Positions 1-64,000 of a stretch of 64,000 nt of DNA are shown piece by piece. Position 1 is the stretch's first letter; each line of letters starts with the position of its first letter. The stretch spans positions 195,231 to 259,230 of the forward strand of contig CARJLX010000001.1 in assembly GCA_949001935.1 (NCBI GenBank), in the 5' to 3' direction. The translations under genes were made by a program, and so were the position numbers. Source of the stretch: an uncultured Eubacteriales bacterium. Lineage in GTDB: Bacteria > Bacillota > Clostridia > Christensenellales > UBA1242. The notes beneath the pieces were generated by a model. That model ran no database searches and was not told where the DNA came from. It saw only the letters and a program-made list of their open reading frames with translations.

Positions 1-100
1 TTCATATCTTAAAATGAATAACCTTATGGATTGTGATGTACGTTTTGATGTTATTGAAGTGATTGGAGATAATGTCAATTTAATTGAAAATGCCTTTTAG
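1..100 (+). CDS. 3' end of a YraN/UPF0102-family endonuclease-like protein (partial, begins upstream of window)
   Basis: The frame starting at nt 2 reads ...MDCDVRFDVIEVIGDNVNLIENAF*. The RFDVI...IENAF ending is typical of UPF0102/YraN proteins. Confidence 0.55.
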   Translation, partial: SYLKMNNLMDCDVRFDVIEVIGDNVNLIENAF

Positions 101-125
101 ACAACTAAAATTTGTATTTATCAAA

Positions 126-154
126 AAAAGATTGCTTTTCGGCAATCTTTTTTA
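126..154. terminator. Hairpin plus T-run between convergent genes
   Basis: agattgc / gcaatct stem flanked by an A-run and a T-run (aaaaaagattgcttttcggcaatctttttt). Confidence 0.5.
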
Positions 155-724
155 TATATTGATTTCTTTTAATATGTATTTCGACCAGTCTTCCAAATTT
201 GGATTTTGTTTTACTTTAGCTATATCTACAAATTCGGCTTTGCCATCAGTAAATTTAGGCTCAAATTCTTCTTCAAGTAGAATTGTATGCATTGCACCAA
301 AATGTTGTGAAGTTTTAAGTTCTGTTTGCTGATATATTATGTAAGATTTTAAATAAGCTTCACAGTTCATATAAATATCAATCCCTAATTCTTCCTTAAT
401 TTCTCTTCTTGTTCCATTTAAAAGGGCAGTGGTATTTGAAAAATCCTTATCTACTTTATCAAGATGTCCACCTACATATAGCAAAGTTTTTCTTTTTTCT
501 GGAGAGTTTTCTTTCCCAACATTCTTGTCGCTTTTGCGAAGTGTTAAAATTTTGCCAGACTTGGTGAGTAAGATTCCTGCACAAACAGGCTGAACTGCAT
601 TGTTCATTTCTTCTACTTTGCTTCTTTCGTCAAAGTGTAAAATATGTTTGTCGCAAATATTAATGTCATTTATTCCAGTTTGTAATTTTATTGCTGTTTT
701 ATAATAAAATCCAATCTTTTCCAT
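152..724 (-). CDS. Nudix-family hydrolase (divergent)
   Basis: Nudix-box-like GGHLDKV...GTRREIKEELGI (REx2EExG core). AGGAG RBS upstream of the ATG at 724. Confidence 0.6.
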   Translation of the reverse strand: MEKIGFYYKTAIKLQTGINDINICDKHILHFDERSKVEEMNNAVQPVCAGILLTKSGKILTLRKSDKNVGKENSPEKRKTLLYVGGHLDKVDKDFSNTTALLNGTRREIKEELGIDIYMNCEAYLKSYIIYQQTELKTSQHFGAMHTILLEEEFEPKFTDGKAEFVDIAKVKQNPNLEDWSKYILKEINI

Positions 725-830
725 AACAACTCCTAAAAATATTATAACATAGATTTTTCTGTTGTCAATAGCGGATTTTAAAGTTATAAAAAATAAATTT
801 TAGGCAAAAATCAAACAAAAGGGAGGAATT

Positions 831-1349
831 ATGAAAAAAGTTTTGATTTGTTTTATATTGGGGCTTATGATTTTTGCCAGCGGAGCAACCTTTTTTGGTT
901 GCGAAAATGCAACTGAGATAAAAGCAGTTTCTATAACAGAAATAACTTCTGCTGGAAGCGATAATTATGGAATAAGAATTTCTTATCAGGATGACAAGCG
1001 AATTGAAAAGAAGGGTACAGATATTCAAGTGAAATGCGATAGAAAGATAGACAATGTAGTGATTTGGCATGAAGGACAGGAGAAAAAGAGTATAGCATTT
1101 GGCGAAAAAGATAAATGGTATAGCTTAACAACATTACTTGCTTTTGCTGATAATAAACCTAATACGGAGAAATTTGAAGAGTTTGGACAGGCTTTAACAA
1201 AAACTTTGCTTTTCAATAGTCAAGAAAAGATAAAATTAACATTTAGGGTAGTTGTAGGGGATGTTGAACCTAATATACAAGGCTCAGGTGAGGTTTTAAC
1301 AGGTTCAACGGATGTTTCAAATGAATTTGTTTTAAAATTTAATCAATAA
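831..1349 (+). CDS. Hypothetical lipoprotein
   Basis: Signal peptide with lipobox-like ATFFGC. GGGAGG RBS. No recognisable domain. Confidence 0.6.
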   Translation: MKKVLICFILGLMIFASGATFFGCENATEIKAVSITEITSAGSDNYGIRISYQDDKRIEKKGTDIQVKCDRKIDNVVIWHEGQEKKSIAFGEKDKWYSLTTLLAFADNKPNTEKFEEFGQALTKTLLFNSQEKIKLTFRVVVGDVEPNIQGSGEVLTGSTDVSNEFVLKFNQ

Positions 1350-1448
1350 TCATTATATTTTGAAAGAAAAGTTTGTAAAAGTAAATTAATTTTTAAATTT
1401 GCTTTTATTTTTTTGTAAATTATAGTAGAATACATAAAGGAGAACTTT

Positions 1449-2093
1449 ATGCTACAGGTAAAAAATTTATATTTGAAGTATACAAGAGAGTACTTTGCTC
1501 TTTATGATATCAATATGGATATTGAACAAGGCGAAAGTGTTGCTCTTGTTGGTGAGGATGAAAGTGGGAAGACTTCTCTTTTAAGAGTGCTTGCTAAGCT
1601 TGAAAAGCCAAGTAAGGGGAATGTTTATATCAAAGATATCCCTCTCAAAAAACTTAATTATAAAACAGACATCTCTGCTGGTTATGTACCTGCAACACCT
1701 GTTTTCTTAGAGAGAAAAACTGTGTATGAAAATTTTAAGTATATTTTGAAAGAACGAGGTTTCAGTGAAAGTGAAATTGAAAATAAGATTAACAATGTTT
1801 TAATTGAGTTTTCTATTGAAAAGCTTAAAGACCAAAAGGTGAGTGAACTCACATTAGAAGAAAAATATGTTTTATCTTTTATTAGATTATCTTTCCGCGA
1901 ACTTGAACTTATAATGGTTGATAATATTTTTGATAACATCAGTGAAGGCACGCAAGAGGCTATATTTAACTTGATAAAACAATTAAAAACAAAAAATACT
2001 ACACTTTTACTTGCTACAACTAAACCAGAAATTGCAAGTAAAATTTGTAAACGTAAAATTTTCTTTAAAAATGGTTCAATTGTTAATGAATAA
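1449..2093 (+). CDS. ABC-transporter ATP-binding-protein-like, degenerate motifs
   Basis: Walker A GEDESGKTS is present. The LSGGQ signature position reads LTLEEK, and Walker B reads LIMVDNIF (Asn where the catalytic Glu is expected). AAGGAG RBS. Confidence 0.7.
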   Translation: MLQVKNLYLKYTREYFALYDINMDIEQGESVALVGEDESGKTSLLRVLAKLEKPSKGNVYIKDIPLKKLNYKTDISAGYVPATPVFLERKTVYENFKYILKERGFSESEIENKINNVLIEFSIEKLKDQKVSELTLEEKYVLSFIRLSFRELELIMVDNIFDNISEGTQEAIFNLIKQLKTKNTTLLLATTKPEIASKICKRKIFFKNGSIVNE

Positions 2094-2121
2094 AAAAGAT
2101 GAATGTTTTAGTTCATCCTTT

Positions 2122-2544
2122 TTATAATATTTCATTTTTAGGTATTTCGCCTTCGGTGACGACAATCTCTTGTTGAGGTGTGTCTTTTTTTTCATCCTCT
2201 TTTTTCTTTTTATTTAGCGAGGAAAAAAGGTCTAGAAGATTGTTTGCATCTCCGCTTGAATTATTTTGAGTTGAAAGGAGGGAAGATAACATATCTAGAT
2301 TATTACTTTCGCCTTTATTCCCCATCATAGAAAGAAGAAGGGGAAGTAGATTGTTCCCGCCTAGACTTTTATTTAGATTAGAGGATTGAGGTGTTTGATT
2401 ATCAAAATTATTTGATTGATTGTTTGTTGAATATGCCTCAACTGGATATAGTGGTGGTGTGTTTTGAGGTTTTGTATTTGCTTGAGGCTGATTGTTATTT
2501 CCACCTAACATTGAGGTGAGTGTTTGTAAAATATTGTTTTCCAT
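2122..2544 (-). CDS. Hypothetical N/Q/S-rich low-complexity protein
   Basis: 140-aa ORF, no signal peptide, repeated LLxLLSS-like motifs. Divergent from the 2624 gene. Confidence 0.45.
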   Translation of the reverse strand: MENNILQTLTSMLGGNNNQPQANTKPQNTPPLYPVEAYSTNNQSNNFDNQTPQSSNLNKSLGGNNLLPLLLSMMGNKGESNNLDMLSSLLSTQNNSSGDANNLLDLFSSLNKKKKEDEKKDTPQQEIVVTEGEIPKNEIL

Positions 2545-2623
2545 ATTGATATATATTCCAATTTATTAAATTTTAGTGCAACAATTTTTGATAGTGGCAA
2601 CATATAATGCCATAGGAGGTTTT

Positions 2624-2932
2624 ATGAAAGGGAATTTGTCTGGATTTGGAGATAAAGAAATAAAAGGAAAAAATATAAATTCTAGAGTTGATAATAATAT
2701 TAATTCTAAATTAAATTCAAATATTCAAGATGATGTTTTAAAGCAATATGAAAATATAAAAAACATGTCGCAAAGTGAGGCTCAAAATCAATTGTTTAAT
2801 GAAGTGTTAAAACAAAAACAAAATGGCACTTTTAATTTTGAGGGACTTTCAAAACAAGTTGAAAGTTTGAAGGGGTATTTGCCAGAAAAAGATTATAACA
2901 ACTTAAAAAAATTGTTAGAGAGTTTACGATGA
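2624..2932 (+). CDS. Hypothetical small N/K-rich protein, translationally coupled to the downstream subtilase
   Basis: AGGAGG RBS at 2614-2619 supports the ATG at 2624 rather than the ORF-track start at 2576. The stop overlaps the subtilase ATG (ATGA at 2929). Confidence 0.5.
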   Translation: MKGNLSGFGDKEIKGKNINSRVDNNINSKLNSNIQDDVLKQYENIKNMSQSEAQNQLFNEVLKQKQNGTFNFEGLSKQVESLKGYLPEKDYNNLKKLLESLR

Positions 2933-4068
2933 ATTTAGACAAAATTGATAAAAGTTTGCTCAGCAAAGTGACAACATTTTCTTCAAACAATAACATTGAA
3001 TGTATAGTCAAAGTCAACAATATTGATAGAACTAGAAAATATTTTTTACATAGAAAAATAAAAATTCTACATGAATATTTATTCATAAATTCCTTTAAAA
3101 TACTTGTTAATAAAAAGCAACTTTTTCAAATTTCCTCTCTTACAAGCGTGAGTAAAATTTATTCTATCACTAGTGCTTGTGCAATGATTGATGTATCAAA
3201 AGAAATTTTAGGTGTTGACAAAACAGATTTAACTGGTCATGGTGTGACAGTTGCTTTTATTGACACAGGTATTTTTTCGCATGCGGATTTTCTTATCGGG
3301 CGTAATAGAATTAAGTTTTTTAAAGATTTTGTTTTAAATAAAAAACACAACTATGATGACAACGGACATGGCACTTTTGTAGCAGGTGTTTGTAGTGGGA
3401 GTGGAATTTTATCTGGAGGAGTTTATAGTGGGGTTGCTCCTCAAGTTGATATAATTTCCCTTAAAGCCCTGAATGGCTTAGGTGAGGCTTCTGCAGATAA
3501 AATTTTGGATGCTATGGAATGGGTTTTTGATAATCATAAAAAGTTTAATATCAAAGTTGTTTGTATGAGTTTCGGTAGTGAACCTTTAGGCTATAATGAT
3601 CCTATCATGAGTGGGGCTGAAGCTCTATGGAGAGAAGGTGTGACTGTTGTTGCAGCGGCTGGTAATAGTGGGCCAGAATATCAAACAATCAAAAGTCCTG
3701 GAGTAAGCAGTCAAATTATTACTGTTGGTGGTTTCGATGATAACCGAATTGATGGAAAATTTCAAGAGAGTTTTTTTGAAATTGCTGATTTTTCTTCACG
3801 AGGTCCTGCATTTAAAAGGTATAAGCCAGATCTTGTTGCTCCATCTGTTGATATTGTATCCTGTGGAATTTCAAAGTTTTATACAACTCTTAGCGGAACA
3901 AGTGTTGCTACACCAATGATTGCAGGAATTGCATGTTTACTTTTGGAAGCAAAGCCAAATTTAACACCTATGCAGATAAAACAAACTTTAATTTCGGCCT
4001 GTCGTCCTATAACTTTAAATCATAATTTTGAAGGATATGGCTATCCTAACTTTAAAAATTTGATATAA
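2929..4068 (+). CDS. Subtilisin-like serine protease (peptidase S8) with an I9-like N-terminal prodomain and no signal peptide
   Basis: Catalytic motifs in D-H-S order: AFIDTGI, HGTFVAG, AAAGNSGP (oxyanion Asn), GTSVATPMIAG. Confidence 0.9.
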   Translation: MNLDKIDKSLLSKVTTFSSNNNIECIVKVNNIDRTRKYFLHRKIKILHEYLFINSFKILVNKKQLFQISSLTSVSKIYSITSACAMIDVSKEILGVDKTDLTGHGVTVAFIDTGIFSHADFLIGRNRIKFFKDFVLNKKHNYDDNGHGTFVAGVCSGSGILSGGVYSGVAPQVDIISLKALNGLGEASADKILDAMEWVFDNHKKFNIKVVCMSFGSEPLGYNDPIMSGAEALWREGVTVVAAAGNSGPEYQTIKSPGVSSQIITVGGFDDNRIDGKFQESFFEIADFSSRGPAFKRYKPDLVAPSVDIVSCGISKFYTTLSGTSVATPMIAGIACLLLEAKPNLTPMQIKQTLISACRPITLNHNFEGYGYPNFKNLI

Positions 4069-4070
4069 AA

Positions 4071-4097
4071 ATACCATGCTAATTACATGGTATTTTT
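4071..4097. terminator. Bidirectional rho-independent terminator
   Basis: ataccatg / catggtat 8-bp stem followed by a T-run, between convergent genes. Confidence 0.7.
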
Positions 4098-4099
4098 AA

Positions 4100-5158
4100 T
4101 TAACCTAAAGGATTCTTCTTTTCAACTGTTTTAATAATTTCGACTATTTTTTCACAAGAATTAAAATTTTGAGTTAAATTCATATTTTTTTTGATTTTTT
4201 CATTGTTTTTAATCAAATTATCTAGTTTCATTAAAAACTTTTCTATATTATATTCCTCTTCTTGTAAAATATCTGCATTGCCCATATTTGCAAATAGTTT
4301 TGCATTTTCTATTTGATCACCGCGAGAACAAGATTTTGAAAGGGGAATTAAAAGTGCGGGAATTCTAAGAGCAAGAAGTTCATTGATTACTCCTGATCCT
4401 GCACGAGAAATTGCGTAGTCTGCAAAAGCATAATAATCGCCAATATTTTCAGCATACCTCACCTGAAGATAATTTTTATTTGTATGAGTTTCTTTTGCTT
4501 GTTTTCCTGCGATATGAACAACATTAAATTTTTTAGTTAACTCTTCTAAATTCTCCCATACTTTTTCGTTTATAAACTTTGCTCCCAAAGACCCACCTAT
4601 AACAAGTAGGTTTGGCAGTCGTCTATCAAAATCGCCTTGCTCTAAAATTTTGCTTCTATTTCCTTTAAATACCTTAGCTCGAATAGGTTGCCCTGTGAAA
4701 ACACATTTTTTTCTTTTTGCAGTTTGTTTAAAACTTGTGCACATAACATCGCATCTTTTTAAAATTATTTTGTTTGCAAGCCCAAAGGAAAGATCGCTTT
4801 CATGACTTACTATAGGAATGCCAAGTTTTCTTCCTGCTATAACAGTTGGAACAGAAACAAAACCACCTTTAGAAAAAATTACATTAGGTTTGATTTCTTT
4901 TAAAACTTTTTTTGCATCATGAATAGCTTTGACGAGTTTGAATGGGATAAGCAAATTTTTAGGTGTTAACTTTCTCTCTAGTTTTACTGCGGAAATTTCA
5001 TGAAAAGTTATTGTTTTTTCATTGGCTAATATTTCTTTTTCCATTCCGCTTCCGCCAATAAAATGAACTTGATAATCTTTATCTAAATTTTCGCTTACTG
5101 CTAGTGCAGGGTAGATATGCCCAGCGGTACCTCCGCCAGTTAAAACAATCTTCTTCAT
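4100..5158 (-). CDS. murG: Undecaprenyldiphospho-muramoylpentapeptide beta-N-acetylglucosaminyltransferase
   Basis: N-terminal GGGTAGHIYPALAV, C-terminal RAGSGVINELLAL..P and overall GT28 layout. AAGGAG RBS. Confidence 0.9.
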   Translation of the reverse strand: MKKIVLTGGGTAGHIYPALAVSENLDKDYQVHFIGGSGMEKEILANEKTITFHEISAVKLERKLTPKNLLIPFKLVKAIHDAKKVLKEIKPNVIFSKGGFVSVPTVIAGRKLGIPIVSHESDLSFGLANKIILKRCDVMCTSFKQTAKRKKCVFTGQPIRAKVFKGNRSKILEQGDFDRRLPNLLVIGGSLGAKFINEKVWENLEELTKKFNVVHIAGKQAKETHTNKNYLQVRYAENIGDYYAFADYAISRAGSGVINELLALRIPALLIPLSKSCSRGDQIENAKLFANMGNADILQEEEYNIEKFLMKLDNLIKNNEKIKKNMNLTQNFNSCEKIVEIIKTVEKKNPLG

Positions 5159-5359
5159 CTCTATTTCTCCTTTATATATTTTACGCTAAAACTTTCAAAA
5201 TTATTTTAAATGAATAAATATACAAATAAATAGATAAATATGCAATTATTTAAATTTTAGTTTAATTAAAAATAAATCGCAATTTTTGCACATTTTGTTT
5301 TTAATTTTTTTAAATTTTTGCTATACTTAATATATAAAATTAATTTTATAGGAGTTTTC

Positions 5360-7315
5360 ATGGCTGAACAAAATTATGATTCAAAAGACATTGTTGTCCT
5401 TGAAGGACTAGACGCTGTTAGATTGCGTCCTGGTATGTATATTGGTACAACCGGAATTAAAGGTTTGCATCATTTACTTTGGGAGATTGTGGACAATGCG
5501 ATTGATGAAATTGCAAATGGATATGGAGATACAATTTCTATAACTTTAAATAAAGATGGATCAGCAACTGTTGAAGATAATGGTCGTGGTATTCCAGTAG
5601 ATATGCACCCAACTCTTCACAAAAGTGGTGTAGAAGTTGTTTACACTACATTACATGCTGGTGGAAAGTTTAATAATAACAATTACAAATTTTCTGGTGG
5701 CTTACACGGCGTTGGTGCGTCTGTGACAAATGCATTGTCAAAATGGTGTAAGGTGGAAGTTTTTAAAAATGGTAAGCAATATGAAATTGCCTTCCATTCA
5801 TATAAAGACGAAACTGGTAAAATGCATAGTGGGAAAGCAGAGTATCCTTTGCGTGAAGTTGGAACAACAAAGAAGTCTGGAACTAGGGTGTCATTCCTTC
5901 CAGACAGTGAAATGTTTGGAAATTTAACTTTTGTTTATGAAACTATTGCAGTTAGAGCAAGAGAACTTGCTTTCTTAAATAAGGGGTTAAGGCTTGTTTT
6001 GAGTGATGAACGAAGTGGCAATCAGGAAACTTTCCATTATGAGGGTGGTATTGCAGATTTTGTTACCTATTTGGTTGAAGGTAAAAACAAGATGTTTTCT
6101 AAACCAGTGTATTTCCATGCAGAAGACAAGAATTTTGATTTAGAAGTAGCATTTATCTATACGGATTCATATACAGAAAACTCTTTCTCGTTTGTAAATA
6201 ACATTCCTACTATTGAAGGTGGAACTCATGAAACAGGTTTCAAGTCTGCTTTTACAAAGGTGATGAACGATTATGCTAGAAGCGAAGGGTATTTAAAAGA
6301 CAAGGAAGACAACCTTTATGGTGAGGATTTCCGTGAAGGTATAACTGTAGTACTTAATGTTAAAATGAACAATGTCCAATTTGAAGGACAAACCAAAACA
6401 AAACTTGGCAATCCTGAAGCTAAAACATTGGTTGAAAGTTTAACAATTAAAGAAATGACCAAATTCCTTGCAGAAAAAAAGAACTCAACTATGGCTGAGG
6501 TTATTGTTAATAAAGCTAAAGGTGCAGCAAAAGTTAGACTTGCAGCTAAAAAAGCTAAAGAATTGACTCGTGCCAAAAACTCTGCAGAAAATTTTAATTT
6601 GGTGGGTAAACTTGCGGCTTCAACTTCGCGTAATCGTGAGAAAAATGAGCTTTTTATTGTTGAGGGAGATTCGGCTGGTGGCAGTGCTAAACAGGGGCGT
6701 GATAGACGGTTCCAAGCTATCTTGCCACTTAGAGGTAAGCCACTTAATGCAGAAAAGAAGCGTATCGACCAAGTACTTGCAAACGAAGAAATAAGAACCA
6801 TTATTAGTGCATTAGATACGGGCTTTGGTGAAGATTTTGATTTGTCTACTCTTAGATATAACAAAGTTATTATTCTTTCAGATGCCGATCAAGATGGTGC
6901 TCATATTAGAGCCATACTTTTAACTTTTTTCTTCCGTTATATGCGAGAACTTATTAATGATGGTCATGTTTATATTGGTATGCCTCCTTTATATAAGGTT
7001 TATAAGAAGGATTATTGTGAGTATGTTTATTCTGATGCAGAACTGCCTTCTGCTATTTCTAGAGCGGGTAAAAATTATTTAATTCAACGATATAAAGGTC
7101 TTGGCGAGATGAACCCAGAACAACTTTGGGAAACTACAATGGATCCAGATCACCGTACTCTTGTTCAAGTTACTATTGAGGATGCTGCTGAGGCTGAAAA
7201 AATGGTGACGACTTTGATGGGAGATAATATTGAAGCTAGAAAGGCGTATATCAATCAACATGCAAACTTTGATCGCGAGGATGATTTTATAAAAAATTAT
7301 AAAGATGTAAAATGA
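5360..7315 (+). CDS. parE: Type IIA DNA topoisomerase subunit B (GyrB/ParE family; ParE favoured because the partner is ParC-like)
   Basis: VLEGLDAVRLRPGMYIGTT, GHKL ATPase motifs, EGDSAGGSAKQGRDRRFQAILPLRGK, DADQDGAHI (Toprim). GGAG RBS supports the ATG at 5360, not 5318. Confidence 0.9.
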   Translation: MAEQNYDSKDIVVLEGLDAVRLRPGMYIGTTGIKGLHHLLWEIVDNAIDEIANGYGDTISITLNKDGSATVEDNGRGIPVDMHPTLHKSGVEVVYTTLHAGGKFNNNNYKFSGGLHGVGASVTNALSKWCKVEVFKNGKQYEIAFHSYKDETGKMHSGKAEYPLREVGTTKKSGTRVSFLPDSEMFGNLTFVYETIAVRARELAFLNKGLRLVLSDERSGNQETFHYEGGIADFVTYLVEGKNKMFSKPVYFHAEDKNFDLEVAFIYTDSYTENSFSFVNNIPTIEGGTHETGFKSAFTKVMNDYARSEGYLKDKEDNLYGEDFREGITVVLNVKMNNVQFEGQTKTKLGNPEAKTLVESLTIKEMTKFLAEKKNSTMAEVIVNKAKGAAKVRLAAKKAKELTRAKNSAENFNLVGKLAASTSRNREKNELFIVEGDSAGGSAKQGRDRRFQAILPLRGKPLNAEKKRIDQVLANEEIRTIISALDTGFGEDFDLSTLRYNKVIILSDADQDGAHIRAILLTFFFRYMRELINDGHVYIGMPPLYKVYKKDYCEYVYSDAELPSAISRAGKNYLIQRYKGLGEMNPEQLWETTMDPDHRTLVQVTIEDAAEAEKMVTTLMGDNIEARKAYINQHANFDREDDFIKNYKDVK

Positions 7316-7386
7316 AATTTTTTGAGTTGAGATTGAAAAAGATTTAAACAAAATTATGGCAAATTTTGCCACAAATAGAGGTTTAT

Positions 7387-9891
7387 ATGAGTGAGAATAA
7401 TGAAAATATAGTTGATGGACAAACAAGTTTATTTGATAACGAAGAAAGCAAAATTGTAGATCAATGGGGACTTGAAAATAATGGAAATGACAACGGCGAA
7501 GGTAGTGACGGAATTGTCACAAAATCTCTTCGTGCTGTTTTGCATGAGTCTATGATTCCTTATACCGAAACCGTTGTTATGGATAGAGCTTTGCCAAGAG
7601 TTGAGGATGGACTTAAGCCTGTTCAACGCAGAATTTTGTATGCTATGCTTGAACTTGGCATGACGCCAGATAAACCTTATCGTAAATCTGCTCGTCTTGT
7701 TGGTGACTGTTTGGGTAAATATCATCCACATGGCGATAGTTCTGTTTATGACGCAATGTGTCGTATGTCGCAAAACTTTGTTCTTCGTGCTCCACTGGTA
7801 GACGGACATGGAAACTTTGGTTCTATTGATGGTGACAGCCCAGCAGCTATGCGTTATACCGAGGCTAGAATGGCACCACTTGCTCTTGAACTTCTTCGTG
7901 ATTTAGACAAAGATACAGTTAGATGGAGTTTAAACTTTGACGATACATTAAAAGAACCTGATATGCTTCCAGGGCGTTTCCCAAATCTTTTGGTTAATGG
8001 TGCATCTGGTATTGCCGTTGGTGTGGCAACAAATATACCTCCACATAACTTAGGCGAGGTAATTGATGGTGTTGTTGCCTATATTGATAATAACAATATA
8101 ACTTTGAAAGATATGATGAAAATTATCAAAGGCCCAGACTTCCCAACTGGTGGTGATCTTTTATTAGGAGAGGGTATTGAAACTGCTTATCAAACTGGTA
8201 AGGGTAAGATTATAATGCGTGCAAAGGTTTCAACTGAAGTCAATGGCGATAAAACTAATATTGTTATAACAGAGTTACCTTATCAGGTAAATAAGGCTCA
8301 ATTATTACAAAAAATTGCAGAACTCAAAGAAAACGAAAAAGAAAAATATGCCGCTATTCAGGAAATTCGTGACGAGAGTGATAGAACTGGTATGCGTGCG
8401 GTTATTCGTCTTAAAAAAGATGCTAAACCTAAAAAGATATTGGAAAATTTATATAAATCAACAGCCTTGCAATCATCTTTTGGTATAAACATGGTTGCAA
8501 TTGCTGGGGGAAAGCCTAAACAACTAGGACTTTTAGAAATAATTTCATACTACACAGCTTATCAGCGAGAGATTATTATTCGAAGAACTAAATATGATCT
8601 TAATGCAGCAAAAGAAAGGGCTCATATTGTTGAAGGCTTATTGATTGCTATTAAAAATATTGATGAAGTTATTAAAATTATTAAAAAGTCGGCTAGTGTA
8701 AGTGAAGCTAAACAAAAACTCCGTGCAAGATTTAATTTATTAGAAAAACAAGCCCAAGCTATATTAGATATGCGGCTTGCAAGACTTGTTAATTTAGAGG
8801 TTAGCAAACTTGAAGAAGAGTTGAAAGAACTTAAAGCTAAAATTCAACTTTATGAAAAGATTTTAGGTTCAAAGCGGCTTCAATTGGATGTTGTTAAAAC
8901 CGAACTACTTGAAATTAAGAAAAAATTTGCAAACCCTCGTCGTAGTCGTATTTTAAAATCAGATGATATCAAGTTTGATGATACTCCTTCTTCAACTGGT
9001 CATGATGGAGATGATAAAGGCTATGTTGTGGCAATCTCAGCAGGGCATACTATAAAAAAAGTAAGTGCTAAAAATTATTCAATGTCACAAAAAACTTTGA
9101 GTGATAATTCAAGTTTAACTGATGTTCATAGTCAGGTTGTAACTTATTCTGCTAATGAAAGTATCTTAATGTTCACAAATTATGGAAATTGTTTAAAGAT
9201 ACAGGTGGATAAAATCAAGGAATGCAAGTGGAGAGATAAAGGCATTGCCTTATCAAGTTTAGACAAAGGTGCAAAAAATGATGAATTTGTTATTTCATTT
9301 ATGACAATTCCAAAAGATGGAGATTTATTATTCTTTACTAAGTTTGGTATGATAAAAAAATCGCTTGCAAGCGAATGTGTGGTTAATAAATCCTTCTATC
9401 AAGTGGTTAAACTTAATGATAATGATCAACTTATTGGTGTTGAACTTGATAAACAAGGCAAGGGTGTTTTAATGTTGACTAAACTTGGAATGTCACTGAA
9501 CTTTGAAAAGAGTGAAGTCCCAACACAAGGGCGTATTTCGGGTGGCGTTAAAGGTATCAATTTAGATGATGGAGATTATGTCATCTTTGCATCACAAACA
9601 GATTTTGGTACAGTTGTTGCCGTAACAAATAATGGCTATATTAAAAAGCTCAGTTTGGCTGAGTTCCCATTGTCACAAAGATATAGAAAGGGATTGAAGT
9701 ATTTCAATTTCGCAAAAGGTGCTAATGAAGTTGTTTATGCATGCCAAGGAGATAAAACTACGCTAGCGGTAGATTTCGGTTTAAAAATTCTTCCTTTAGA
9801 AACTAAAAAAGTGCCAGAAAGTGACCGCTTGACTGTAGGAAATGAAATAATCAAAAAGAAATTTTTCAGTATTAACATTTTTGTAAACTAA
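7387..9891 (+). CDS. parC: Type IIA DNA topoisomerase subunit A (GyrA/ParC family; ParC-like features)
   Basis: [14 protein letters not shown] (Gln as in ParC; GyrA normally has His), [21 protein letters not shown]. The C-terminal domain lacks a QRRGGKG GyrA-box and has ParC-like CKWRDKG and [20 protein letters not shown] before the ATG at 7387. Confidence 0.9.
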
Positions 9892-9905
9892 AAGTTAATT
9901 ATATA

Positions 9906-9932
9906 AAAAGACGATATTTTATCGTCTTTTTT
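9906..9932 (+). terminator. Rho-independent terminator
   Basis: aaaagacgat / atcgtctttt 10-bp stem followed by a T-run. Confidence 0.8.
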
Positions 9933-10029
9933 GATTATATAGTATAGTAGAGGGTTGTATTGTTTCATTAATTTTAATAAAGTTTTGTTTGTGCTTGTTT
10001 TTTTTATTATTTTTTGGTAAAATAATTTT

Positions 10030-10581
10030 ATGTTGGTAGAAGCAAAAATAATTGAATTTCTTCAAAGCAATGCAAGTGTTGGCTGGATTGCTTTCTTTAA
10101 AAATTTCACTATGCTAGCGAGTATTTTAGGACTGGTTGTTTTTGCAATTATAATTTTTTGTAAAGATAAAAAGTTGTCTTTTTGGTTTATATTAACTTTT
10201 GGATTTGTTGCTCTTTTTAATCTTTGTATAAAATATATTTTTAAGCGTCCAAGACCTTTTGATAGTTACGATTATATCTTTAATTTTGGCAATGAAAAGG
10301 GGTATAGCATGCCATCCTCTCACTCTGCAATTGCAGGTATGATAACTGTGTTTATTTGTTATTTAGCTTTTAAGTATTCTAAATCTATCGCGATTAGAGT
10401 TTTAACAATTATTGTAATGGTTTTATTTACTGCTATGATTTGCCTATCGCGTATGGTTTTAGGAGTTCATTATTTAACGGACACTATTGCTGGAGTCGCT
10501 GAGGGCGTTTTAATTGGATTTGCATCAATTAAGTCATACATGGAAATAAGTAAAAGAATTAAGGTTAGGCCTACAGAATAA
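10030..10581 (+). CDS. PAP2-family lipid phosphate phosphatase (undecaprenyl-diphosphatase-like)
   Basis: All three PAP2 motifs are present: KRPRP, PSSHS, SRMVLGVHYLTD. Multiple TM helices. Confidence 0.8.
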   Translation: MLVEAKIIEFLQSNASVGWIAFFKNFTMLASILGLVVFAIIIFCKDKKLSFWFILTFGFVALFNLCIKYIFKRPRPFDSYDYIFNFGNEKGYSMPSSHSAIAGMITVFICYLAFKYSKSIAIRVLTIIVMVLFTAMICLSRMVLGVHYLTDTIAGVAEGVLIGFASIKSYMEISKRIKVRPTE

Positions 10582-10598
10582 TTTTACAGGGGAGAAAT

Positions 10599-11042
10599 AT
10601 GAAAAACGGAATTTGTATTATAACTAATAGCGAAAAGGAAACTATAGCCGTTGGAGAAAAAATTGCAGGTGTTTTGCAAAAGGGTGATATAGTTATTTTA
10701 AATGGTGATTTAGGGGCAGGAAAGACCCATTTTGTTAAAGGGTTAGCTTTAGGTCTTGGTAGTGAGGACATGGTAACTAGTCCTACATTTACTTTACTTA
10801 ATGTTTATGAAGGCGGAAGACTTATTATTAATCATTTTGACATGTATCGACTTTCTTCACGAGAAGAGGCAAGTGAGCTTGGTTTTGAAGAATATTTTGA
10901 CAGAACCATTATGAATGGAGTGAGTATTGTAGAATGGCCAGAACAAGTTGAGGGACTAATAAAACCGCCTTATTATGAAATTGAAATTAAAAAGACTAAT
11001 AATGAAAATGAAAGAAAAATCTATTTTAGGAGGGCATTATGA
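10599..11042 (+). CDS. tsaE: tRNA t6A37 biosynthesis ATPase TsaE
   Basis: LNGDLGAGKTHFVKG P-loop, SPTFTL and HFDMYRL motifs. Confidence 0.85.
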   Translation: MKNGICIITNSEKETIAVGEKIAGVLQKGDIVILNGDLGAGKTHFVKGLALGLGSEDMVTSPTFTLLNVYEGGRLIINHFDMYRLSSREEASELGFEEYFDRTIMNGVSIVEWPEQVEGLIKPPYYEIEIKKTNNENERKIYFRRAL

Positions 11043-11671
11043 TTGCAATTTCCACAGCTTTTGCATCTTCATTGGTGGCTATTGATATTAATGGCAAACA
11101 AGATTGTGTAGAACTTGATTCTTCTTGCAAACAATCTGAAAAAATATTAGCGACTATAGACGAAGTTTTGCAAAGAAATGGGCTTAAAATCGGTGATAAC
11201 AATGAATTTTGTGTGGTTATAGGTCCAGGATCATTTACAGGCCTTAGAATTGGTATTGCACTTATAAAGGGATTGTGTGCAGGACTTGATAACACCAAAG
11301 TTGTTGGACTTTCGTCATTAGATTTTATGGCCTATGAACATGTAAAGAAAAATAAGCCAAAAGATGGTTTTGTTTGTGTTTTGAATGCTTTAAGCGGCTT
11401 ATATTTTGTTTGTGAATATGATAATAATGGGAAAAAGTTAGGTCAAGAGTGTTTGATTGACAGTACTGAATTTTTAAATATCAAATTAGATAAAATCGGT
11501 TTACAAGACGAAAATATTGTTGAGAAAAATATTAAATTGACAGCACAAGGGTTATTAGAATTGGCTAAATTAAGACTTGAAAACTGTGATGTTTGTGATA
11601 TTAAGGCATTAAGCCCTATCTATTTACGCAAAAGTCAGGCAGAAGCAGCTTTAGACGAAAAAAAATCTTAA
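11039..11671 (+). CDS. tsaB: tRNA t6A37 biosynthesis protein TsaB
   Basis: GPGSFTGLRIGIA motif. 4-nt overlap with tsaE. Confidence 0.8.
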   Translation: MIAISTAFASSLVAIDINGKQDCVELDSSCKQSEKILATIDEVLQRNGLKIGDNNEFCVVIGPGSFTGLRIGIALIKGLCAGLDNTKVVGLSSLDFMAYEHVKKNKPKDGFVCVLNALSGLYFVCEYDNNGKKLGQECLIDSTEFLNIKLDKIGLQDENIVEKNIKLTAQGLLELAKLRLENCDVCDIKALSPIYLRKSQAEAALDEKKS

Positions 11672-11813
11672 AAAAAGTTAAAAAATCTTGCGATTTTGGT
11701 AGACATTTTTATGTTAGTTGGGTAATATATAGAGGAAAGCATTGGTATATATTTTTGAAGATTTGAAAGGGTTTAAAAAATTTTAAATTTATAAAAAAAT
11801 CTTTTAAAAATGC

Positions 11814-11843
11814 TTGCCAAGGTTTAGAGTTTTAGCATATAAT
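11814..11843 (+). promoter_or_regulatory. Putative sigma-A promoter
   Basis: TTGCCA, 18-nt spacer, TATAAT, located 25 nt upstream of the AAGGAG RBS of the 11868 gene. Confidence 0.45.
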
Positions 11844-11867
11844 TATGCAAAACATAAAGGAGTAAAT

Positions 11868-12389
11868 ATGAAGAAACCAGTTTATGTTAGATGTCCAAGA
11901 TGTGAACTTAATTACATCCAAAAGAAAGATAAGCTTTGCAGTGTTTGTAAGGCAGAGCTTGCTGCTAAGGATGATTATATTGACGACATTGATTTGGAAC
12001 TTTGTCCTATTTGCAAAACAAACTATATTCAATCAGACGAAATTATGTGTGCTTCTTGTTTGAAGGAACATCAAACTGAAGATGGTGAACTTAATGGAGA
12101 TTGGGAAGATTATCTCACTCGTGACGATGATGACGACACAATGACTATTGAAGATGAAACAGGTGAAATGGCAACTGTTACAGATATAACCGAAACAAGT
12201 ATGCTTGATGATGAGATTACTTCTGATCTTGATTTTGATGATGAAGATGGTCTTAGTTTTGATGACGAAGAAATTGATTTTAGCGAGGAAGAGGAAGAAA
12301 TTGAGGAAGAAGATGATGACGATTTTGATGACATTGATGACGACGACCTCGATGATTTTGACGACGATTATGATGATGACGATGAATAA
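11868..12389 (+). CDS. Hypothetical double zinc-ribbon protein with an extreme poly-acidic C-terminal tail
   Basis: Two copies of CPxC-x-x-NYIQ-x(6-7)-C-x-x-C, followed by about 110 aa dominated by D/E. AAGGAG RBS supports the ATG at 11868. Confidence 0.7.
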   Translation: MKKPVYVRCPRCELNYIQKKDKLCSVCKAELAAKDDYIDDIDLELCPICKTNYIQSDEIMCASCLKEHQTEDGELNGDWEDYLTRDDDDDTMTIEDETGEMATVTDITETSMLDDEITSDLDFDDEDGLSFDDEEIDFSEEEEEIEEEDDDDFDDIDDDDLDDFDDDYDDDDE

Positions 12390-12426
12390 AAAAAAGGCTT
12401 TGCCTTTTTTTTATTTTATTTATAAA

Positions 12427-12458
12427 AAAGATTAAAGCGAGAATGCTTTAATCTTTTT
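12427..12458. terminator. Rho-independent terminator (serves the convergent 12467 gene; a weaker hairpin at 12391-12412 follows the + gene)
   Basis: aaagattaaagc / gctttaatcttt 12-bp stem flanked by A- and T-runs. Confidence 0.7.
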
Positions 12459-12466
12459 TGTTTTAC

Positions 12467-15400
12467 CTATTTTTTACCAAGTTCTTTTTGCTTAGCGTCA
12501 TACTCTTTAATAGCTTCGCGTTGGCGTTTAGTTTCTTCGCTTGCAATTCGTCTTTCAACAGCGATTAAATATTCAGGGGATTGAACTTTAATTAATTGTT
12601 CATTCAAAATATCAATTTTTTGTTGTAATCTTGAAAGTTTATTTGCATAAGACTTAAACTCTTTTTCAGTTTCTTTTGTGATCTTTCCTTTGCTTGAAAG
12701 TCTTGCATCTTTAATCATTTGTTTATGATCATCTTCAAGAAGTTGTTTTTGTTTTTGCATTTCAGAAATATTATTTTTAATATTTTCTATTTCTTTATCT
12801 CTTTCCTTAGTTGCTTGTCCAAGGATGAGTTCTTGATTAAGACTTATTTTTCTATCATAGCTTTCTTCTTTAATTTTTTCAATCTTCTTGATTTTGATAT
12901 GACGGAGAAGCCATCCTATTACTGCGATAATTACTGCAACACTTGTGATGATTGAAGGTATTAAAATCCAATTCATTAAGTTAGTGTCGCCTACATTGTC
13001 AGGTGTTTCATCAACAGGTGGGTTAGTGTCGGAGTTGTCACTTGAAACATATGTGCTTGTGAATATTGTTTTGTTATATTCTTCATTATCATCTGCTTTA
13101 GCTTCATTATAAGCTTCTTCGCTACTATTTGTAAAGTTAATATTAGTAAGATAAGCAGAGCCTTCGGTGTGTTTATCTAATTCAAGAGAGAATTGAAGAT
13201 TGCTTGTAGCTTCGGTTGAAGCATAAAAATATATTGTATAATCAGTGAATTCTTCATTAGATTTAATTTCTTCAACAAGAGTGAAATTTGTTAAGCCAAT
13301 TTTTACTCCATATTTACATTCATGATTTTTCTCATCATTCTCATGATCTGCATCAGGTCTTTCATTTAAAATTGTTTTAAGTGAGAAGGTGAGTTTATAA
13401 TAAGAACCTGAGTTAAGTTTGAAGGTATAGTTAGATTTCATTGTCCCAGTTGCAGGAGATAATCTTGAAGCGAGAACTAAAAGATTTCCATCTTCATATT
13501 CAACACCAAACTCATTGCCTTGTCCTTTAACAATTCCACCAACCATTGCATTGCTTGAACCGCTATCAACGCTGAAAGCATAAGCAGGGGAAGAAGTTAA
13601 TGCACTTCCAATATTCCCATTTGGATCAAGATTTAACATATAATCTGTTAAGTCTATCTTATTTAAAGCTGTATCAAATTTTTCTTTATTTGTTGAAGTG
13701 ATGGCAAAGTTATCAAGATAAGCAGTTCCAACCATTTTATCATCCTCAGTACCAAGGTGAACTATCACATTGATATTATGTGAAGAGGTAAGTGCAGTAT
13801 GGAAATCTATGTTAATAGGATTGCCATTCTTGCTACTCCATGTGTTGTGGGATGATGGAAGTTTTTGTTTAAAGAGTACTATTCCGTTTTCATCAACAAC
13901 TTCTACTGTCAATTGAGTATCCTTTTCGGGATCAGTGTCAAGTGTGAAATAATCAAAAGTGAGGTTGTAATAATTATCTGCTTCTAAAGTATAAGTTTCA
14001 GATTTAATTGATTGATAAGAATAGTTTCCATTATGAAGCATATAAACATTATTTGGTGCATCCATTGATCCTTGAATAGGGTTTCCAGGGTATGAGCTTG
14101 ACCAAGTATATTTTGAATACATTTTATTGTAAGTTTCGTCATTATGAAGATAAATTACTCCGCTTTCAACTTTATAACTCTTGTCTGTAGGTTTTGTTAC
14201 AGTCCAGTTTTTAGCTTTTAATGGATAATTAAAATCACTATCTGCTACTTCTGTGTAATTGAAATATGCGTTTTTAAAGTCTAAAGTAATTTCTTCGCCT
14301 TCGAGGTTAAGGTAATTGTCTGCATCTTCTGCATCATTGCTTGAAGCATATTCAATATTGATATTGTCAACCATAACGCAACCAGTTGCATCATTAGAGT
14401 CATTCCCAATAGCGAGTTGGAGTTTAAGATTAGTGTCGGCGAGAGATTTCCCTTTTACATAATATACTACATCTGTATAGTCGTTTGTTGCCTTGTTTGT
14501 AGTGTTTGAAGAAAGTCCTGCAGTTGAACCTACAACTTCACCTTCTTCATCTACAAGGTTAACATAGAAAGAGCCAGTCATTTCAGCAAATTTAACTTTC
14601 ATGCTGATTTTATACACGCCATGAGCTTTGATTTCTATTGCTTTAGTATTTTCAACTGTAATTCTTGAAGGAACACCTTTATCTGTATAGAGTGCAAGAG
14701 CTTGAGTGTTTGGCTTGTGGTCTTTCATATTGTAAGAGAAGTCGTTTCCTACAAAGTTATATTTTGTTGTGCTTTCAAAAAACTCTTTGCCATTAACAAC
14801 ATCAAAAATGATTGCATGTGCATTAGGGGAGTTAAGACTTGCAGGAATAAACCATTCATTTGTCAAGCCGTTGTTGCCAACTGTTTTTTCAAAGTCAAAA
14901 TTATAGTCGTAATATTTATATTCATCATCTTGCATAAGGCTTGAACCTACAGGAACAAGTCTATCAACCATGAATTTATTGTAAATTTTAGCATTAGATT
15001 CATAGTTATCATGGAAATCATAACCTCTTTGAATACAATCTGCTATGAAAGCATTTTGGCTATATTGTTCAACTTTAATTTCATCATAGAAAACAGCACC
15101 ATAAGAGCCTTCTGTGTTAGATTTACCAAGATAGAGGTCTAATGTAACATTTTGGTCCTCATCACCTGTTGCAAGGAAGAAATTATAAGTTGACCATGAG
15201 CCAGTTATTCCAGTATATGAAAGTTCAACTTCATTATCTTTTTCGTCCTTAAGGCCGGTAAGATAGATAGAGCCATAAGCTTCATTAATTCCAGTTGTGT
15301 TATTTGTAGTAGTTTTAGCATTAACAGAAAGTTTATAATAAGAATTTGATTTTAATGTAAACTCATTTGATCTATAACCTCTTTTTGCTGAGCGAGGAGT

Positions 15401-15799
15401 TGAGGTTTCAGAATATTTTGAATTAATCATCAAAATTTTATCTTCTTTAATAGTGTCGCTAAGTTTTCCTGGGTTATCTTCCAAGTAGTAGCGAGTTTTA
15501 TTATTATTGAAAGAAGTGCCTACATCAATAATCATTCCAACAGAAAAAGCATCATAATCAATAGCTTTCCAGCTAGAGGCAAGTGTATTACCATCTTGTG
15601 AGGTGCCTGAAATAACGAATGAGTTTGATTGGATTAAGTCATTCCCAACATTAGGATCTGTCCATTCTGTTTGTGTAGCAGTTGTATCTGCAAGACTTGC
15701 TTGATTCGAAAAAATCACTCCTGTAAGCATAGAGAATGGAGCAAGTGTTGCAAGTCCAAGACCAAATAATTTAGATTTAAGTTTGTAATTTCTAGCCAT
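12467..15799 (-). CDS. Large bitopic surface protein: signal peptide, four beta-sandwich (CBM/galactose-binding-like) modules, a TM helix and a cytoplasmic coiled-coil tail
   Basis: N-terminal signal LGLATLAPFSMLTGVIF. Four modules each carry the motif (S/A)x(S/N)YYKL(S/T)..(K/Y)(T/F) and a (A/V)x(F/L)DN(I/F) ending. TM helix WILIPSIITSVAVIIAVIGWLL is followed by a K/E/Q-rich heptad-like region. AAAGGTG RBS supports the ATG at 15799. Confidence 0.8.
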   Translation of the reverse strand: MARNYKLKSKLFGLGLATLAPFSMLTGVIFSNQASLADTTATQTEWTDPNVGNDLIQSNSFVISGTSQDGNTLASSWKAIDYDAFSVGMIIDVGTSFNNNKTRYYLEDNPGKLSDTIKEDKILMINSKYSETSTPRSAKRGYRSNEFTLKSNSYYKLSVNAKTTTNNTTGINEAYGSIYLTGLKDEKDNEVELSYTGITGSWSTYNFFLATGDEDQNVTLDLYLGKSNTEGSYGAVFYDEIKVEQYSQNAFIADCIQRGYDFHDNYESNAKIYNKFMVDRLVPVGSSLMQDDEYKYYDYNFDFEKTVGNNGLTNEWFIPASLNSPNAHAIIFDVVNGKEFFESTTKYNFVGNDFSYNMKDHKPNTQALALYTDKGVPSRITVENTKAIEIKAHGVYKISMKVKFAEMTGSFYVNLVDEEGEVVGSTAGLSSNTTNKATNDYTDVVYYVKGKSLADTNLKLQLAIGNDSNDATGCVMVDNINIEYASSNDAEDADNYLNLEGEEITLDFKNAYFNYTEVADSDFNYPLKAKNWTVTKPTDKSYKVESGVIYLHNDETYNKMYSKYTWSSSYPGNPIQGSMDAPNNVYMLHNGNYSYQSIKSETYTLEADNYYNLTFDYFTLDTDPEKDTQLTVEVVDENGIVLFKQKLPSSHNTWSSKNGNPINIDFHTALTSSHNINVIVHLGTEDDKMVGTAYLDNFAITSTNKEKFDTALNKIDLTDYMLNLDPNGNIGSALTSSPAYAFSVDSGSSNAMVGGIVKGQGNEFGVEYEDGNLLVLASRLSPATGTMKSNYTFKLNSGSYYKLTFSLKTILNERPDADHENDEKNHECKYGVKIGLTNFTLVEEIKSNEEFTDYTIYFYASTEATSNLQFSLELDKHTEGSAYLTNINFTNSSEEAYNEAKADDNEEYNKTIFTSTYVSSDNSDTNPPVDETPDNVGDTNLMNWILIPSIITSVAVIIAVIGWLLRHIKIKKIEKIKEESYDRKISLNQELILGQATKERDKEIENIKNNISEMQKQKQLLEDDHKQMIKDARLSSKGKITKETEKEFKSYANKLSRLQQKIDILNEQLIKVQSPEYLIAVERRIASEETKRQREAIKEYDAKQKELGKK

Positions 15800-15913
15800 A
15801 AATTTCACCTTTATTTTTTAAATTGTTATTTTTGCAAATAAATCTATCTATGATTATACTACAATCTTTTGCAAATATCAAATATTTTTTACATATTTAT
15901 TTATAATAATACT

Positions 15914-16339
15914 ATGAAAAATAAGTCTTTGACTAAAAAATCACATATGCAAGGGTTTTCATATGAGCATAAAAAACCTTTATCAGTCAAACAAAAATTA
16001 TGGCTTTTGTTAAGTGGCAGTGCAATTGGATTGCTTAACGGCTTTTTTGGTGGTGGCGGTGGCATGGTTTGTGTGCCTATTTTGGAAAAAGTTTTAAAAC
16101 TTCCAAATAAACAATCTCATGCAACTGCAATTTCTGTTATCTTTCCATTAAGTTTGATTTCGGCATTTATATATGTCTTTAATGGCTATATAAAAAACTT
16201 TCCACTTTTAATTGTGGGAAGTGGAGTGCTTTTAGGAGGAATTTTGGGTTCTTTTTGTTTGAAATGGTTGCCACCTAAAGCAGTAAGAATTATTTTTGCC
16301 TTGATAATGTTGGCTGGCGGAATTAGGATGATTATATGA
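15914..16339 (+). CDS. TauE/SafE (TSUP) family transporter, half-size subunit 1
   Basis: About 4 TM helices and the glycine-rich GFFGGGGGMVCVPIL motif. Start is uncertain (15869, 15914 or later). Confidence 0.65.
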   Translation: MKNKSLTKKSHMQGFSYEHKKPLSVKQKLWLLLSGSAIGLLNGFFGGGGGMVCVPILEKVLKLPNKQSHATAISVIFPLSLISAFIYVFNGYIKNFPLLIVGSGVLLGGILGSFCLKWLPPKAVRIIFALIMLAGGIRMII

Positions 16340-16701
16340 CGATTTTTTTATATATTTTATTTGGTTTTTTATCTGGCATTATTGGGGGGATGGGAATGGG
16401 TGGCGGAACATTACTCATTCCTTTATTGACAATATTTTTAGGTTTAGATCAAAAACTTAGTCAAGGAATAAATTTAGTCACATTTTTAGTAATGGCGTTG
16501 ATCTCGCTTTGTATACACTATAAAAATGGCTTTATTGAAACTAGAGGAATTTTTTATATAATTTTAAGTGGGGTTATATTTTCAATAGGGGGTGCATTAG
16601 TTGCTGGGCTTTTACCTTCAAAAATATTACGCATATGTTTTGGAGGATTTTTATGTATTTTGGCTATTATTGAGTTTACCAAGGCCTTTAAAAAGGATTA
16701 A
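16336..16701 (+). CDS. TauE/SafE (TSUP) family transporter, half-size subunit 2
   Basis: About 4 TM helices and the GIIGGMGMGGGTLLIPLL motif. ATGA overlap with the preceding half. Confidence 0.7.
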   Translation: MTIFLYILFGFLSGIIGGMGMGGGTLLIPLLTIFLGLDQKLSQGINLVTFLVMALISLCIHYKNGFIETRGIFYIILSGVIFSIGGALVAGLLPSKILRICFGGFLCILAIIEFTKAFKKD

Positions 16702-16703
16702 TT

Positions 16704-16728
16704 AAAAAACAACTTTAGTTGTTTTTTT
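16704..16728 (+). terminator. Rho-independent terminator
   Basis: aaaaaacaac / gttgttttttt stem followed by a T-run. Confidence 0.65.
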
Positions 16729-16832
16729 GTTTTGATATGTCAAGAAAATTTATAAATAAAAATAAGAAAGTTATAAAAAAAGGTTTACAAGTTTGAAAAA
16801 TTATGTTAAAATATTGCCAACTGGAGGAGTCT

Positions 16833-17000
16833 ATGGTAGACAAAAAAAAGTGTATTGGTTGCGGAACTTGCGTTGCAATATGCCCTGTTGGTGCAATCAG
16901 TTTTGATAGCGATGGTAAGGCAAAAATTGATAGAACAAAATGTATACATTGTGGTGCATGTGAGGCTAGTTGCCCTGTTAATGCGATTAAACTTGACTAA
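16833..17000 (+). CDS. 2x[4Fe-4S] ferredoxin
   Basis: CIGCGTCVAICP and CIHCGACEASCP cluster motifs. GGAGG RBS supports the ATG at 16833. Confidence 0.85.
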   Translation: MVDKKKCIGCGTCVAICPVGAISFDSDGKAKIDRTKCIHCGACEASCPVNAIKLD

Positions 17001-17010
17001 GAGGTAATTT

Positions 17011-18513
17011 ATGGAAAATATAGCAATAATTGAACTTAATGATGGAGCATTAAAACTATCTATCTTTAAGACTAATAATGGTAAATTTAGACTTGTTGAA
17101 GAAAAAGAACAATCTTTCCGTTTAGGAGAGGAAATCGCAGCTGATGAACTTATGCGTCCAAAAACAAGAAATGATATTTTGGAAGTTTTAAAAATCTACC
17201 GTAAGATGATTGAAACATATAAAGTTGAAAAGATTGTTGCTGTTGCTTCAAGTATTTTGCAAAATGCAAGAAACTATCGTGGCTTTATTGAGGAAGTTTA
17301 TAACAATACTGGAATTAACTTTGCGGTTTTAAGTGAAGAAGAATTTGTTAGGTATATCTATACTTCTAGTGTAAATAGTATTGATACTTCAAAGGGCATT
17401 ATTATTAATGTTAATCCTTATTCAACAAATGTTATTAAATATAATAGACGCACTATAATCGCAAGCGAAACTCTTGATGTTGGTTCTGTAAATCTTTTGA
17501 CAGATAACAATAATGAAAAGAGAAGTTATGAAGATATGCTTGCTATTGTAAAATCTAGAATCAAAGCTTCTCAAATCAAATCTCTCGTTGATGAAGATAT
17601 GAATTTTATTGGAACAGGTTCTGCTTTCGTTTCAATTGGTAGAATTGCAAAGAAAATTGCTAGATACCCATTAGATTTAGATAATAATTATGAAATTACT
17701 AAAGAAGTTTTAGATAAAACAGCAAATTTTGTTAGTGGACTTGAACTTGAAAAAGTTGGCAAGATAAAAGGTATTGCGGATGCTGATGCAGTTAGAGTGC
17801 TTTCTTCTCTTGCAATTGTTAAAGCATGCTTTGCAGAACTTGAAATGAATGCTGTTACAGTTTCTACTGCAAATCTTCGTGACGGGTTGGCTTTAACGAA
17901 TGTGACAATTCCTGTTCAAGAAAAATTTAATGATCTTTTAACAAACTCTCTTGAAAATTATTATGAGTTTATTAAAGATGAACATTCTAACAATGCTGAT
18001 GTTTATTCAATGGCACTTGTGCTGTTCAAACAATTAAAGGTTATGCATAAACTTCCAAGATTTTATGTTAAGCCTCTTCGTATTGCTTCCTTTATGTATG
18101 ATTCTGGCAAAAACATCAATTTTGATAATTATACAAAACATGGTTTTGATGCAATTTTATATTCAGGTATAAATGGAGTAAACCATAGAGAACTTTTGAT
18201 TGCAGGCTTTATCTGCCTTTGTCAAGATCTTGATAATTTTTCTCTTAATGATTGGATTAAATATAAAGATATTTTGACAGAAGAGGATTTAGATGCAGTT
18301 AGAAAACTTGGAGTTATTGTTAAACTTGCAGACGCTTTGAATGCTTCTAAAAAGAATGTTATAACAGATGTTGTTTGTGATATTTTAGGAGATTCTATAA
18401 TTATGAAGACCGTTATTGACACTGGTGTTAATGTTAACTTTGAAATTATGGAAGGTATGAAAGTTGCTCCTGCATATAAAAAGGTTTATAAAAAGAGCTT
18501 ACAAATAATATAA
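17011..18513 (+). CDS. Ppx/GppA-family phosphatase-like protein (ASKHA fold plus HD-like C-terminal domain), catalytic motifs eroded
   Basis: Collinear by eye with GppA/Ppx: IAIIELNDGALKL vs AIDLGSNS, VLSEEEEF vs ISGEEEA, IINVNPYSTNV vs VDIGGGSTE, and C-terminal FMYDSGKNI vs LHDIGK. Confidence 0.6.
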   Translation: MENIAIIELNDGALKLSIFKTNNGKFRLVEEKEQSFRLGEEIAADELMRPKTRNDILEVLKIYRKMIETYKVEKIVAVASSILQNARNYRGFIEEVYNNTGINFAVLSEEEFVRYIYTSSVNSIDTSKGIIINVNPYSTNVIKYNRRTIIASETLDVGSVNLLTDNNNEKRSYEDMLAIVKSRIKASQIKSLVDEDMNFIGTGSAFVSIGRIAKKIARYPLDLDNNYEITKEVLDKTANFVSGLELEKVGKIKGIADADAVRVLSSLAIVKACFAELEMNAVTVSTANLRDGLALTNVTIPVQEKFNDLLTNSLENYYEFIKDEHSNNADVYSMALVLFKQLKVMHKLPRFYVKPLRIASFMYDSGKNINFDNYTKHGFDAILYSGINGVNHRELLIAGFICLCQDLDNFSLNDWIKYKDILTEEDLDAVRKLGVIVKLADALNASKKNVITDVVCDILGDSIIMKTVIDTGVNVNFEIMEGMKVAPAYKKVYKKSLQII

Positions 18514-18539
18514 TCACGATTAAAAATCGTGATTTTTTA
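18512..18539 (+). terminator. Rho-independent terminator
   Basis: aatcacgat / atcgtgatt 9-bp stem followed by a T-run. Confidence 0.8.
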
Positions 18540-18672
18540 TTTTGAAATTTGTATTCTATAGATTTTATAAAATAGATTAAATTATAGTAAAAACATCTAA
18601 AACTAATTAAAAAACTGCATAATTAACTTAAAATATCTAAAAATATATTAAAAAATATTATTTTGAGGAGTT

Positions 18673-20028
18673 ATGAAAAAGAAAGGTATTGCAATTTTTT
18701 TAGCTTTAGTGTTTGTTATTTCAGTCGCTATTGGATGTTGTTTTTTGTTTGATTTTAATTTTGAATATCAAAATAAAACTTTTTCGACTACAAGCAATTT
18801 AACTCAAAAAGTTGATATAAACATGGCTAGAGTTGATATTGCTTCGCTTTATATAAACTCTTGCGTTTCTGTTTACGTTGAAACAAAGGATATTGGATAT
18901 TCTTTGGGTAGTGGTGCATGCGTTGCAGCAAAGGGTTATAAAACTTCAAGCGGGTATGTGGCAGAGCGTGGTGCATATTTCGTGACGAATTATCATGTTA
19001 TTAGCAATTTGGTAGAGGAAGATTTTGCTGAGTTTGACAGCAAAGCATATATTATTTTAAATGGACAAGTTAGTAAGCATGAGTGTAAATTGCTTTGGCA
19101 TGATAAAGATGTTGATATGGCTTTGCTTTATTGTGATGATAATCTTGTTGATGAAATTGATAATTTTGGTTGGATTGATATTAAAGATAGAACAATTGAT
19201 TGTGATGAAATTCAAAAATTAAATTTTGATAAGATTTTTACGATAGGCACACCATTAAATTTGGAGTATCAAAATACCTTAGCTCTCGGTTATGTTTCAA
19301 ATCAAAAGTTAAAAGAAAGTTATACTTCTAAAGAATTGTTTGTTTATAATTCAAATTCTGAATATAAATTTACTACTAATGAAAAAGTTATTCCAAGTCG
19401 CCAAACCTTATACTATTATGATGTTTTAAACAATGCATATCAAGATTTGATTATGATGAATTTGGATATAACAAATGGCAATTCTGGTGGTGCTATTTTT
19501 GATGAAAGTGGTTATATTGTTGGACTTTCAACTTTAGGTATAAATTATCAACTTGCCAATACTTCAGCCCTTAATTTTGCGGTTCCAATTTATCCATTAA
19601 CAAGAATTTTAGATAAAGCAATTGAATTTAATGAGGGAATAACTCAAATAAGCAATATTATAAAGATACAAGATTTGGGTGTTTTTGGTGGTGATAAAAA
19701 CGAACTTTTATATATCATGGATTTTGGAAGCATAAAAGAAACAGGTGAGAAAAGTTATTATTTAGATGGCAGATTTTTTAATGCTCAAGAGCTGAATAAA
19801 TATAAAGATTATGATGGCGATGGGTTTATTATTTTTTCAAGTGAGGGTGAATTAGAAGAAGGTTTTATTTTAACATCTATTGCATTTAACGATGAAGAAA
19901 AAGTTATAAAAAATAGAAACGATTTGATTTATTATCTATATTCATGTAAAAAGGGCGATGTTATAAACTTAAAAGGTGTAGATTTTAATTCAAAATTGCA
20001 AGAAAAATCTTATATTATTGAATTATAA
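18673..20028 (+). CDS. Membrane-anchored trypsin-like (S1C-type) serine protease
   Basis: N-terminal TM helix. Catalytic triad context TNYHVI, DMALL, GNSGGAIFDESGYIVGL. Confidence 0.75.
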   Translation: MKKKGIAIFLALVFVISVAIGCCFLFDFNFEYQNKTFSTTSNLTQKVDINMARVDIASLYINSCVSVYVETKDIGYSLGSGACVAAKGYKTSSGYVAERGAYFVTNYHVISNLVEEDFAEFDSKAYIILNGQVSKHECKLLWHDKDVDMALLYCDDNLVDEIDNFGWIDIKDRTIDCDEIQKLNFDKIFTIGTPLNLEYQNTLALGYVSNQKLKESYTSKELFVYNSNSEYKFTTNEKVIPSRQTLYYYDVLNNAYQDLIMMNLDITNGNSGGAIFDESGYIVGLSTLGINYQLANTSALNFAVPIYPLTRILDKAIEFNEGITQISNIIKIQDLGVFGGDKNELLYIMDFGSIKETGEKSYYLDGRFFNAQELNKYKDYDGDGFIIFSSEGELEEGFILTSIAFNDEEKVIKNRNDLIYYLYSCKKGDVINLKGVDFNSKLQEKSYIIEL

Positions 20029-20113
20029 TATCGAAAATTGTTTTAAATTTTAGCTTTACTTATGCTATAATAATAAAAACATGTTATTTTGTAATTTACT
20101 TAAGGAGAAAAAT

Positions 20114-21115
20114 ATGACAAAATACAATTACGCAATTGAAATTGGTGGTGGACAAACTAAAATTTATCAAAAAGATTGTGGTCTTGTGTTATGTGAACCA
20201 ACCCTTGTTGCAGCAGAACCAACTTCTTCTGGCTATGTGGTTTTAGGTCTTGGCAAAAAAGCTAAAGCTTTAATGGGCAAAACTTCTGACGAAGTTGAAG
20301 TTTTTTCACCTATTGCAAATGGAAAGATCAACAATTTTGAATATGCTGAAGAACTTTTACAATATTTCTTTGATAAGATTGATTATAAAAAGAATTCAAG
20401 CAACATAGTTATTCTCGTTGGTTGTGGAATAACAGAAGCTGATAAAAAGTTATATCGTGATTTGCTTCATAAAGTTGGCTTTAAAGAGGTCGCTTTAATT
20501 CCAACAGCGGTTTGCACATGTGTTGGTGCAGGAAAAAATATTTCTTCAACAAAAATCAATATGGTAGTAAATATTGGTGGTGGCAATGTAGATATTGCTG
20601 TTATCAATCGTAATTCTATTATTAAAGGTGCAACTTTGGGTATAGGTGGTAGAAACATTGATAGTGTGATTGCACAAACTATTGCTTATGATGATGGAAT
20701 TGTTATAGGGCTTGCCTCTGCTGAAATGCTTAAAAATGAAGTTGCAAGTTTATATTATAATGACAGTCTGAACATGGAGGTAACTGGAGTTGATGTTGAA
20801 AGTAAAGTGCCTCGCTCTTACATAATAACTTCTGGAGATCTTTATCCAATAATTTTACCTTTCTTTGATGAGATTATTAGGGCAAGTGATGTGACTATCA
20901 CTTCATTACCTCCAGATATTTCTACAGATATTATCAATAATGGAGTGTTATTTGCTGGTGGGGTTTCTCAAATTTCAGGACTTGGAGATTATTTAAAGAA
21001 AAATTTCCGTTATCCAGTTAGAATTGTTGAGGATGGTGAATTTACTTCAATAAACGGAGCGGGTAAACTTCTTGATGACCAAGAACTTTTAAATAAAATT
21101 GTTGAAAATTTTTAA
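20114..21115 (+). CDS. MreB/Mbl-family actin-like protein (divergent)
   Basis: Collinear with MreB: IEIGGGQTKIY...CEPTLVA, VNIGGGNVDIAVI, GVLFAGGVSQISGL. AAGGAG RBS supports the ATG at 20114. No mreC/mreD downstream. Confidence 0.7.
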   Translation: MTKYNYAIEIGGGQTKIYQKDCGLVLCEPTLVAAEPTSSGYVVLGLGKKAKALMGKTSDEVEVFSPIANGKINNFEYAEELLQYFFDKIDYKKNSSNIVILVGCGITEADKKLYRDLLHKVGFKEVALIPTAVCTCVGAGKNISSTKINMVVNIGGGNVDIAVINRNSIIKGATLGIGGRNIDSVIAQTIAYDDGIVIGLASAEMLKNEVASLYYNDSLNMEVTGVDVESKVPRSYIITSGDLYPIILPFFDEIIRASDVTITSLPPDISTDIINNGVLFAGGVSQISGLGDYLKKNFRYPVRIVEDGEFTSINGAGKLLDDQELLNKIVENF

Positions 21116-21123
21116 GTTAGATA

Positions 21124-21151
21124 TTGACAATATTTTAGTTTTTGATATAAT
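21124..21151 (+). promoter_or_regulatory. Near-consensus sigma-A promoter with extended -10
   Basis: TTGACA (21124-21129), 16-nt spacer, TGaTATAAT (-10 at 21146-21151). Confidence 0.65.
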
Positions 21152-21175
21152 ATTATTGACGAAAGGGAGGGAAAT

Positions 21176-21376
21176 ATGTCATATAATATCAAGATAAAAC
21201 CAGGTTATTATACTTCAAGTCCATTTTGGGAGGAAGAATATTTAAAAAGACGAATTGAAAATCGTCAAAAAGCAATTGAAGAAGGTAAAAAATTAAGAGA
21301 ACATGCTGCTAAAGTAAACGCTGCAAAGAAGGCAAAAGAGCAAGAATTGCGGGGGGGGGACCAAGAGGTTCAATAA
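21176..21376 (+). CDS. Hypothetical small basic protein (66 aa)
   Basis: AGGGAGGG RBS and a consensus promoter upstream. A long hairpin follows (aaatcatata 21382-21391 / tatatgattt 21426-21435). Contains a G9 tract near the 3' end. Confidence 0.6.
   Translation: MSYNIKIKPGYYTSSPFWEEEYLKRRIENRQKAIEEGKKLREHAAKVNAAKKAKEQELRGGDQEVQ
21351..21359. repeat. G9 homopolymer tract
   Basis: Nine consecutive G in an AT-rich genome. Encodes the R-G-G codons near the C-terminus of the small ORF. Confidence 0.95.
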
Positions 21377-21638
21377 AAATAAAATCATATATTTTTGGTG
21401 GGTTTTAAGTAAAACACTATGAAAGTATATGATTTTTTTATATAAATATTGAGATTATTATAATAAAATTTTATGTTTTATTATTGTAGAAAGTTGGTTT
21501 TAACTGTTAAAAAAGCCTCATAAAGACATGAAAATTCTATTTTTATAACTTTTGTTAAATTTTTTTTGAAATAAAAAGAGGAATTTTTATAAAAGTGTGG
21601 TATATTAAGAGTAATTGATGTTTTTATGTGAGGTTTAA

Positions 21639-23417
21639 TTGCAAAATAACAAAGGTTATAACGCTGATTGGCTTTATCAACTTAAACAAAAAAATGATAT
21701 TGTTGATATTATTTCGCGTTATGTTCATCTAGAGCGTAAAGGTAAGAGTTATTGGGGGTGCTGTCCATTTCATAATGAAAAAACACCTTCTTTTTCTGTA
21801 AACCCTGAAGATGGTTTTTTCCATTGCTTTGGTTGCAAGGAAAGTGGGGATGTGATTAGTTTTGTTCAAAAAATGGAAAGTTGCGACTTTATGGACGCCG
21901 TTAAAATCCTTGCTGAAAATGCTCATATGGAAATCCCAGAGTTTAGTGGTGATCCTAATCAGGCTAAACGCAAGCAGGAAAAGGAAAGATTGTTGAAACT
22001 TTTAAACTCGGCTTATCGTCATTATCAAGAAAATTTATATCTTCCTTCTGCAAAAAAAGCTCAAGAGTATATAAAGATGAGGGGCTTCACTAAGCGAGAA
22101 CTTGACGATTTTAAACTTGGCTATGCGAATGGCTGGACTGAGATGATTGAATATTTAAGAAAACAGGGCTTTACATACAAAGAAATGGTGGATGCTGGGA
22201 TTGCTCAAAGTAAAAATTACCGTTATTATGATGTTATGGCTGACCGTTTAGTTTTCCCAATTTTTAATTCTTTCAACGACTGCATTGGATTTAGTGCAAG
22301 AGTTTTAGAAAAGACCGATTTTGCTAAGTATAAAAACACAGCCGAAACTATGGTTTTCCAAAAAGGGCGAGTTGTGTTTGCAATTAACCTATTAAAAGCT
22401 TTAAAACAGGCTGGTGGGCTTGAACAAATTATTATAGTTGAAGGACAGATTGATGTTATTGCAATGCACAGGGCGGGTTTTAAATCTACAGTTGCATGTA
22501 TGGGCACTGCTTTAACTGATGAAAATGCACACGAGCTTAAAAAGTTATGTGATAAAGTTGTTTTATGTTTTGATGGTGATAGTGCTGGAGAAAAGGCTAC
22601 TATTCGAAGTATAGATATTTTGAAAAATCAAGGTTTTACAGTTAGGATTGTTGCTCTTCCAGACAAAAAAGATCCCGATGAAATTTTGAAAACTAAGGGT
22701 AAAGAGTTTTTGACTGAACTGATTGAAAATGCGAAACCAGTTACCGATTATTTGATTGATGTTGAACTTAAAAAGTATGATTTGAATAAGGCTGATGAAA
22801 AGGGTAAATTTGTTAAGGCTGTTTTGATACATTTACGAAAGTTAAGTTTGACAGAAGCAGAACCTTATTTAGATAAGATTAGAGCTTTAACGAATATTCC
22901 AATTGATATATTAAGGCGAGACCTTGTGAATGGTGAAAAAGTGAAATCAAAACCAATTGAAAGCAAGGAAAGCGAAGATAAGGCTATAATTTCACGCGAA
23001 AATGGCAATATTAGGGCAGTTAAGTTTATTTTAGCGTCACTTATCGCAAAAAAGAATTATGTTAATACAAAGATAAATTATAAAGCCCTTCTTCCTCGCT
23101 ATACTGAAGTGGTGGAAGAGGTTAAAAAAAGTACACCAATAAGTTCCTATTTCGATATTTTTAATGTTGATGAGATGCCTATTTTGAAAGATGCTTTAAC
23201 TTACAATTTTGAGGAAATTGGACAGGCTCAAGACAGATATTTTGAGGAATGTTTATGGCTTTTGGTGGAAGAAAAACTTATTGAAAAACAAAAGTTATTA
23301 AGTGAAAAGTTTAAAACTTGCGAGGATTTGGATGAACGCACAGCCATTTTAAAACAACTTGCAGGAATAACAAAACAACTAAAAGAAAAAAGTTTGGAGG
23401 ATTATTATGCCAGATAA
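21639..23417 (+). CDS. dnaG: DNA primase
   Basis: Zinc-ribbon [13 protein letters not shown]...[16 protein letters not shown], Toprim VEGQIDVI and [13 protein letters not shown] start after a GAGG RBS. Confidence 0.9.
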
Positions 23418-24471
23418 TAAAGTTGAATTAGAAATGAAAAAAATCACTGATATTGCACAGAAAAAAGGCTCTATCAATGAAGAAGATGTATATTTTAGAC
23501 TTCTTAAATATGAAGTTTCGGCTGCAGATATTCAAAAATTTTTGAAGAAGCTTGAAAGCAGAAAGATTAGAATTATTCGTCCTTTAACTGATACAGAAAA
23601 TAAAATAGATGAACTAGCTGAAATAACAGGAGGATTTTCTTCTGTTGATGATCCTGTTAAAATGTATCTTAAAGATATAGGTAAAGTTCCACTTCTTTCA
23701 CCTGAGGAAGAAATAGAACTTGCTAAGCGTATTTTGGAAGGTGATGAAGAGGCTAAAGCCAGACTTTGCCAAGCAAACCTTCGTCTTGTTGTTTCAATCG
23801 CAAAAAAATGGGCTTCAACAAATAGTTTGTCTTTTCTTGATCTTATTCAAGAGGGGAATATGGGACTTTTAAAGGCTGTTGAAAAATTTGACTATACAAA
23901 AGGTTTCCGTTTTTCAACTTATGCAACTTGGTGGATTAAACAGGCTATTACGCGTGCTATTGCTGACCAATCTAGAACAATTCGTTTGCCTGTGCATATG
24001 GTTGAAACTATCAATAGATATGGCAGAACAGTTCGTCAACTCACTCAAAAGCTTTCTCGTGATCCTACTTTAGAGGAGATTGCTGCCGAAATGGGTATTA
24101 GTGAGGCAAAGGTTGTGGATATCCAAAAAAGTGCACTTGACCCAGTTTCGCTTGAAACTCCAGTTGGTGAGGAAGAAGATAGCAAGATGAGCGATTTTAT
24201 TGAAGATGAATCTGCTCGTTCACCAATGGAAGTAGCTTCTCAAAATCTTCTTCGTGAACAATTATTGGCTGTAATTGATACTTTAACACCTCGTGAGCAA
24301 CAAGTTATTCGTGAGCGTTATGGTCTTATGGATGGCAAAGCTAAAACGTTGGAAGAGGTTGGAAAAGAATTTAGTGTGACAAGAGAGCGTATTCGTCAAA
24401 TTGAAGCAAAAGCTCTTAGAAAACTTAAACATCCAAATAGAAGCAAAAAGCTTATAGATTTTATAGACTAA
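23407..24471 (+). CDS. sigA: RNA polymerase primary sigma factor (sigma-70/SigA)
   Basis: Region 2 [30 protein letters not shown]. Region 4 [27 protein letters not shown]. Overlaps the dnaG end. Confidence 0.95.
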
Positions 24472-24481
24472 AGGAGAGAAT

Positions 24482-25180
24482 ATGGATATAGCAAAAATTA
24501 TAGAATATCAAAAGACTGATGCTGAACTTTTCAAGATAGAAAAGGCGTCTAGGGAAAATCCTAACCGCAAAATTGCAAATGATATGCAAAAGCGAGCTAG
24601 TGATGCACAAAAGCGTTCTGTAGAGCTTGAAGATAAAGCAAAGGTTTTAACAGAACAAATTGAAACTATTAAAAAACAATTTGAAGCACAAAACAAAATG
24701 TTAGGCCAAGTTTTAAGTAAAGATGTAGACGCACTTGAAGCTGGAGATGTAGATAAACTTATTGAACTTAAAGATAAATTGTCACAAAATTCTAACTTTT
24801 TAGATAAAAATCTCACTCGTCTTGCTGAAAATGTTAAAATGGTTATTGATGAATATCAAAAGGCAACCAAGATTTATCAAGACGCCCGTGTAAAGTATAA
24901 CGAAAGTAAGACGGCTTATGATAAATCCATGACAGAAATTGAACCTAAAAAGAAGGAACTTGAAAGCAACTTAGCAACAGCAGAGAAGGGGATTTCTAAG
25001 GAAACTTTAGACAAATATAAACGCCTTCGTGCCGATAATATATTTCCAGTATTTGTTCCTCTTCGCGGAAATTCATGCGGTGGTTGTAATATGGAACTTC
25101 CTATTGCTCAAGTTTCAAAACTTAAAGAAAATGGCACACTTCAATGTGAGCATTGCCATAGAATAATTTATTTTATTTAA
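24482..25180 (+). CDS. Coiled-coil protein with a C-terminal C4 zinc ribbon (COG1579/CT398-like family)
   Basis: Long coiled coil followed by CGGCNMELP...CEHCHRIIY. Confidence 0.7.
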   Translation: MDIAKIIEYQKTDAELFKIEKASRENPNRKIANDMQKRASDAQKRSVELEDKAKVLTEQIETIKKQFEAQNKMLGQVLSKDVDALEAGDVDKLIELKDKLSQNSNFLDKNLTRLAENVKMVIDEYQKATKIYQDARVKYNESKTAYDKSMTEIEPKKKELESNLATAEKGISKETLDKYKRLRADNIFPVFVPLRGNSCGGCNMELPIAQVSKLKENGTLQCEHCHRIIYFI

Positions 25181-25247
25181 AAAGAATATCAACATAAGGA
25201 GAAATAATGCAAAAAGAAATACCATATTTAATTACATTAAATTTGCT

Positions 25248-26216
25248 TTGATGTTTTTGGTGGTGTTTGGACATTGCATTGAACCCTTTGTTGGTATTCC
25301 TTTTTTTAAAGCTTTATATCTAACTATTTACTCCTTCCATATGCCATTGTTTGTTTTTATAACCGGCTTTTTAGCAAAATATAATAAAAATAAATGCATT
25401 AGGTTTTTAATTATATTTTTAATTTTACAGGTTATTCATGTTGTGCCAACAATAATTCAAACTTTGATTGTTAGCCCGCAAGGAGTATCGGTTTATGATA
25501 TTTTCAAAATTATATTCACGCCGGGTTGGACTCTTTGGTTTTTATCTGCCTTAGTTTTGTGGATGGTTAGTCTAAAGTTTTTCAAAAATATATCTTATCT
25601 TGATATTTTTGTTTTCTTTGTTATTACCTTGCTTTTAGGTTTTATTCCTTATGTTGGAGAGTTTTTAAATATAAGTCGAACATTTTATTTTTACCCGTTT
25701 TTCCTTTTAGGCTTTAAAATGGCGGGGGGGGGTAGAAAGACCTTCGTCAACAAAATTAAAACTCTACAAACACCATTGTTGCAGACTGTTTCTGGCTTAA
25801 TTTTGATTTTTACTTTTATATTTTTATTAAGTGGAATTGTAGACCTTCCAACAGCTATGTTTTACGGAAAAGAATGTTATGTAAATAATTGGGGAATTTT
25901 GTTTCGACTTTGTTGCTTTTTAATTGCCATCTTAAATGGCTTTGCATTTATGATGATAATTCCAATAAGAGAAAGGGTGAGTAAAAATAAATATGCGATA
26001 AATGAAATAGGAAAGCGAACTTTATCAATTTATATTTTTCATCCATTAATATTAGTATTAATTAGATTCTTGCTTATAGGGAAATTAAATGGAATTTTAA
26101 TTTTTATAATTTGCATTTTAACAACAACAGCGATTTTCTATTTTACATCACTTCCAGCATTTAGCAAACTACTAAATTTAAAATTAAAGAAAAAAACAAA
26201 AAACAACGCTATTTAA
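25248..26216 (+). CDS. Acyltransferase family 3 membrane protein; the 5' end is apparently frameshifted
   Basis: LVVFGHCIEPF and about 10 TM helices. The AAGGAG RBS and the ATG at 25207 are in another frame and hit a stop at 25249-25251. One extra A in the A5 run (25211-25215) would give MQKRNTIFNYIKFALMFLVVFGH. Internal G9 tract at 25724-25732. Confidence 0.75.
   Translation: MMFLVVFGHCIEPFVGIPFFKALYLTIYSFHMPLFVFITGFLAKYNKNKCIRFLIIFLILQVIHVVPTIIQTLIVSPQGVSVYDIFKIIFTPGWTLWFLSALVLWMVSLKFFKNISYLDIFVFFVITLLLGFIPYVGEFLNISRTFYFYPFFLLGFKMAGGGRKTFVNKIKTLQTPLLQTVSGLILIFTFIFLLSGIVDLPTAMFYGKECYVNNWGILFRLCCFLIAILNGFAFMMIIPIRERVSKNKYAINEIGKRTLSIYIFHPLILVLIRFLLIGKLNGILIFIICILTTTAIFYFTSLPAFSKLLNLKLKKKTKNNAI
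25724..25732. repeat. G9 homopolymer tract inside the acyltransferase gene
   Basis: Nine consecutive G encoding A-G-G-G, currently in frame. Confidence 0.95.
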
Positions 26217-26226
26217 ACGTTGTTTT

Positions 26227-27360
26227 TTACATGGTTTTAATAAAATGTTTTACTGCTTGAACTAGGCGTGAAACTTCATTATAGGTGTTAAAATAAGAGA
26301 AAGAAACTCGTATTGCTCCTTGTTGTAAAGTTCCCAAAGCTTTGTGTTTCTCTGGTGCACAATGATAACCCCCACGCACACAAATTCCCCATCTTTCATC
26401 TAAATAATTTGTAAAATCGTTGGAATGAACACCAGGAATATTGAATGCTAAAACACCATTTGAATTTTCTGGGTGAGTATAAACATCAACGGGGAGTTTG
26501 GACAACTCATAGTTTAAATAAGTTGTTAAATCATCTAATCTGTTGCGTATCTCTTCGTAATGATTTTCAACAAAATCCACTCCAGCTCCTAGTGCAATAA
26601 TTGATGGCGTGGATAATGTTCCTGTTTCATAGCGGTCGGGAATTTCCTTTGGTTGATTTAGGTCTAACGAGTTTGTTCCAGTCCCTCCAAACTTGATTGG
26701 CTCTGGAAGAGCCTTGCCAGAAAGAATGAGTGAGCCAATTGCCTGAGGAGCATAAAATCCTTTATGACCGGCAACGGTCAACATATCTATGTTGAACTTT
26801 TGTATATCTATATTTTCATGTCCGCCACTTTGAGCCCCATCAACTAAGAATATTAAATTATGATTTTTGCAAAATTCTCCAATTTCTTGAATTTCTGCTT
26901 TGTCACCATTTACATTTGATATATGATTGCATATAACCATATATGTATTATTCTGCACATGTTTTGCAATGTCGCAGGCACAAATCCCTGTTTTTTTGCT
27001 TTGCCTTGCAACGGTGTAGTCAATAAGACCTTTATTTTTTAAATAATTCAATGGGCGGAGAGTTGAATTATGTTCATTTTCTGTACAAATAATATGTCCA
27101 TTTTGTTTGGTCATTCCTAGAATTGCAAGGTTTAAGGCTTCCGAACAATTATTTGTAAAAATTACATTTTCAGGTGTTGGAGCATTAAAGTGTTTTGATA
27201 ATTTTTCACGAACTTCTTGCACCTGCATAGCAGTTCTCACACTGGCTTGATGTCCGCTTCGACCAGGATTTGCTGTATATTTTATAAGTGCGTCATTCAT
27301 TGCTTTTATAACTTCTTTTGGTTTAACAAATGTTGATGCACTATTGTCTAGATATATCAT
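26227..27360 (-). CDS. Aminotransferase class V / cysteine desulfurase-family PLP enzyme
   Basis: VAGHKGFYAPQAIG (PLP-lysine context), DGAQSGGH and the overall NifS/CsdA-like layout. AGAGG RBS. Confidence 0.85.
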   Translation of the reverse strand: MIYLDNSASTFVKPKEVIKAMNDALIKYTANPGRSGHQASVRTAMQVQEVREKLSKHFNAPTPENVIFTNNCSEALNLAILGMTKQNGHIICTENEHNSTLRPLNYLKNKGLIDYTVARQSKKTGICACDIAKHVQNNTYMVICNHISNVNGDKAEIQEIGEFCKNHNLIFLVDGAQSGGHENIDIQKFNIDMLTVAGHKGFYAPQAIGSLILSGKALPEPIKFGGTGTNSLDLNQPKEIPDRYETGTLSTPSIIALGAGVDFVENHYEEIRNRLDDLTTYLNYELSKLPVDVYTHPENSNGVLAFNIPGVHSNDFTNYLDERWGICVRGGYHCAPEKHKALGTLQQGAIRVSFSYFNTYNEVSRLVQAVKHFIKTM

Positions 27361-27441
27361 AAATTTTACCTCTTTTGCAACTTTGTTGTATATATTATAA
27401 TATACTGAATTTGGGAGATAAGGTGCAAAAAAGGAGTTAAT

Positions 27442-27702
27442 ATGAATTATATTTTAGCCGTCTTTGGTTCACGGAATGAAACTCTAAGTTTTGCAAGATT
27501 GCTAAAAAATAATGGAATAAGTTCAGGAGTAATAAACACTCCCTCACAAGTAGGGGAAAGAAGTTGTTCTATATCAGTAAAATTGCCATATAATGCCCTT
27601 GCCCTTGCTGAGAGGCTTGTTTCACAAGCATATTTTCAATCTTTTAAAGGTTTCTACATTATTTATTTTTCAAATGGTCGTATGAACATAGATAAAGTTT
27701 AA
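27442..27702 (+). CDS. Small DUF3343-like (putative S/Se carrier-like) protein
   Basis: 86 aa with the pattern AVFGSRNETLSFARLLKNNGI...TP.....CSISV. Divergent from the desulfurase. AAGGAG RBS. Confidence 0.45.
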   Translation: MNYILAVFGSRNETLSFARLLKNNGISSGVINTPSQVGERSCSISVKLPYNALALAERLVSQAYFQSFKGFYIIYFSNGRMNIDKV

Positions 27703-27803
27703 AAGTTAGTAAAATTTTTATTAAAAATTTACTATTTTGTGTGGTAATCAGTTGTTTAAGTCATTAAGTTTTGTTATACTAACAAAGTAGAGGAATTTAT
27801 ATT

Positions 27804-28577
27804 ATGAATACTTTATTAGCAAAATTTTTTGAATATCAACCACAAGGTGAATATAGCATGCTAAATTTGGCACATATTTTAATAATAGTTCTTGGAATTC
27901 TTACTATTTTGATTGGCTGTTTTTTCCTTAGAAAATTAGAGCACAAAAAAGTAAAAATAATATTGCTTGTTTGTGCAATATTAGGTCTTTTGATTGATCC
28001 TATTTATTGGATTTGGGAACTCTGCACAACGGGTACATTACATTTTGAGCAAACTTTGCCACTATATTTTTGTTCACTTTTTTATATGACTCTTGCTGTT
28101 GGTGTATTTGCTAAAAGAGAAAAAGTTAAACAGGCATGTTTTGCATATTTAGCAACATTTAATATTTTTGCAGGGCTTATGGGGCTTATATTAAACAACA
28201 ATTTAAACAGTTATCCTGTTTGGAGTTTTGTTGGAGTTAGAACTTTATTCTTCCATCTTTTAATGCTGTTTGTTTCAGCTCTTATTTGGTTCACAAAATA
28301 TTATAAACCTAAAATTACTGATGTTTTTACATTTATGATTCCACTTGGCATAATGTTTATTCCAGCACTAATAGTTGATAAAATTTGGGATTTTGATTAT
28401 TGTTATCTTAATGGTGGAAGAGGAACTCCTATTGAAAATGTGAGTGCTGTTTTGCCAAATGCAGTGTATATAATTCTGTTGTATTTGCTTATATTTGTAG
28501 CAACTAATGTGGTTTTCTATATTCCAACTATAGTAAAATATTTTAAAGAAAGGCGGGGTGGGGAATTTGGAAAATAA
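27804..28577 (+). CDS. Integral membrane protein, YwaF/TMEM164-like (tentative)
   Basis: About 7 TM helices and an LPLYFCSLFY motif resembling the LPLHLCS hallmark of that family. Confidence 0.4.
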   Translation: MNTLLAKFFEYQPQGEYSMLNLAHILIIVLGILTILIGCFFLRKLEHKKVKIILLVCAILGLLIDPIYWIWELCTTGTLHFEQTLPLYFCSLFYMTLAVGVFAKREKVKQACFAYLATFNIFAGLMGLILNNNLNSYPVWSFVGVRTLFFHLLMLFVSALIWFTKYYKPKITDVFTFMIPLGIMFIPALIVDKIWDFDYCYLNGGRGTPIENVSAVLPNAVYIILLYLLIFVATNVVFYIPTIVKYFKERRGGEFGK

Positions 28578-29319
28578 TAATACAGTTGAGAAAAAGCCAT
28601 TAAAAGAAAAATTAAAAGCATGGCTTGCTCGTTATGGCTATGCAGTTGTCTTGACAATCATCGTTCTTCTTGTTGACTGCATAGTTTATTGGCTAACAAG
28701 ATATATAGCTGTCAATTTTAAGGTTTTTGATTTTACAATTCATGGTTTTGATGATAAAGTTCCACTTCTTAAAATATTTTTTATTCCATATCTTCTTGCT
28801 TATCCTTATTGGTTTATTGCACCAATTATTGCTGCAAAAAACAAAAAAAGATTTTGCAATTGGTTTGTCGCGGTTATGATAAGTTTCTTGATAACAGGCA
28901 TAATTTATTGCTTTATGCCAACAACAATTTCTCGTCCAATTGATGAAATGCTAGCAAGTGATAATCCAATAGATAATTGGATTGGAAATTTTTATTTGTT
29001 TGATGGGGGGTATGTTCCATTTGGGTGTTTTCCAAGTATACATTGCCTGTTGAGTGCTTTCTGCTATATTGGTGTTAGAAATCAAAAAAATATTCATTTT
29101 GTTAATCGTGTGGGTATTTTAATTATGGATATTCTTATTTTACTAGCAACACAATTTACAAAACAACATTATATAGTTGATTTAATTTCGGCAGTCTTTT
29201 TAGCAGAATTTACTTTCTTTATCTGTAACAAGTTTAATTTAGGTGCAAAACTAGAAAGGTTTATAACTAAAATAGAGAATAAAATATTCAATAAAGAAGC
29301 AGAAAAGCATCAAGAATAG
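28558..29319 (+). CDS. PAP2_C/AUR1-like PAP2-superfamily membrane protein
   Basis: FPSIHCLLSAF and TKQHYIVDLISA motifs. GTG start overlaps the upstream gene by 20 nt. Confidence 0.6.
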   Translation: MGNLENNNTVEKKPLKEKLKAWLARYGYAVVLTIIVLLVDCIVYWLTRYIAVNFKVFDFTIHGFDDKVPLLKIFFIPYLLAYPYWFIAPIIAAKNKKRFCNWFVAVMISFLITGIIYCFMPTTISRPIDEMLASDNPIDNWIGNFYLFDGGYVPFGCFPSIHCLLSAFCYIGVRNQKNIHFVNRVGILIMDILILLATQFTKQHYIVDLISAVFLAEFTFFICNKFNLGAKLERFITKIENKIFNKEAEKHQE

Positions 29320-29340
29320 CAAGGTATACAAACAAAAATT

Positions 29341-29388
29341 AAACAATATATTTTCTAATTTTCACAAAAGAAAATATATTGTTTTTTT
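29341..29388 (+). terminator. Strong rho-independent terminator
   Basis: aaacaatatattttc / gaaaatatattgttt 15-bp perfect stem followed by a T-run. Confidence 0.8.
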
Positions 29389-29547
29389 ATTAAATTTTAT
29401 TAATTTTTGTAATAAATTTTACATTCATGAGTATTTATATTTTAGGCGTAAGTTATTCGACAAATACTGGCAAATTATGAGTTTTTTCATGATTTTCTTT
29501 CTTGCTTTTTAACTGCGTTTTAATTTATATTTAAAAGTGAGGTTTGT

Positions 29548-30312
29548 ATGCATTTTTGCGTTATCAAATCAAGGACTATCAAAATCCTTATTGCTATGGC
29601 TGTTGTTATAACTCTTTTAACGGTTTCTTTTTATGGCGGAACCTGTGCCGAAGTCTTTTTTGGGTATGCGTCTAGGTTAGTTCCTATTTATAATGTTCAA
29701 ACAGAGGAAAAGGTGGTGGCTCTTTCTTACGATGCAGCTTGGGGAGCTGACAAAACCGAAGATATTTTAGCTGTACTCAAAGAATATGATGTTGAGGCAA
29801 CTTTCTTCCTTGTAGGTTTTTGGGTAGATAAATTTCCAGAAAAAGTGAAGGCTATCAAAGAGGCTGGAATGGAAATTGGAACTCATACAGATAGCCATCC
29901 AGATCTTGCCAAGAAGAATGCTGACACAATTAAGCAAGAGCTTGAAGTATCTATGAATAAGATCACCGCTATAACTGGAGATAATGTAGAACTCTTTAGA
30001 GCTCCATTTGGATCTTATAACAACACGGTTATCTCTGTTGCAAGTGGACTTGGGCTTAAAACTATTCAATGGAACATTGATTCCCTTGATTGGAAGGGAT
30101 TGTCTGCTCCTGATGTTAATTCTAGAGTTATGAATAATTTAAGCGAAGGATCTATCATTCTCATGCATAATAATGCCGATAATGTTGTTCAGTCAACAAG
30201 GCTTGTTTTGGAGGGCTTGAAAGGACGGGGGTATAAAGTTGTACCTATTGGGAAATTAATTTATCAAGATAATTATGTTATCGACAACGCAGGAAAACAA
30301 ATCAAAAAATAA
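29548..30312 (+). CDS. Polysaccharide deacetylase (NodB/CE4 domain), membrane-anchored
   Basis: SYDAAWG..., ATFFLVGFW, GTHTDSHPDL, LFRAPFGSY, IILMHN. N-terminal TM helix. Confidence 0.85.
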   Translation: MHFCVIKSRTIKILIAMAVVITLLTVSFYGGTCAEVFFGYASRLVPIYNVQTEEKVVALSYDAAWGADKTEDILAVLKEYDVEATFFLVGFWVDKFPEKVKAIKEAGMEIGTHTDSHPDLAKKNADTIKQELEVSMNKITAITGDNVELFRAPFGSYNNTVISVASGLGLKTIQWNIDSLDWKGLSAPDVNSRVMNNLSEGSIILMHNNADNVVQSTRLVLEGLKGRGYKVVPIGKLIYQDNYVIDNAGKQIKK

Positions 30313-30330
30313 AAAGGAGAAAATTTTTAA

Positions 30331-31032
30331 ATGAACAACGAACAAAATCTAAATTCGAATTATGGGCAGCTTTTAGGAAAAATTGTAAGCAAGCCTATTC
30401 AAACTCATGAGTCTTACAATGAAAAATTTTATGAAGTTATGTTGGAGGTTAAAAGACTTTCCAAAAATTGTGACATTATTCCAGTTTCTTTTGGAGAAAG
30501 AATGCTTAAAAGTATTGACGATATTGCCGAGGGGAAGGAAATTGCTGTTAATGGAGAATTTAGAAGTTTTAACAAACTTGTTGATAACAAAAGCAAGCTT
30601 ATTCTATATTTCTTTGCCAAGAATTTTATTGGAGAAGAAGAAAAGAAGTTGATTGATATTGAGGAGTCAAACCAATTGATGTTGAAAGGTTTTATTTGTA
30701 AGCCTCCTGTTTTTAGAGAAACACCATTCGGTCGTCAAATTTGCGATTTATTACTTGCAGTTAATAGACCTGTTTATAACCGTTCTGATTATATTCCTTG
30801 TCTTGCTTGGGGGCGTAATGCTTTCTTCGCAAAACAATGGGCTGTTGGCACTAGCGTTGAAGTTGAGGGTAGAATTCAATCTCGACCTTATAAGAAAACA
30901 ACAGATAAGGGTGAAGAAGAACACGTTGCATATGAAGTTTCTTGCAAATCTATTGCAGTTATTGAAAATGCCGGTATTGAAAGTAAACAAAATGCTAATT
31001 ATAGTCAAGAAGAAGCACAAGTTGGTTGTTAA
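30331..31032 (+). CDS. Tandem-OB-fold SSB-like protein (paralogue 1), no canonical acidic tip
   Basis: The C-terminal half aligns with bacterial SSB (LLLAVNR...DYIPCLAWGRNA...VGTSVEVEGRIQSRPY...YEV). The N-terminal half repeats the pattern (DIIPVSFGERM...GKEIAVNGEFRSF). Confidence 0.7.
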   Translation: MNNEQNLNSNYGQLLGKIVSKPIQTHESYNEKFYEVMLEVKRLSKNCDIIPVSFGERMLKSIDDIAEGKEIAVNGEFRSFNKLVDNKSKLILYFFAKNFIGEEEKKLIDIEESNQLMLKGFICKPPVFRETPFGRQICDLLLAVNRPVYNRSDYIPCLAWGRNAFFAKQWAVGTSVEVEGRIQSRPYKKTTDKGEEEHVAYEVSCKSIAVIENAGIESKQNANYSQEEAQVGC

Positions 31033-31058
31033 AAAACATGCATAAATGCATGTTTTTT
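31033..31058 (+). terminator. Rho-independent terminator
   Basis: aaaacatgca / tgcatgtttt palindrome followed by a T-run. Confidence 0.7.
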
Positions 31059-31068
31059 ATTTTAAATA

Positions 31069-31097
31069 TTGACAATTTATAAAATTTGATTTATAAT
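31069..31097 (+). promoter_or_regulatory. Consensus sigma-A promoter
   Basis: TTGACA (31069-31074), 17-nt spacer, TATAAT (31092-31097). Confidence 0.6.
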
Positions 31098-31119
31098 ATT
31101 ACTATAAATGGAGGTTAAA

Positions 31120-31869
31120 ATGAGAATTGTTTCAGCAAATGGCAAAATGCCAGAGATGCAATATAAACCATATAAACAAGTACAAATTAAAAAATCTAAA
31201 TTAATAAATTTTCAAACAGGAAAAGATTCTTTTGGCAATCCTATTTATTTATTAAATCACGGTGTTGAAGAAGTTGTTGGTTATGTAGGTGACGATTCTA
31301 GATTGCTTTTCAATGATGAAAAAAACATAACTGTTTATGGATTTTTAAAAGTCAATAACGATAACAATGTTGTTGATAGTTATTGTCCATTTGCAGTTGT
31401 TAGAGTTCATAATGATAATCCTGCACTTTCATATTTAAGTATGTTTGGGGAATTTACATCAACTCCTTCAAAAACAGGGGTGTTATATTATCAATATATG
31501 AATAGACAAATATCACTTGATGAAATCCCATTTGGATTTATTAAAGATAGTGACTTATTTCGTAAGGCAATTGTAGAGGAAGAATATTCTCGTAGGATTA
31601 ATCTTTATATAGATAAAGCTGAGGAAACTAACAAGCATATTGATTATGATGGTCTTTATTATGAAATGGAAGGAATTGAAAGAGCATTTAAGGCTTCATC
31701 TCCAGAAGAATTTTTTGATTTGCGTTTGGCATCTTTTGCTAATGCTAAGTATGAAGCAGACGCAATAGAAAAATCTAAACAGGAATATCTTACAAAACAG
31801 AAAGAATTGCAAAATAATTGTTTTGGGACTCAAGCATTGCCAATAGATTATGGTGGTGAACAAGATTAA
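31120..31869 (+). CDS. Hypothetical protein (249 aa), no recognisable domain
   Basis: GGAGG RBS 7 nt before the ATG at 31120. Has its own consensus promoter and terminator (ttaagtg/cacttaa at 31866-31892). Confidence 0.6.
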   Translation: MRIVSANGKMPEMQYKPYKQVQIKKSKLINFQTGKDSFGNPIYLLNHGVEEVVGYVGDDSRLLFNDEKNITVYGFLKVNNDNNVVDSYCPFAVVRVHNDNPALSYLSMFGEFTSTPSKTGVLYYQYMNRQISLDEIPFGFIKDSDLFRKAIVEEEYSRRINLYIDKAEETNKHIDYDGLYYEMEGIERAFKASSPEEFFDLRLASFANAKYEADAIEKSKQEYLTKQKELQNNCFGTQALPIDYGGEQD

Positions 31870-31917
31870 GTGTTTAAAGACACTTAATTTTTATTAAAAA
31901 AACAGGTGTTAAACCTG

Positions 31918-32763
31918 TTAAAAGCTATTTAGAAAATCATAATAAGTTGAAAGAAGTTGTGTATAACGATATTTTATTAAAGATGAATAGGTTTGAGTAT
32001 TGCTTTCAAGTTTGCCTGAACATAAGTTTTCTAATATGTTAACTGCCTTGCCTAAATGTCTACCAAGCAAAGACAGGGTTTGCTCTTGGACGTTTTTATA
32101 TAAAGTGTTAAAATCTGCGAGGGTGGAATTCATAGTTGAGTAAACATTATTTATTGCAAGCCTTGCAGAAATGTCATTATATACACTTGTATCAAGGCTA
32201 ATTGCAATATCAAATAACTCTTGATAAGCTACATAAAAACTTTTTAAAGCCTTAGTTAGAACTTTTTTGCCATCATTATCATAATCTCCAGAAAGCGAAA
32301 GTGTTGTGAAATCTATACTAAATATATCACTGTCTAAGTTATAATTAACTTTTATATTGTTTTGCACAAGTGTTGCGTCATTTTCTTTTTCATAGCAACT
32401 GGCTATAACATGATAATATCCATTATATTTCCAAACATAACCTCCAGCCCCAAGCTTTTGATAATCACATGCCAGTGAGTGTGCCGAATTTTCTAGTTGA
32501 CTTTTTGTAAGGGAGATAAAATATAATTTAAATGATGGAGTTGAAAGCCCTTGAGAAACCTGAGTGCTTGTAGGAATTATTAAATAAGAAATAACTTGAG
32601 CGAAACCTAAACAGGCTGCAAAAACAAAGGTAAAAGTGAATAAAATAAGCACTTTTTTTATTTTTTTATTATTTTTTGGCACTAACTCTTGATTTTTCAT
32701 ATATTCTTTGTTTACATTATTGTATGACAAAAACTGGCAATCTATGAGTAAAATCTTACTCAA
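31918..32763 (-). CDS. Membrane-anchored protein with a SPOR-like domain (tentative)
   Basis: TM helix VLILFTFTFVFAACLGFA, then GAGGYVWKYNGYYHVIASCYEKENDA resembling SPOR repeats. Start ambiguous (TTG at 32763 or ATG at 32700). Confidence 0.45.
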   Translation of the reverse strand: MSKILLIDCQFLSYNNVNKEYMKNQELVPKNNKKIKKVLILFTFTFVFAACLGFAQVISYLIIPTSTQVSQGLSTPSFKLYFISLTKSQLENSAHSLACDYQKLGAGGYVWKYNGYYHVIASCYEKENDATLVQNNIKVNYNLDSDIFSIDFTTLSLSGDYDNDGKKVLTKALKSFYVAYQELFDIAISLDTSVYNDISARLAINNVYSTMNSTLADFNTLYKNVQEQTLSLLGRHLGKAVNILENLCSGKLESNTQTYSSLIKYRYTQLLSTYYDFLNSF

Positions 32764-32822
32764 CTTGCTTTACATTTTTGTTGTAAAAGAATATAATTAT
32801 AATCGAAATTAAGGAGGATTTT

Positions 32823-34738
<1,916 letters not shown>

Positions 34739-34742
34739 AAAA

Positions 34743-34767
34743 ACGGACAAGGCTGTCCGTTTTTTTA
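34743..34767 (+). terminator. Rho-independent terminator of groESL
   Basis: acggaca / tgtccgt stem followed by T7. Confidence 0.85.
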
Positions 34768-34827
34768 GTGTTTAACTAATAAATTTTTGCAATATGTTAA
34801 ACAATCAGTCATTGAACATTTGGTTCG

Positions 34828-35598
34828 TTATTTACGCTTATTCATAACTTTATTGCAACCGGCAAGATACCAAGATTTTGGCAAAAGGGCTTTGGCAAAA
34901 TAAAGGAGTTTATATTTGAAAGTCATAACATACATTGGCTTTAATTCCTTTTTATTAATCCATCGTACCAATATTTTAGTTGCCTTTTCAAGGCTCATGC
35001 GTTTTTCTTCTCTAGAGTCGGTATGAAGGGTTGAAAGTTCAATCGCTTTGCCATAACGCTCATTAGTTTGGAAGTCCTTAAGTCTATTTTTTGTAAAGTT
35101 TGTTTTTATATCACTTGGGCAAACTGCTGTTACTTGTATTTTTGTTTGGCAAAGTTCACAGCGAAGTGAGTCAGTTAAAGCGATAATTGCACTTTTGCTT
35201 GCTCCATAAAATGCTCGATATGGAATTGGGAAAAGCCCCATTGCTGATGCAAAATTAATTATTTTGCCTTTATTTCCCATTAGCGGAAGGACGAGTTGAA
35301 TTGCATTTATTGTTCCCATAATATTAACATCAAAAATACTTTGAACTTTTTCAATAGGAGTAAGTTCAATAGCTCCAGAGCCTCCAAATCCTGCACAATT
35401 GATAAGCATATCAACTCTATCAAATTTTTCTTTAATATCTTTAAAAGCCTCTTCCATTTTTGCTCTATCAGTCACATCACAGTTAAAATCGGCATCAGCA
35501 AGAGAGATGTTATAAACCTTGTCACCTTTCTTTTCATAATACTCTTTTAATGCTTTGCCTATTCCGCTTGAAGCACCTGTTATAACAATATTTTGCAT
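34828..35598 (-). CDS. Short-chain dehydrogenase/reductase (SDR)
   Basis: ITGASSGIGKA cofactor motif and YGASKSA catalytic motif. GGAGG RBS supports the ATG at 35598. Confidence 0.85.
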   Translation of the reverse strand: MQNIVITGASSGIGKALKEYYEKKGDKVYNISLADADFNCDVTDRAKMEEAFKDIKEKFDRVDMLINCAGFGGSGAIELTPIEKVQSIFDVNIMGTINAIQLVLPLMGNKGKIINFASAMGLFPIPYRAFYGASKSAIIALTDSLRCELCQTKIQVTAVCPSDIKTNFTKNRLKDFQTNERYGKAIELSTLHTDSREEKRMSLEKATKILVRWINKKELKPMYVMTFKYKLLYFAKALLPKSWYLAGCNKVMNKRK

Positions 35599-35722
35599 AA
35601 GTTCCTCCAAAAAGTATATATATTATACTAAATTTATTAATTTGCACAAAACAAATTTGACAAATATTTTTCAGTGTGATATATTTTATTATAATAAAGA
35701 AATAATAAACGGGGAGGTCGTT

Positions 35723-36220
35723 GTGAATGGTACAAAACGAGGGCTAATTATAGCTGCTATTGTTATGAATTTTTTATCTATTGCTTTAAATGTTTATTTG
35801 GCAATTAATGGAATTTTAATATTAATAGATAATCCCTATGAAGCTTTAATTTGGATGTATGTTATTTATGAAATTCTTGGTGTTTTTGCGTATGTCGTAA
35901 CTGCTGGACTTTTGATTTATTCTATTGCGGATCATGGTTTGCATTTTAGGCAACGCAATGGATATTATATGACGGCTGTTATTTTAAGTTTGTTTTTAAA
36001 TTTATTTTCAATATCATCTATGCTTTTGATTATTACTATGTTTTTATCTGATTGGGTTTGGGTTAAGCCTCAAGATGATGCTTATTTTAAAAAGGAAGAA
36101 AAGGCTGAAGAAAATAAAGATAAGGAAAGGGCAAAAAAAATTGATACTTTAAGAAAGCTTAAAGCAGAAGGGAAAATTACTGAAGAAGAGTTTAATGAAC
36201 AGCTTTTCAAACTTTTATAG
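35723..36220 (+). CDS. Membrane protein with a C-terminal SHOCT-like domain
   Basis: GGGGAGG RBS then GTG at 35723. 4 TM helices, ending in LRKLKAEGKITEEEFNEQLFKLL (SHOCT pattern). Confidence 0.6.
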   Translation: MNGTKRGLIIAAIVMNFLSIALNVYLAINGILILIDNPYEALIWMYVIYEILGVFAYVVTAGLLIYSIADHGLHFRQRNGYYMTAVILSLFLNLFSISSMLLIITMFLSDWVWVKPQDDAYFKKEEKAEENKDKERAKKIDTLRKLKAEGKITEEEFNEQLFKLL

Positions 36221-36265
36221 GTTGTTTTGACAAAGAAAGTCATAATTCTTTCAAATTCGCTAAAA

Positions 36266-36297
36266 AAAGTCAAGATTTGACAAAATCTTGACTTTTT
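36266..36297. terminator. Bidirectional rho-independent terminator
   Basis: aaagtcaagatt / aatcttgacttt 12-bp stem flanked by A- and T-runs. Confidence 0.8.
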
Positions 36298-36303
36298 ATT
36301 TTG

Positions 36304-36792
36304 TTATTTTGTTTTATAGTGTCGATTATTTTCTATTTTTGTAGTTGATGGCAATCTTTTTTCTTTAAAAAAAATTGTTAAAAGTTTTGAACAGCTTTCT
36401 TGATAATCTTGTAAATACTCAAAATCTACCTTATGATTTAGTCTTGTAGAAGCAAAAATTTTTTCACAAAGGTCATCATTAGATGTTTTTTCTTTAGCCC
36501 CAATATACACTTTTCTAATTCTTGCATTAGAAATAGCCCCTGCACACATAGGGCAAGGTTCTAAGGTTACATAAAGTTCACAATCCTCTAATCTCCAGGA
36601 TTTTAGGCACTTACAGCCTTTTTGGATCACGTTTATTTCTGCATGAGCAAGTGCATTTTGCTTTCTTTCGCGTTTATTATAGCTTTTAGCTATAACCTTA
36701 TTTTTATATACAAGCACAGCCCCAATTGGGACTTCGCCTTTTAATTTTGCTTTTTCTGCCATAGTAATGGCAAGTTCCATAAATTTGTCCAT
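36304..36792 (-). CDS. tadA: tRNA-specific adenosine deaminase
   Basis: HAEINVI and TLEPCPMCAGA zinc motifs; EVPIGAVLV. Confidence 0.85.
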   Translation of the reverse strand: MDKFMELAITMAEKAKLKGEVPIGAVLVYKNKVIAKSYNKRERKQNALAHAEINVIQKGCKCLKSWRLEDCELYVTLEPCPMCAGAISNARIRKVYIGAKEKTSNDDLCEKIFASTRLNHKVDFEYLQDYQESCSKLLTIFFKEKRLPSTTKIENNRHYKTK

Positions 36793-36870
36793 AAATATAA
36801 TATAATTTTTTAATCTTGAAAAGTAAAGTTTTTTCTTGTTTTTTTTTGAAAAAAGTTATATACTTGCACC

Positions 36871-37857
36871 ATGGAAAACAAAAGAGAACAAAAACAAATC
36901 AACAATAAAACTTTCGAAAAGCGAAATTTTTACACTAATGACGATAGTGGAAAAGTTTTTATTTTTGCTTTACTATTGCCTTATATACTTATGTTTATTT
37001 TATCACTTGTGGCAGGTTTTATTGAAAGAGGAATGAATGCTGAGGCTGGCACAATAACTAGTCATGTAGGATTTTTAATTCCAGCCACATTATTAACACA
37101 ACTTTCTTTCCTTGGAATTTTTATACTTTACAATAAAATGTTTAGTATTACATATAAAGCTTCAACAATTACAAATAAGCCTAGATGGCAAGATATTTTA
37201 ATTGCAATTCTAGTTGCTTGTATATCTTTATTTGGTTTACTTTTGTTTACTAATTGTTATGATGTTTTTTTGAACAATGTTTTAAAATTTCCTGTCAATG
37301 AGGGGTTGACTGGAATTCCACTTGATAATTTTGGTTGGTTTACTTTAAATCTTCTTTTATTAGGTATTTTGCCAGGTGTTTGCGAGGAACTTATATTTAG
37401 AGGAGTGGTTTTGCAAGGAATAAGAAAAAACTTTAGTGATTGGGTTGCTATAGTTGTTTCTGCTTTGATGTTTGCATTATTCCATACAAATCTGCAACAA
37501 TTTATTTATCCTTTTATCCTAGGATTAATCTTAGGCTGGATTGCTATTAGAAGTGGAAGTTTAACAATTTCTATTATTGTTCATACAACGAACAATTTTA
37601 TAGTGGTTTTGCTTGCTTATATTAACAAACCTTTTGCTGATTTTCAAAATGTTTGGTGGTATTATCTTCTAGCTTTTGTGCTTCTGGCTATAACAGGATT
37701 AATAATTTATTTAATAGACAAATTTTACTTCAAAAGAAAAAATCATAACGATATTGAAAAAGAAAAGGTTGCAAAAATATCACCTTTTATATGGTTAGGA
37801 ATTGGCGTTAGCGTTATTTTATTGGTTTTAGATACGATTATGAGATATTTGGGGTAA
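36871..37857 (+). CDS. CPBP (CAAX/Abi) family intramembrane glutamic endopeptidase
   Basis: CEELIFRG, FALFH and HTTNN motifs. Polytopic. Confidence 0.8.
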   Translation: MENKREQKQINNKTFEKRNFYTNDDSGKVFIFALLLPYILMFILSLVAGFIERGMNAEAGTITSHVGFLIPATLLTQLSFLGIFILYNKMFSITYKASTITNKPRWQDILIAILVACISLFGLLLFTNCYDVFLNNVLKFPVNEGLTGIPLDNFGWFTLNLLLLGILPGVCEELIFRGVVLQGIRKNFSDWVAIVVSALMFALFHTNLQQFIYPFILGLILGWIAIRSGSLTISIIVHTTNNFIVVLLAYINKPFADFQNVWWYYLLAFVLLAITGLIIYLIDKFYFKRKNHNDIEKEKVAKISPFIWLGIGVSVILLVLDTIMRYLG

Positions 37858-37896
37858 AACTATAATTTTTTATGAGAGGGCTTAATACAATAAACT

Positions 37897-39075
37897 ATGA
37901 AAAAAAATAACTCTAATAATTCTTTATCTGTTCGAAATAAGGTGTCACAGGCAGCATATGGCACTTACTTTTTGATCGCCTTATTATTCATTACTTGGCG
38001 AATGCTTTTGAGTTTTGGCGTGCTTGATTTTATTCCAGAACTTGCAAGAAGTATTATTTCTACTATATTTATACAAGTAGTACTAATGTTCTCTGTCACT
38101 TTATTTATGTTTTCTGGACTTTTGAAAAGAAAACCTAGAGAGGGGCTTAAGTTTTTTGGATACAAAAAAATTACCAAAAAAGCATGGTTATTTGCCATCG
38201 TCTTAGGAGTAATTGTATTTTTCTTGAATTCTTATATAGCTTCTTTCTTTGCTAGCATTTTGGAGTTCCTAGGCTTTAGAAGCGGTGGAGAAATGCCTAC
38301 GAGTTATCCTTGGTGGATGTTTATTCTCAATATTTTCTTAACAGCACTTCTGCCTGCTGTATGTGAGGAAACTGCTCATCGAGGACTTTTGATGAGGGGA
38401 AGTTTATGCTTTGGCTCTACTAGAGCAATTATTATCTCATCTCTTATGTTTGGACTTATGCATATGAACATTCAACAAGTGTTTTATGCAACCATAATTG
38501 GTTTCTATCTAGGTTATCTCGCTATTCATAGCGACTCAATTTATCCAAGCATAGTTGTTCATTTTATGAATAACGCCTTAAGTACACTTATGACTTTCTC
38601 ACTTGTAAACAACTTTGGTTTTGGGAATTTGATTAACAAGTTGACAACTATTTCAAACGAATATGCTGTTATAGGAGTTATGTTTAATGTTGTATTTATT
38701 GCGGTTTTAATTACGGGATTGATTTATTTTACTAAAAAATTAATTCACGAAACCTCTGAGGCGAGAATTAAAGATTTACAATCACATATTTACAATGATC
38801 TTGTTAAACAAGAATATATGGAAAATATTTCTCAAAGCAAAAAAGCAATTAGGGGTGAGGTGAGTGACAAGACAGAAGAAATTTATGTTGATGTTGAAGA
38901 AATGTTTTTAGATAAAAATATCGAACTTGGCTACATGACGATCATTGATAGACAAATGCTTCAAGATGAAAAAAAATATAAACCAGACTTAATTTCTATG
39001 TTGTCGCTTTCGCTTGCCTTTGCTGTTGGGCTTATTGCAACTATTTTTACTCTTGTTTGGGGGCTGATGATATGA
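37897..39075 (+). CDS. CPBP (CAAX/Abi) family intramembrane glutamic endopeptidase with an extra C-terminal region
   Basis: CEETAHRG, FGLMH and HFMNN motifs. Polytopic. Confidence 0.8.
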   Translation: MKKNNSNNSLSVRNKVSQAAYGTYFLIALLFITWRMLLSFGVLDFIPELARSIISTIFIQVVLMFSVTLFMFSGLLKRKPREGLKFFGYKKITKKAWLFAIVLGVIVFFLNSYIASFFASILEFLGFRSGGEMPTSYPWWMFILNIFLTALLPAVCEETAHRGLLMRGSLCFGSTRAIIISSLMFGLMHMNIQQVFYATIIGFYLGYLAIHSDSIYPSIVVHFMNNALSTLMTFSLVNNFGFGNLINKLTTISNEYAVIGVMFNVVFIAVLITGLIYFTKKLIHETSEARIKDLQSHIYNDLVKQEYMENISQSKKAIRGEVSDKTEEIYVDVEEMFLDKNIELGYMTIIDRQMLQDEKKYKPDLISMLSLSLAFAVGLIATIFTLVWGLMI

Positions 39076-39527
39076 TGACTATAAAAATAGTTTGTGTCGG
39101 AAACTTAAAAGAGAAGTTTTGGCGTGAAGCTTGTGAAGAATATCAAAAAAGACTTTCAAGATTTTGCAAACTTAAAATTATAGAACTTGAAGAACAGAAC
39201 AATCTTTCATCTCAAAAAACTTTAGAAAAAGAAGGAGAGGAAATATTGAAACATATTTCTGGGAAAACAATTCTTCTTGCAATAGAAGGCAAGCAGTATT
39301 CAAGTGAAGAGTTTGCTGACAAGCTTGAAAAAGAAGCGTTAACATCAAGTGAATTAACTTTTATTATTGGTTCTTCTTGTGGGGTGAGTGATGGAGTTAA
39401 AAATATTGTTAAAGAAAAAATATCTTTTGGAAAACCAACTTTTCCGCATAATCTTGCAAGGATTATGTTGTTAGAACAAATTTATCGTGGATTCATGATA
39501 AATAATGGCTCTACTTATCATAAGTGA
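39072..39527 (+). CDS. rlmH: 23S rRNA (pseudouridine1915-N3)-methyltransferase
   Basis: SPOUT RlmH pattern IKIVCVGNLKEKF...FIIGSSCG...PHNLARIMLLEQIYRG. ATGA overlap with the CPBP gene. Confidence 0.85.
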   Translation: MMTIKIVCVGNLKEKFWREACEEYQKRLSRFCKLKIIELEEQNNLSSQKTLEKEGEEILKHISGKTILLAIEGKQYSSEEFADKLEKEALTSSELTFIIGSSCGVSDGVKNIVKEKISFGKPTFPHNLARIMLLEQIYRGFMINNGSTYHK

Positions 39528-39531
39528 GCCA

Positions 39532-40122
39532 TTATTTTTTGTCTATAATGTTTTTTCCATATTTATAAGCATAATTGACTATCTTTTGATGATTTATATC
39601 ACTCATTCCTGTGGCATGAGATTGTGAATTATAAAAATGTAAACAATAATGGCTTTCATTTTCATTATTTACAATTCTTCCACTTAAACTTGCGGCTGTC
39701 CAAACATTAGGCAAAATTTCCACTATAACTGCTCTTTTTTGATTGCTTTCATAGCCAAATAAGGTTTCTATAGTTTGTTTGTCTTGCTCCTCATTTGGAG
39801 ATATGTCAGCATGCAGATTTCCTCCAATTCGTAAAATTTTAAATTCTACTTTAGTTCTAACATCTACAACATTAATAGGTGTGTTATATGGCATTATTGG
39901 ATTTACACATTCAAACCAATCTAGTTTAGCCAAGACAGGAGAGGCTTCTATGGGTGATGAAAAACTATAATCTTCACTTTCATTTCCTTCGCCTATTTTT
40001 GCAACATCATTATGGCTTAAATTGTACGAACCTGAGTAAAATGTGGGGTAGGGTAAAAGCGTGAGGAAAAGTCCACACGCAATCAAACTTATAAAGATAT
40101 AAAAAGCTAAATTTCTTTGCAT
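39532..40122 (-). CDS. Hypothetical membrane-anchored/exported protein
   Basis: N-terminal hydrophobic helix and AGAGGA RBS. No domain recognised. Confidence 0.5.
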   Translation of the reverse strand: MQRNLAFYIFISLIACGLFLTLLPYPTFYSGSYNLSHNDVAKIGEGNESEDYSFSSPIEASPVLAKLDWFECVNPIMPYNTPINVVDVRTKVEFKILRIGGNLHADISPNEEQDKQTIETLFGYESNQKRAVIVEILPNVWTAASLSGRIVNNENESHYCLHFYNSQSHATGMSDINHQKIVNYAYKYGKNIIDKK

Positions 40123-40180
40123 ATTTCCTCTTTTAATGTAGCAATTTTATAGAAATCATAATATTAATTATTATTGGCTT

Positions 40181-40585
40181 TTAATCTTTGATTTCTTCGT
40201 CAAGCAAACCATGCGGGTTTTGCTCTTCTTGTGGAGGAGCAAAACTTTCGTTGCTATTTCCAAAGTGGTCATCAAAGTCAGGAGTACTTTCATGTGAGGC
40301 TTCAATATTAGTTTCTGCTGGTTTTTGTTTATTACCAATTTTTGAGATTTGTTTTTGAAGATCTTTTTTATTGCGTTTTGAAAAAACTGCAATTGTACCT
40401 TTACCTTTAATTAATTTAAAAACAAGCATAATACAAGCAGATCCTATAATAATATAGATAAGTCTAGAGAATATGCTTCCTTGATAGCCGAATATACCAG
40501 CAACAAAATCATATTGTAGTAATCCAATCAAAAGCCAGTTGATTGAGCCTAAAATTGTTAGAATAAATGCTAAAATTGTGACCAT
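40181..40585 (-). CDS. DUF378 family membrane protein with a C-terminal extension
   Basis: GSINWLLIGLLQYDFVAGIFG hallmark. GGAGG RBS. Confidence 0.75.
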   Translation of the reverse strand: MVTILAFILTILGSINWLLIGLLQYDFVAGIFGYQGSIFSRLIYIIIGSACIMLVFKLIKGKGTIAVFSKRNKKDLQKQISKIGNKQKPAETNIEASHESTPDFDDHFGNSNESFAPPQEEQNPHGLLDEEIKD

Positions 40586-40742
40586 AATACCTCCAATGGC
40601 AAAATTGCTAAAATTAATTATTTTATTAAATTTTACTTAAAAACCTTGAAAAATGAAGGAATTTAAGCATTTTTAAGCACTTTTGTTAAAAATATTATGT
40701 TCAGGCAATATAAAAATATTTATAAAAACTTTATGTTTTTGT

Positions 40743-40771
40743 TTGACTTAATTTTTATTTTAGGCTAAAAT
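40743..40771 (+). promoter_or_regulatory. Putative sigma-A promoter of greA
   Basis: TTGACT, 17-nt spacer, TAAAAT. Confidence 0.5.
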
Positions 40772-40808
40772 ATAGCGGAAATTTAAAAAGCACCAAAAGG
40801 AGAGGACT

Positions 40809-41279
40809 ATGGAAAAACATTATTTGACCCCAGAGGGTAAAAAACAACTTGAGGAAAAACTTGCTCATTATAAAACTGTTTTAAGACCTGAAGTTGTTAA
40901 GGAAATTGGCGCTGCAAGAGAATATGGCGACCTTTCTGAAAATAGCGAGTATGAAGCAGCTAAAGATAAGCAAGCACTTATTGAAGCTGAAATCAGCGAA
41001 ATGGAAGACATTTTATTGAATTGCGAAGTTATTAAGAAAAAAGATGTAGATACAGAAAATGTTTCTATTGGTTGCAGTGTGACTCTTTATGATGAAGAAT
41101 TTGATGAAGAAGTGACATATAAAATTTTAGGTTCAACTGAAAGTGACCCAAAGAATGGAGTGATCTCAAACCTTTCACCAGTTGGTTCAGCTTTGCTTGG
41201 ACACAAAAAGGGTGATGTTGTTTCTGTTCATATGCAAGCAGGCACAATTAAATATAAAGTTTTAGATATAAGAATGTAA
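40809..41279 (+). CDS. greA: Transcription elongation factor GreA
   Basis: LTPEGKKQLEEKL...AREYGDLSENSEYEAAK...SNLSPVGSALLG. Confidence 0.95.
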   Translation: MEKHYLTPEGKKQLEEKLAHYKTVLRPEVVKEIGAAREYGDLSENSEYEAAKDKQALIEAEISEMEDILLNCEVIKKKDVDTENVSIGCSVTLYDEEFDEEVTYKILGSTESDPKNGVISNLSPVGSALLGHKKGDVVSVHMQAGTIKYKVLDIRM

Positions 41280-41304
41280 GCATAAATATTGCTTACATTT
41301 TTTT
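41275..41304 (+). terminator. Rho-independent terminator of greA
   Basis: tgtaagc / gcttaca stem followed by T7. Confidence 0.75.
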
Positions 41305-41411
41305 AAATTTGCCCTAAAAATAGTTGTATTTTTTTGTAAAGCATGATATTATATCAATAGGAAATATTTTTGAAGCATAACAAAAACTAATAAAAAGGGC
41401 GATTTTCATTT

Positions 41412-42338
41412 ATGATGTTTAAAAATACTTTTAGACTTTTTTGTGCTAATTTTGACAAAGTCTGGAAATATCTTGTATATCAACTCCTTTGCTGGGGTAT
41501 CGTTTTTGCATTTCTCGCTCCTTTTTATGGCATTATTTCTTCTTCAATTGTTGGGGCTTGGGAGAGTCAAAATTTAAGTACTTTTTTCTCAACAGGAACT
41601 TTCTATGGCATAAATATTTTGCAAGCTTTTTCAAGTATAGTTAATGCAATAATTATGTTCTTTGAATTGATGTTTAAAGCAAATTTATTTTGTGGCATTT
41701 ATTTCCTTATTATAATAGTTTTGATTAGACCTATTTTGACAGGTGTTGGTCGTTATACAATTTGTGAAATGATGTATGGCTATATGTCGTCTTGTTCAAA
41801 AACTTCTTTTACTGGTAGACTTTTAGGAACTTTGAAAAAATCTCTTCCTTATGCTTGTATGAGAGCTTTATATAGCATGGTTTTTGATGCTTTAATTGTT
41901 ATTTCTTTCTTTGGTCTTACAAGAGTGACGGCGGAATGGTTTGTTTATGTTCTTCCTATTGCAATTGTTTTAATACCAGCCATTTTCTTGGCTCTCAAGG
42001 AAACTTTTATTGCGGGATGGGCTCCAGCAATGATTGTTTTTGATGACAATGTATTTTCTGCTTACAAAAAGGGAATGATTGCAGTACTTAGAAGAGGTGG
42101 AAAAGTTTATTCAACTGCTTTTGTTATCTTTGTTTTGGCTTTGGTTCTTGCTATGATTATTGGGCTTTATTCTCTTATAATCATCCTTCCTTGTATCTTT
42201 CCACTTCTCAACATATTTGAAATGGTGGCATTTTTCTCAAGTCAAGGAATGCGTTTTTATGTTGATGCCGACACAATCAAGTCACCTAAAAAACTTGAAG
42301 AGATAGATAAAATAGAAAAGGCAAAATATCTTTTGTAA
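41412..42338 (+). CDS. Hypothetical polytopic membrane protein
   Basis: 308-aa ORF with about 6 hydrophobic helices. No family recognised. Confidence 0.55.
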   Translation: MMFKNTFRLFCANFDKVWKYLVYQLLCWGIVFAFLAPFYGIISSSIVGAWESQNLSTFFSTGTFYGINILQAFSSIVNAIIMFFELMFKANLFCGIYFLIIIVLIRPILTGVGRYTICEMMYGYMSSCSKTSFTGRLLGTLKKSLPYACMRALYSMVFDALIVISFFGLTRVTAEWFVYVLPIAIVLIPAIFLALKETFIAGWAPAMIVFDDNVFSAYKKGMIAVLRRGGKVYSTAFVIFVLALVLAMIIGLYSLIIILPCIFPLLNIFEMVAFFSSQGMRFYVDADTIKSPKKLEEIDKIEKAKYLL

Positions 42339-42430
42339 GATGTTAAATTAAAGAGGGAATAAAATCTTTTTTGATGGTTTTTTGTTGTAAAAAATTAAGT
42401 TTTACATATTTTTAAAAGGAGAATGAAAAA

Positions 42431-44086
42431 TTGAATTCTAAAGTTAAAATCACCTTTTTGGGCGGTGTAGGTGAGATCGGAAAAAACATGACCGCTATTG
42501 AATATAATGATGAAATTATCGTTATTGATGCTGGATTAACATTCCCTGGCGATGATCTTCCTGGTATTGATATTGTTATTCCAGACATTTCTTATCTGGA
42601 AGCAAACAAAGACAAAGTTAAAGCTTTGATCATCACTCATGGACATGAAGATCATATTGGGGCTATGCCTTTTGTGCTTTCTACTTTAAAAGTTCCAGTT
42701 TATGGTTCAAGATTAACTCTTGCATTAATTGAAAATAAATTGAAAGAACATCCTAATATAAAATTTAAAGGCGTTACTGTTAAGCCTAAAAATATTTTAA
42801 AGATAGGTTCTTTTACTGTTGAGTTCATCAAGGTTAGCCATTCTATTGCTGGCTCACTGGCTCTTTGTATAGGTACTCCTGCTGGGAACATTGTTCATAC
42901 AGGTGACTTTAAGATTGATTATGAACCTATTGATGGAACTATTACTGACCTTACAAGATTTGGTGAACTTGGCAAAAAGGGGGTTAATCTACTTCTTTGC
43001 GAAAGTACCAATGTTTGTCGTAAAGGTTATTCAATGAGTGAAAAATCTGTTGGTCGCGCCTTGGAAGAAATTTTTAAAAGTCATACTGAGCAAAGAATAA
43101 TAGTTGCTACTTTTGCATCTAACATTCACAGAATGCAACAGATTATGGATTTAGCTGAAAAATATAAACGTAAAATTGCTTTTACTGGCAGAAGTATGGT
43201 TAATGTTAGTGAAGTTGCTATGAAAGTTGGGGAACTTTCTTTCAATCGTGAAAATATTGTCGATATTGAAAAGGTTGATAAAATGGCTGACAAGGAAGTT
43301 TGTATTTTGACTACTGGCAGTCAAGGCGAACCTATGAGTGCGTTAACACGCATGGCGGCAGGGGAATTTAAGGCTTTTAAACTTAGACAAAACGACCTTG
43401 TTATTTTGTCTGCTTCTCCGATTCCCGGAAATGAGAAAAATGTTTATAATGTTATCAACGCTTTATATAAACTTGGTGCAGATGTGATTTATGATGAGCT
43501 TGCGGATGTCCATGTTTCTGGTCACGCTTGCCAAGAAGAATTGAAACTTATTCATAGCCTTGTTAAACCAAAGTTCTTTATTCCAGTTCATGGCGAATAT
43601 AGACATTTGAAAACTCATAAAGAACTTGCTATGGGTCTTGGAATGGATGGGCGAAATGTTGTTCTTCCTAGTCTTGGTATGCAGGTTGAGCTTACTCCAA
43701 ACTCTATTAAAGAGGCTGGCTTTGTGACAGCAGGTCAACGCCTTGTTGATGGTATTGGGATTGGTGATATGGATTCTAATGTTCTTAAAGAAAGAAAACA
43801 ACTCTCTGAAGATGGTATTTGTGTTGTGGTGGTTTCGCTTAATAACATCAAAGGTGAAATCACATCTGATCCATTTATTATAACGAGAGGTGTTGTGTAT
43901 GCTGACGAACAAGAAAGTTTTGTTCAAGATGCCAAGGCATGCATCATTGCATCACTCAAAGAGTCTGACCTTCGTGGTATGGAACCTTCGGTTATTAAAA
44001 CATCAATTAGACGCAATATTTCTAACTTTATTTTCAAAAGAACAAAACGCCGTCCTATGATTATAACTATTGTCACACTTGATTAA
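42431..44086 (+). CDS. rnj: Ribonuclease J
   Basis: Metallo-beta-lactamase/beta-CASP: FLGGVGEIGKNM, ITHGHEDHIGA, VHVSGHA, PVHGEYRH. TTG start after an AGGAG RBS. Confidence 0.9.
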   Translation: MNSKVKITFLGGVGEIGKNMTAIEYNDEIIVIDAGLTFPGDDLPGIDIVIPDISYLEANKDKVKALIITHGHEDHIGAMPFVLSTLKVPVYGSRLTLALIENKLKEHPNIKFKGVTVKPKNILKIGSFTVEFIKVSHSIAGSLALCIGTPAGNIVHTGDFKIDYEPIDGTITDLTRFGELGKKGVNLLLCESTNVCRKGYSMSEKSVGRALEEIFKSHTEQRIIVATFASNIHRMQQIMDLAEKYKRKIAFTGRSMVNVSEVAMKVGELSFNRENIVDIEKVDKMADKEVCILTTGSQGEPMSALTRMAAGEFKAFKLRQNDLVILSASPIPGNEKNVYNVINALYKLGADVIYDELADVHVSGHACQEELKLIHSLVKPKFFIPVHGEYRHLKTHKELAMGLGMDGRNVVLPSLGMQVELTPNSIKEAGFVTAGQRLVDGIGIGDMDSNVLKERKQLSEDGICVVVVSLNNIKGEITSDPFIITRGVVYADEQESFVQDAKACIIASLKESDLRGMEPSVIKTSIRRNISNFIFKRTKRRPMIITIVTLD

Positions 44087-44108
44087 ATCAAGTGAAAAGT
44101 AGAGCAGT

Positions 44109-44705
44109 ATGAATAAAGACTTTTTGCAAGAATTAAAAAATTATGCTCTCGAAAAACGCGTACCTATCATTCGTGATAAAAGTGCGTTTTTTTTGCAAGA
44201 ACAAATAAAACTTGCAAAGGCAAAAAATATTTTAGAAATAGGAACCGCTGTCGGTTATTCAACCTGTCTTATGCTTGAAGCTAATACTGATGCAAATATA
44301 ACTACTATTGAGCTGAAAGAAGCTTCATATAAAATAGCTCTTGAAGTTTTTGTTGGAATGGGTGTTGAAAATCAGGTTGAAGCATGTAATGGTGATGCTA
44401 TAGAATGTTTGAAAGTTTTTGCCCAAGAGGGCAGAAAGTTTGATTTTATATTTTTAGATGGTCCAAAAGGGCAGTATATTAAATATCTGCCTTATTGTAA
44501 ACAAATGTTAGAAAGTGGTGGAATTATATTTGCAGATAATGTTTATCTTCATGGAATGGTTTTGCAACAAGAACCTATAAAACATAAACATAGAGCAATG
44601 GTCAACAATTTGAGGAAGTTTCTTTATGATATAACCCATGATGAGGAACTAGAAACAACAATTTATGAGCTTGAAGATGGGATTGCAATAATAAAGAAAA
44701 AATAG
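44109..44705 (+). CDS. trmR: Class I SAM-dependent O-methyltransferase, YrrM/TrmR-like
   Basis: Collinear with B. subtilis YrrM by eye: VPII..., ILEIGTAVGYS, FIFLDGPKGQY, ADNV, EDGIAIIKKK. Confidence 0.7.
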   Translation: MNKDFLQELKNYALEKRVPIIRDKSAFFLQEQIKLAKAKNILEIGTAVGYSTCLMLEANTDANITTIELKEASYKIALEVFVGMGVENQVEACNGDAIECLKVFAQEGRKFDFIFLDGPKGQYIKYLPYCKQMLESGGIIFADNVYLHGMVLQQEPIKHKHRAMVNNLRKFLYDITHDEELETTIYELEDGIAIIKKK

Positions 44706-44834
44706 AAAATTCAATCACAAGCAAACAGATAAAGACAAAATATAATAAAATTCGACAAAATGCGATATGAATACATATCGTTTTATTTTTTATATATAAT
44801 TACTCAAAAAAGTAGATTATTTTAAATTTACCTC

Positions 44835-44863
44835 TTGAAAACTTAAATTTTATGTGTTATACT
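44835..44863 (+). promoter_or_regulatory. Putative sigma-A promoter with extended -10
   Basis: TTGAAA, 17-nt spacer, TGtTATACT. Confidence 0.45.
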
Positions 44864-44887
44864 TTGGCTATTACAAGAGAGGGTATT

Positions 44888-45664
44888 ATGAAAAAGAAGA
44901 ATAAAAATAAATATATCAAAAAATTACATGCTGACAAACATCCAAAGACTAGAAAGGCAGTTTGCAAGGGGCAACAACGCGAAAACCCAAGAAGATGTAA
45001 AAAATATTATAATAAAATTGCAGGCGATATTAATGAAGGTTATATTTCTGGAGAATTAAACAATATTACATTTGGTTTTCCTGATAATGGTGAACATTTT
45101 ATAGAAACAGCAATTTATGTCCCTAGAACGTCAAACAATGTTGATATTATCCCTGTAGTTTTTACAGATAAAATCTATCAATTATATAAATCTCAACTAC
45201 ATAAAGGAAGGGTGACTTTGATTGGTACCTTTCAATCTGCAAATAGGGTAGTTAATAAGAAAAATACATTATTTAATTATTTTCAACCAACCTCTTTAGA
45301 TTTTGATGAAAATAAATATAAACAACGCAATAACTCTTTACATTTATGTGGAACAGTTTGTAATAAACCTACTTTAAAATGTTTGGAAAACAGCCAGATT
45401 TATTACTTTAAACTTGCAGTGAATACTCCTAATTTAGATAATTATATTCCAGTTTATGTAAGAGCTAAGAAAAGGGCTGGCGATATAATTAAAGATCTTA
45501 AGGTAGGAGATAGAGTAGACTTTTTAGGTCGAATTCAATCTAGGCAATATCATGAAAGCCAGGAGAAAATTAGAACTATAACCGAAATTTCTATTGCTAG
45601 GATAAATAGTGTTGAATATTTAGAAAGCAACACTAAAATCACTTCTAATAGTGAAAATGAATAA
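44888..45664 (+). CDS. Tandem-OB-fold SSB-like protein (paralogue 2) with a highly basic N-terminal extension
   Basis: VDIIPVVFTDK...GRVTLIGTFQSANR and NYIPVYVRAKKRA...VGDRVDFLGRIQSRQY. N-terminus KKKNKNKYIKKLHADKHPKTRK. Confidence 0.65.
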   Translation: MKKKNKNKYIKKLHADKHPKTRKAVCKGQQRENPRRCKKYYNKIAGDINEGYISGELNNITFGFPDNGEHFIETAIYVPRTSNNVDIIPVVFTDKIYQLYKSQLHKGRVTLIGTFQSANRVVNKKNTLFNYFQPTSLDFDENKYKQRNNSLHLCGTVCNKPTLKCLENSQIYYFKLAVNTPNLDNYIPVYVRAKKRAGDIIKDLKVGDRVDFLGRIQSRQYHESQEKIRTITEISIARINSVEYLESNTKITSNSENE

Positions 45665-45665
45665 G

Positions 45666-45690
45666 AATGCCAATAATTTGGCATTTTTTG
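45666..45690 (+). terminator. Rho-independent terminator
   Basis: aatgccaa / ttggcatt stem followed by a T-run. Confidence 0.75.
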
Positions 45691-45738
45691 TTGCCATATT
45701 TTTTAAGGTAAGTCATATAATTCCTTGAGGAGTGATTT

Positions 45739-46374
45739 ATGATAAAATATTTTAAAAAGGGTACTTTTAATTATGAAGATATTAACAATGCTTACATTGT
45801 TGGTTGCGCAAATGGTGAAATTTTGAAATTTAGAATTAATGCAGGTCAGATTCTGGTTAGGACTGTTTTAGAAGTTCCAAGACAGAGTGGACGGATTGAT
45901 TATATTCCTATCGCTATTCAAAATGATATTTATATGCAACATGAGGAAAGTATTAAAAATAAAAAGCTTGTTTATAGAGGGGATTTTAGAGGATATCGTG
46001 CAAGAAGGAAATATCAAGGCAAGTTTGATAGTCATATTCTTGTGGATTTAATTGATGAAAATGTTGATGAATACAAAAGTAATAACAATATTGAGCTTTA
46101 TGGGCGAGTGGAATCTCCGCCAAAATTGCGACCATTTAATGATGGAAGTGAGTCGTGTTATGTAAATATATGTGTAGATAATTTAGGCTTTAAAAGTCAT
46201 ATTCCTTGTTTCGCAAAAAATTCTTACAAACAAGATGTAAAATGTTTGCAGGTTGATGATAGAATTTATTTTTTAGGTCGAATTCGCTCGCGTGAATTTC
46301 ATATTCCAAACACTAATGAAACTGCAAACTTTAACGAGATTGAAATTAACAAAGTTAAAGCAATAGAATATTAA
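45739..46374 (+). CDS. Tandem-OB-fold SSB-like protein (paralogue 3)
   Basis: IDYIPIAIQND...KKLVYRGDFRGYR and SHIPCFAKNSY...VDDRIYFLGRIRSREF. GAGGAG RBS. Confidence 0.65.
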   Translation: MIKYFKKGTFNYEDINNAYIVGCANGEILKFRINAGQILVRTVLEVPRQSGRIDYIPIAIQNDIYMQHEESIKNKKLVYRGDFRGYRARRKYQGKFDSHILVDLIDENVDEYKSNNNIELYGRVESPPKLRPFNDGSESCYVNICVDNLGFKSHIPCFAKNSYKQDVKCLQVDDRIYFLGRIRSREFHIPNTNETANFNEIEINKVKAIEY

Positions 46375-46415
46375 AATTTTGGAATATAGTTTGAATTACA
46401 GACATATATTGTCCT

Positions 46416-47147
46416 ATGAAAAGAATTCATATAGGCGTTATTAATTTTAGAAAATATTGGTCAAACATTGCAATTTTTGCAATGATTTTGGTTGTCGGCT
46501 TAGTGGCTTTTGTAGGAAGCATTGGACTTCCTGCCTCTAGTGCAGTGAGTGGTGTTTATTATAACGGTGATCGAAGTTCAAAAAATATTTCTCTTATGAT
46601 AAATGTTTATTGGGGGACTGAGTATTTAGATAATATGCTTGCTACTTTAAAGGAAAAGGATGTTAAAACCACCTTTTTTGTAGGCGGAACTTGGGCAGTT
46701 TTAAACGAGGAATATTTAAAGAAAATACAAGAAGATGGTCATGAAATCGCTAATCATGGTTATCATCATAAAGATCATGATAAAATAAGTGAGCAAGAAA
46801 ATTTTAATGAAATTTCCAACACTCATAAAATAATTAAAGAGCTTATAGATGTTGATATGACACTTTTTGCTCCACCTAGTGGTGCTTATAATAAAGTGAC
46901 AGTTGAGGCTGCTCAAAATCTAGGTTATAAAACTATCATGTGGACTCGTGACACAATTGATTGGCGTGATCATAATACTCAATTGATTTATCAAAGGGCT
47001 ATCAAAAATGCAAATGGTGGTGATTTAATTTTGATGCATCCAACTCAAAATACTATGGAGGCTTTGCCACAAATTATAGATTGGTTTCAATCAAATGGCT
47101 ATAATTTAGTTCCTGTTTCAACAAATATTGGGGGACTTTCGGATTAG
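46416..47147 (+). CDS. Polysaccharide deacetylase (NodB/CE4), PdaB-like, membrane-anchored
   Basis: INVYWGTEYLDNML, TTFFVGGTWA, GHEIANHGYHH, LFAPPSGAY, LILMHP. N-terminal TM helix. Confidence 0.8.
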   Translation: MKRIHIGVINFRKYWSNIAIFAMILVVGLVAFVGSIGLPASSAVSGVYYNGDRSSKNISLMINVYWGTEYLDNMLATLKEKDVKTTFFVGGTWAVLNEEYLKKIQEDGHEIANHGYHHKDHDKISEQENFNEISNTHKIIKELIDVDMTLFAPPSGAYNKVTVEAAQNLGYKTIMWTRDTIDWRDHNTQLIYQRAIKNANGGDLILMHPTQNTMEALPQIIDWFQSNGYNLVPVSTNIGGLSD

Positions 47148-47247
47148 TTTTTGGTGTAAAATTATATTTTGTTAATGTTTTATTCAAGAAATCTTCTAAA
47201 ATTACAAAATAGACCAAAAATTGCTATTAAATTCCTTTGAATTGTCA

Positions 47248-47285
47248 AAAATATCTCAAGTTTGTTTTGAGATATTTTGTTTTTT
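47248..47285 (+). terminator. Rho-independent terminator
   Basis: aaaatatctcaa / ttgagatatttt 12-bp stem followed by a T-run. Confidence 0.8.
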
Positions 47286-47286
47286 A

Positions 47287-47295
47287 TGCTATAAT
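47287..47295 (+). promoter_or_regulatory. Extended -10 element upstream of ftsK
   Basis: TGcTATAAT located 31 nt upstream of the ftsK ATG. No clear -35. Confidence 0.4.
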
Positions 47296-47325
47296 TTATA
47301 AAAAGATTTATTTAGTGGGAGTAAT

Positions 47326-50304
47326 ATGGCTATATTTCAAGTTTCTAAAAAAAATAAGAAAGAAAAAAACACCGCCAATGCTAAAAAAATTACTGGTGCA
47401 ACTATGCTTGGTGTTGCCTCTGTTTTGTTCCTTTTTTCTGTAACGAGTTTATGGCCTTGGGCTCAAGGTGTTATTTTAGGCATTTTTGGGGTATTTATCT
47501 ATCCTCTTTGTATACTTTCTATGATTGTTGGGCTTGCTTTACTAAATAATCGTAGATATGTTATGAGTAAACGTTATGCTGTTTTTCTTTCTTTAAGCAT
47601 AATCTTTTTGCTTGCAATAATTCAACTAATAATCGTTGGAAACAAGTTTAATGTAGAAGGTGTGCAATATTCTTATGGGCAATATCTTGCTTTAAATTTT
47701 ACCCAAAAATGGACAGCTGGCGGAATTATTATTGGTCTTTTGACTACTTCGCTTTTAATTCCTCTCAATTTGGCTGGCACATATGTTATTTTATGTCTTG
47801 CACTTTTAATTTCTTGTGCTTTCTTTGCCGAGGCTTTGATAAGTTATCGCAAAAATGCAAATGTTAATGCACCTGTAAAAATTCAAATTAAAGAGAATAA
47901 AAAGAAAAATATTGATGTGGCAAGGCAAGAAGCAATTAAGCCTAAGGAAGAAATCAATATTGTTATGAATGGTGAAATTCAAGAAGAACTTGATCGTGAG
48001 AAGAATGCCAAAGCCATGGCAGGCTTAACTCGAACTATGACAACAGACAATAATTTTTTTGGAGCTTATAATAGTAAGCCAGAGCCGAAACAAAAAGGGG
48101 GTATTCCTGAAGGGAAAAGTGTTAAGGAATATCTTCTTGAACCCCCAACTGTTGATATGGAAGAGTTTTTTGCAAGGCAACAAAAGTTTACTCGTACTCA
48201 TGCCAAAACTCAACCTCAAACAATTGACATGGGAGAGGCTAAGTCAAAAATAGATAATAATATAAATTCATTGAAGGAAAATGATTATATAAAACCAACT
48301 CAGCATGTTTACGAAGCCCAGTATGATTTCTCACAAGAACAAGCACCAATAAAGCGTGGAAATCTTCCAGAAATTAAGCCTGAAGAGTTATTGTCTGAAG
48401 CTGATAACATAATTTTTAATGCTACTAGAGAGGAACTTGCTGATCTTGGCGAAGATATTTCCTTTGCTAAAAATGATGATGACGATTTTATTATTAGACG
48501 AGATAGCAATATCACAGCAAGAGAAGAAGATATGCACAAGTCTACAAATGACGAGATAAACACTTCATTCACTTCACGAAGTGATGGTTATTTACGCGAT
48601 ACTACAGGTTATTCGCGTGTTAGTGAAAGTGAGAATTTGGCTAGGGAGCGTAATTTAGAAAACCTAACTTCTTTAACAGATCGTAGTGGAAGAGATAATT
48701 TAGCTAGAGGCTTAGACAGGCGTGAAGGCAATTTAACTAGAGATAATGATATGTCTAGACGGGGAGGACTTGAAAATAACGATCGTTCTCGCAGGTTTGA
48801 TGTGTCACAAAATAAACCGCAAGAAAAGGAAGTTAGATTTAAGCCTTATAAGTATTCAAAACCTTCTATTGATTTAATAACAACAGCATCTGACGACCTT
48901 TCTTTATTGAATGGTGAAGTTCCTGCAAAGCGTGTAGCTCTTGAAAATGCTCTTGAAAAATTTGGTGTTCCAGCAAAAGTTGTTAGTGTTGTTATTGGAC
49001 CAACTGTAACTCGTTATGAAATTGCTATGCCAGAGGGTATAAGCGTTAAGAAAATCCTCTCTCTTGATGCAGATATAGCTTATGCTCTTTCAGCTCGTGG
49101 GCAAATAAGAATTGAAGCACCTGTGCCAGGTCGCAGTATTGTAGGTATTGAAGTGCCAAACGATAAGGTTGCAAAAGTTTCTATTAAGGATGTGTTGATG
49201 AGTAAGGAATTTACTATGTCACCATCTCCACTCGCTTTTTCTCTTGGTAAAGATATCACAGGTACCGTTAGAGTTTGTAACCTAGCCAAAATGCCTCACT
49301 TACTTGTTGCAGGTACAACTGGTTCGGGTAAGAGTGTGTGCTTGAATGCTATAATTGTTAGTATTTTGTACAAAGCTTCTCCGGATGATGTTAAATTTAT
49401 TATGATTGACCCTAAACAAGTTGAACTTTCTATGTATGAGGGGCTTCCTCATATGGTTGTTCCAAAGGTTATTACTGATGCGACTAAGGCTGTTAATGCT
49501 CTTCAGTGGGCTGTTGATGAAATGGAGCGAAGATTTAATCTTATCAGTGAGGCAAGAGTTCGTAATATCGATGAGTATAATAAGACAGAAGATGTTGTTA
49601 GTGGAAAGAAAAAGAAGATACCTTTCCTAGTTATAATTTTTGATGAGTTTGCCGACTTTATGCTTGTTGCTAAGAATGAGATTGAAGATAAAATTATGCG
49701 ACTTGCACAAAAGGCGAGAGCTGCAGGTATTCACTTAATTTTGGCAACACAACGTCCTTCAACCGATGTTGTGACTGGAACTATTAAAGCCAACTTCCCA
49801 GCTCGTATAGCCTTTAAGGTGGCAAGTAGGGTAGATGGTGAAGTTATTATGGGTTCTCCTGGTGCTGAAAAACTTCTTGGCTATGGTGATATGCTTTATA
49901 AACCTTCTGATTCTGCTCCTGCCAGAATTCAAGGCTGCTTTATTGATACTCCAGAGACTAAAGATGTCGTTAATTTTATTATTGAGAATAACGAAGAAAC
50001 CTATGATGAAGAGGCATTTAATGCAATTAATAATCCAGGCAAACCTTCTGGTAATGGCAGTGGAGATGATAATTCGGGGATGGATCCACTTCTTCCTCAA
50101 GCACTTAAGATTTGTATTGATGTTGGTGTAGCTTCTACAACAATGGTTCAAAGAAAACTTTCAATTGGCTATCCTCGTGCTGCAAGAATTATTGACCAAA
50201 TGGAGGAGCGAGGTTATATTTCTTCGGCAGAAGGCTCTAAACAGCGTACAGTTTATACAAGTATAGAAGAGTTCTATGAGATTTTTGGAGATACTTATGA
50301 ATAA
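47326..50304 (+). CDS. ftsK: DNA translocase FtsK/SpoIIIE
   Basis: N-terminal TM helices and a long low-complexity linker. Motor: LLVAGTTGSGKSV Walker A, LVIIFDEFAD Walker B, ATQRPS. C-terminal gamma wHTH: ASTTMVQRKLSIGYPRAARIIDQMEERGYIS. Confidence 0.95.
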   Translation: MAIFQVSKKNKKEKNTANAKKITGATMLGVASVLFLFSVTSLWPWAQGVILGIFGVFIYPLCILSMIVGLALLNNRRYVMSKRYAVFLSLSIIFLLAIIQLIIVGNKFNVEGVQYSYGQYLALNFTQKWTAGGIIIGLLTTSLLIPLNLAGTYVILCLALLISCAFFAEALISYRKNANVNAPVKIQIKENKKKNIDVARQEAIKPKEEINIVMNGEIQEELDREKNAKAMAGLTRTMTTDNNFFGAYNSKPEPKQKGGIPEGKSVKEYLLEPPTVDMEEFFARQQKFTRTHAKTQPQTIDMGEAKSKIDNNINSLKENDYIKPTQHVYEAQYDFSQEQAPIKRGNLPEIKPEELLSEADNIIFNATREELADLGEDISFAKNDDDDFIIRRDSNITAREEDMHKSTNDEINTSFTSRSDGYLRDTTGYSRVSESENLARERNLENLTSLTDRSGRDNLARGLDRREGNLTRDNDMSRRGGLENNDRSRRFDVSQNKPQEKEVRFKPYKYSKPSIDLITTASDDLSLLNGEVPAKRVALENALEKFGVPAKVVSVVIGPTVTRYEIAMPEGISVKKILSLDADIAYALSARGQIRIEAPVPGRSIVGIEVPNDKVAKVSIKDVLMSKEFTMSPSPLAFSLGKDITGTVRVCNLAKMPHLLVAGTTGSGKSVCLNAIIVSILYKASPDDVKFIMIDPKQVELSMYEGLPHMVVPKVITDATKAVNALQWAVDEMERRFNLISEARVRNIDEYNKTEDVVSGKKKKIPFLVIIFDEFADFMLVAKNEIEDKIMRLAQKARAAGIHLILATQRPSTDVVTGTIKANFPARIAFKVASRVDGEVIMGSPGAEKLLGYGDMLYKPSDSAPARIQGCFIDTPETKDVVNFIIENNEETYDEEAFNAINNPGKPSGNGSGDDNSGMDPLLPQALKICIDVGVASTTMVQRKLSIGYPRAARIIDQMEERGYISSAEGSKQRTVYTSIEEFYEIFGDTYE

Positions 50305-51616
50305 GCAAGAATTGTTAAACAAAAGAATCTCAGCCATTTCGCTTGGTTGTGATAAAAATAAAGTCGACCTAGAAAAAATGCTAGGTCGACTTCAAGCATA
50401 TGGTTTTCAAATAACAGGCGAGGCGACAGGCGCTGATATAGTTATTGTGAATACTTGTGCCTTTATTGAACCTGCAAAACAAGAAGCTATTTCAACGATA
50501 TTTGAAATGATAGACCTTAAAAATAAAGGTGTTATTGAAAAAGTTATTGTTTCAGGATGTCTTCCTCAAAGATATTTAAATGAAATTAAAGACCAAATTC
50601 CTGAGGTAGACAAATTTATACTTCTCCGTGAAAATGACGATATCTGTCAAGTGATTGAAGGGCTTTATGATGTTAAACAATCAAAAGCTAATGATAAATT
50701 TCAACGCGTTATAACAAGTTCTCCAAGCTTTGCTTATCTTAAAATTGCTGATGGTTGCAATAATGTTTGTGCTTTTTGTGCTATCCCAAGAATTCGCGGA
50801 AGATATAAAAGTACACCAATAGAAGAACTTGTTGAAGAGGCTAAAAATCTTGTTTCTCGTGGGGTAAAGGAGATAATTTTAGTAGCGCAAGATATAACTC
50901 GTTATGGTGAGGATTTATATAATAAAAATTGTTTGATTGAACTTTGCAATATGTTATGTAAAATAAAAGGGTTGGAGTGGATTAGACTTCATTACACTTA
51001 TCCAGAGAAGGTGGATAAAACACTTTTAGATTACATATCTACTAATCCAAAAATTTGCAATTATATCGACATTCCTCTTCAACATATAGATAACGATATT
51101 TTGAAGAGTATGAGGCGTAAGATTGATGAAGAGGGAACTCGAAATTTAATAGATTTATTACATCAATATCCTTCTATTAAAGTTCGTTCTACCTTTATTG
51201 TTGGCTACCCGAACGAGGGTGGAAGAGAATTTAAAAAATTACTCGATTTCTTGAAAGAGGCTAGTCTTGATTATGTAGGGTTCTTTCCTTATTATCAAGA
51301 AGAAGGCACTGCAAGTTTCTACATGAAAGGACATAATAAAAAATTCATTAAGCAGAAGCGTTTAAAGAAGGCTCGAAAGGTTCAAAATGCTATTGCGGAA
51401 GGTAAAGCATTTACCGAACTTGGACAAACTATTAAAGTTCTTGTTGATTTTTTTGACGAAAGCACTGGTGAATTTGTAGGGCATAGCGAATATCTTTCTC
51501 CAACAGTTGACTTTGATGTTCGTTTTGTGGATAATGGAAATATAAATATTTCAACTTTTGTTAATGTTAAGATTTATGATTTTGACGGAAAGAGTTTTAA
51601 AGGAGAGGTTGTATGA
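50297..51616 (+). CDS. rimO: Ribosomal protein S12 methylthiotransferase
   Basis: ISLGCDKN, radical-SAM CNNVCAFCAIP, C-terminal TRAM-like region. The ATG at 50297 overlaps the ftsK stop. Confidence 0.85.
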   Translation: MNKQELLNKRISAISLGCDKNKVDLEKMLGRLQAYGFQITGEATGADIVIVNTCAFIEPAKQEAISTIFEMIDLKNKGVIEKVIVSGCLPQRYLNEIKDQIPEVDKFILLRENDDICQVIEGLYDVKQSKANDKFQRVITSSPSFAYLKIADGCNNVCAFCAIPRIRGRYKSTPIEELVEEAKNLVSRGVKEIILVAQDITRYGEDLYNKNCLIELCNMLCKIKGLEWIRLHYTYPEKVDKTLLDYISTNPKICNYIDIPLQHIDNDILKSMRRKIDEEGTRNLIDLLHQYPSIKVRSTFIVGYPNEGGREFKKLLDFLKEASLDYVGFFPYYQEEGTASFYMKGHNKKFIKQKRLKKARKVQNAIAEGKAFTELGQTIKVLVDFFDESTGEFVGHSEYLSPTVDFDVRFVDNGNINISTFVNVKIYDFDGKSFKGEVV

Positions 51617-52710
51617 ATACACCAAATAAAATAACATTAGTAAGGATTTGTTTAATTCCTTTTATTGTGTTTTTCTATCTTGCAAATTTTATTCCTTGGG
51701 GACAATTTATAGCAGGCACTATTTTTGTTGTTGCTTGTTTTACAGATTTTTTTGATGGTTATCTTGCAAGAAAAAATAATCAAGTGACAACTTTAGGGAA
51801 ATTTTTAGATACAATTGCAGATAAAATTCTCATAATGACAGCACTTTTATTAATTATTGCAACTCCAATTGCAAATGTTAATGGGGTGGCTCAAGGCATT
51901 ATTCGCCCAGAATGGTTTGGAATAGTTTGTGCTATTTTAATTTTAATGCGTGAATTCGCTGTTTCTGCACTTCGTCAAGTTGCAGCAAGTAAAGGCGTTG
52001 TTCTTGCCGCAGAAAAATCTGGCAAGGTTAAAGCCGTTTTCCAATTTATCACACTTGCTTTATATTTCTTCTATGCATTTTTTGTAGTTGAGTTTTATAA
52101 TGGTGAACTGGCTGTTCATAAAACTGCAAATTCAGTGATGGCTATTATTTTACTAGTTTTACTTGCTATTACTACTATTTTAACCATATCTTCTGGCATT
52201 GGATATTTATATAAAAATAAGCAAGCTTTTGTTGACCCTAGAAAGGTTGAAGAAAAATCAAATGAAAACATGGTTTTATTTGTTGAAACTGCTCAAGAAG
52301 AAAAGAAAGAAGATAATAATGTAGAAACTGAAAATGTTGAAACTATTAAATCAACTCCAAAAAGACCTTCACAATCTAAAACTACTACTAAAAAGAAACC
52401 TGCCAAAAAGAAGAGTTATCCAACAGCAGTTAAACCAAAAATAGATTTGGCTAATAGAGAATTTCAATCTGATAATAATGGCAGAGAATATGATGCACTT
52501 ATTCCACAGGCTCTTGATATGTTCTGGGAAAAAGGTTGGGCTTCAACAACAATGCTTCAAAAACATTTAGGCGTTGGTTATCCAAGAGCTTCAAAAATTA
52601 TTGATCAAATGGAAGAACTTGGTTATATCTCATCAAATCAAGGAGCCAAAACAAGAACTGTTTTGATTTCTAAAGAAGAATTTGAAAAAAACGGCAAGCT
52701 TTTTAAATAA
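51613..52710 (+). CDS. pgsA: CDP-diacylglycerol--glycerol-3-phosphate 3-phosphatidyltransferase fused to a C-terminal FtsK-gamma-like winged-helix domain
   Basis: CDP-alcohol phosphatidyltransferase motif DFFDGYLARKNNQVTTLGKFLDTIADK and about 6 TM helices (aa 1-205). This is followed by a K/E-rich linker, then ASTTMLQKHLGVGYPRASKIIDQMEELGYIS (aa 293-365). Confidence 0.85.
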   Translation: MNTPNKITLVRICLIPFIVFFYLANFIPWGQFIAGTIFVVACFTDFFDGYLARKNNQVTTLGKFLDTIADKILIMTALLLIIATPIANVNGVAQGIIRPEWFGIVCAILILMREFAVSALRQVAASKGVVLAAEKSGKVKAVFQFITLALYFFYAFFVVEFYNGELAVHKTANSVMAIILLVLLAITTILTISSGIGYLYKNKQAFVDPRKVEEKSNENMVLFVETAQEEKKEDNNVETENVETIKSTPKRPSQSKTTTKKKPAKKKSYPTAVKPKIDLANREFQSDNNGREYDALIPQALDMFWEKGWASTTMLQKHLGVGYPRASKIIDQMEELGYISSNQGAKTRTVLISKEEFEKNGKLFK

Positions 52711-52735
52711 AATATTACAAATTTAAAGAGGAAAT

Positions 52736-53740
52736 ATGGAATATAAAATTTATATTTTTAATAATGATAAACTTCAAGATATTGATTTTGATTTTCTTGG
52801 CTTACAAAATATTTTGGCTAGTTATAACGCAGATATTTCTGTTTTTACACTACAAAAATTTGATAAGTCTTTAGTTAGTGAAATTATAAAAGAGGGTGGC
52901 AATCTTATCTTATTTTTTAGAAATCAAGATATAGATGATGTTATTTGCGATAATATCAAAATTTTGGGAAATAACAAGCATATTATTGATGACCAAATTG
53001 CATTATTTAATAATGATGATAAAAAAATTGTTTTTGTACCTTATGATCTTAATTGGAAGGTCTTGTTGGGTAAAATTAACTTTAATCCAAAAAGAGGTAA
53101 TAAAACATGCACATTTAAATTGTTTAGTGTTTCCAAAAAGCGTGTTGAAGAAATTCTCAGTGGATTAAAAAATGAAATTGATTCACTTGAATATAGTGTT
53201 CTTAGTCGCAGGCTTCTTGTGGATGTGTACATATCTTATAATGGAACTGACGACCTTATTGATGATAATCAAGTGAAAATTGCAACTGCATTTAGAGATT
53301 TTATTTATAGTGAAAATAGTTTGGGGCTTTCTAGAAGTATTAGGCAGATAGTTAATTTGAAAGGTATTAAACTTGCTATTTGCGAGGGTATAACTGGGGG
53401 GTCTATTCTTAAAGAAATTTGTAGTAATATTTGTATAAAAGAGTTGTTAGCCGAAGGAAGGGTGGAATATTTAAAGGGTGATATTACGGCTGACGAGGTT
53501 TACAAACAAACTTTAACATTATTTGATGATAAAGATAATCAAGATATCTTTGCAATAAATGTGCAAGGTAAGTTTGAAGAAGATGGTATAACTTGTATAT
53601 ACGCTATGGGCAATAAAAACTCGATAGATGTTTATAAAAATACCTTTAAAGTAAGAAAGGAAGAGGCAGTTGAATATGCTGTTGAAGCAATTTTATTTAA
53701 CATTGTTAAAAAATTACGCCAAAATAATTTGTCTTTTTAA
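52736..53740 (+). CDS. CinA-like protein, strongly diverged (call rests mainly on synteny)
   Basis: Sits in the conserved pgsA-cinA-recA position. LAICEGITGGSILKEI resembles the ESCTGG motif of the CinA/PncC C-terminal domain. The N-terminal MoCF-like motifs are not recognisable. Confidence 0.45.
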   Translation: MEYKIYIFNNDKLQDIDFDFLGLQNILASYNADISVFTLQKFDKSLVSEIIKEGGNLILFFRNQDIDDVICDNIKILGNNKHIIDDQIALFNNDDKKIVFVPYDLNWKVLLGKINFNPKRGNKTCTFKLFSVSKKRVEEILSGLKNEIDSLEYSVLSRRLLVDVYISYNGTDDLIDDNQVKIATAFRDFIYSENSLGLSRSIRQIVNLKGIKLAICEGITGGSILKEICSNICIKELLAEGRVEYLKGDITADEVYKQTLTLFDDKDNQDIFAINVQGKFEEDGITCIYAMGNKNSIDVYKNTFKVRKEEAVEYAVEAILFNIVKKLRQNNLSF

Positions 53741-53783
53741 TTGATTTTTGGTAAACTATTTTAGAAAGGATATAGGTGAATTT

Positions 53784-54806
53784 ATGGATAAGAAAGATTT
53801 GAAAAAAGACGCATTAGAACAGGCGTTATTACAGATTGAAAAGGAATATGGCAAGGGTGCTATTATGAAACTTGGTGATCAATCTCATCAAAAGATTGAT
53901 GTGATTCCAACTGGATGTTTAACTTTGGATATGGCACTTGGAATAGGTGGTGTACCAAGAGGTAGAATTATTGAGATTTATGGACCTGAATCATCAGGTA
54001 AAACAACAGTTTCTTTGCATATCGTTGCAGAAACACAAAAACTTGGTGGAACAGCTGCATTTATTGATGCAGAACATGCTCTTGATCCAAGTTATGCAGA
54101 GAAGTTGGGTGTTAATCTTCAAGAACTTTATATTTCTCAGCCTGATAATGGTGAACAGGCTTTGAATATCACAGAAATGCTTGTTAAATCTGGTTCTATT
54201 GATATAGTAGTGGTTGACTCTGTAGCTGCTTTAACTCCAAAGGCAGAAATAGATGGAGAAATGGGTGATAACCATGTTGGTCTTCAAGCAAGAATGATGA
54301 GTCAAGCACTTAGAAAGTTGACAGGAACGGTAAATAAAAGCAAAACAACTGTTATTTTTATCAATCAACTTCGTGAAAAGATTGGCGTTATGTTCGGTTC
54401 CCCAGAAACAACTACTGGTGGTAAAGCATTAAAATTCTATGCAAGTATTCGTCTTGATGTTAGAAAAACAGATACAATCAAAGATGGCGCTAACATTATT
54501 GGAAACAGAACTAAGGTTAAAGTTGTAAAAAATAAACTTGCACCTCCATTTAAAACTGCCGAGTTTGACATTGTTTATGGAAAGGGAATAAGCCAAGTGG
54601 GTTGCCTTGTTGACCTTGCACTTAATGCTGGGATCATTGGCAAGTCTGGTTCATGGTTTTCTTACAATGACGAAAAAGTTGCCCAAGGTAAGGAAAATGT
54701 TAAAACTTATCTTGAAAATAATCAAGACATTTACAATGAAATTATGGAAAAGGTTAAAGCTTCAACAGGACTTATAGAGAGTGAAGTTGAAGAGGATGAA
54801 GAATAA
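53784..54806 (+). CDS. recA: Recombinase RecA
   Basis: [56 protein letters not shown]. Confidence 0.97.
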
Positions 54807-54811
54807 AAAAA

Positions 54812-54836
54812 CTCTTTCGTAAAGAAAGAGTTTTTT
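54812..54836. terminator. Bidirectional rho-independent terminator
   Basis: ctctttc / gaaagag stem flanked by A6 and T6. Confidence 0.75.
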
Positions 54837-54842
54837 ATAATT

Positions 54843-56153
54843 TTATTCTTGGCTAGGTGAATAGATTTGGCTACATTCATCACTTAAAGTTTGTGAATAG
54901 GTTTGATAATCTTGATTAGTTGTTTTATAAACATTTGCATGAGCATTTTGTAAAAGATTATCAATAGAAACTTGAGAAGATAATGCTGAGTTGATTGAAA
55001 CAACATACTCTCCAACTTTGAGTGAAATCAAAATATTATCATCATCACGAACAACAATAACACCATTATTTTGAGCTACATTTTCTATAATTTGCTCAAC
55101 AATTATAGGTTGCATTTTGTTGTCTAGCATAAATTTAGTTTGAGTATATTCACCATCTTTAATAGACATATGGCTATATTGTTTATAATAAGTGAGATTT
55201 TTTATTTTATTTACGAAATTAATCTCAGTTGTGCCAAATTCTTTATCGTTTTCTCCATTCATTATAGCTTTTGAAATATCTTCTAATTCATTAAGTCTAA
55301 AATCATTATTCTTTTCAAATTGAGATGATAAAAAGTTTTGATTTTGATTTAAAAGTTCTAAAGTCTTATCTGCTACAAAACTTTCATATGTAAAAATAGA
55401 ATGATTAGTAATGTAATTTTTAAGTCCTTCCAAATCATAAACATTTTCAGGTGAACGATATAATGAGTAAAGAACAGTTAAATCTTTTGCTGTGAAGGAA
55501 GTAGAAGTTTTTGATAAGATAACTGAATCTTCCTTTTCTTCAAGCCCTAAAAGTTTTGCAAAAGCAGATTTAATTTGCTTTGAAAGTGCAAGTTCACTAT
55601 TCAAGCTATCTTTTTGAAGCAAGATTGATGCGTTATAAATTTCATTGCCATCTATATTTTCACTTAAATCTTTAAGTTGATAGGTGAGTGAGGTTTGTAA
55701 ATTCTCATTATCGCCAAGACAGAGATTAATGGCATAAGGATTTTTTAAATCGTTATCGTTAGGATTGTAATTCAACTCAAACGCATATTTCTTATTAATA
55801 AATTCAAAGGTGTCGTTGATTTCATCAAGGCAAAATTCGATAACATCTTTTTGTTTATCGTTTGTTTCGAAATTAACATTAACAGGCGTTGTCTTACTTT
55901 CTATTGACATTGGAAGACGATAAAAATTATTTCCAGAAAATAAAGCATGTTCTTCACCATATTGTTCTTCAAGTTCTGTCATAATTTTTTCTTGAGATAA
56001 AAGAGGGTAGTTAGCTTTAATATCATCTAATGAAAGTGTGTCATTTCCATTTTTACAACCTGCAAAACCTGCAAGTAGAGTTGCAGAAAGTCCTAAAACA
56101 GAAAGTGTTTTTAGGGCTTTTCCAAAACAAGGTTTATATTTAGCATTTTTCAT
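54843..56153 (-). CDS. Hypothetical lipoprotein
   Basis: Signal peptide with lipobox LLAGFAGC. 436 aa, no domain recognised. Confidence 0.6.
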   Translation of the reverse strand: MKNAKYKPCFGKALKTLSVLGLSATLLAGFAGCKNGNDTLSLDDIKANYPLLSQEKIMTELEEQYGEEHALFSGNNFYRLPMSIESKTTPVNVNFETNDKQKDVIEFCLDEINDTFEFINKKYAFELNYNPNDNDLKNPYAINLCLGDNENLQTSLTYQLKDLSENIDGNEIYNASILLQKDSLNSELALSKQIKSAFAKLLGLEEKEDSVILSKTSTSFTAKDLTVLYSLYRSPENVYDLEGLKNYITNHSIFTYESFVADKTLELLNQNQNFLSSQFEKNNDFRLNELEDISKAIMNGENDKEFGTTEINFVNKIKNLTYYKQYSHMSIKDGEYTQTKFMLDNKMQPIIVEQIIENVAQNNGVIVVRDDDNILISLKVGEYVVSINSALSSQVSIDNLLQNAHANVYKTTNQDYQTYSQTLSDECSQIYSPSQE

Positions 56154-56197
56154 ATAAATATTATATCATATTTAATAAATTTTGTCAATACTTTGTA

Positions 56198-58453
56198 TTA
56201 TACATACCATTTTTGCGAAAGGTCTGTATTCAAATGATTATTTGTAGATTTTATTAGGTCTACTTGTGTTGTTAAGGTTTGAGAAGATGTTATTTGTCCT
56301 GCAAAAGTAGTGATAAGGATAAACTTTTCTCTTGGCTTTAACATATCAAATTCTAATGTTAATTTGCCGTTTTTACCTTCAATACTTTCAAGCAGATTGC
56401 TTTCATTTATACTTTCTTTATAAATTTTATATTGATAATAATCTTTAGTATTCAATGTTAAAAAGGCCTTATTTTCTATAACTTTTCCTTTAAGTTCAGG
56501 GTCTTTTATTTGTGTGAATTTATTAGATATCTCGCTAGGTAAATTAAAGCGTGAGAATAGTTCTTCTTTAGTATATCTTGCAGGTGTGAAGGAATTTGCA
56601 AGTACTACTTTATGATTGTCTTCTAGTTCAGTTATATCTATTGGCATAGAAACTATACTTGAAGGTTGCTCGAATGTTGAATCATCTTTATTATTTATGA
56701 AATAATTTTTTACCACTGTAGTAGGCAATCCACCGCCGACAGCTTTTGTAGGACAGTTGTCTAAATTGCCAACCCAAATGCCACATGTTTGATTGTTTGT
56801 ATAACTCATATTCCATGCATCTAAATTTTCCTTACTTCCACTTTTGCCAACAGTTCCTGTTTTAGAAGCTATTTCAATATTGAGGTCGCTAAGTTTGCGA
56901 GCTGTACCAGTTTTGGCTGAAGTGCGTAGCATATCTGTCATAAGATAGGCACAATCTTCTCTTAAAACTCGCTTTTCTTCTGGTCTATGAACATAAACAA
57001 GTTTATCATTTTTATCGGTTATGTATGAAATAAATTTATTTTCAGCGTACATTCCTTTATTTGCAAGGGTGGTGTAAGCCGAGGCAAGTTGATTTATATT
57101 GACACCATAACGCATTCCACCGAGGGCAAGAGCATAATTGTCATCTCCTTCATCAAATTTGATTCCCATGCTTTGTGCATAACTTTTTGCTTTATCAATT
57201 CCTACATAAGAAAGTACTTTAACAGCGGGTATATTAATAGACTTAGAAACTGCATCTCTAGCACTTACATACCCATTATATTTTCCACCAACATTTTTAG
57301 GTGTGTAGCCAGAAATTGTTGTTTTTTCATCTAGAAGTTGTGTGCTGGGATTTATTATATCTTCATTTAAAGCTGGAGAGTAAACAAGGATTGGCTTTAT
57401 GCAAGAACCAGGTTGACGGCGAGCATTAATAATTTTGTAGGCGCTTCTACCTGTGTATGCTTCAACCGCATGCTTTTGATTATTTATTACTATACCAGCA
57501 TAATCGTCTTCACCTATGTCCACATTGTCAAATGCTTTTTCAAGTTGTTCTTGTTTTTCAAGATTTTGATATGTATGAAGTTGATAACCTGATAAAGCTA
57601 TTTGTTTGGCAGGCAATCCTAAAATTCTCATAGCCTCTTCTATTGCCGTTTCACTATAAGAATTAAGTTTGTTTTGTGTTTTGGTGTTGAGGTTGAGTTT
57701 TAAAGGTTCTTCTTTTGCAGCCATGTATTCTTGTAAGGTTATTTTGTCATCATTATGCATTTCTTTAAGAACAAGGTTTCGTCTATTTAATGAATTTTCG
57801 GGATTAGTTAATGGTGAGTATTTTACAGGCGATTTGATTATTCCAGCTAAGGTTGCTCCCTCAGTTAAAGTTAAGTCATGAGCTGGTTTAGAAAAATAAA
57901 AATTTGAAGCCTTTTCTATTCCATAGCAGTTGTTGCCAAAATATATAACATTAAGGTATTGCTCTAATATTTCATTTTTAGAAAATTGTTTTTCTAGTTT
58001 TTTTGTTAAAGCAACTTCTTTGATTTTTCTATTAAAAGTTTTTTCACTTGTAAGATGTGTGTTCTTGATTAATTGCTGACTTATTGTTGATGCACCTTCT
58101 TTCAAATTCATACTTTTTATATTGTTCACCATAGCTTTGGCGATTCTTTTATAGTTTACGCCATTATGTTGATAAAAAGTTTTATCTTCAATTGAAACGA
58201 ATGCATCTTTAACATGTTGTGGAATAGCGGATTCTTTTACAAAGCTTGAATTAAACATATTTTCATCTTTGATAGTTCTGTTATTGCTATCAAAAACCTC
58301 AATGGCAAGACTAGGGGATGTTAGTTTATTTGTATCTAATTGTATTGAAGAGTATTTAAACCAAATTCCGCCAAAATAAAGACCTAGTGCAATAAATAAA
58401 AGCACTAATATACACACAAAAGTTATAAAAGATATCTTGACAATTTTCTTCAT
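56198..58453 (-). CDS. Class A penicillin-binding protein (GT51 glycosyltransferase plus transpeptidase)
   Basis: GT51 motifs SIEDKTFYQHNGV, GASTISQQL, RKIKE. Transpeptidase motifs SCIKP (SxxK) and KTGT. Start is either the ATG at 58453 or the GTG at 58477. Confidence 0.9.
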   Translation of the reverse strand: MKKIVKISFITFVCILVLLFIALGLYFGGIWFKYSSIQLDTNKLTSPSLAIEVFDSNNRTIKDENMFNSSFVKESAIPQHVKDAFVSIEDKTFYQHNGVNYKRIAKAMVNNIKSMNLKEGASTISQQLIKNTHLTSEKTFNRKIKEVALTKKLEKQFSKNEILEQYLNVIYFGNNCYGIEKASNFYFSKPAHDLTLTEGATLAGIIKSPVKYSPLTNPENSLNRRNLVLKEMHNDDKITLQEYMAAKEEPLKLNLNTKTQNKLNSYSETAIEEAMRILGLPAKQIALSGYQLHTYQNLEKQEQLEKAFDNVDIGEDDYAGIVINNQKHAVEAYTGRSAYKIINARRQPGSCIKPILVYSPALNEDIINPSTQLLDEKTTISGYTPKNVGGKYNGYVSARDAVSKSINIPAVKVLSYVGIDKAKSYAQSMGIKFDEGDDNYALALGGMRYGVNINQLASAYTTLANKGMYAENKFISYITDKNDKLVYVHRPEEKRVLREDCAYLMTDMLRTSAKTGTARKLSDLNIEIASKTGTVGKSGSKENLDAWNMSYTNNQTCGIWVGNLDNCPTKAVGGGLPTTVVKNYFINNKDDSTFEQPSSIVSMPIDITELEDNHKVVLANSFTPARYTKEELFSRFNLPSEISNKFTQIKDPELKGKVIENKAFLTLNTKDYYQYKIYKESINESNLLESIEGKNGKLTLEFDMLKPREKFILITTFAGQITSSQTLTTQVDLIKSTNNHLNTDLSQKWYV

Positions 58454-58593
58454 TGCATATATTATGTGACTATTCACAAAAAATTATTTAAGATATAGAA
58501 TAATTTTTTCTTGAATTACGCTTGTGAAAATTTTACAAAAATGCTAAAATATATTGTAAATAACAAATTTATATTTGTTTTCAAAGAGGAAAA

Positions 58594-59727
58594 ATGAAAT
58601 ACTTTATTGTTACTTTTGGTTGCCAGATGAATGTGCATGATTCAGAAAAAATTGCTGGCATTTTAGAAAATTTAGGTTATAAGTGTGGGCAAAATCGAGA
58701 AGAAGCCGACATTATTGTTTTTAATACATGTGCTATTCGTGAAGGCGCTGAAGATAGAGTTTTTGGTAATGTTGGAGCCTTAAAAAAACAAAAAAAGATT
58801 AATCCTAATCTTATAATTGTTGTTTGCGGTTGCATGACGCAGAAAGCTAGCACGGCTCAATATATGAAAGAAACTTTTCCTTTTGTAGATATAGTTATTG
58901 GAACGCATAATGTTCCAAATCTTGCTTCATATATTATGAAAGTTAAAGCTAAGCAACAAAAGCGCATGCTTGAACTTTGGGAAGAGGGTGAAATTGATGA
59001 AAGTTTGCCTTATTCTAGATCAAGCGGAGATAATGCTTGGGTTAATATTATGCAAGGTTGCAATAATTTTTGTACATATTGTATTGTACCTTATGTTCGA
59101 GGCCGAGAAAAATCGAGAGAAAAAGAGAACATTTTAAATGAAATAAAACAACTTGTTTTGACAGGGAAATATAAAAAAATAACACTTTTAGGACAGAATG
59201 TAAACTCTTATGGAAAAGATTTATCACCTTCAGTTTCTTTTGCAAAATTATTAAAAGACATTTGTGCTATTGAGGGGGATTTTACAATAAGTTTTATGAC
59301 TTCACATCCCAAAGATTTAACTGATGAGGTTATTGAAACAATTGCTGTTGAGGATAAGATTGAAAAATATATACATCTTCCTGCTCAAAGTGGTGATAAT
59401 CGAATTTTGCACCTTATGAATAGAAAGTATACTCGCGAAACTTATCTTGAAATTATTAGAAAAATTAGAGAGCGTGTCCCAAATTGTAGAATAACTTCCG
59501 ATTTTATTGTGGGTTTTCCAACCGAAAGTGAGGAAGAGTTTTTGCATACAATGTCACTTGTAGAGGAAGTGCGTTTTGATAGTATTTTTGCTTTTATGTA
59601 TTCACCACGCGAAAATACAGTTGCTGCCAAGATGGATGGACAAATTACAGAAGAGGTAAAAAACGAAAGAGTTAATAAACTTTTGGCTTTGAATAAAAAA
59701 ATACAGATGGAGGATGGGAAAAAATGA
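58594..59727 (+). CDS. miaB: MiaB-type tRNA methylthiotransferase lacking the C-terminal TRAM domain
   Basis: TFGCQMNVHDSE, FNTCAIRE, radical-SAM CNNFCTYCIVP. The protein ends at aa 377, where TRAM normally begins. The stop overlaps the mutS start. Confidence 0.8.
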   Translation: MKYFIVTFGCQMNVHDSEKIAGILENLGYKCGQNREEADIIVFNTCAIREGAEDRVFGNVGALKKQKKINPNLIIVVCGCMTQKASTAQYMKETFPFVDIVIGTHNVPNLASYIMKVKAKQQKRMLELWEEGEIDESLPYSRSSGDNAWVNIMQGCNNFCTYCIVPYVRGREKSREKENILNEIKQLVLTGKYKKITLLGQNVNSYGKDLSPSVSFAKLLKDICAIEGDFTISFMTSHPKDLTDEVIETIAVEDKIEKYIHLPAQSGDNRILHLMNRKYTRETYLEIIRKIRERVPNCRITSDFIVGFPTESEEEFLHTMSLVEEVRFDSIFAFMYSPRENTVAAKMDGQITEEVKNERVNKLLALNKKIQMEDGKK

Positions 59728-62354
59728 TTGAAGATATCAATGAAGGCTCAGGATTTTATCGTCAATGGAAAACGATAAAAAACAATTATGAAGACTGCAT
59801 TCTTTTATTTAGAATGGGCGATTTTTATGAGATGTTTAACGATGACGCTTTAACAGCTTCAAGAGTTTTGGACCTTACTTTAACTAGAAAAAAGTGTGGA
59901 GATAAGGGACATGTTCCTATGTGTGGAGTTCCTCATCATTCTGTTCAAACTTATATTGGAAACTTGATTGATGCAGGATATAAAGTCGCAATTTGTGAGC
60001 AAATGTCTGAAGCAAAAAAGGGTGTGAAACTTATTGAGCGTGAAGTTGTTAAAGTTGTGACCCCTGGAACTGTAACCGAAGGTGAAATGCTTGATGAAAA
60101 TAAAAATAACTATCTTTTGGCAATTTATAAAAATGAAAAAGATATGGGCGTTAGTTATATTGATGTTTCAACAGGTGAGTTCTATGCAATGCCTATCGAA
60201 AATCATACCAGTGATTTAACAGATCTTGTCACAAGGATTTTGCCTAGAGAGGTTATTGCTAATAATGAGGCAAGAGAATTTTATAATCAACTTCCTATTC
60301 ATAGGCTTGGCGGTCTTCCAAAGGCAACAGATTATCCTGAGTGGGCTTTTAGTGATGCAAGGGCAAATCAAAACTTAAAAAATCATCTGGGTGAAAACTA
60401 TTTGAATGTTTATGAACTTAATGGTCAAAAACCTACTTGCTATGCTTGTGGGGCAATTTTGGAGTATGTAAATGAAACTCAAAAACGCCTAATGAAGAAT
60501 ATCAATAAACTTAAAATTATCAAAAATGAGAAGTTTTTGGTGGTTGATATGAATTCACGCCGTAATCTTGAGCTTGTTGAAACTATGCGTGATAGAAAAA
60601 AGACGGGTAGTTTATTGTCTATTGTAGATAAAACACGAACACCAATGGGTAGGCGTAAAATTCGTCAATTTTTTGATGAACCTTTAAAAGATGCAAAGGA
60701 AATTAATGCACGTCTTGACAGTGTAGAGGAACTTATAAAAAACACTCCAGTGAGAGATAGGCTTGCCGAAGCTCTTGTTTATATTCGTGATGTAGAGCGT
60801 TTGTCAGGTAAAATTGCCTCTAAAACTATTTTCCCTAAAGAAATGATAACATTAAAAAATTCTTTACAACAACTTCCTGCTGTTAAAGAGGCATTAAAAA
60901 ATGCCAGAACTACAAAACTTGTTTCATGTAGAGATAACTTAATTGATTTTTCTGCAATGGCTGATTTACTTGAAAAGGCTATAATGGATGATGAAAAATG
61001 TCCAACTACTTTAAAAGAGGGAGGATATATAAAGGATGGCTTTAATGGTGATCTTGATGATTATCGTCAAGCTCACTCTAAAGGCAAAATTTGGCTTATG
61101 GATTTGGAAAACAAGGAGCGTGAAGCTACAGGTATAAAAAATCTTAGGATTTCTTCAAATAAAGTTTTCGGATATTTTATAGAAATAAACAAACAATATG
61201 CCGACCTTGTTCCTCTTCGCTATACGCGAAAACAAACTATTGCAAACAACGAAAGATATATAACTGATGACCTTAAACATATTGAGGACAAGATTACAGG
61301 TGCAGCAGAAAATGCAGTTAGACTTGAACTTGTTTTGTTAAATAAAATTCGTGATTATCTTTTTGATTATGTAAAACAAATTCAGCAAATTTCTGTCGCT
61401 ATTGCTGAAATTGATACAATTCTTTCTTTTGCTCAGGTTGCTGTAAAAAATAACTATGTGAAACCTGTTATTAATAATAAGATTAATCATATCAGTATTG
61501 TTGAAGGGCGTCATCCTGTTGTTGAACAGTATGTTCGCAATGGAACGTTTATTCCAAATGATACTTTCTTAGATCAAGAGGCTGATAGAACAATGATTAT
61601 CACAGGACCTAATATGGCTGGTAAAAGTACATATATGAGGCAGGTTGCAATTATAACATTCTTAGCTCATATTGGTTGCTTTGTGCCAGCAAAGAGTGCT
61701 GAGATTGCTGTGACAGACAGAATATTTACGCGTGTTGGTGCTTCTGATGACTTAGCGTTTGGTCAAAGTACTTTTATGGTTGAAATGAGTGAAGTTGCAA
61801 CAATTTTAGCTAATGCTACAGATAAAAGTCTGATTATTTTGGATGAAATTGGTCGTGGAACTTCTACTTTTGATGGGCTTGCTATTGCGTGGTCAGTTGT
61901 TGAGCATATTGCAAAAAAATATAAAGCTAAAACTTTATTTGCAACTCACTATCATGAACTTACAGATTTAGAGGGGGTTCTTGATGGAGTTAAAAATTAT
62001 AAAATAGCAGTAAAAGAAAGTGGAGATAATGTTATATTCCTTCGCAAAATTGTAAGAGGTGGGGCAAACAGGAGTTTTGGTATTGAGGTTGCGCGTCTTG
62101 CTGGTCTTCCACAAGTAGTTTTAGATCGAGCTAAAGAAATAAGTGAAGGGCTTGAAAAAGTTAATAATAAATTAGATCTTAATATCTTTAAAGATGAAAA
62201 GCCTAAAGCAGAGCAAAATTCAAAAAAAGCGATAGCAATTTTAAACAGGCTTAAGGATATTGATATGAACATGGTTTCACCTATGACGGCATTTGATTTA
62301 TTAAATGACCTTGTTGGTGATGCAAAGACAGGGGAGGAAAAACATGGCAATTAA
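59724..62354 (+). CDS. mutS: DNA mismatch repair protein MutS
   Basis: LLFRMGDFYEMFNDDA, GPNMAGKSTYMRQ, LDEIGRGTSTFDG, THYHEL. Confidence 0.95.
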   Translation: MIEDINEGSGFYRQWKTIKNNYEDCILLFRMGDFYEMFNDDALTASRVLDLTLTRKKCGDKGHVPMCGVPHHSVQTYIGNLIDAGYKVAICEQMSEAKKGVKLIEREVVKVVTPGTVTEGEMLDENKNNYLLAIYKNEKDMGVSYIDVSTGEFYAMPIENHTSDLTDLVTRILPREVIANNEAREFYNQLPIHRLGGLPKATDYPEWAFSDARANQNLKNHLGENYLNVYELNGQKPTCYACGAILEYVNETQKRLMKNINKLKIIKNEKFLVVDMNSRRNLELVETMRDRKKTGSLLSIVDKTRTPMGRRKIRQFFDEPLKDAKEINARLDSVEELIKNTPVRDRLAEALVYIRDVERLSGKIASKTIFPKEMITLKNSLQQLPAVKEALKNARTTKLVSCRDNLIDFSAMADLLEKAIMDDEKCPTTLKEGGYIKDGFNGDLDDYRQAHSKGKIWLMDLENKEREATGIKNLRISSNKVFGYFIEINKQYADLVPLRYTRKQTIANNERYITDDLKHIEDKITGAAENAVRLELVLLNKIRDYLFDYVKQIQQISVAIAEIDTILSFAQVAVKNNYVKPVINNKINHISIVEGRHPVVEQYVRNGTFIPNDTFLDQEADRTMIITGPNMAGKSTYMRQVAIITFLAHIGCFVPAKSAEIAVTDRIFTRVGASDDLAFGQSTFMVEMSEVATILANATDKSLIILDEIGRGTSTFDGLAIAWSVVEHIAKKYKAKTLFATHYHELTDLEGVLDGVKNYKIAVKESGDNVIFLRKIVRGGANRSFGIEVARLAGLPQVVLDRAKEISEGLEKVNNKLDLNIFKDEKPKAEQNSKKAIAILNRLKDIDMNMVSPMTAFDLLNDLVGDAKTGEEKHGN

Positions 62355-64000
62355 TGTTTTAGAGCCAAGAGTATATAATCGAATAAGTGCAGGTGAGGTT
62401 GTTGAAAGACCAGCTTCTATTGTTAAAGAACTTGTTGAAAATTCGATAGATGCTGGTGCAAGCGAAATTTCAATAGAGATTGAAAATGGAGGAATAACAA
62501 AAATCCAAGTAGCTGATAATGGTTGTGGTATTGAAAAAGAAGACCTTGTTGTTGCGTTTAAACCTCATGCTACAAGTAAGATTAAAGATGTTGAGGATCT
62601 TGACAATATAATGTCACTTGGCTTTAGAGGTGAGGCTTTGGCAAGTATATCTTCTGTATGTCATGTTTATCTTTCTTCAAAAACAAAAAATGCAGAAGTA
62701 GGTTATTCTATTAGCGTAGATGGTGGTTATTTCAGTGAGGTTGAAGAGGTTGCTCGCCAAAACGGAACAACCCTTATAGCTAGAGATTTATTTTATAACA
62801 CTCCTGTCAGAGCTAAGTTTTTAAGAAAGCCTAAGAGCGAAGAAGCTGAAGTGACTCATTTGGTTGAAAAGTTTATGCTAGCACATCCAGAAATTGCTTT
62901 TCAATATTATATAGACGGAAAGTTGATGTATAACACAAGATGTGGTAGTATGCAAGACATAATATATACGATATACGGAAGGGACGTTTACGATAGTTTG
63001 ATTGAGGTTGATTATAAAGAAAGAGAATATCATCTTTCAGGTTATATTACAAAACCAAAGATTTCTAAAAGCAACAGAACTTTCCAAACCTTGTTTGTAA
63101 ATGGTAGATATGTTGAAAACTTTTTGATATCTTCAGCTGTACAAGGTGTTTATGAAAATTTTTTGATGAAGGGTAAATTCCCTCTTTATGTTCTTAATTT
63201 AAATGTCCCTGGGGATAGCGTTGATGTAAATGTTCATCCTTCTAAACGAGAGGTTAAGTTTGATAATTCATCTTGGATTTTTGGTTTTGTTCGTAGAGCA
63301 ATTGAAAAGGCTTTACTTCCATTAAATCAAATTGCTTCTTTTGTGACTAATGACATAGAAAAGTTACCAGAAGAGGATTCTCGAAGTGAATTCAATTTAT
63401 CTGGTTTTAATCCTTATCTGCGTTTAGAGCGTGAGCCAATAAGTGAAACGGAAGGTTCAAGTTATATAATTAGTGTAGATCACACTGAAGATTTAAAACC
63501 TTTGGAAGAGGTGGCAATTAAAACTGAACCTAAAGAGTATGTAAAGAAAAGAATGCCAGAACTTCCTCCAGATCTTAGCAATGTCAAACTTGAAGAGGAA
63601 TATATAGAAAAAAATAAAGAGGGAAATCCATATATTATCTTTGACCACTCAAAGGATGGTTTTGCGGCAGATATTATGTATAAAAATGAGTTGCATATAG
63701 AAAAAGACAAATTTTTAACAAGTTCTATTGCTGATGAGATGAAGATTTTGGGGACTATTTTTAACACATATATTCTTGTTGAGTTGGGGCAAAGTTTATT
63801 TTTAATAGATCAACATGCTGCTCATGAGAGGTTGTTGTATGATAAACTTGAAAAGGAAATAAATAGTGAATTAATTGTAAAGCAAGATTTACTTGTTCCT
63901 TATGTTTTCACACTTGGTGCTCTTGAAGTTATAAGCATGGAAAGAGTTATTAATGAGCTTGATAAAATAGGTTTCACAATACGAAATGTTGAGGGTTATA
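62344..64000 (+). CDS. mutL: DNA mismatch repair protein MutL (partial, continues past the window end)
   Basis: Absent from the ORF track because there is no stop in the window. Frame from the ATG at 62344 reads MAINVLEPRVYNRISAGEVVERPASIVKELVENSIDAGA, GFRGEALASI, VNVHPSKREV, DQHAAHERLLYD. Confidence 0.9.
   Translation, partial: MAINVLEPRVYNRISAGEVVERPASIVKELVENSIDAGASEISIEIENGGITKIQVADNGCGIEKEDLVVAFKPHATSKIKDVEDLDNIMSLGFRGEALASISSVCHVYLSSKTKNAEVGYSISVDGGYFSEVEEVARQNGTTLIARDLFYNTPVRAKFLRKPKSEEAEVTHLVEKFMLAHPEIAFQYYIDGKLMYNTRCGSMQDIIYTIYGRDVYDSLIEVDYKEREYHLSGYITKPKISKSNRTFQTLFVNGRYVENFLISSAVQGVYENFLMKGKFPLYVLNLNVPGDSVDVNVHPSKREVKFDNSSWIFGFVRRAIEKALLPLNQIASFVTNDIEKLPEEDSRSEFNLSGFNPYLRLEREPISETEGSSYIISVDHTEDLKPLEEVAIKTEPKEYVKKRMPELPPDLSNVKLEEEYIEKNKEGNPYIIFDHSKDGFAADIMYKNELHIEKDKFLTSSIADEMKILGTIFNTYILVELGQSLFLIDQHAAHERLLYDKLEKEINSELIVKQDLLVPYVFTLGALEVISMERVINELDKIGFTIRNVEGY

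Follow-up and report, generated by a model that had tools for sequence, protein, structure and literature searches.

A lineage-restricted pair of two-OB-fold PRK05813/NF004476 paralogues beside a CE4 deacetylase gene, with a putative link to sporulation

Two neighbouring genes in the stretch of Clostridia DNA analysed here (64,000 nucleotides, hereafter the window) encode proteins, OB2 and OB3, that are each predicted to fold into two SSB-type OB barrels, and a gene for a membrane-anchored CE4 deacetylase lies directly behind them. The reading that we favour, and hold to be reasonably probable, is that OB2 and OB3 derive from the PRK05813/NF004476 family as fast-evolving paralogues restricted to one lineage, with a putative sporulation-linked role, and that their CE4 neighbourhood reflects shared sporulation control. 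The family itself is already catalogued as NCBIfam NF004476 (PRK05813), and also goes under the names EndoTT or 'TtePriB' (PDB 4GS3). A third member, OB1, lies elsewhere in the window behind a second CE4 gene. The genes concerned are:

29548-30312, forward strand: PdaB-like CE4 deacetylase, first gene of the conserved CE4-OB1 pair (TIGR02764 198 bits, cut-off 237.4; PF01522 120.7 bits)
30331-31032, forward strand: OB1, 233 aa, a regular PRK05813/NF004476 member (230.4 bits, over the cut-off of 171)
31033-31058: terminator 3' of OB1
44888-45664, forward strand: OB2, 258 aa, with a Lys/Arg-rich tail predicted to be disordered (residues 1-47), two predicted OB folds (49-243) and no acidic C-terminal tip
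45739-46374, forward strand: OB3, 211 aa, two predicted OB folds without tails, the most divergent of the three paralogues
46416-47147, forward strand: CE4 (NodB-type) deacetylase, membrane-anchored and YlxY-like, with an N-terminal hydrophobic segment (PF01522 101.6 bits)

A preliminary description of this DNA had proposed that OB2 and OB3 each consist of two OB-like halves, that they are related to OB1, that a (D)xIP...G-R...S-R motif recurs in them, and that none of the three proteins carries an acidic tip. Its interpretation is partly supported overall, and on these points it is borne out: the existence and two-OB nature of both ORFs are confirmed. BLASTP shows the three proteins to be mutually paralogous (OB2 and OB3, 28% identity over 201 aa, E 3e-22; OB2 and OB1, 33%, E 4e-20; OB3 and OB1, 22%, E 8e-9). 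The AlphaFold2 model of OB3 (pLDDT 89, pTM 0.85) consists of one beta1-3/helix/beta4-5 barrel at residues 15-106 and a second at 117-210, and that of OB2 (pLDDT 79) places two barrels within residues 49-243. The top full-length Foldseek matches for both are the two-OB SSBs of Thermus and Deinococcus (2CWA, 2FXQ and 1SE8, E 1e-12 to 4e-11; 1e-12 to 1e-9 with 3UDG included), at sequence identities of just 13-16%. For OB3, the match to 2CWA has an E-value of 5e-12 and a TM-score of 0.72; TM-scores normalised to query length are about 0.7 for OB3 and 0.56-0.58 for OB2, the length used for OB2 including its disordered tails. When the N-half and C-half profiles of the family are compared with each other (hhalign), the probability is 95% and the E-value 2e-8 over 79 columns, and the DxIP and G-R-I-x-S-R motifs fall within 13 columns that are invariant among 72 aligned sequences. 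The C-termini read ...EEAQVGC in OB1, ...SNSENE in OB2 and ...KAIEY in OB3, none of them a tip of the D-D-D-I/L-P-F type.

The same description had regarded two OB folds per chain as the Deinococcus-Thermus solution and not the usual one in Bacillota. The likeness of fold stands, but the architecture is not foreign to these bacteria: among 300 Clostridia genomes sampled, 229 have a protein that exceeds the curated NF004476 cut-off of 171 bits, which makes the two-OB chain a common design in this class. None of 14 control genomes, including B. subtilis, has a protein over this cut-off. A Deinococcus-Thermus SSB is the sole SSB of its organism and bears an acidic C-terminal tip, whereas OB2 and OB3 are tail-less accessories beside a normal SSB. 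Canonical SSB is always present alongside a family member; in the host genome it lies, as the preliminary description had suggested it might, in an rpsF-ssb-rpsR locus elsewhere (G000 C4:25477-26859), on a separate contig and as a gene separate from OB1, OB2 and OB3, and it ends in DDDDSLPF. Canonical Bacillota SsbA/SsbB (PF00436; 6BHX, 3VDY) are homologous to the C-terminal barrel, with (D)(Y/F)I(P/N)C...GR(I/L)Q(S/T)R in common, but unlike the OB proteins they have one OB fold per chain, form homotetramers, carry the acidic tip and are encoded at rpsF-ssb-rpsR. Against Pfam SSB (PF00436, gathering score 26 bits) OB1 scores 61 bits, OB2 38.4 bits in its C-terminal half only, and OB3 13.5 bits, below the threshold; OB2 scores 18.8 bits against TIGR00621 (cut-off 53.95).

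Set against known relatives, OB1 is a regular family member and OB2 and OB3 are derived. The T. tengcongensis 'PriB' N-terminal domain in PDB 4GS3 matches the family profile with an E-value of 2e-30. EndoTT (Tte0829, Thermoanaerobacter tengcongensis), CD3235 (C. difficile; an EndoTT family member according to the Fig. 1 legend of PMC2887958) and CAC2382 (C. acetobutylicum) are chromosomally encoded proteins of about 210-230 aa with two SSB-type OB folds, the DxIP and GRIxSR motifs and no acidic tip, in organisms that also have a canonical SSB. OB1 scores as a full member (230 bits), whereas OB2 and OB3 fall far below the cut-off (76.9 and 40.6 bits), form an adjacent pair found in one small sub-lineage only, have an S(I/V)EY(K) ending and are basic rather than acidic (pI 8.7-9.7, with 9.65 for whole OB2, vs 5.9 for OB1). 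The 47-aa basic tail that OB2 adds has 18 Lys or Arg in 46 residues (pI 10.5) and is kept in OB2 orthologues. The near-invariant motifs of the family are RLSxxxDIIP, TPFxREICD, AVNR, DYIPCIAWGRNA and GRIQSRxY, a full set that neither OB2 nor OB3 has: in the alignment they keep R-x-S...D-x-x-P and G-R-I-x-S-R and have lost TPFxREICD, AVNR and AWGRNA, and the conserved Trp of the C-terminal barrel, present in OB1, is Lys in both. In vitro, EndoTT binds ssDNA; cleavage has also been reported, for which G170, R172 and G177 are required (PMC2887958). The corresponding segment is GDRVDFLGR in OB2, with all three residues kept; DDRIYFLGR in OB3, with G170 replaced by Asp and R172 and G177 kept; and GTSVEVEGR in OB1, with R172 replaced by Ser and G170 and G177 kept.

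OB2 and OB3 constitute a rare, fast-evolving, basic sister clade without the conserved Trp. They occur in 2 of 81 genomes of the genus. The clade stands on long branches, its support was 100/98 in a first tree and fell to 69/48 in a second, and dN/dS is 0.10-0.28 (0.15-0.28 for OB2, 0.10-0.12 for OB3) vs 0.01-0.04 for the neighbouring genes. The order rnj-OMT-OB2-OB3-CE4-ftsK, OMT being an O-methyltransferase gene, is kept at the related loci L008, L010, L157 and L158 and partly in genome G012. Local G+C content falls to 27-28% at the pair, vs 32% for the genome.

Two tests of a sporulation link, SpoIVA co-occurrence and CD3235 transcription, were made on the PRK05813 family as a whole. The family co-occurs with core sporulation genes: SpoIVA is present in 19 of 20 genomes with an NF004476 member and in 6 of 20 without one (Fisher p = 4e-5). 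As these six have SpoIVA without the family, it is not required for sporulation. The family also shows sporulation-specific transcription. In C. difficile, CD3235 has a mapped sigma-E promoter and is expressed at 0.03 of the wild-type level in a sigE mutant and 3.6-fold higher in a spoIIID mutant, and three polysaccharide deacetylases follow its expression pattern (PMC3789822). Our host is a gut member of the Clostridia with a 1-Mb genome that encodes homologues of Spo0A, SpoIVA and sigma E, F, G, K and H. OB2 and OB3 themselves cannot be core sporulation functions, given their presence in only 2 of 81 genus genomes.

Candidate regulatory elements, assigned by matching to consensus sequences, flank both OB loci:

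29456-29462, forward strand: Spo0A-box-like motif TTCGACA, 92 nt 5' of the CE4-OB1 operon
44751-44757, forward strand: Spo0A-box-like motif TTCGACA before OB2, the reverse complement of TGTCGAA
44762-44790, forward strand: terminator-like hairpin closing the OMT gene, GCGATATG-AATA-CATATCGT plus a T run
44835-44863, forward strand: sigma-A-type promoter-like element of OB2 with an extended -10, TTGAAA-17-(TG)TATACT (10/12 matches, TG present)
45666-45692, forward strand: terminator-like hairpin 3' of OB2, AATGCCAA-TAAT-TTGGCATT then TTTTGTT
45694-45722, forward strand: promoter-like element of OB3, CCATATT-N14-CATATAAT
46382-46410, forward strand: sigma-E-type promoter-like element of the YlxY-like CE4 gene, GAATATA-N14-CATATATT, ending 5 nt before the ATG

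That OB2 has a promoter-like element, a terminator and a Lys/Arg-rich tail of its own had been noted before, and all three are found and kept in relatives. The promoter-like element recurs at L008, L010 and L157 (TTGAAT-17-TGTGTTATAAT), as do an equivalent hairpin after OB2 and, in the same place, the hairpin that closes the OMT gene; at least four lineages keep the promoters and terminators of the OB2-OB3 pair. Translation of OB2 probably begins at the ATG at 44888, which AGAGAGGG precedes; a further ATG upstream, at 44852, lies inside the promoter-like element and is disfavoured. The element ahead of OB3, 18 nt 5' of the ATG, fits ATA-N15-17-CATA[CT]A[ACT]T, the strict pattern, and could be of the mother-cell sigma-E/K type. 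Its -10, CATATAAT, includes a perfect sigma-A TATAAT, which counts against that assignment and makes a sigma-A -10 readable as well. At L008, L010 and L157 the CATATAA -10 is kept and the -35 is variable. Genome-wide, the strict sigma-E pattern has 14 intergenic matches, among them those of spoIVA, OB3 and the CE4 gene.

The core of the 0A box is TGTCGAA (PMC3485338). In the window, TTCGACA/TGTCGAA occurs in two copies only, one ahead of each OB locus, and across the genome 30 of 53 copies of TTCGACAA are intergenic, vs an intergenic fraction of 12.6%. The motif stands at -79 to -94 of the CE4-OB1 operon in 17 of 19 genus loci, where shuffled sequences predict 0.33, and in 21 of 59 CE4-first operons of other species. 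Before OB2, it lies between the OMT stop codon and the OMT terminator, about 85 nt 5' of the -35, and is kept at L008, L010 and L157. A site about 115 nt 5' of the inferred start, with a terminator hairpin following it, would be unusually placed for an activator.

Linkage of OB and NodB-domain genes, a point raised in the preliminary description, is conserved across species, in the arrangement seen at OB1. A CE4 gene lies directly 5' of the family gene on the same strand in 40 of 80 species and with one small gene between them in 19 more, which brings the total to 59, always in this order; CE4 is missing within 4 kb in the other 21. The gaps are often 11-80 nt, and 18 nt for OB1. The pair was found at 18 of 19 genus loci fetched and, elsewhere in the order, at 7 of 11 loci of other families. 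Both CE4 proteins of the window score best against the models of the B. subtilis sporulation deacetylases YlxY and PdaB (TIGR02873, TIGR02764), with which they have in common an anchor in the membrane and, behind it, a NodB domain, as well as a putative mother-cell-type promoter. Both fall below the equivalog cut-offs, and in B. subtilis neither ylxY nor pdaB has a PRK05813 neighbour. The CE4 behind OB3 had been called PdaB-like. We instead find it YlxY-like, by its best score (TIGR02873 188.3 bits, cut-off 391.5; TIGR02764 177.2 bits, cut-off 237.4) and by the pnpA-CE4-ftsK synteny of relatives: ftsK follows this gene throughout the genus and pnpA precedes it in some members, a setting comparable to that of B. 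subtilis ylxY, which lies after pnpA. Its dN/dS is 0.01-0.03.

The 41-nt gap between OB3 and this CE4 gene holds no hairpin, as the preliminary description stated, but the co-transcription that it proposed is not required, because CE4 has a conserved sigma-E-type promoter-like element of its own that fills the gap. No Shine-Dalgarno sequence is seen ahead of CE4, and with the element ending 5 nt before the ATG its mRNA is probably leaderless. Of the 13 orthologous CE4 genes of the genus that could be read, 12 have a CATA-type -10 at 5-6 nt from the ATG, and several of these also a GTCATA -35, in the presence as in the absence of an OB gene upstream. At L157, a more distant relative, OB3 and CE4 are set apart by a terminator-like hairpin.

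We therefore propose that, with PRK05813 behaving as a sporulation gene family, the CE4 neighbourhood is most likely a clustering of genes of sporulation onset and the early mother cell. Three transcription units would be involved: OB2, with a sigma-A-type promoter and a Spo0A-box-like motif upstream; OB3, from a CATA-type promoter; and the YlxY-like CE4 gene, with its own sigma-E-type promoter. A cytoplasmic OB protein next to an extracytoplasmic enzyme, a linkage earlier judged unexpected, would be most simply explained by expression at a shared sporulation stage, with no biochemical hand-off between the two. The adjacency of CE4 in 59 of 80 species, in an invariant order, is tighter than co-regulation needs, which counts against co-regulation alone. 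Each OB2 or OB3 chain is predicted to fold as a pseudo-dimer of two SSB-type barrels, and two chains might build a four-barrel unit such as Thermus and Deinococcus SSBs use for ssDNA; since the two genes always occur together, an OB2-OB3 heterodimer is possible. Replacement of Trp by Lys, the basic pI and the tail of OB2 together point to a putative, more electrostatic mode of nucleic-acid binding, which for want of an acidic tip would proceed without the usual recruitment of SSB partners. The missing key aromatic residue counts against nucleic-acid binding by the pair.

It is also conceivable, though we think it unlikely, that OB protein and CE4 form a functional module in which the OB protein binds an oligosaccharide, a peptidoglycan precursor or the cytoplasmic N-terminus of the deacetylase and so controls or localises cortex or cell-wall deacetylation, OB2 and OB3 being specialised partners of the YlxY-like enzyme. 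The constant order and short gaps of the CE4-OB pairs would fit, as would the second, independent juxtaposition in this lineage, a family member right behind a 'cell wall hydrolase' gene in the phage Dulem virus 39, the ability of OB folds to bind oligosaccharides and the loss of the SSB-type Trp from OB2 and OB3. Yet EndoTT binds ssDNA, the C-terminal barrel is clearly SSB-homologous, and the OB sequences show no visible signal peptide or transmembrane segment. Moreover, the species without CE4 nearby and those with an intervening gene weigh against such a module, the YlxY-like CE4, which has a promoter to itself, lacks an OB neighbour in 14 of 14 other genus genomes checked, and CD3235 shares its regulation with the sigma-E deacetylases CD3248, CD3257 and CD1319, to which, by locus numbers, it is not adjacent. 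Somewhat less probable is an origin of the pair as a remnant or cargo of a phage or mobile element, that is, SSBs of a recombination or replication module that came to lie between rnj-OMT and ylxY-ftsK and would now be drifting or in a role related to phage. Its patchy distribution, fast evolution and low G+C would be in keeping with this, as would the variable gene 5' of CE4 among species, the match of PHROG 26861 to OB1 (108 bits) and the position of the Dulem virus 39 member near RecT. However, no integrase, repeats or phage genes lie beside the pair, and both its neighbours are housekeeping genes; phage copies belong to the canonical type and group within the canonical clade, apart from OB2 and OB3; the 'phage' record MT835503, with a CE4-OB pair, is probably bacterial; and the pair is under purifying selection, with its promoters and terminators conserved.

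Two further readings concern the activity of the proteins rather than their neighbourhood. We give little credence to the idea that they are ssDNA endonucleases of the EndoTT type, which would cut ssDNA or ss/ds junctions, for instance to process or destroy mother-cell DNA, instead of just coating it. The reported cleavage by EndoTT and the survival of the required residues, complete in OB2, speak for it; but the activity comes from one in-vitro study at high protein:DNA ratios, no nuclease fold is recognisable, and the Asp of OB3 replaces one required glycine. The mutated glycines, moreover, lie in the beta4-beta5 region (GRLQ/GRIQ) that all SSBs keep for structural reasons, so the loss of activity in the mutants may reflect misfolding or a co-purified nuclease. 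Very improbable, finally, is a role as PriB-like replication-restart factors or back-up housekeeping SSBs, in spite of the deposition of the T. tengcongensis member as 'PriB', a weak match of OB1 to TIGR04418 PriB_gamma, and mainly electrostatic PriB-DNA contacts that would suit basic proteins. That match reaches 27.3 bits against a cut-off of 72 and concerns OB1 only, OB2 and OB3 having none, and restart in Bacillota relies on DnaD, DnaB and DnaI, not on PriB. The family follows SpoIVA and not replication genes, a sigma-E promoter drives its C. difficile member, and the host genome has a canonical SSB with an acidic tip.

Two loci of the window encode paralogous proteins built of two OB folds, OB1 in one and OB2 with OB3 in the other, and each locus also holds a gene for a NodB-type (CE4) deacetylase.

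Features of the two loci (window coordinates)
29456: TTCGACA motif, 92 nt before the CE4-OB1 operon
29548-30312: second CE4 deacetylase (PdaB-like), about 14.5 kb upstream of the OB2-OB3 region
30331-31032: OB1, the third paralogue, 18 nt downstream of CE4 29548-30312
42431-44086, + strand: RNase J (rnj)
44109-44705, + strand: O-methyltransferase (OMT)
44751: TTCGACA motif, before OB2
44888-45664, + strand: OB2, 258 aa
45739-46374, + strand: OB3, 211 aa
46382-46410: promoter-like element GAATATA-N14-CATATATT, ending 5 nt before the ATG of the following CE4 gene; no Shine-Dalgarno
46416-47147, + strand: membrane-anchored CE4 deacetylase (YlxY-like)
47326-50304, + strand: FtsK

Pairwise comparison upholds the proposal of the preliminary description that the three OB proteins are paralogues: OB2 shares 28% identity with OB3 (E 3e-22) and 33% with OB1 (E 4e-20), and OB3 shares 22% with OB1 (E 8e-9). 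The two deacetylases are 30% identical. The initial structural reading, two OB folds per chain, is correct, as AlphaFold2 models, Foldseek searches and an hhalign comparison of the two halves all indicate. The OB3 model, built from a 72-sequence alignment (pLDDT 89, pTM 0.85), consists of two beta-barrels, each with the OB-typical helix between strands 3 and 4; that of OB2 has two barrels over residues 49-243 (pLDDT about 90) and is disordered at its basic tail (1-47) and final 11 residues. The top full-length Foldseek matches in the PDB are the two-OB SSBs of Thermus thermophilus, T. aquaticus and Deinococcus radiodurans (E 1e-12 to 1e-9), with TM-scores normalised to query length of 0.66-0.72 for OB3 and 0.56-0.58 for OB2; single-OB SSBs rank next, covering half of the chain. 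The N and C halves of the family are themselves related (hhalign probability 95%, E 2e-8).

The family in question is PRK05813 (NCBIfam NF004476), which databases label plainly as 'single-stranded DNA-binding protein'. OB1 passes the NF004476 model with 230 bits (cut-off 171), and OB2 (77 bits) and OB3 (41 bits) give end-to-end matches below this cut-off. The two-OB chain had initially been viewed as not the usual Bacillota solution; it is nevertheless common in the class Clostridia, where 229 genomes of an even sample of 300 have a match over the NF004476 cut-off. The same holds for 37 of 41 relatives, and the family comprises more than 5,400 clusters in a 90% database; the control genomes, B. 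subtilis included, have no member over cut-off. Tte0829 of Thermoanaerobacter tengcongensis has been characterised as 'EndoTT', a 216-aa two-OB protein with ssDNA binding and reported ssDNA cutting, with CD3235 of C. difficile and CAC2382 of C. acetobutylicum given as homologues (PMC2887958). Within the family, ssDNA binding is demonstrated for EndoTT alone, and the nuclease claim comes from one in-vitro study. PDB 4GS3, which holds the T. tengcongensis protein's N-terminal domain under the name 'PriB', also matches the family profile (E 2e-30); for the family this label is nominal, and PriB membership was rejected on score. The only two papers devoted to the family use clashing names, endonuclease versus 'PriB', and neither sets it in sporulation. 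The canonical rpsF-ssb-rpsR locus, expected from the outset, is present elsewhere in the genome, and its SSB ends DDDDSLPF.

The same-strand gene pair formed by a CE4 deacetylase followed by a PRK05813 member is an old arrangement and a widespread one: it occurs in 18 of 19 loci fetched from the genus of the window organism, and 7 of 11 loci representing other families of the order share it. Among 80 loci from 80 Clostridia species, the CE4 gene lies directly upstream of the PRK05813 gene in 40, is separated from it by one small gene (about 160 aa) in 19, and is absent within 4 kb in 21. The linkage to NodB-domain genes that the preliminary description had singled out is therefore conserved, with a CE4 gene upstream in 59 species. 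The small intervening gene (L059, L061, L065, L068, L072 and other loci) has no Pfam or NCBIfam match.

A sporulation-stage role for this family is suggested by co-occurrence with SpoIVA, by the place of its C. difficile member in the sigma-E regulon, by conserved Spo0A-box-like motifs and by the widely conserved operon with a PdaB-like deacetylase. In a comparison of 40 genomes across the class, SpoIVA was found in 19 of 20 genomes with the family versus 6 of 20 without it (Fisher p = 4e-5). In C. difficile, a sigE mutation lowers CD3235 expression to 0.03 of the wild-type level, and expression is 3.6-fold up in a spoIIID mutant; the gene has a mapped sigma-E promoter, and three polysaccharide deacetylases share its expression pattern (PMC3789822). 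The window's genome, of 1.04 Mb, encodes Spo0A (227 bits, cut-off 200), SpoIVA (640 bits) and a SigG homologue that passes one SigG model (373.7 bits, cut-off 372); SigE-, SigF-, SigK- and SigH-like genes score best to the corresponding models, mostly just below cut-off.

The Spo0A-box core is TGTCGAA, with TTCGACA as its reverse complement (PMC3485338). TTCGACA occurs twice in the 64-kb window, at 29456 and 44751. Within the genus, 17 of 19 loci have the motif between -79 and -94 (shuffles expect 0.33). It also precedes OB2 in all four lineages, and among 59 CE4-first operons in other species 21 carry it. Genome-wide, 30 of the 53 copies of TTCGACAA are intergenic, against an intergenic fraction of 12.6%, and one copy lies upstream of spo0A itself. 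The genes downstream of 36 intergenic TTCGACA motifs appear by eye to be a mix of housekeeping and sporulation-related genes, including spo0A. Three sites (contig positions C1:392556, C1:449111 and C4:109339 of the genome) are identical over at least 28 nt that include a Spo0A-box-like motif (TTTCGACAAAGTTCTCAAATAAAAAAGTT), and C7:4702 and C7:21291 form a further pair of identical sites; all look like copies of a repeated element.

Judged by their sequences, OB2 and OB3 form a derived side branch of PRK05813. Word-indexed homologue searches returned two near-orthologues for each, so that an exhaustive HMMER search was required to reach the family; this gave 259 matches, 7 of them at E <= 1e-10. 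In a set of 5.8 billion proteins, OB2 and OB3 have two close orthologues each, on the same contigs, to which exhaustive searching adds a few members, either OB2-like (257-259 aa, with the basic tail) or OB3-like (214-215 aa). One of these further members, from a more distant relative, likewise lies in the order rnj-OMT-OB2-OB3-CE4-ftsK; within the genus, 2 of 81 species genomes carry the OB2-OB3 pair. In trees, OB2-type and OB3-type proteins cluster together on long branches outside all canonical members, that is, regular ones such as OB1, with support of 100/98 in one tree and 69/48 with other taxa; a C-terminal ending S(I/V)EY(K) is common to both types. The near-invariant TPFxREICD, AVNR and AWGRNA motifs are lost from the alignment in OB2 and OB3, and a conserved Trp is replaced by Lys in both. 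We take this Trp to correspond to the ssDNA-stacking aromatic of SSBs, from our own alignment to the established E. coli and Bacillota residues. Predicted pI is 9.65 for OB2 and 8.68 for OB3, versus 5.90 for OB1. Both genes are under purifying selection (dN/dS 0.10-0.28), looser than on their neighbours (0.01-0.04) at similar dS. With a basic tail, a lost stacking Trp and paired genes, they show a scaffold that is still diversifying, even though a 1-Mb genome has few genes to spare.

A recent duplication of the local OB1 was rejected as the source of OB2 and OB3: both fall outside the genus OB1 clade, and long branches blur their exact origin. A phage origin was considered and is unlikely, the members in phage records being of canonical type and none of OB2 or OB3 type. 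One such record is that of Dulem virus 39 (PP511791.1), a temperate phage that has CI/Cro and RecT; the gene for its canonical-type two-OB protein of PRK05813 (3974-4600) immediately follows one for a 'cell wall hydrolase'. The family corresponds to PHROG 26861 (function 'unknown'), and MT835503.1 ('UNVERIFIED Bacteriophage sp.'), which may be a bacterial contig, holds a CE4-OB pair.

The second juxtaposition, of OB2-OB3 with CE4 46416-47147, is young. In 14 other genus genomes and one sister-genus genome, the orthologous CE4 gene directly precedes ftsK in all but one, the slot upstream of it is filled by pnpA or unrelated genes, and tblastn and HMM searches detected no diverged OB gene in this slot. 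The enzyme had been described as PdaB-like; the YlxY model scores best (188 bits) and PdaB second (177 bits), both below cut-off. It reads ...MINVYWG... versus ...SYDAAWG... in the PdaB-like CE4 29548-30312. By eye, the YlxY-like enzyme seems to lack the Asp of NodB motif 1, and its chemistry may for this reason differ from that of a standard CE4.

Transcription of the OB2-OB3 locus appears to involve several promoters, assigned to sigma factors, like the putative Spo0A boxes, by consensus. Ahead of OB2 lies a conserved promoter-like element of sigma-A type with an extended -10, and a terminator-like hairpin follows the gene, in agreement with the elements first noted there. Genome-wide, 14 intergenic sites fit a strict sigma-E-like pattern, ATA-N15-17-CATA[CT]A[ACT]T, and those directly before a gene include spoIVA, OB3, CE4 46416 and a Gate-domain gene (SpmA-like, score below cut-off). 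The -10 of OB3, CATATAA(T), is conserved and its -35 is not; the element may be of a mother-cell sigma-E/K type or of a sigma-A type. In 12 of 13 readable genus orthologues of the YlxY-like CE4 gene, a CATA-type -10 is kept at the same position, ending 5-6 nt before the ATG; these orthologues often have GTCATA at -35, without a Shine-Dalgarno (loci L142-L154). As the element ends 5 nt before the ATG, no Shine-Dalgarno is present and the geometry is kept in the genus, we infer that CE4 46416 is transcribed from its own mother-cell promoter into a leaderless mRNA. The same leaderless-type geometry is seen at the Gate-domain gene (C8:16856-17449). Co-transcription of OB3 and CE4, as first suggested, is not required, since CE4 has its own predicted promoter. 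No hairpin separates the two, so read-through may occur in this lineage. At L157, another locus carrying OB2-OB3, a terminator-like hairpin lies between the two genes.

OB2 and OB3 are best read as accessory, tail-less two-OB proteins, predicted to bind nucleic acids, from a family of the clostridial sporulation programme, and their place beside a sporulation deacetylase echoes the ancient CE4-OB operon. Their position is most economically explained by co-regulation. A direct functional tie of the OB proteins to the deacetylase is improbable, and owes what weight it has to the strict conservation of the CE4-OB gene order. It is similarly doubtful that PRK05813 serves an unstudied sporulation function of Clostridia together with the upstream PdaB-like deacetylase, with OB2 and OB3 as a heterodimeric side branch that came to serve the YlxY-like enzyme. 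On such a view, the scaffold of two OB folds would tie envelope remodelling at the forespore to the nucleoid or a nucleic acid, or else would have turned from DNA to binding a glycan or lipid-linked precursor. Co-regulation within sporulation remains our preferred reading. Should the sporulation role be true, a nucleic-acid-binding component would be added to the early mother-cell programme of Clostridia and a widespread annotation would be corrected; should it be false, the locus would represent an ordinary paralogue expansion of a known family.

Further observations concern other sporulation-related genes of this genome and its relatives. Two short genes of 162 and 166 aa (C3:29445-29807 and C3:54809-55060) resemble Spo0A solely in its C-terminal DNA-binding part (73 and 55 bits), and the first has three TTCGACA boxes upstream. 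Seven sigma-70-type genes are present in total in the 1.04-Mb genome; a second, shorter SigK/SigE-like gene (217 aa, 146 bits to the SigK subfamily model) directly follows the SigK-like gene, outside the window (C1:290545-290748 and C1:291317-291529). In the genomes of three class relatives (G062, contig C162; G042, contig C10; G064), spoIVA is matched by two separate pieces, a 5' one covering residues 1 to about 403 and a 3' one covering about 399-492. G064 has the pieces on different contigs, and in the other two genomes about 6 kb (G062) or 22 kb (G042) lies between them, a pattern that resembles an intervening element inside spoIVA.

Follow-up and report, generated by a model that had tools for sequence, protein, structure and literature searches.

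Gene organization of the locus

In the 64-kb window (the whole stretch of DNA that was analysed), the pgsA-gamma fusion gene was located at nt 51613–52710 on the forward strand as a continuous ORF of 365 codons plus stop, and the genes around it were all oriented in the same direction. The upstream genes were ftsK (nt 47326–50304), encoding a 992-aa protein with matches to PF17854, PF01580 and PF09397 (81 bits) whose own gamma domain comprises residues 919–978 (nt 50080–50259), and rimO (nt 50276–51616; TIGR01125, 422 bits). rimO overlapped the 3′-end of ftsK by 29 nt, and its stop codon overlapped the start codon of pgsA in an ATGA. The slot of cinA was occupied by an ORF of 334 aa (nt 52736–53740), which had no Pfam match and gave a weak CinA signal only (NCBIfam, E = 6e-6, far below the cutoff), and which was kept at 334 aa in the related loci L081 and L083. 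It was followed by recA (nt 53748–54806; PF00154, 476 bits), with which the apparent transcription unit ends. The best promoter-like site, judged by consensus match only (11/12 positions, with an extended TG), was found just upstream of ftsK (nt 47267–47295, forward strand), and a bidirectional terminator-like hairpin, with a 13-bp stem and then a T-run on both strands, was located just 3′ of recA (nt 54806–54836). Judging from this predicted arrangement, ftsK, pgsA-gamma and recA seem to share a transcript. No Xer gene was present among the neighbours scanned.

The full order ftsK-rimO-pgsA-(cinA-like)-recA was also observed in L081 and L083, and the order ftsK-(~1.3 kb gene)-pgsA was shared, with few exceptions, by those of the 80 related loci listed in which the upstream region was present, regardless of whether the PgsA was tailed.

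Domain architecture of the fusion protein

The 365-aa protein consisted of a PgsA core, an 86-aa disordered linker and an FtsK-gamma winged-helix tail; PF01066 and PF09397 were the only Pfam families scoring above the cutoff. The catalytic membrane core, with six transmembrane (TM) helices, corresponded to residues 1–205 (nt 51613–52227), on the evidence of TIGR00560, alignment with S. aureus PgsA (7DRJ) and the AF2 model with Foldseek. CDP-OH_P_transf matched residues 1–175 with 123.1 bits (cutoff 22), and the pgsA equivalog model TIGR00560 of NCBIfam scored 132.1 against a cutoff of 109.1. A regular-expression search of the translation located the CDP-alcohol phosphotransferase motif D45-x2-D48-G49-x2-A52-R53-x8-G62-x3-D66-x3-D70 in complete form at residues 45–70 (nt 51745–51822; DFFDGYLARKNNQVTTLGKFLDTIAD), as the original prediction of an ordinary PgsA with an intact motif had held. 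The core aligned end to end with 7DRJ, and a search of it against PDB sequences returned S. aureus PgsA only. In the AF2 model it formed six long helices (pLDDT 80–97), and Foldseek superposed the model on 7DRJ with a TM-score of 0.76 (E = 1.7e-8). S. aureus PgsA forms a homodimer and has six TM helices (PMC8640168). Judged from its sequence, the product of nt 51613–52710 is the organism's housekeeping PgsA, a predicted PGP synthase, encoded in the canonical rimO-pgsA-cinA-recA locus. The tail portion starts at the position of the S. aureus PgsA C-terminus, the extension thus beginning exactly where canonical PgsA ends.

The linker (residues 206–291, nt 52228–52485) had pLDDT values below 50 for residues 220–276. 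Previously described as a charged stretch of roughly 90 aa, it measured 86 aa, the first half being acidic (net charge -4) and the half adjoining the tail Lys-rich (net +8), and it contained a conserved ENMVLFVE motif. The linker included a Lys/Thr/Pro-rich basic segment at residues 246–276 (nt 52348–52440; KSTPKRPSQSKTTTKKKPAKKKSYPTAVKPK), which may have a role in DNA binding. A net charge of +6 to +10 in the tail-side half was common to most members of the window's subclade, and short acidic linkers were observed in other clades with canonical tails.

The tail (residues 292–365, nt 52486–52710) carried an extra C-terminal helix at residues 354–363. FtsK_gamma (PF09397) matched residues 292–352 with 72 bits (cutoff 30.6), covering profile positions 2–62 of 63, and a search against PDB sequences returned FtsK-gamma entries only. 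The AF2 model of the tail (pLDDT 88–93) was a winged helix that Foldseek superposed on 2J5P, 2VE8 and the KOPS-bound 2VE9 with TM-scores of 0.77–0.87 and rmsd of 1.2–1.5 Å. Both domains named in the original prediction are thus genuine. No match to the alpha-beta RecA-like motor (PF17854, PF01580) was obtained by profile search of the 365-aa protein, indicating that it is not a translocase, and the same kind of search revealed no homology to ParB/Noc or RocS. The original prediction knew of no description of the fusion, and full-text literature searches likewise found none in print; a broad literature search for the domain architecture gave nothing relevant.

Residues of the tail at DNA- and XerD-contact positions

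The predicted recognition helix H3 corresponded to the AF2 helix of residues 323–335 (nt 52579–52617; YPRASKIIDQMEE). Over E. coli positions 1296–1306 it differed from that of the genome's own FtsK at just two residues, A1299S and R1300K. DNA-contact positions were taken from PMC2680272 and PMC5052618. R1300, E1303 and E1306 of E. coli constitute the KOPS-blind triple (PMC2680272); the equivalent residues were K/D/E in the tail and R/D/E in the genome's own FtsK, and 41% of these genomes' FtsKs have K at position 1300. Thus, on sequence comparison, the substitutions at the KOPS-recognition residues are conservative. The tail also kept S1283, Q1288, G1294, Y1295, R1297, A1298, K1318 and R1320 (E. 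coli numbering).

In E. coli gamma, the XerD-binding face overlaps the DNA-binding face and includes Q1288, R1289, R1292, I1293, G1294 and N1296, of which R1289 is critical (PMC5052618). The equivalents of Q1288/R1289/R1292/N1296 were Q/K/G/P in the tail and Q/R/S/P in the genome's own FtsK. Position 1289 was Arg in 98% of the FtsKs of these genomes and Lys in 83% of the window's tail clade. Two tryptophans in the H1-H2 region (FWEKGWAST) were specific to this tail clade, being absent from FtsK gammas.

No skewed KOPS-like motif was resolved within the 64-kb window, a length too short to decide on its presence. Strand counts in the window were 1:0 for GAGAAGGG and 22:11 for GAAGAAG, and the top skewed k-mers resembled coding-strand bias.

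Distribution of the fusion and variation of the tail

Of the best 120 homologues from NCBI, ENA, JGI and Logan, 41 carried the gamma fusion, which occurred in about 10 clusters at 50% identity. NCBI and Logan assemblies both contained an identical protein. Fusion and gene order were also kept in relatives sharing 82% and 54% identity, which came from different samples and assemblers, and the fusion was intact in 5 GTDB species representatives. A scan of genome contigs detected it in at least 5 of the 80 related loci listed; taxonomic counts among these loci are lower bounds, the window's own species being absent from them. The fusion is ancient and has been passed on within one clade of uncultured Clostridia from the gut.

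The tail was wholly lost in many close relatives, indicating that it is dispensable in that lineage. Sister lineages had acidic 'degenerate' gamma-like tails (net charge -6 to -13) that had lost Q1288, R1289, G1294, Y1295, E1303, E1306 and K1318, while the fold was kept and the tails were conserved. The AF2 model of a PgsA with such a tail, built from a shallow alignment, had a core pLDDT of about 55 and was therefore read over the tail alone (about 80), which superposed on 2J5P with a TM-score of 0.76 and rmsd of 1.3 Å. Since these related tails lack the DNA- and XerD-contact signature, DNA binding cannot be assumed for the whole family, and the retention of the fold without the signature indicates that the domain can persist for a non-DNA role. 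Purely acidic and purely basic tails also occurred in the group. More distant PgsAs included CinA fusions (P0171, P0181, P0182 and P0272), and in P0227 PgsA was fused to an FtsK-motor domain. Outside the single-copy FtsK context, gamma was observed in free di-gamma and tetra-gamma proteins, as tandem gammas on FtsK, and in the PgsA fusions.

Origin of the tail and selection acting on it

The tail and the gamma domain of the genome's own FtsK shared 43 of 71 residues by BLASTP (E = 7e-29) and 40 of 72 in an ungapped alignment from the shared Asp, PQAL, ASTTM, GYPRA, IIDQMEE and GYISS being present in both copies. An earlier hand alignment had given about 40 of 67 identical positions and the same motifs. 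As had also been noted, the two copies were diverged at the DNA level (62.6% identity, 139/222; dS about 1.4). In the tree, PgsA tails from different genomes clustered together, outside the FtsK-gamma clade, and the identity between a PgsA tail and the FtsK gamma of the same genome ranged from 28% to 54%. The dS value and the tree placement show that the fusion is old. Of the original prediction of an old duplication or fusion, the old fusion was therefore borne out, while duplication of this genome's neighbouring ftsK was not. A transfer in which gamma moved from FtsK to PgsA was rejected, a high-scoring gamma being still present on FtsK in 6 of 6 paired genomes.

Compared with the close relative L081, the tail had a dN/dS of 0.023, the core 0.053 and the linker 0.52, and identities within the window's subclade were 67% to 96% for the tail and 57% to 89% for the core. 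Purifying selection thus constrains the tail strongly, and no less than it does the enzyme core.

Proposed function and alternatives

With moderate confidence, PgsA-gamma can be regarded as a housekeeping PgsA with an old gamma extension that most likely serves as a weak, avidity-driven tether to nucleoid or septal DNA. The housekeeping PgsA long ago gained a cytoplasmic C-terminal extension composed of a flexible linker and an FtsK-gamma winged helix. Because the S. aureus enzyme is a homodimer of six-TM subunits with its active site at the membrane-cytosol interface, each PgsA dimer would expose a pair of gamma heads on the cytoplasmic side, each on a tether of ~86 residues. Double-stranded DNA is the most likely ligand of the tail, with a probable preference for the short polar motif read by the organism's FtsK, as suggested by an H3 nearly identical to that of this FtsK and by the adjoining basic part of the linker. 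As a monomer, gamma has poor affinity for KOPS DNA and gives way to competitor DNA; in FtsK three gammas cooperate on one KOPS (PMC3384302). Given this weak binding by single gamma domains, the tail would contact DNA with low affinity, driven by the avidity of many PgsA dimers in the membrane plane. PgsA, and hence anionic phospholipid synthesis, would be concentrated where DNA abuts the membrane, candidate sites being the edge of the nucleoid or the closing septum with DNA passing through it, a place where FtsK is active too; seen the other way round, many weak membrane anchors would be given to the nucleoid. The roles suggested in the original prediction, a tether to DNA or to the Xer/divisome machinery or a competitor for FtsK sites, would be compatible with these data.

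Several observations speak against a DNA tether. Gamma as a monomer is a poor KOPS binder, and a PgsA dimer has just two gammas compared with the three per KOPS in FtsK; sister tails are acidic and degenerate, linkers in other canonical-tail clades are short and acidic, many close relatives have lost the tail, and the 64 kb yielded no skewed candidate motif.

A more specific proposal, which we consider doubtful, is that the tail reads the polar (KOPS/SRS-like) motifs of FtsK or docks FtsK/Xer, placing lipid synthesis according to chromosome position or orientation. If true, anionic lipid synthesis would be set by the site and orientation of chromosome-membrane contact, e.g. at a septum closing over the terminus; membrane biogenesis and chromosome segregation would then be directly coupled at the molecular level, in a way undescribed in any bacterium.

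Among the alternatives, there is some chance that the tail is a protein-protein module that docks an Xer recombinase, as FtsK-gamma does on XerD, or the FtsK motor, whereby PgsA would be recruited to the divisome or would modulate, or compete in, chromosome-dimer resolution. Consistent with this are the overlap of the XerD- and DNA-binding faces in E. coli gamma (PMC5052618), the retention of Q1288 and G1294 together with K at 1289, the apparent co-transcription with ftsK and recA, and the existence of the PgsA-FtsK-motor fusion P0227. However, the Arg that is nearly invariant at position 1289 in the FtsKs of these genomes is replaced by Lys in most of the window's tail clade, the genome's own FtsK itself lacks R1292 and N1296 (it has S and P), and the scanned neighbours included no Xer gene. 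Activation of Xer by gamma is not known to be as well established for Firmicutes as for E. coli.

It is rather unlikely that the tail is a regulatory or scaffolding appendage of PgsA and not primarily a nucleic-acid binder, the gamma fold being merely a recruited scaffold for, e.g., autoinhibition, oligomerisation, or contact with the membrane surface or a further partner in the cytoplasm. The degenerate sister tails, strongly acidic and without the gamma signature yet conserved in fold, argue for this reading, as do the clade-specific tryptophans absent from FtsK gammas, the acidic-only and basic-only tails in the group and the CinA fusions of more distant PgsAs. In the window's protein, however, every gamma signature residue is kept and H3 is nearly identical to that of its own FtsK, which is the pattern expected from continued selection for the ancestral DNA-reading function, and the adjoining Lys-rich linker fits DNA binding.

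It is highly improbable that the tail was copied recently from the 3′-end of the adjacent ftsK or is a decaying, functionless remnant: ftsK lies only 2.4 kb upstream and related genomes (L010, L060) carry extra gamma copies directly 3′ of ftsK, but a recent duplication is refuted by the dS of about 1.4, the DNA identity of 62.6% and the separate position of the tails in the tree, and a dN/dS of 0.023 is incompatible with decay. A chimeric assembly at the junction, or a frameshift error in the sequence that joins two genes, is suggested by nothing beyond the general risk of metagenome-assembled genomes and can practically be dismissed, as the original prediction had held, since the intact fusion ORF occurs with identical gene order in independent contigs from other samples and assemblers.

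Comparison with known systems

How bacteria match membrane growth to the replication and segregation of their chromosome has long been asked, and the usual answers are indirect: transertion, nucleoid occlusion and the effects of anionic lipids on DnaA. In PgsA-gamma, an essential phospholipid synthase is covalently linked to a chromosome-polarity-reading domain, an arrangement kept across a bacterial clade, which hints at an undescribed physical link from lipid synthesis to the chromosome. If the tail binds DNA, it would offer a genetically simple system for testing the positioning of local lipid synthesis by the nucleoid, with canonical, acidic degenerate and tail-less orthologues as natural controls within the family.

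With canonical PgsA (S. aureus 7DRJ/7DRK; TIGR00560), PgsA-gamma shares full-length alignment, the intact motif and the six-TM fold, and with that of other Firmicutes the slot adjoining cinA-recA. It differs by a 160-residue cytoplasmic C-terminal extension, comprising the linker and the winged helix, which is lacking in the PgsAs of S. aureus, B. subtilis and E. coli. The fold and the signature residues of the tail are those of FtsK/SpoIIIE gamma (PF09397; 2J5P, 2VE8/2VE9, 5DCF), which is likewise cytoplasmic and joined to the membrane by a long flexible linker. FtsK gamma, however, sits on an alpha-beta motor, whereas the PgsA tail has no motor, no hexamer to present three gammas per KOPS and no ATPase to regulate; its membrane anchor is an enzyme, both R1289 and R1300 are replaced by Lys, and it has two specific tryptophans.

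Fusions of PgsA with CinA and with the FtsK motor likewise join the PgsA C-terminus to domains of genes from the ftsK-rimO-pgsA-cinA-recA cluster, but they involve other domains and are rare and scattered, whereas the gamma fusion forms a conserved clade. The small terminase of phages Sam46 and Sam112 carries an N-terminal FtsK_gamma domain (PMC8190038). There, as in PgsA-gamma, gamma was co-opted from FtsK onto an unrelated protein, presumably for DNA recognition; the partner in the phages is a DNA-packaging protein, already DNA-related, whereas that in PgsA-gamma is a lipid-synthesis enzyme. Noc of B. subtilis and RocS of S. pneumoniae (PMC11500499) combine a DNA module with a membrane element, and PgsA-gamma would resemble them, by functional analogy only, in drawing the chromosome and the membrane to each other. 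They possess ParB-like or HTH domains and amphipathic helices and have no enzyme activity, whereas PgsA-gamma is non-homologous and its anchor is a polytopic essential enzyme.

Domain identity and architecture

The pgsA-gamma gene (nt 51613–52710, + strand) was a single ORF without interruption, encoding 365 aa. Pfam searches assigned CDP-OH_P_transf to residues 1–175 (123.1 bits, cutoff 22) and FtsK_gamma to residues 292–352 (72 bits, cutoff 30.6; profile positions 2–62 of 63), and the NCBIfam pgsA equivalog TIGR00560 scored 132.1 against its cutoff of 109.1, so that the original prediction of a PgsA with an FtsK-gamma tail held under curated cutoffs. The catalytic motif D45-x2-DG-x2-AR-x8-G-x3-D-x3-D70, said to be intact, was read complete in the translation. 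BLASTP aligned the tail with the gamma domain of ftsK, 2.4 kb upstream, at 43 of 71 identical positions (E 7e-29), while an ungapped reading from a shared Asp gave 40 of 72, as against the predicted "about 40"; the five strings listed as shared occurred in both domains, and the copies, described as diverged in DNA, were 62.6% identical. The original observation is thus confirmed in every detail. The parts of the fusion protein are members of known families, with every testable feature of PgsA found in the core and the profile, fold and recognition residues of FtsK_gamma found in the tail.

The core (residues 1–205) matched Staphylococcus aureus PgsA (7DRJ) over its whole length, and the C-terminal extension started exactly where that protein ends (...SGIxYxYKxxxxF). 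In an AlphaFold2 model based on an alignment of 31 fusion homologues, the core had six long membrane helices (pLDDT 80–97), residues 220–276 were disordered (pLDDT below 50), and the tail (pLDDT 88–93) comprised helices 297–307, 312–319 and 323–335, a beta wing and an additional C-terminal helix (354–363). In Foldseek the core hit S. aureus PgsA (E 1.7e-8, TM 0.76) and the tail hit the FtsK gamma domains of Escherichia coli and Pseudomonas aeruginosa, including the KOPS-bound form (TM 0.77–0.87, rmsd 1.2–1.5 Å); modelling, proposed as a check, thus returned a confident winged helix superposing on known gamma structures. S. aureus PgsA forms a homodimer of six-TM subunits, with the active site placed where membrane meets cytosol (PMC8640168), from which we infer that the tail would be cytoplasmic, with two tails per dimer.

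The 86-residue linker had a net charge of -4 in its acidic first half and of +8 in the lysine-rich, gamma-proximal half (KSTPKRPSQSKTTTKKKPAKKKSYPTAVKPK), a polarity kept in most of the window's subclade even though the linker sequence itself was not. Within this otherwise fast-evolving linker, the hydrophobic motif ENMVLFVE(T/N) (nt 52264–52287, residues 218–225) was conserved in the subclade (PgsA homologues P0001–P0005, and P0010 partly) and could act as a short linear motif for interaction.

Gene neighbourhood

The gene order was polysaccharide deacetylase, ftsK, rimO, pgsA-gamma, a 334-aa CinA-like ORF in the cinA position (nt 52736–53740, + strand) and recA, followed by a PBP1 gene on the opposite strand, a MiaB-like gene and mutS. 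ftsK overlapped rimO by 29 nt (nt 50276–50304), and the rimO stop and pgsA start shared ATGA (nt 51613–51616), preceded by GGAGAGG; both overlaps suggest translational coupling of ftsK-rimO-pgsA. Together with the top promoter-like site directly upstream of ftsK and a bidirectional terminator-like hairpin 3' of recA (both consensus matches only), they point to one transcription unit from ftsK to recA. The locus is ordinary chromosomal housekeeping DNA, in which the fusion gene fills the canonical pgsA slot.

The 334-aa ORF had no Pfam match and matched NCBIfam CinA weakly (E 6e-6, 25 bits versus a cutoff of 379); it was of equal length in L081 and L083, two related loci carrying the fusion in the same gene order, and may encode a CinA-like protein that is truncated or has diverged strongly. 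Upstream, a 270-aa protein (nt 44852–45664, + strand) had an SSB (OB-fold) domain confined to C-terminal residues 161–252, behind a 160-aa N-terminal region with no assigned domain; the next ORF (nt 45739–46374) had no Pfam match.

Authenticity, age and selection

An assembly artefact was ruled out, as predicted: the identical 365-aa protein was present in NCBI and Logan assemblies, and relatives P0003 (82% identical) and P0008 (54%) retained the intact fusion and its gene order on contigs assembled independently, from other samples and with other assemblers. Both Pfam domains occurred in 41 of the best 120 homologues.

Tail and FtsK gamma of the window differed by dN 0.40 and dS about 1.4 (saturated), and a neighbour-joining tree built from 137 distinct gamma sequences grouped every FtsK gamma in one clade and left the PgsA tails outside it; together these results exclude a recent duplication of the ftsK end and uphold the old origin proposed earlier. 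In paired genomes the tail was 28–54% identical to the FtsK gamma of the same genome, the window's tail being the most FtsK-like. Since each of the six paired genomes still had a high-scoring gamma on its FtsK, the domain was not moved from FtsK and the PgsA tail is an extra copy.

Against L081, dN/dS was 0.023 for the tail, 0.053 for the core and 0.52 for the linker, ratios that are approximate at the high dS (1.1–1.9); identity to the window's protein across the subclade was 67–96%, 57–89% and 8–55%, respectively. By these sequence measures the tail is at least as constrained as the essential enzyme.

Distribution and related fusions

At least 80 related loci were found among GTDB species representatives, all uncultured gut Clostridia MAGs; those listed came from the guts of ruminants, rabbits, chickens and humans, and those with a genus or family name included Ca. 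Caccovivens, Onthoplasma, Scatosoma, Gallimonas, Christensenellaceae and Pumilibacteraceae. The order ftsK, a gene of about 1.3 kb, pgsA was kept in nearly all listed loci with the upstream region present, and at least five carried the fusion. Searched exhaustively, a set of 1.84 billion representatives (50% identity) gave about 10 clusters fitting the whole fusion profile.

The 353 sequences of the PgsA-core tree had no tail (150), acidic (64), canonical gamma (50), degenerate gamma (47), mixed (26), basic (10) or other (6) tails. Most fusions fell in one clade, intermixed with tail-less, acidic-tailed and basic-tailed relatives, which implies that the tail was lost repeatedly; the few isolated fusions outside it, P0149, P0247, P0169 and P0151/P0159 may be independent gains. 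Close relatives without gamma, such as P0025, P0031 and P0037, had other C-terminal extensions, some purely lysine-rich (e.g. KKKVNKIDKTSTTKNTTKKETTKR) and some strongly acidic (e.g. SEEESQEIIEESQIAEDEQDQLNE). In this lineage the C-terminus of PgsA is a hotspot for the attachment of cytoplasmic appendages.

Gamma itself behaves as a duplicating module. In the representative library, P0221 (362 aa) had four FtsK-gamma domains and P0266 was an FtsK with three tandem gammas. Related locus L010 encoded a 202-aa tandem double-gamma ORF (L010:798–1406, + strand) between rimO and an ftsK that itself had a gamma, in a MAG with a tail-less PgsA; this ORF may represent an intermediate stage of evolution or another route to extra gamma. 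An 83-aa stand-alone gamma directly downstream of ftsK in locus L060 (L060:6431–6679, + strand) looks like a recent local duplication, being closest to the FtsK gamma of the same genome. Other pgsA joinings were also seen: P0171, P0181, P0182 and P0272 were PgsA-CinA fusions (PF01066 + PF02464), joining pgsA to its usual downstream neighbour, and P0227 (541 aa, representative library) combined a putative PgsA core with an FtsK/SpoIIIE motor domain, with gamma absent and a degenerate-looking Walker A (GGPDTGASD).

Recognition residues and proposed function

Both the PgsA and its gamma domain proved genuine, the gamma domain being strongly conserved, flexibly tethered and, by the predicted topology, cytoplasmic. 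In E. coli FtsK, whose numbering is used here, the KOPS-blind triple is R1300/E1303/E1306 (PMC2680272), and XerD is contacted by Q1288, R1289 (critical salt bridge), R1292, I1293, G1294 and N1296 (PMC5052618). At 1288, 1289, 1292, 1296, 1300, 1303 and 1306 the tail had Q, K, G, P, K, D and E, and the window's FtsK Q, R, S, P, R, D and E; the suggested residue comparison thus gave a recognition triple of K/D/E versus R/D/E. Lys at 1300 occurred in 41% of FtsKs from these genomes, and the tail kept S1283, G1294, Y1295, R1297, A1298, K1318 and R1320. Since only A1299S and R1300K separated the two over 1296–1306, the tail plausibly reads the same DNA motif as its own FtsK.

We consider it somewhat better than an even chance that the tail is a weak dsDNA tether of PgsA dimers. 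It would bind dsDNA aided by the adjoining lysine-rich segment; since purified gamma monomers have a weak affinity for KOPS DNA and FtsK uses three cooperating gammas per motif (PMC3384302), tethering would be weak and driven by avidity, and would either bias PgsA to membrane regions touching DNA or give the nucleoid many weak membrane contacts. A protein-protein module acting with Xer or FtsK seems unlikely. Two features were specific to tails of the window's clade. At the salt-bridge position 1289, Lys was found in 83% of these tails and Arg in 98% of FtsK. The two tryptophans of FWEKGWA (nt 52525–52545, residues 305–311; equivalents of 1277 and 1281), within FWEKGWAST, occurred in 66% and 88% of these tails and were absent from FtsK gammas. 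A regulatory or scaffolding role not involving DNA, quite improbable for the window's tail, draws its main suggestion from the degenerate, acidic tails, which had A, S/E, D, D/E, Q, T and D at 1288, 1289, 1294, 1295, 1303, 1306 and 1318, a net charge of -6 to -13, linkers of only 8–10 residues and no Pfam annotation; one such tail was still predicted to be a gamma-like winged helix (pLDDT about 80; TM 0.76, rmsd 1.3 Å to 2J5P).

Comparison with known systems

Full-text literature searches found no account of a PgsA-gamma fusion or of a phospholipid synthase with a DNA-binding domain, in keeping with the original remark that none was known, and named homologues are labelled simply PgsA in database records. 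PgsA-gamma is a real, conserved and apparently undescribed architecture built from known parts, notable to specialists and experimentally tractable, though confined to uncultured gut Clostridia and dispensable within the lineage. A gamma domain outside FtsK has been published in a phage small terminase (PMC8190038). Lacking the motor domain, PgsA-gamma is not an FtsK/SpoIIIE translocase, and although it has no homology to the nucleoid-membrane tethers Noc and RocS, it may, by analogy, work like them.
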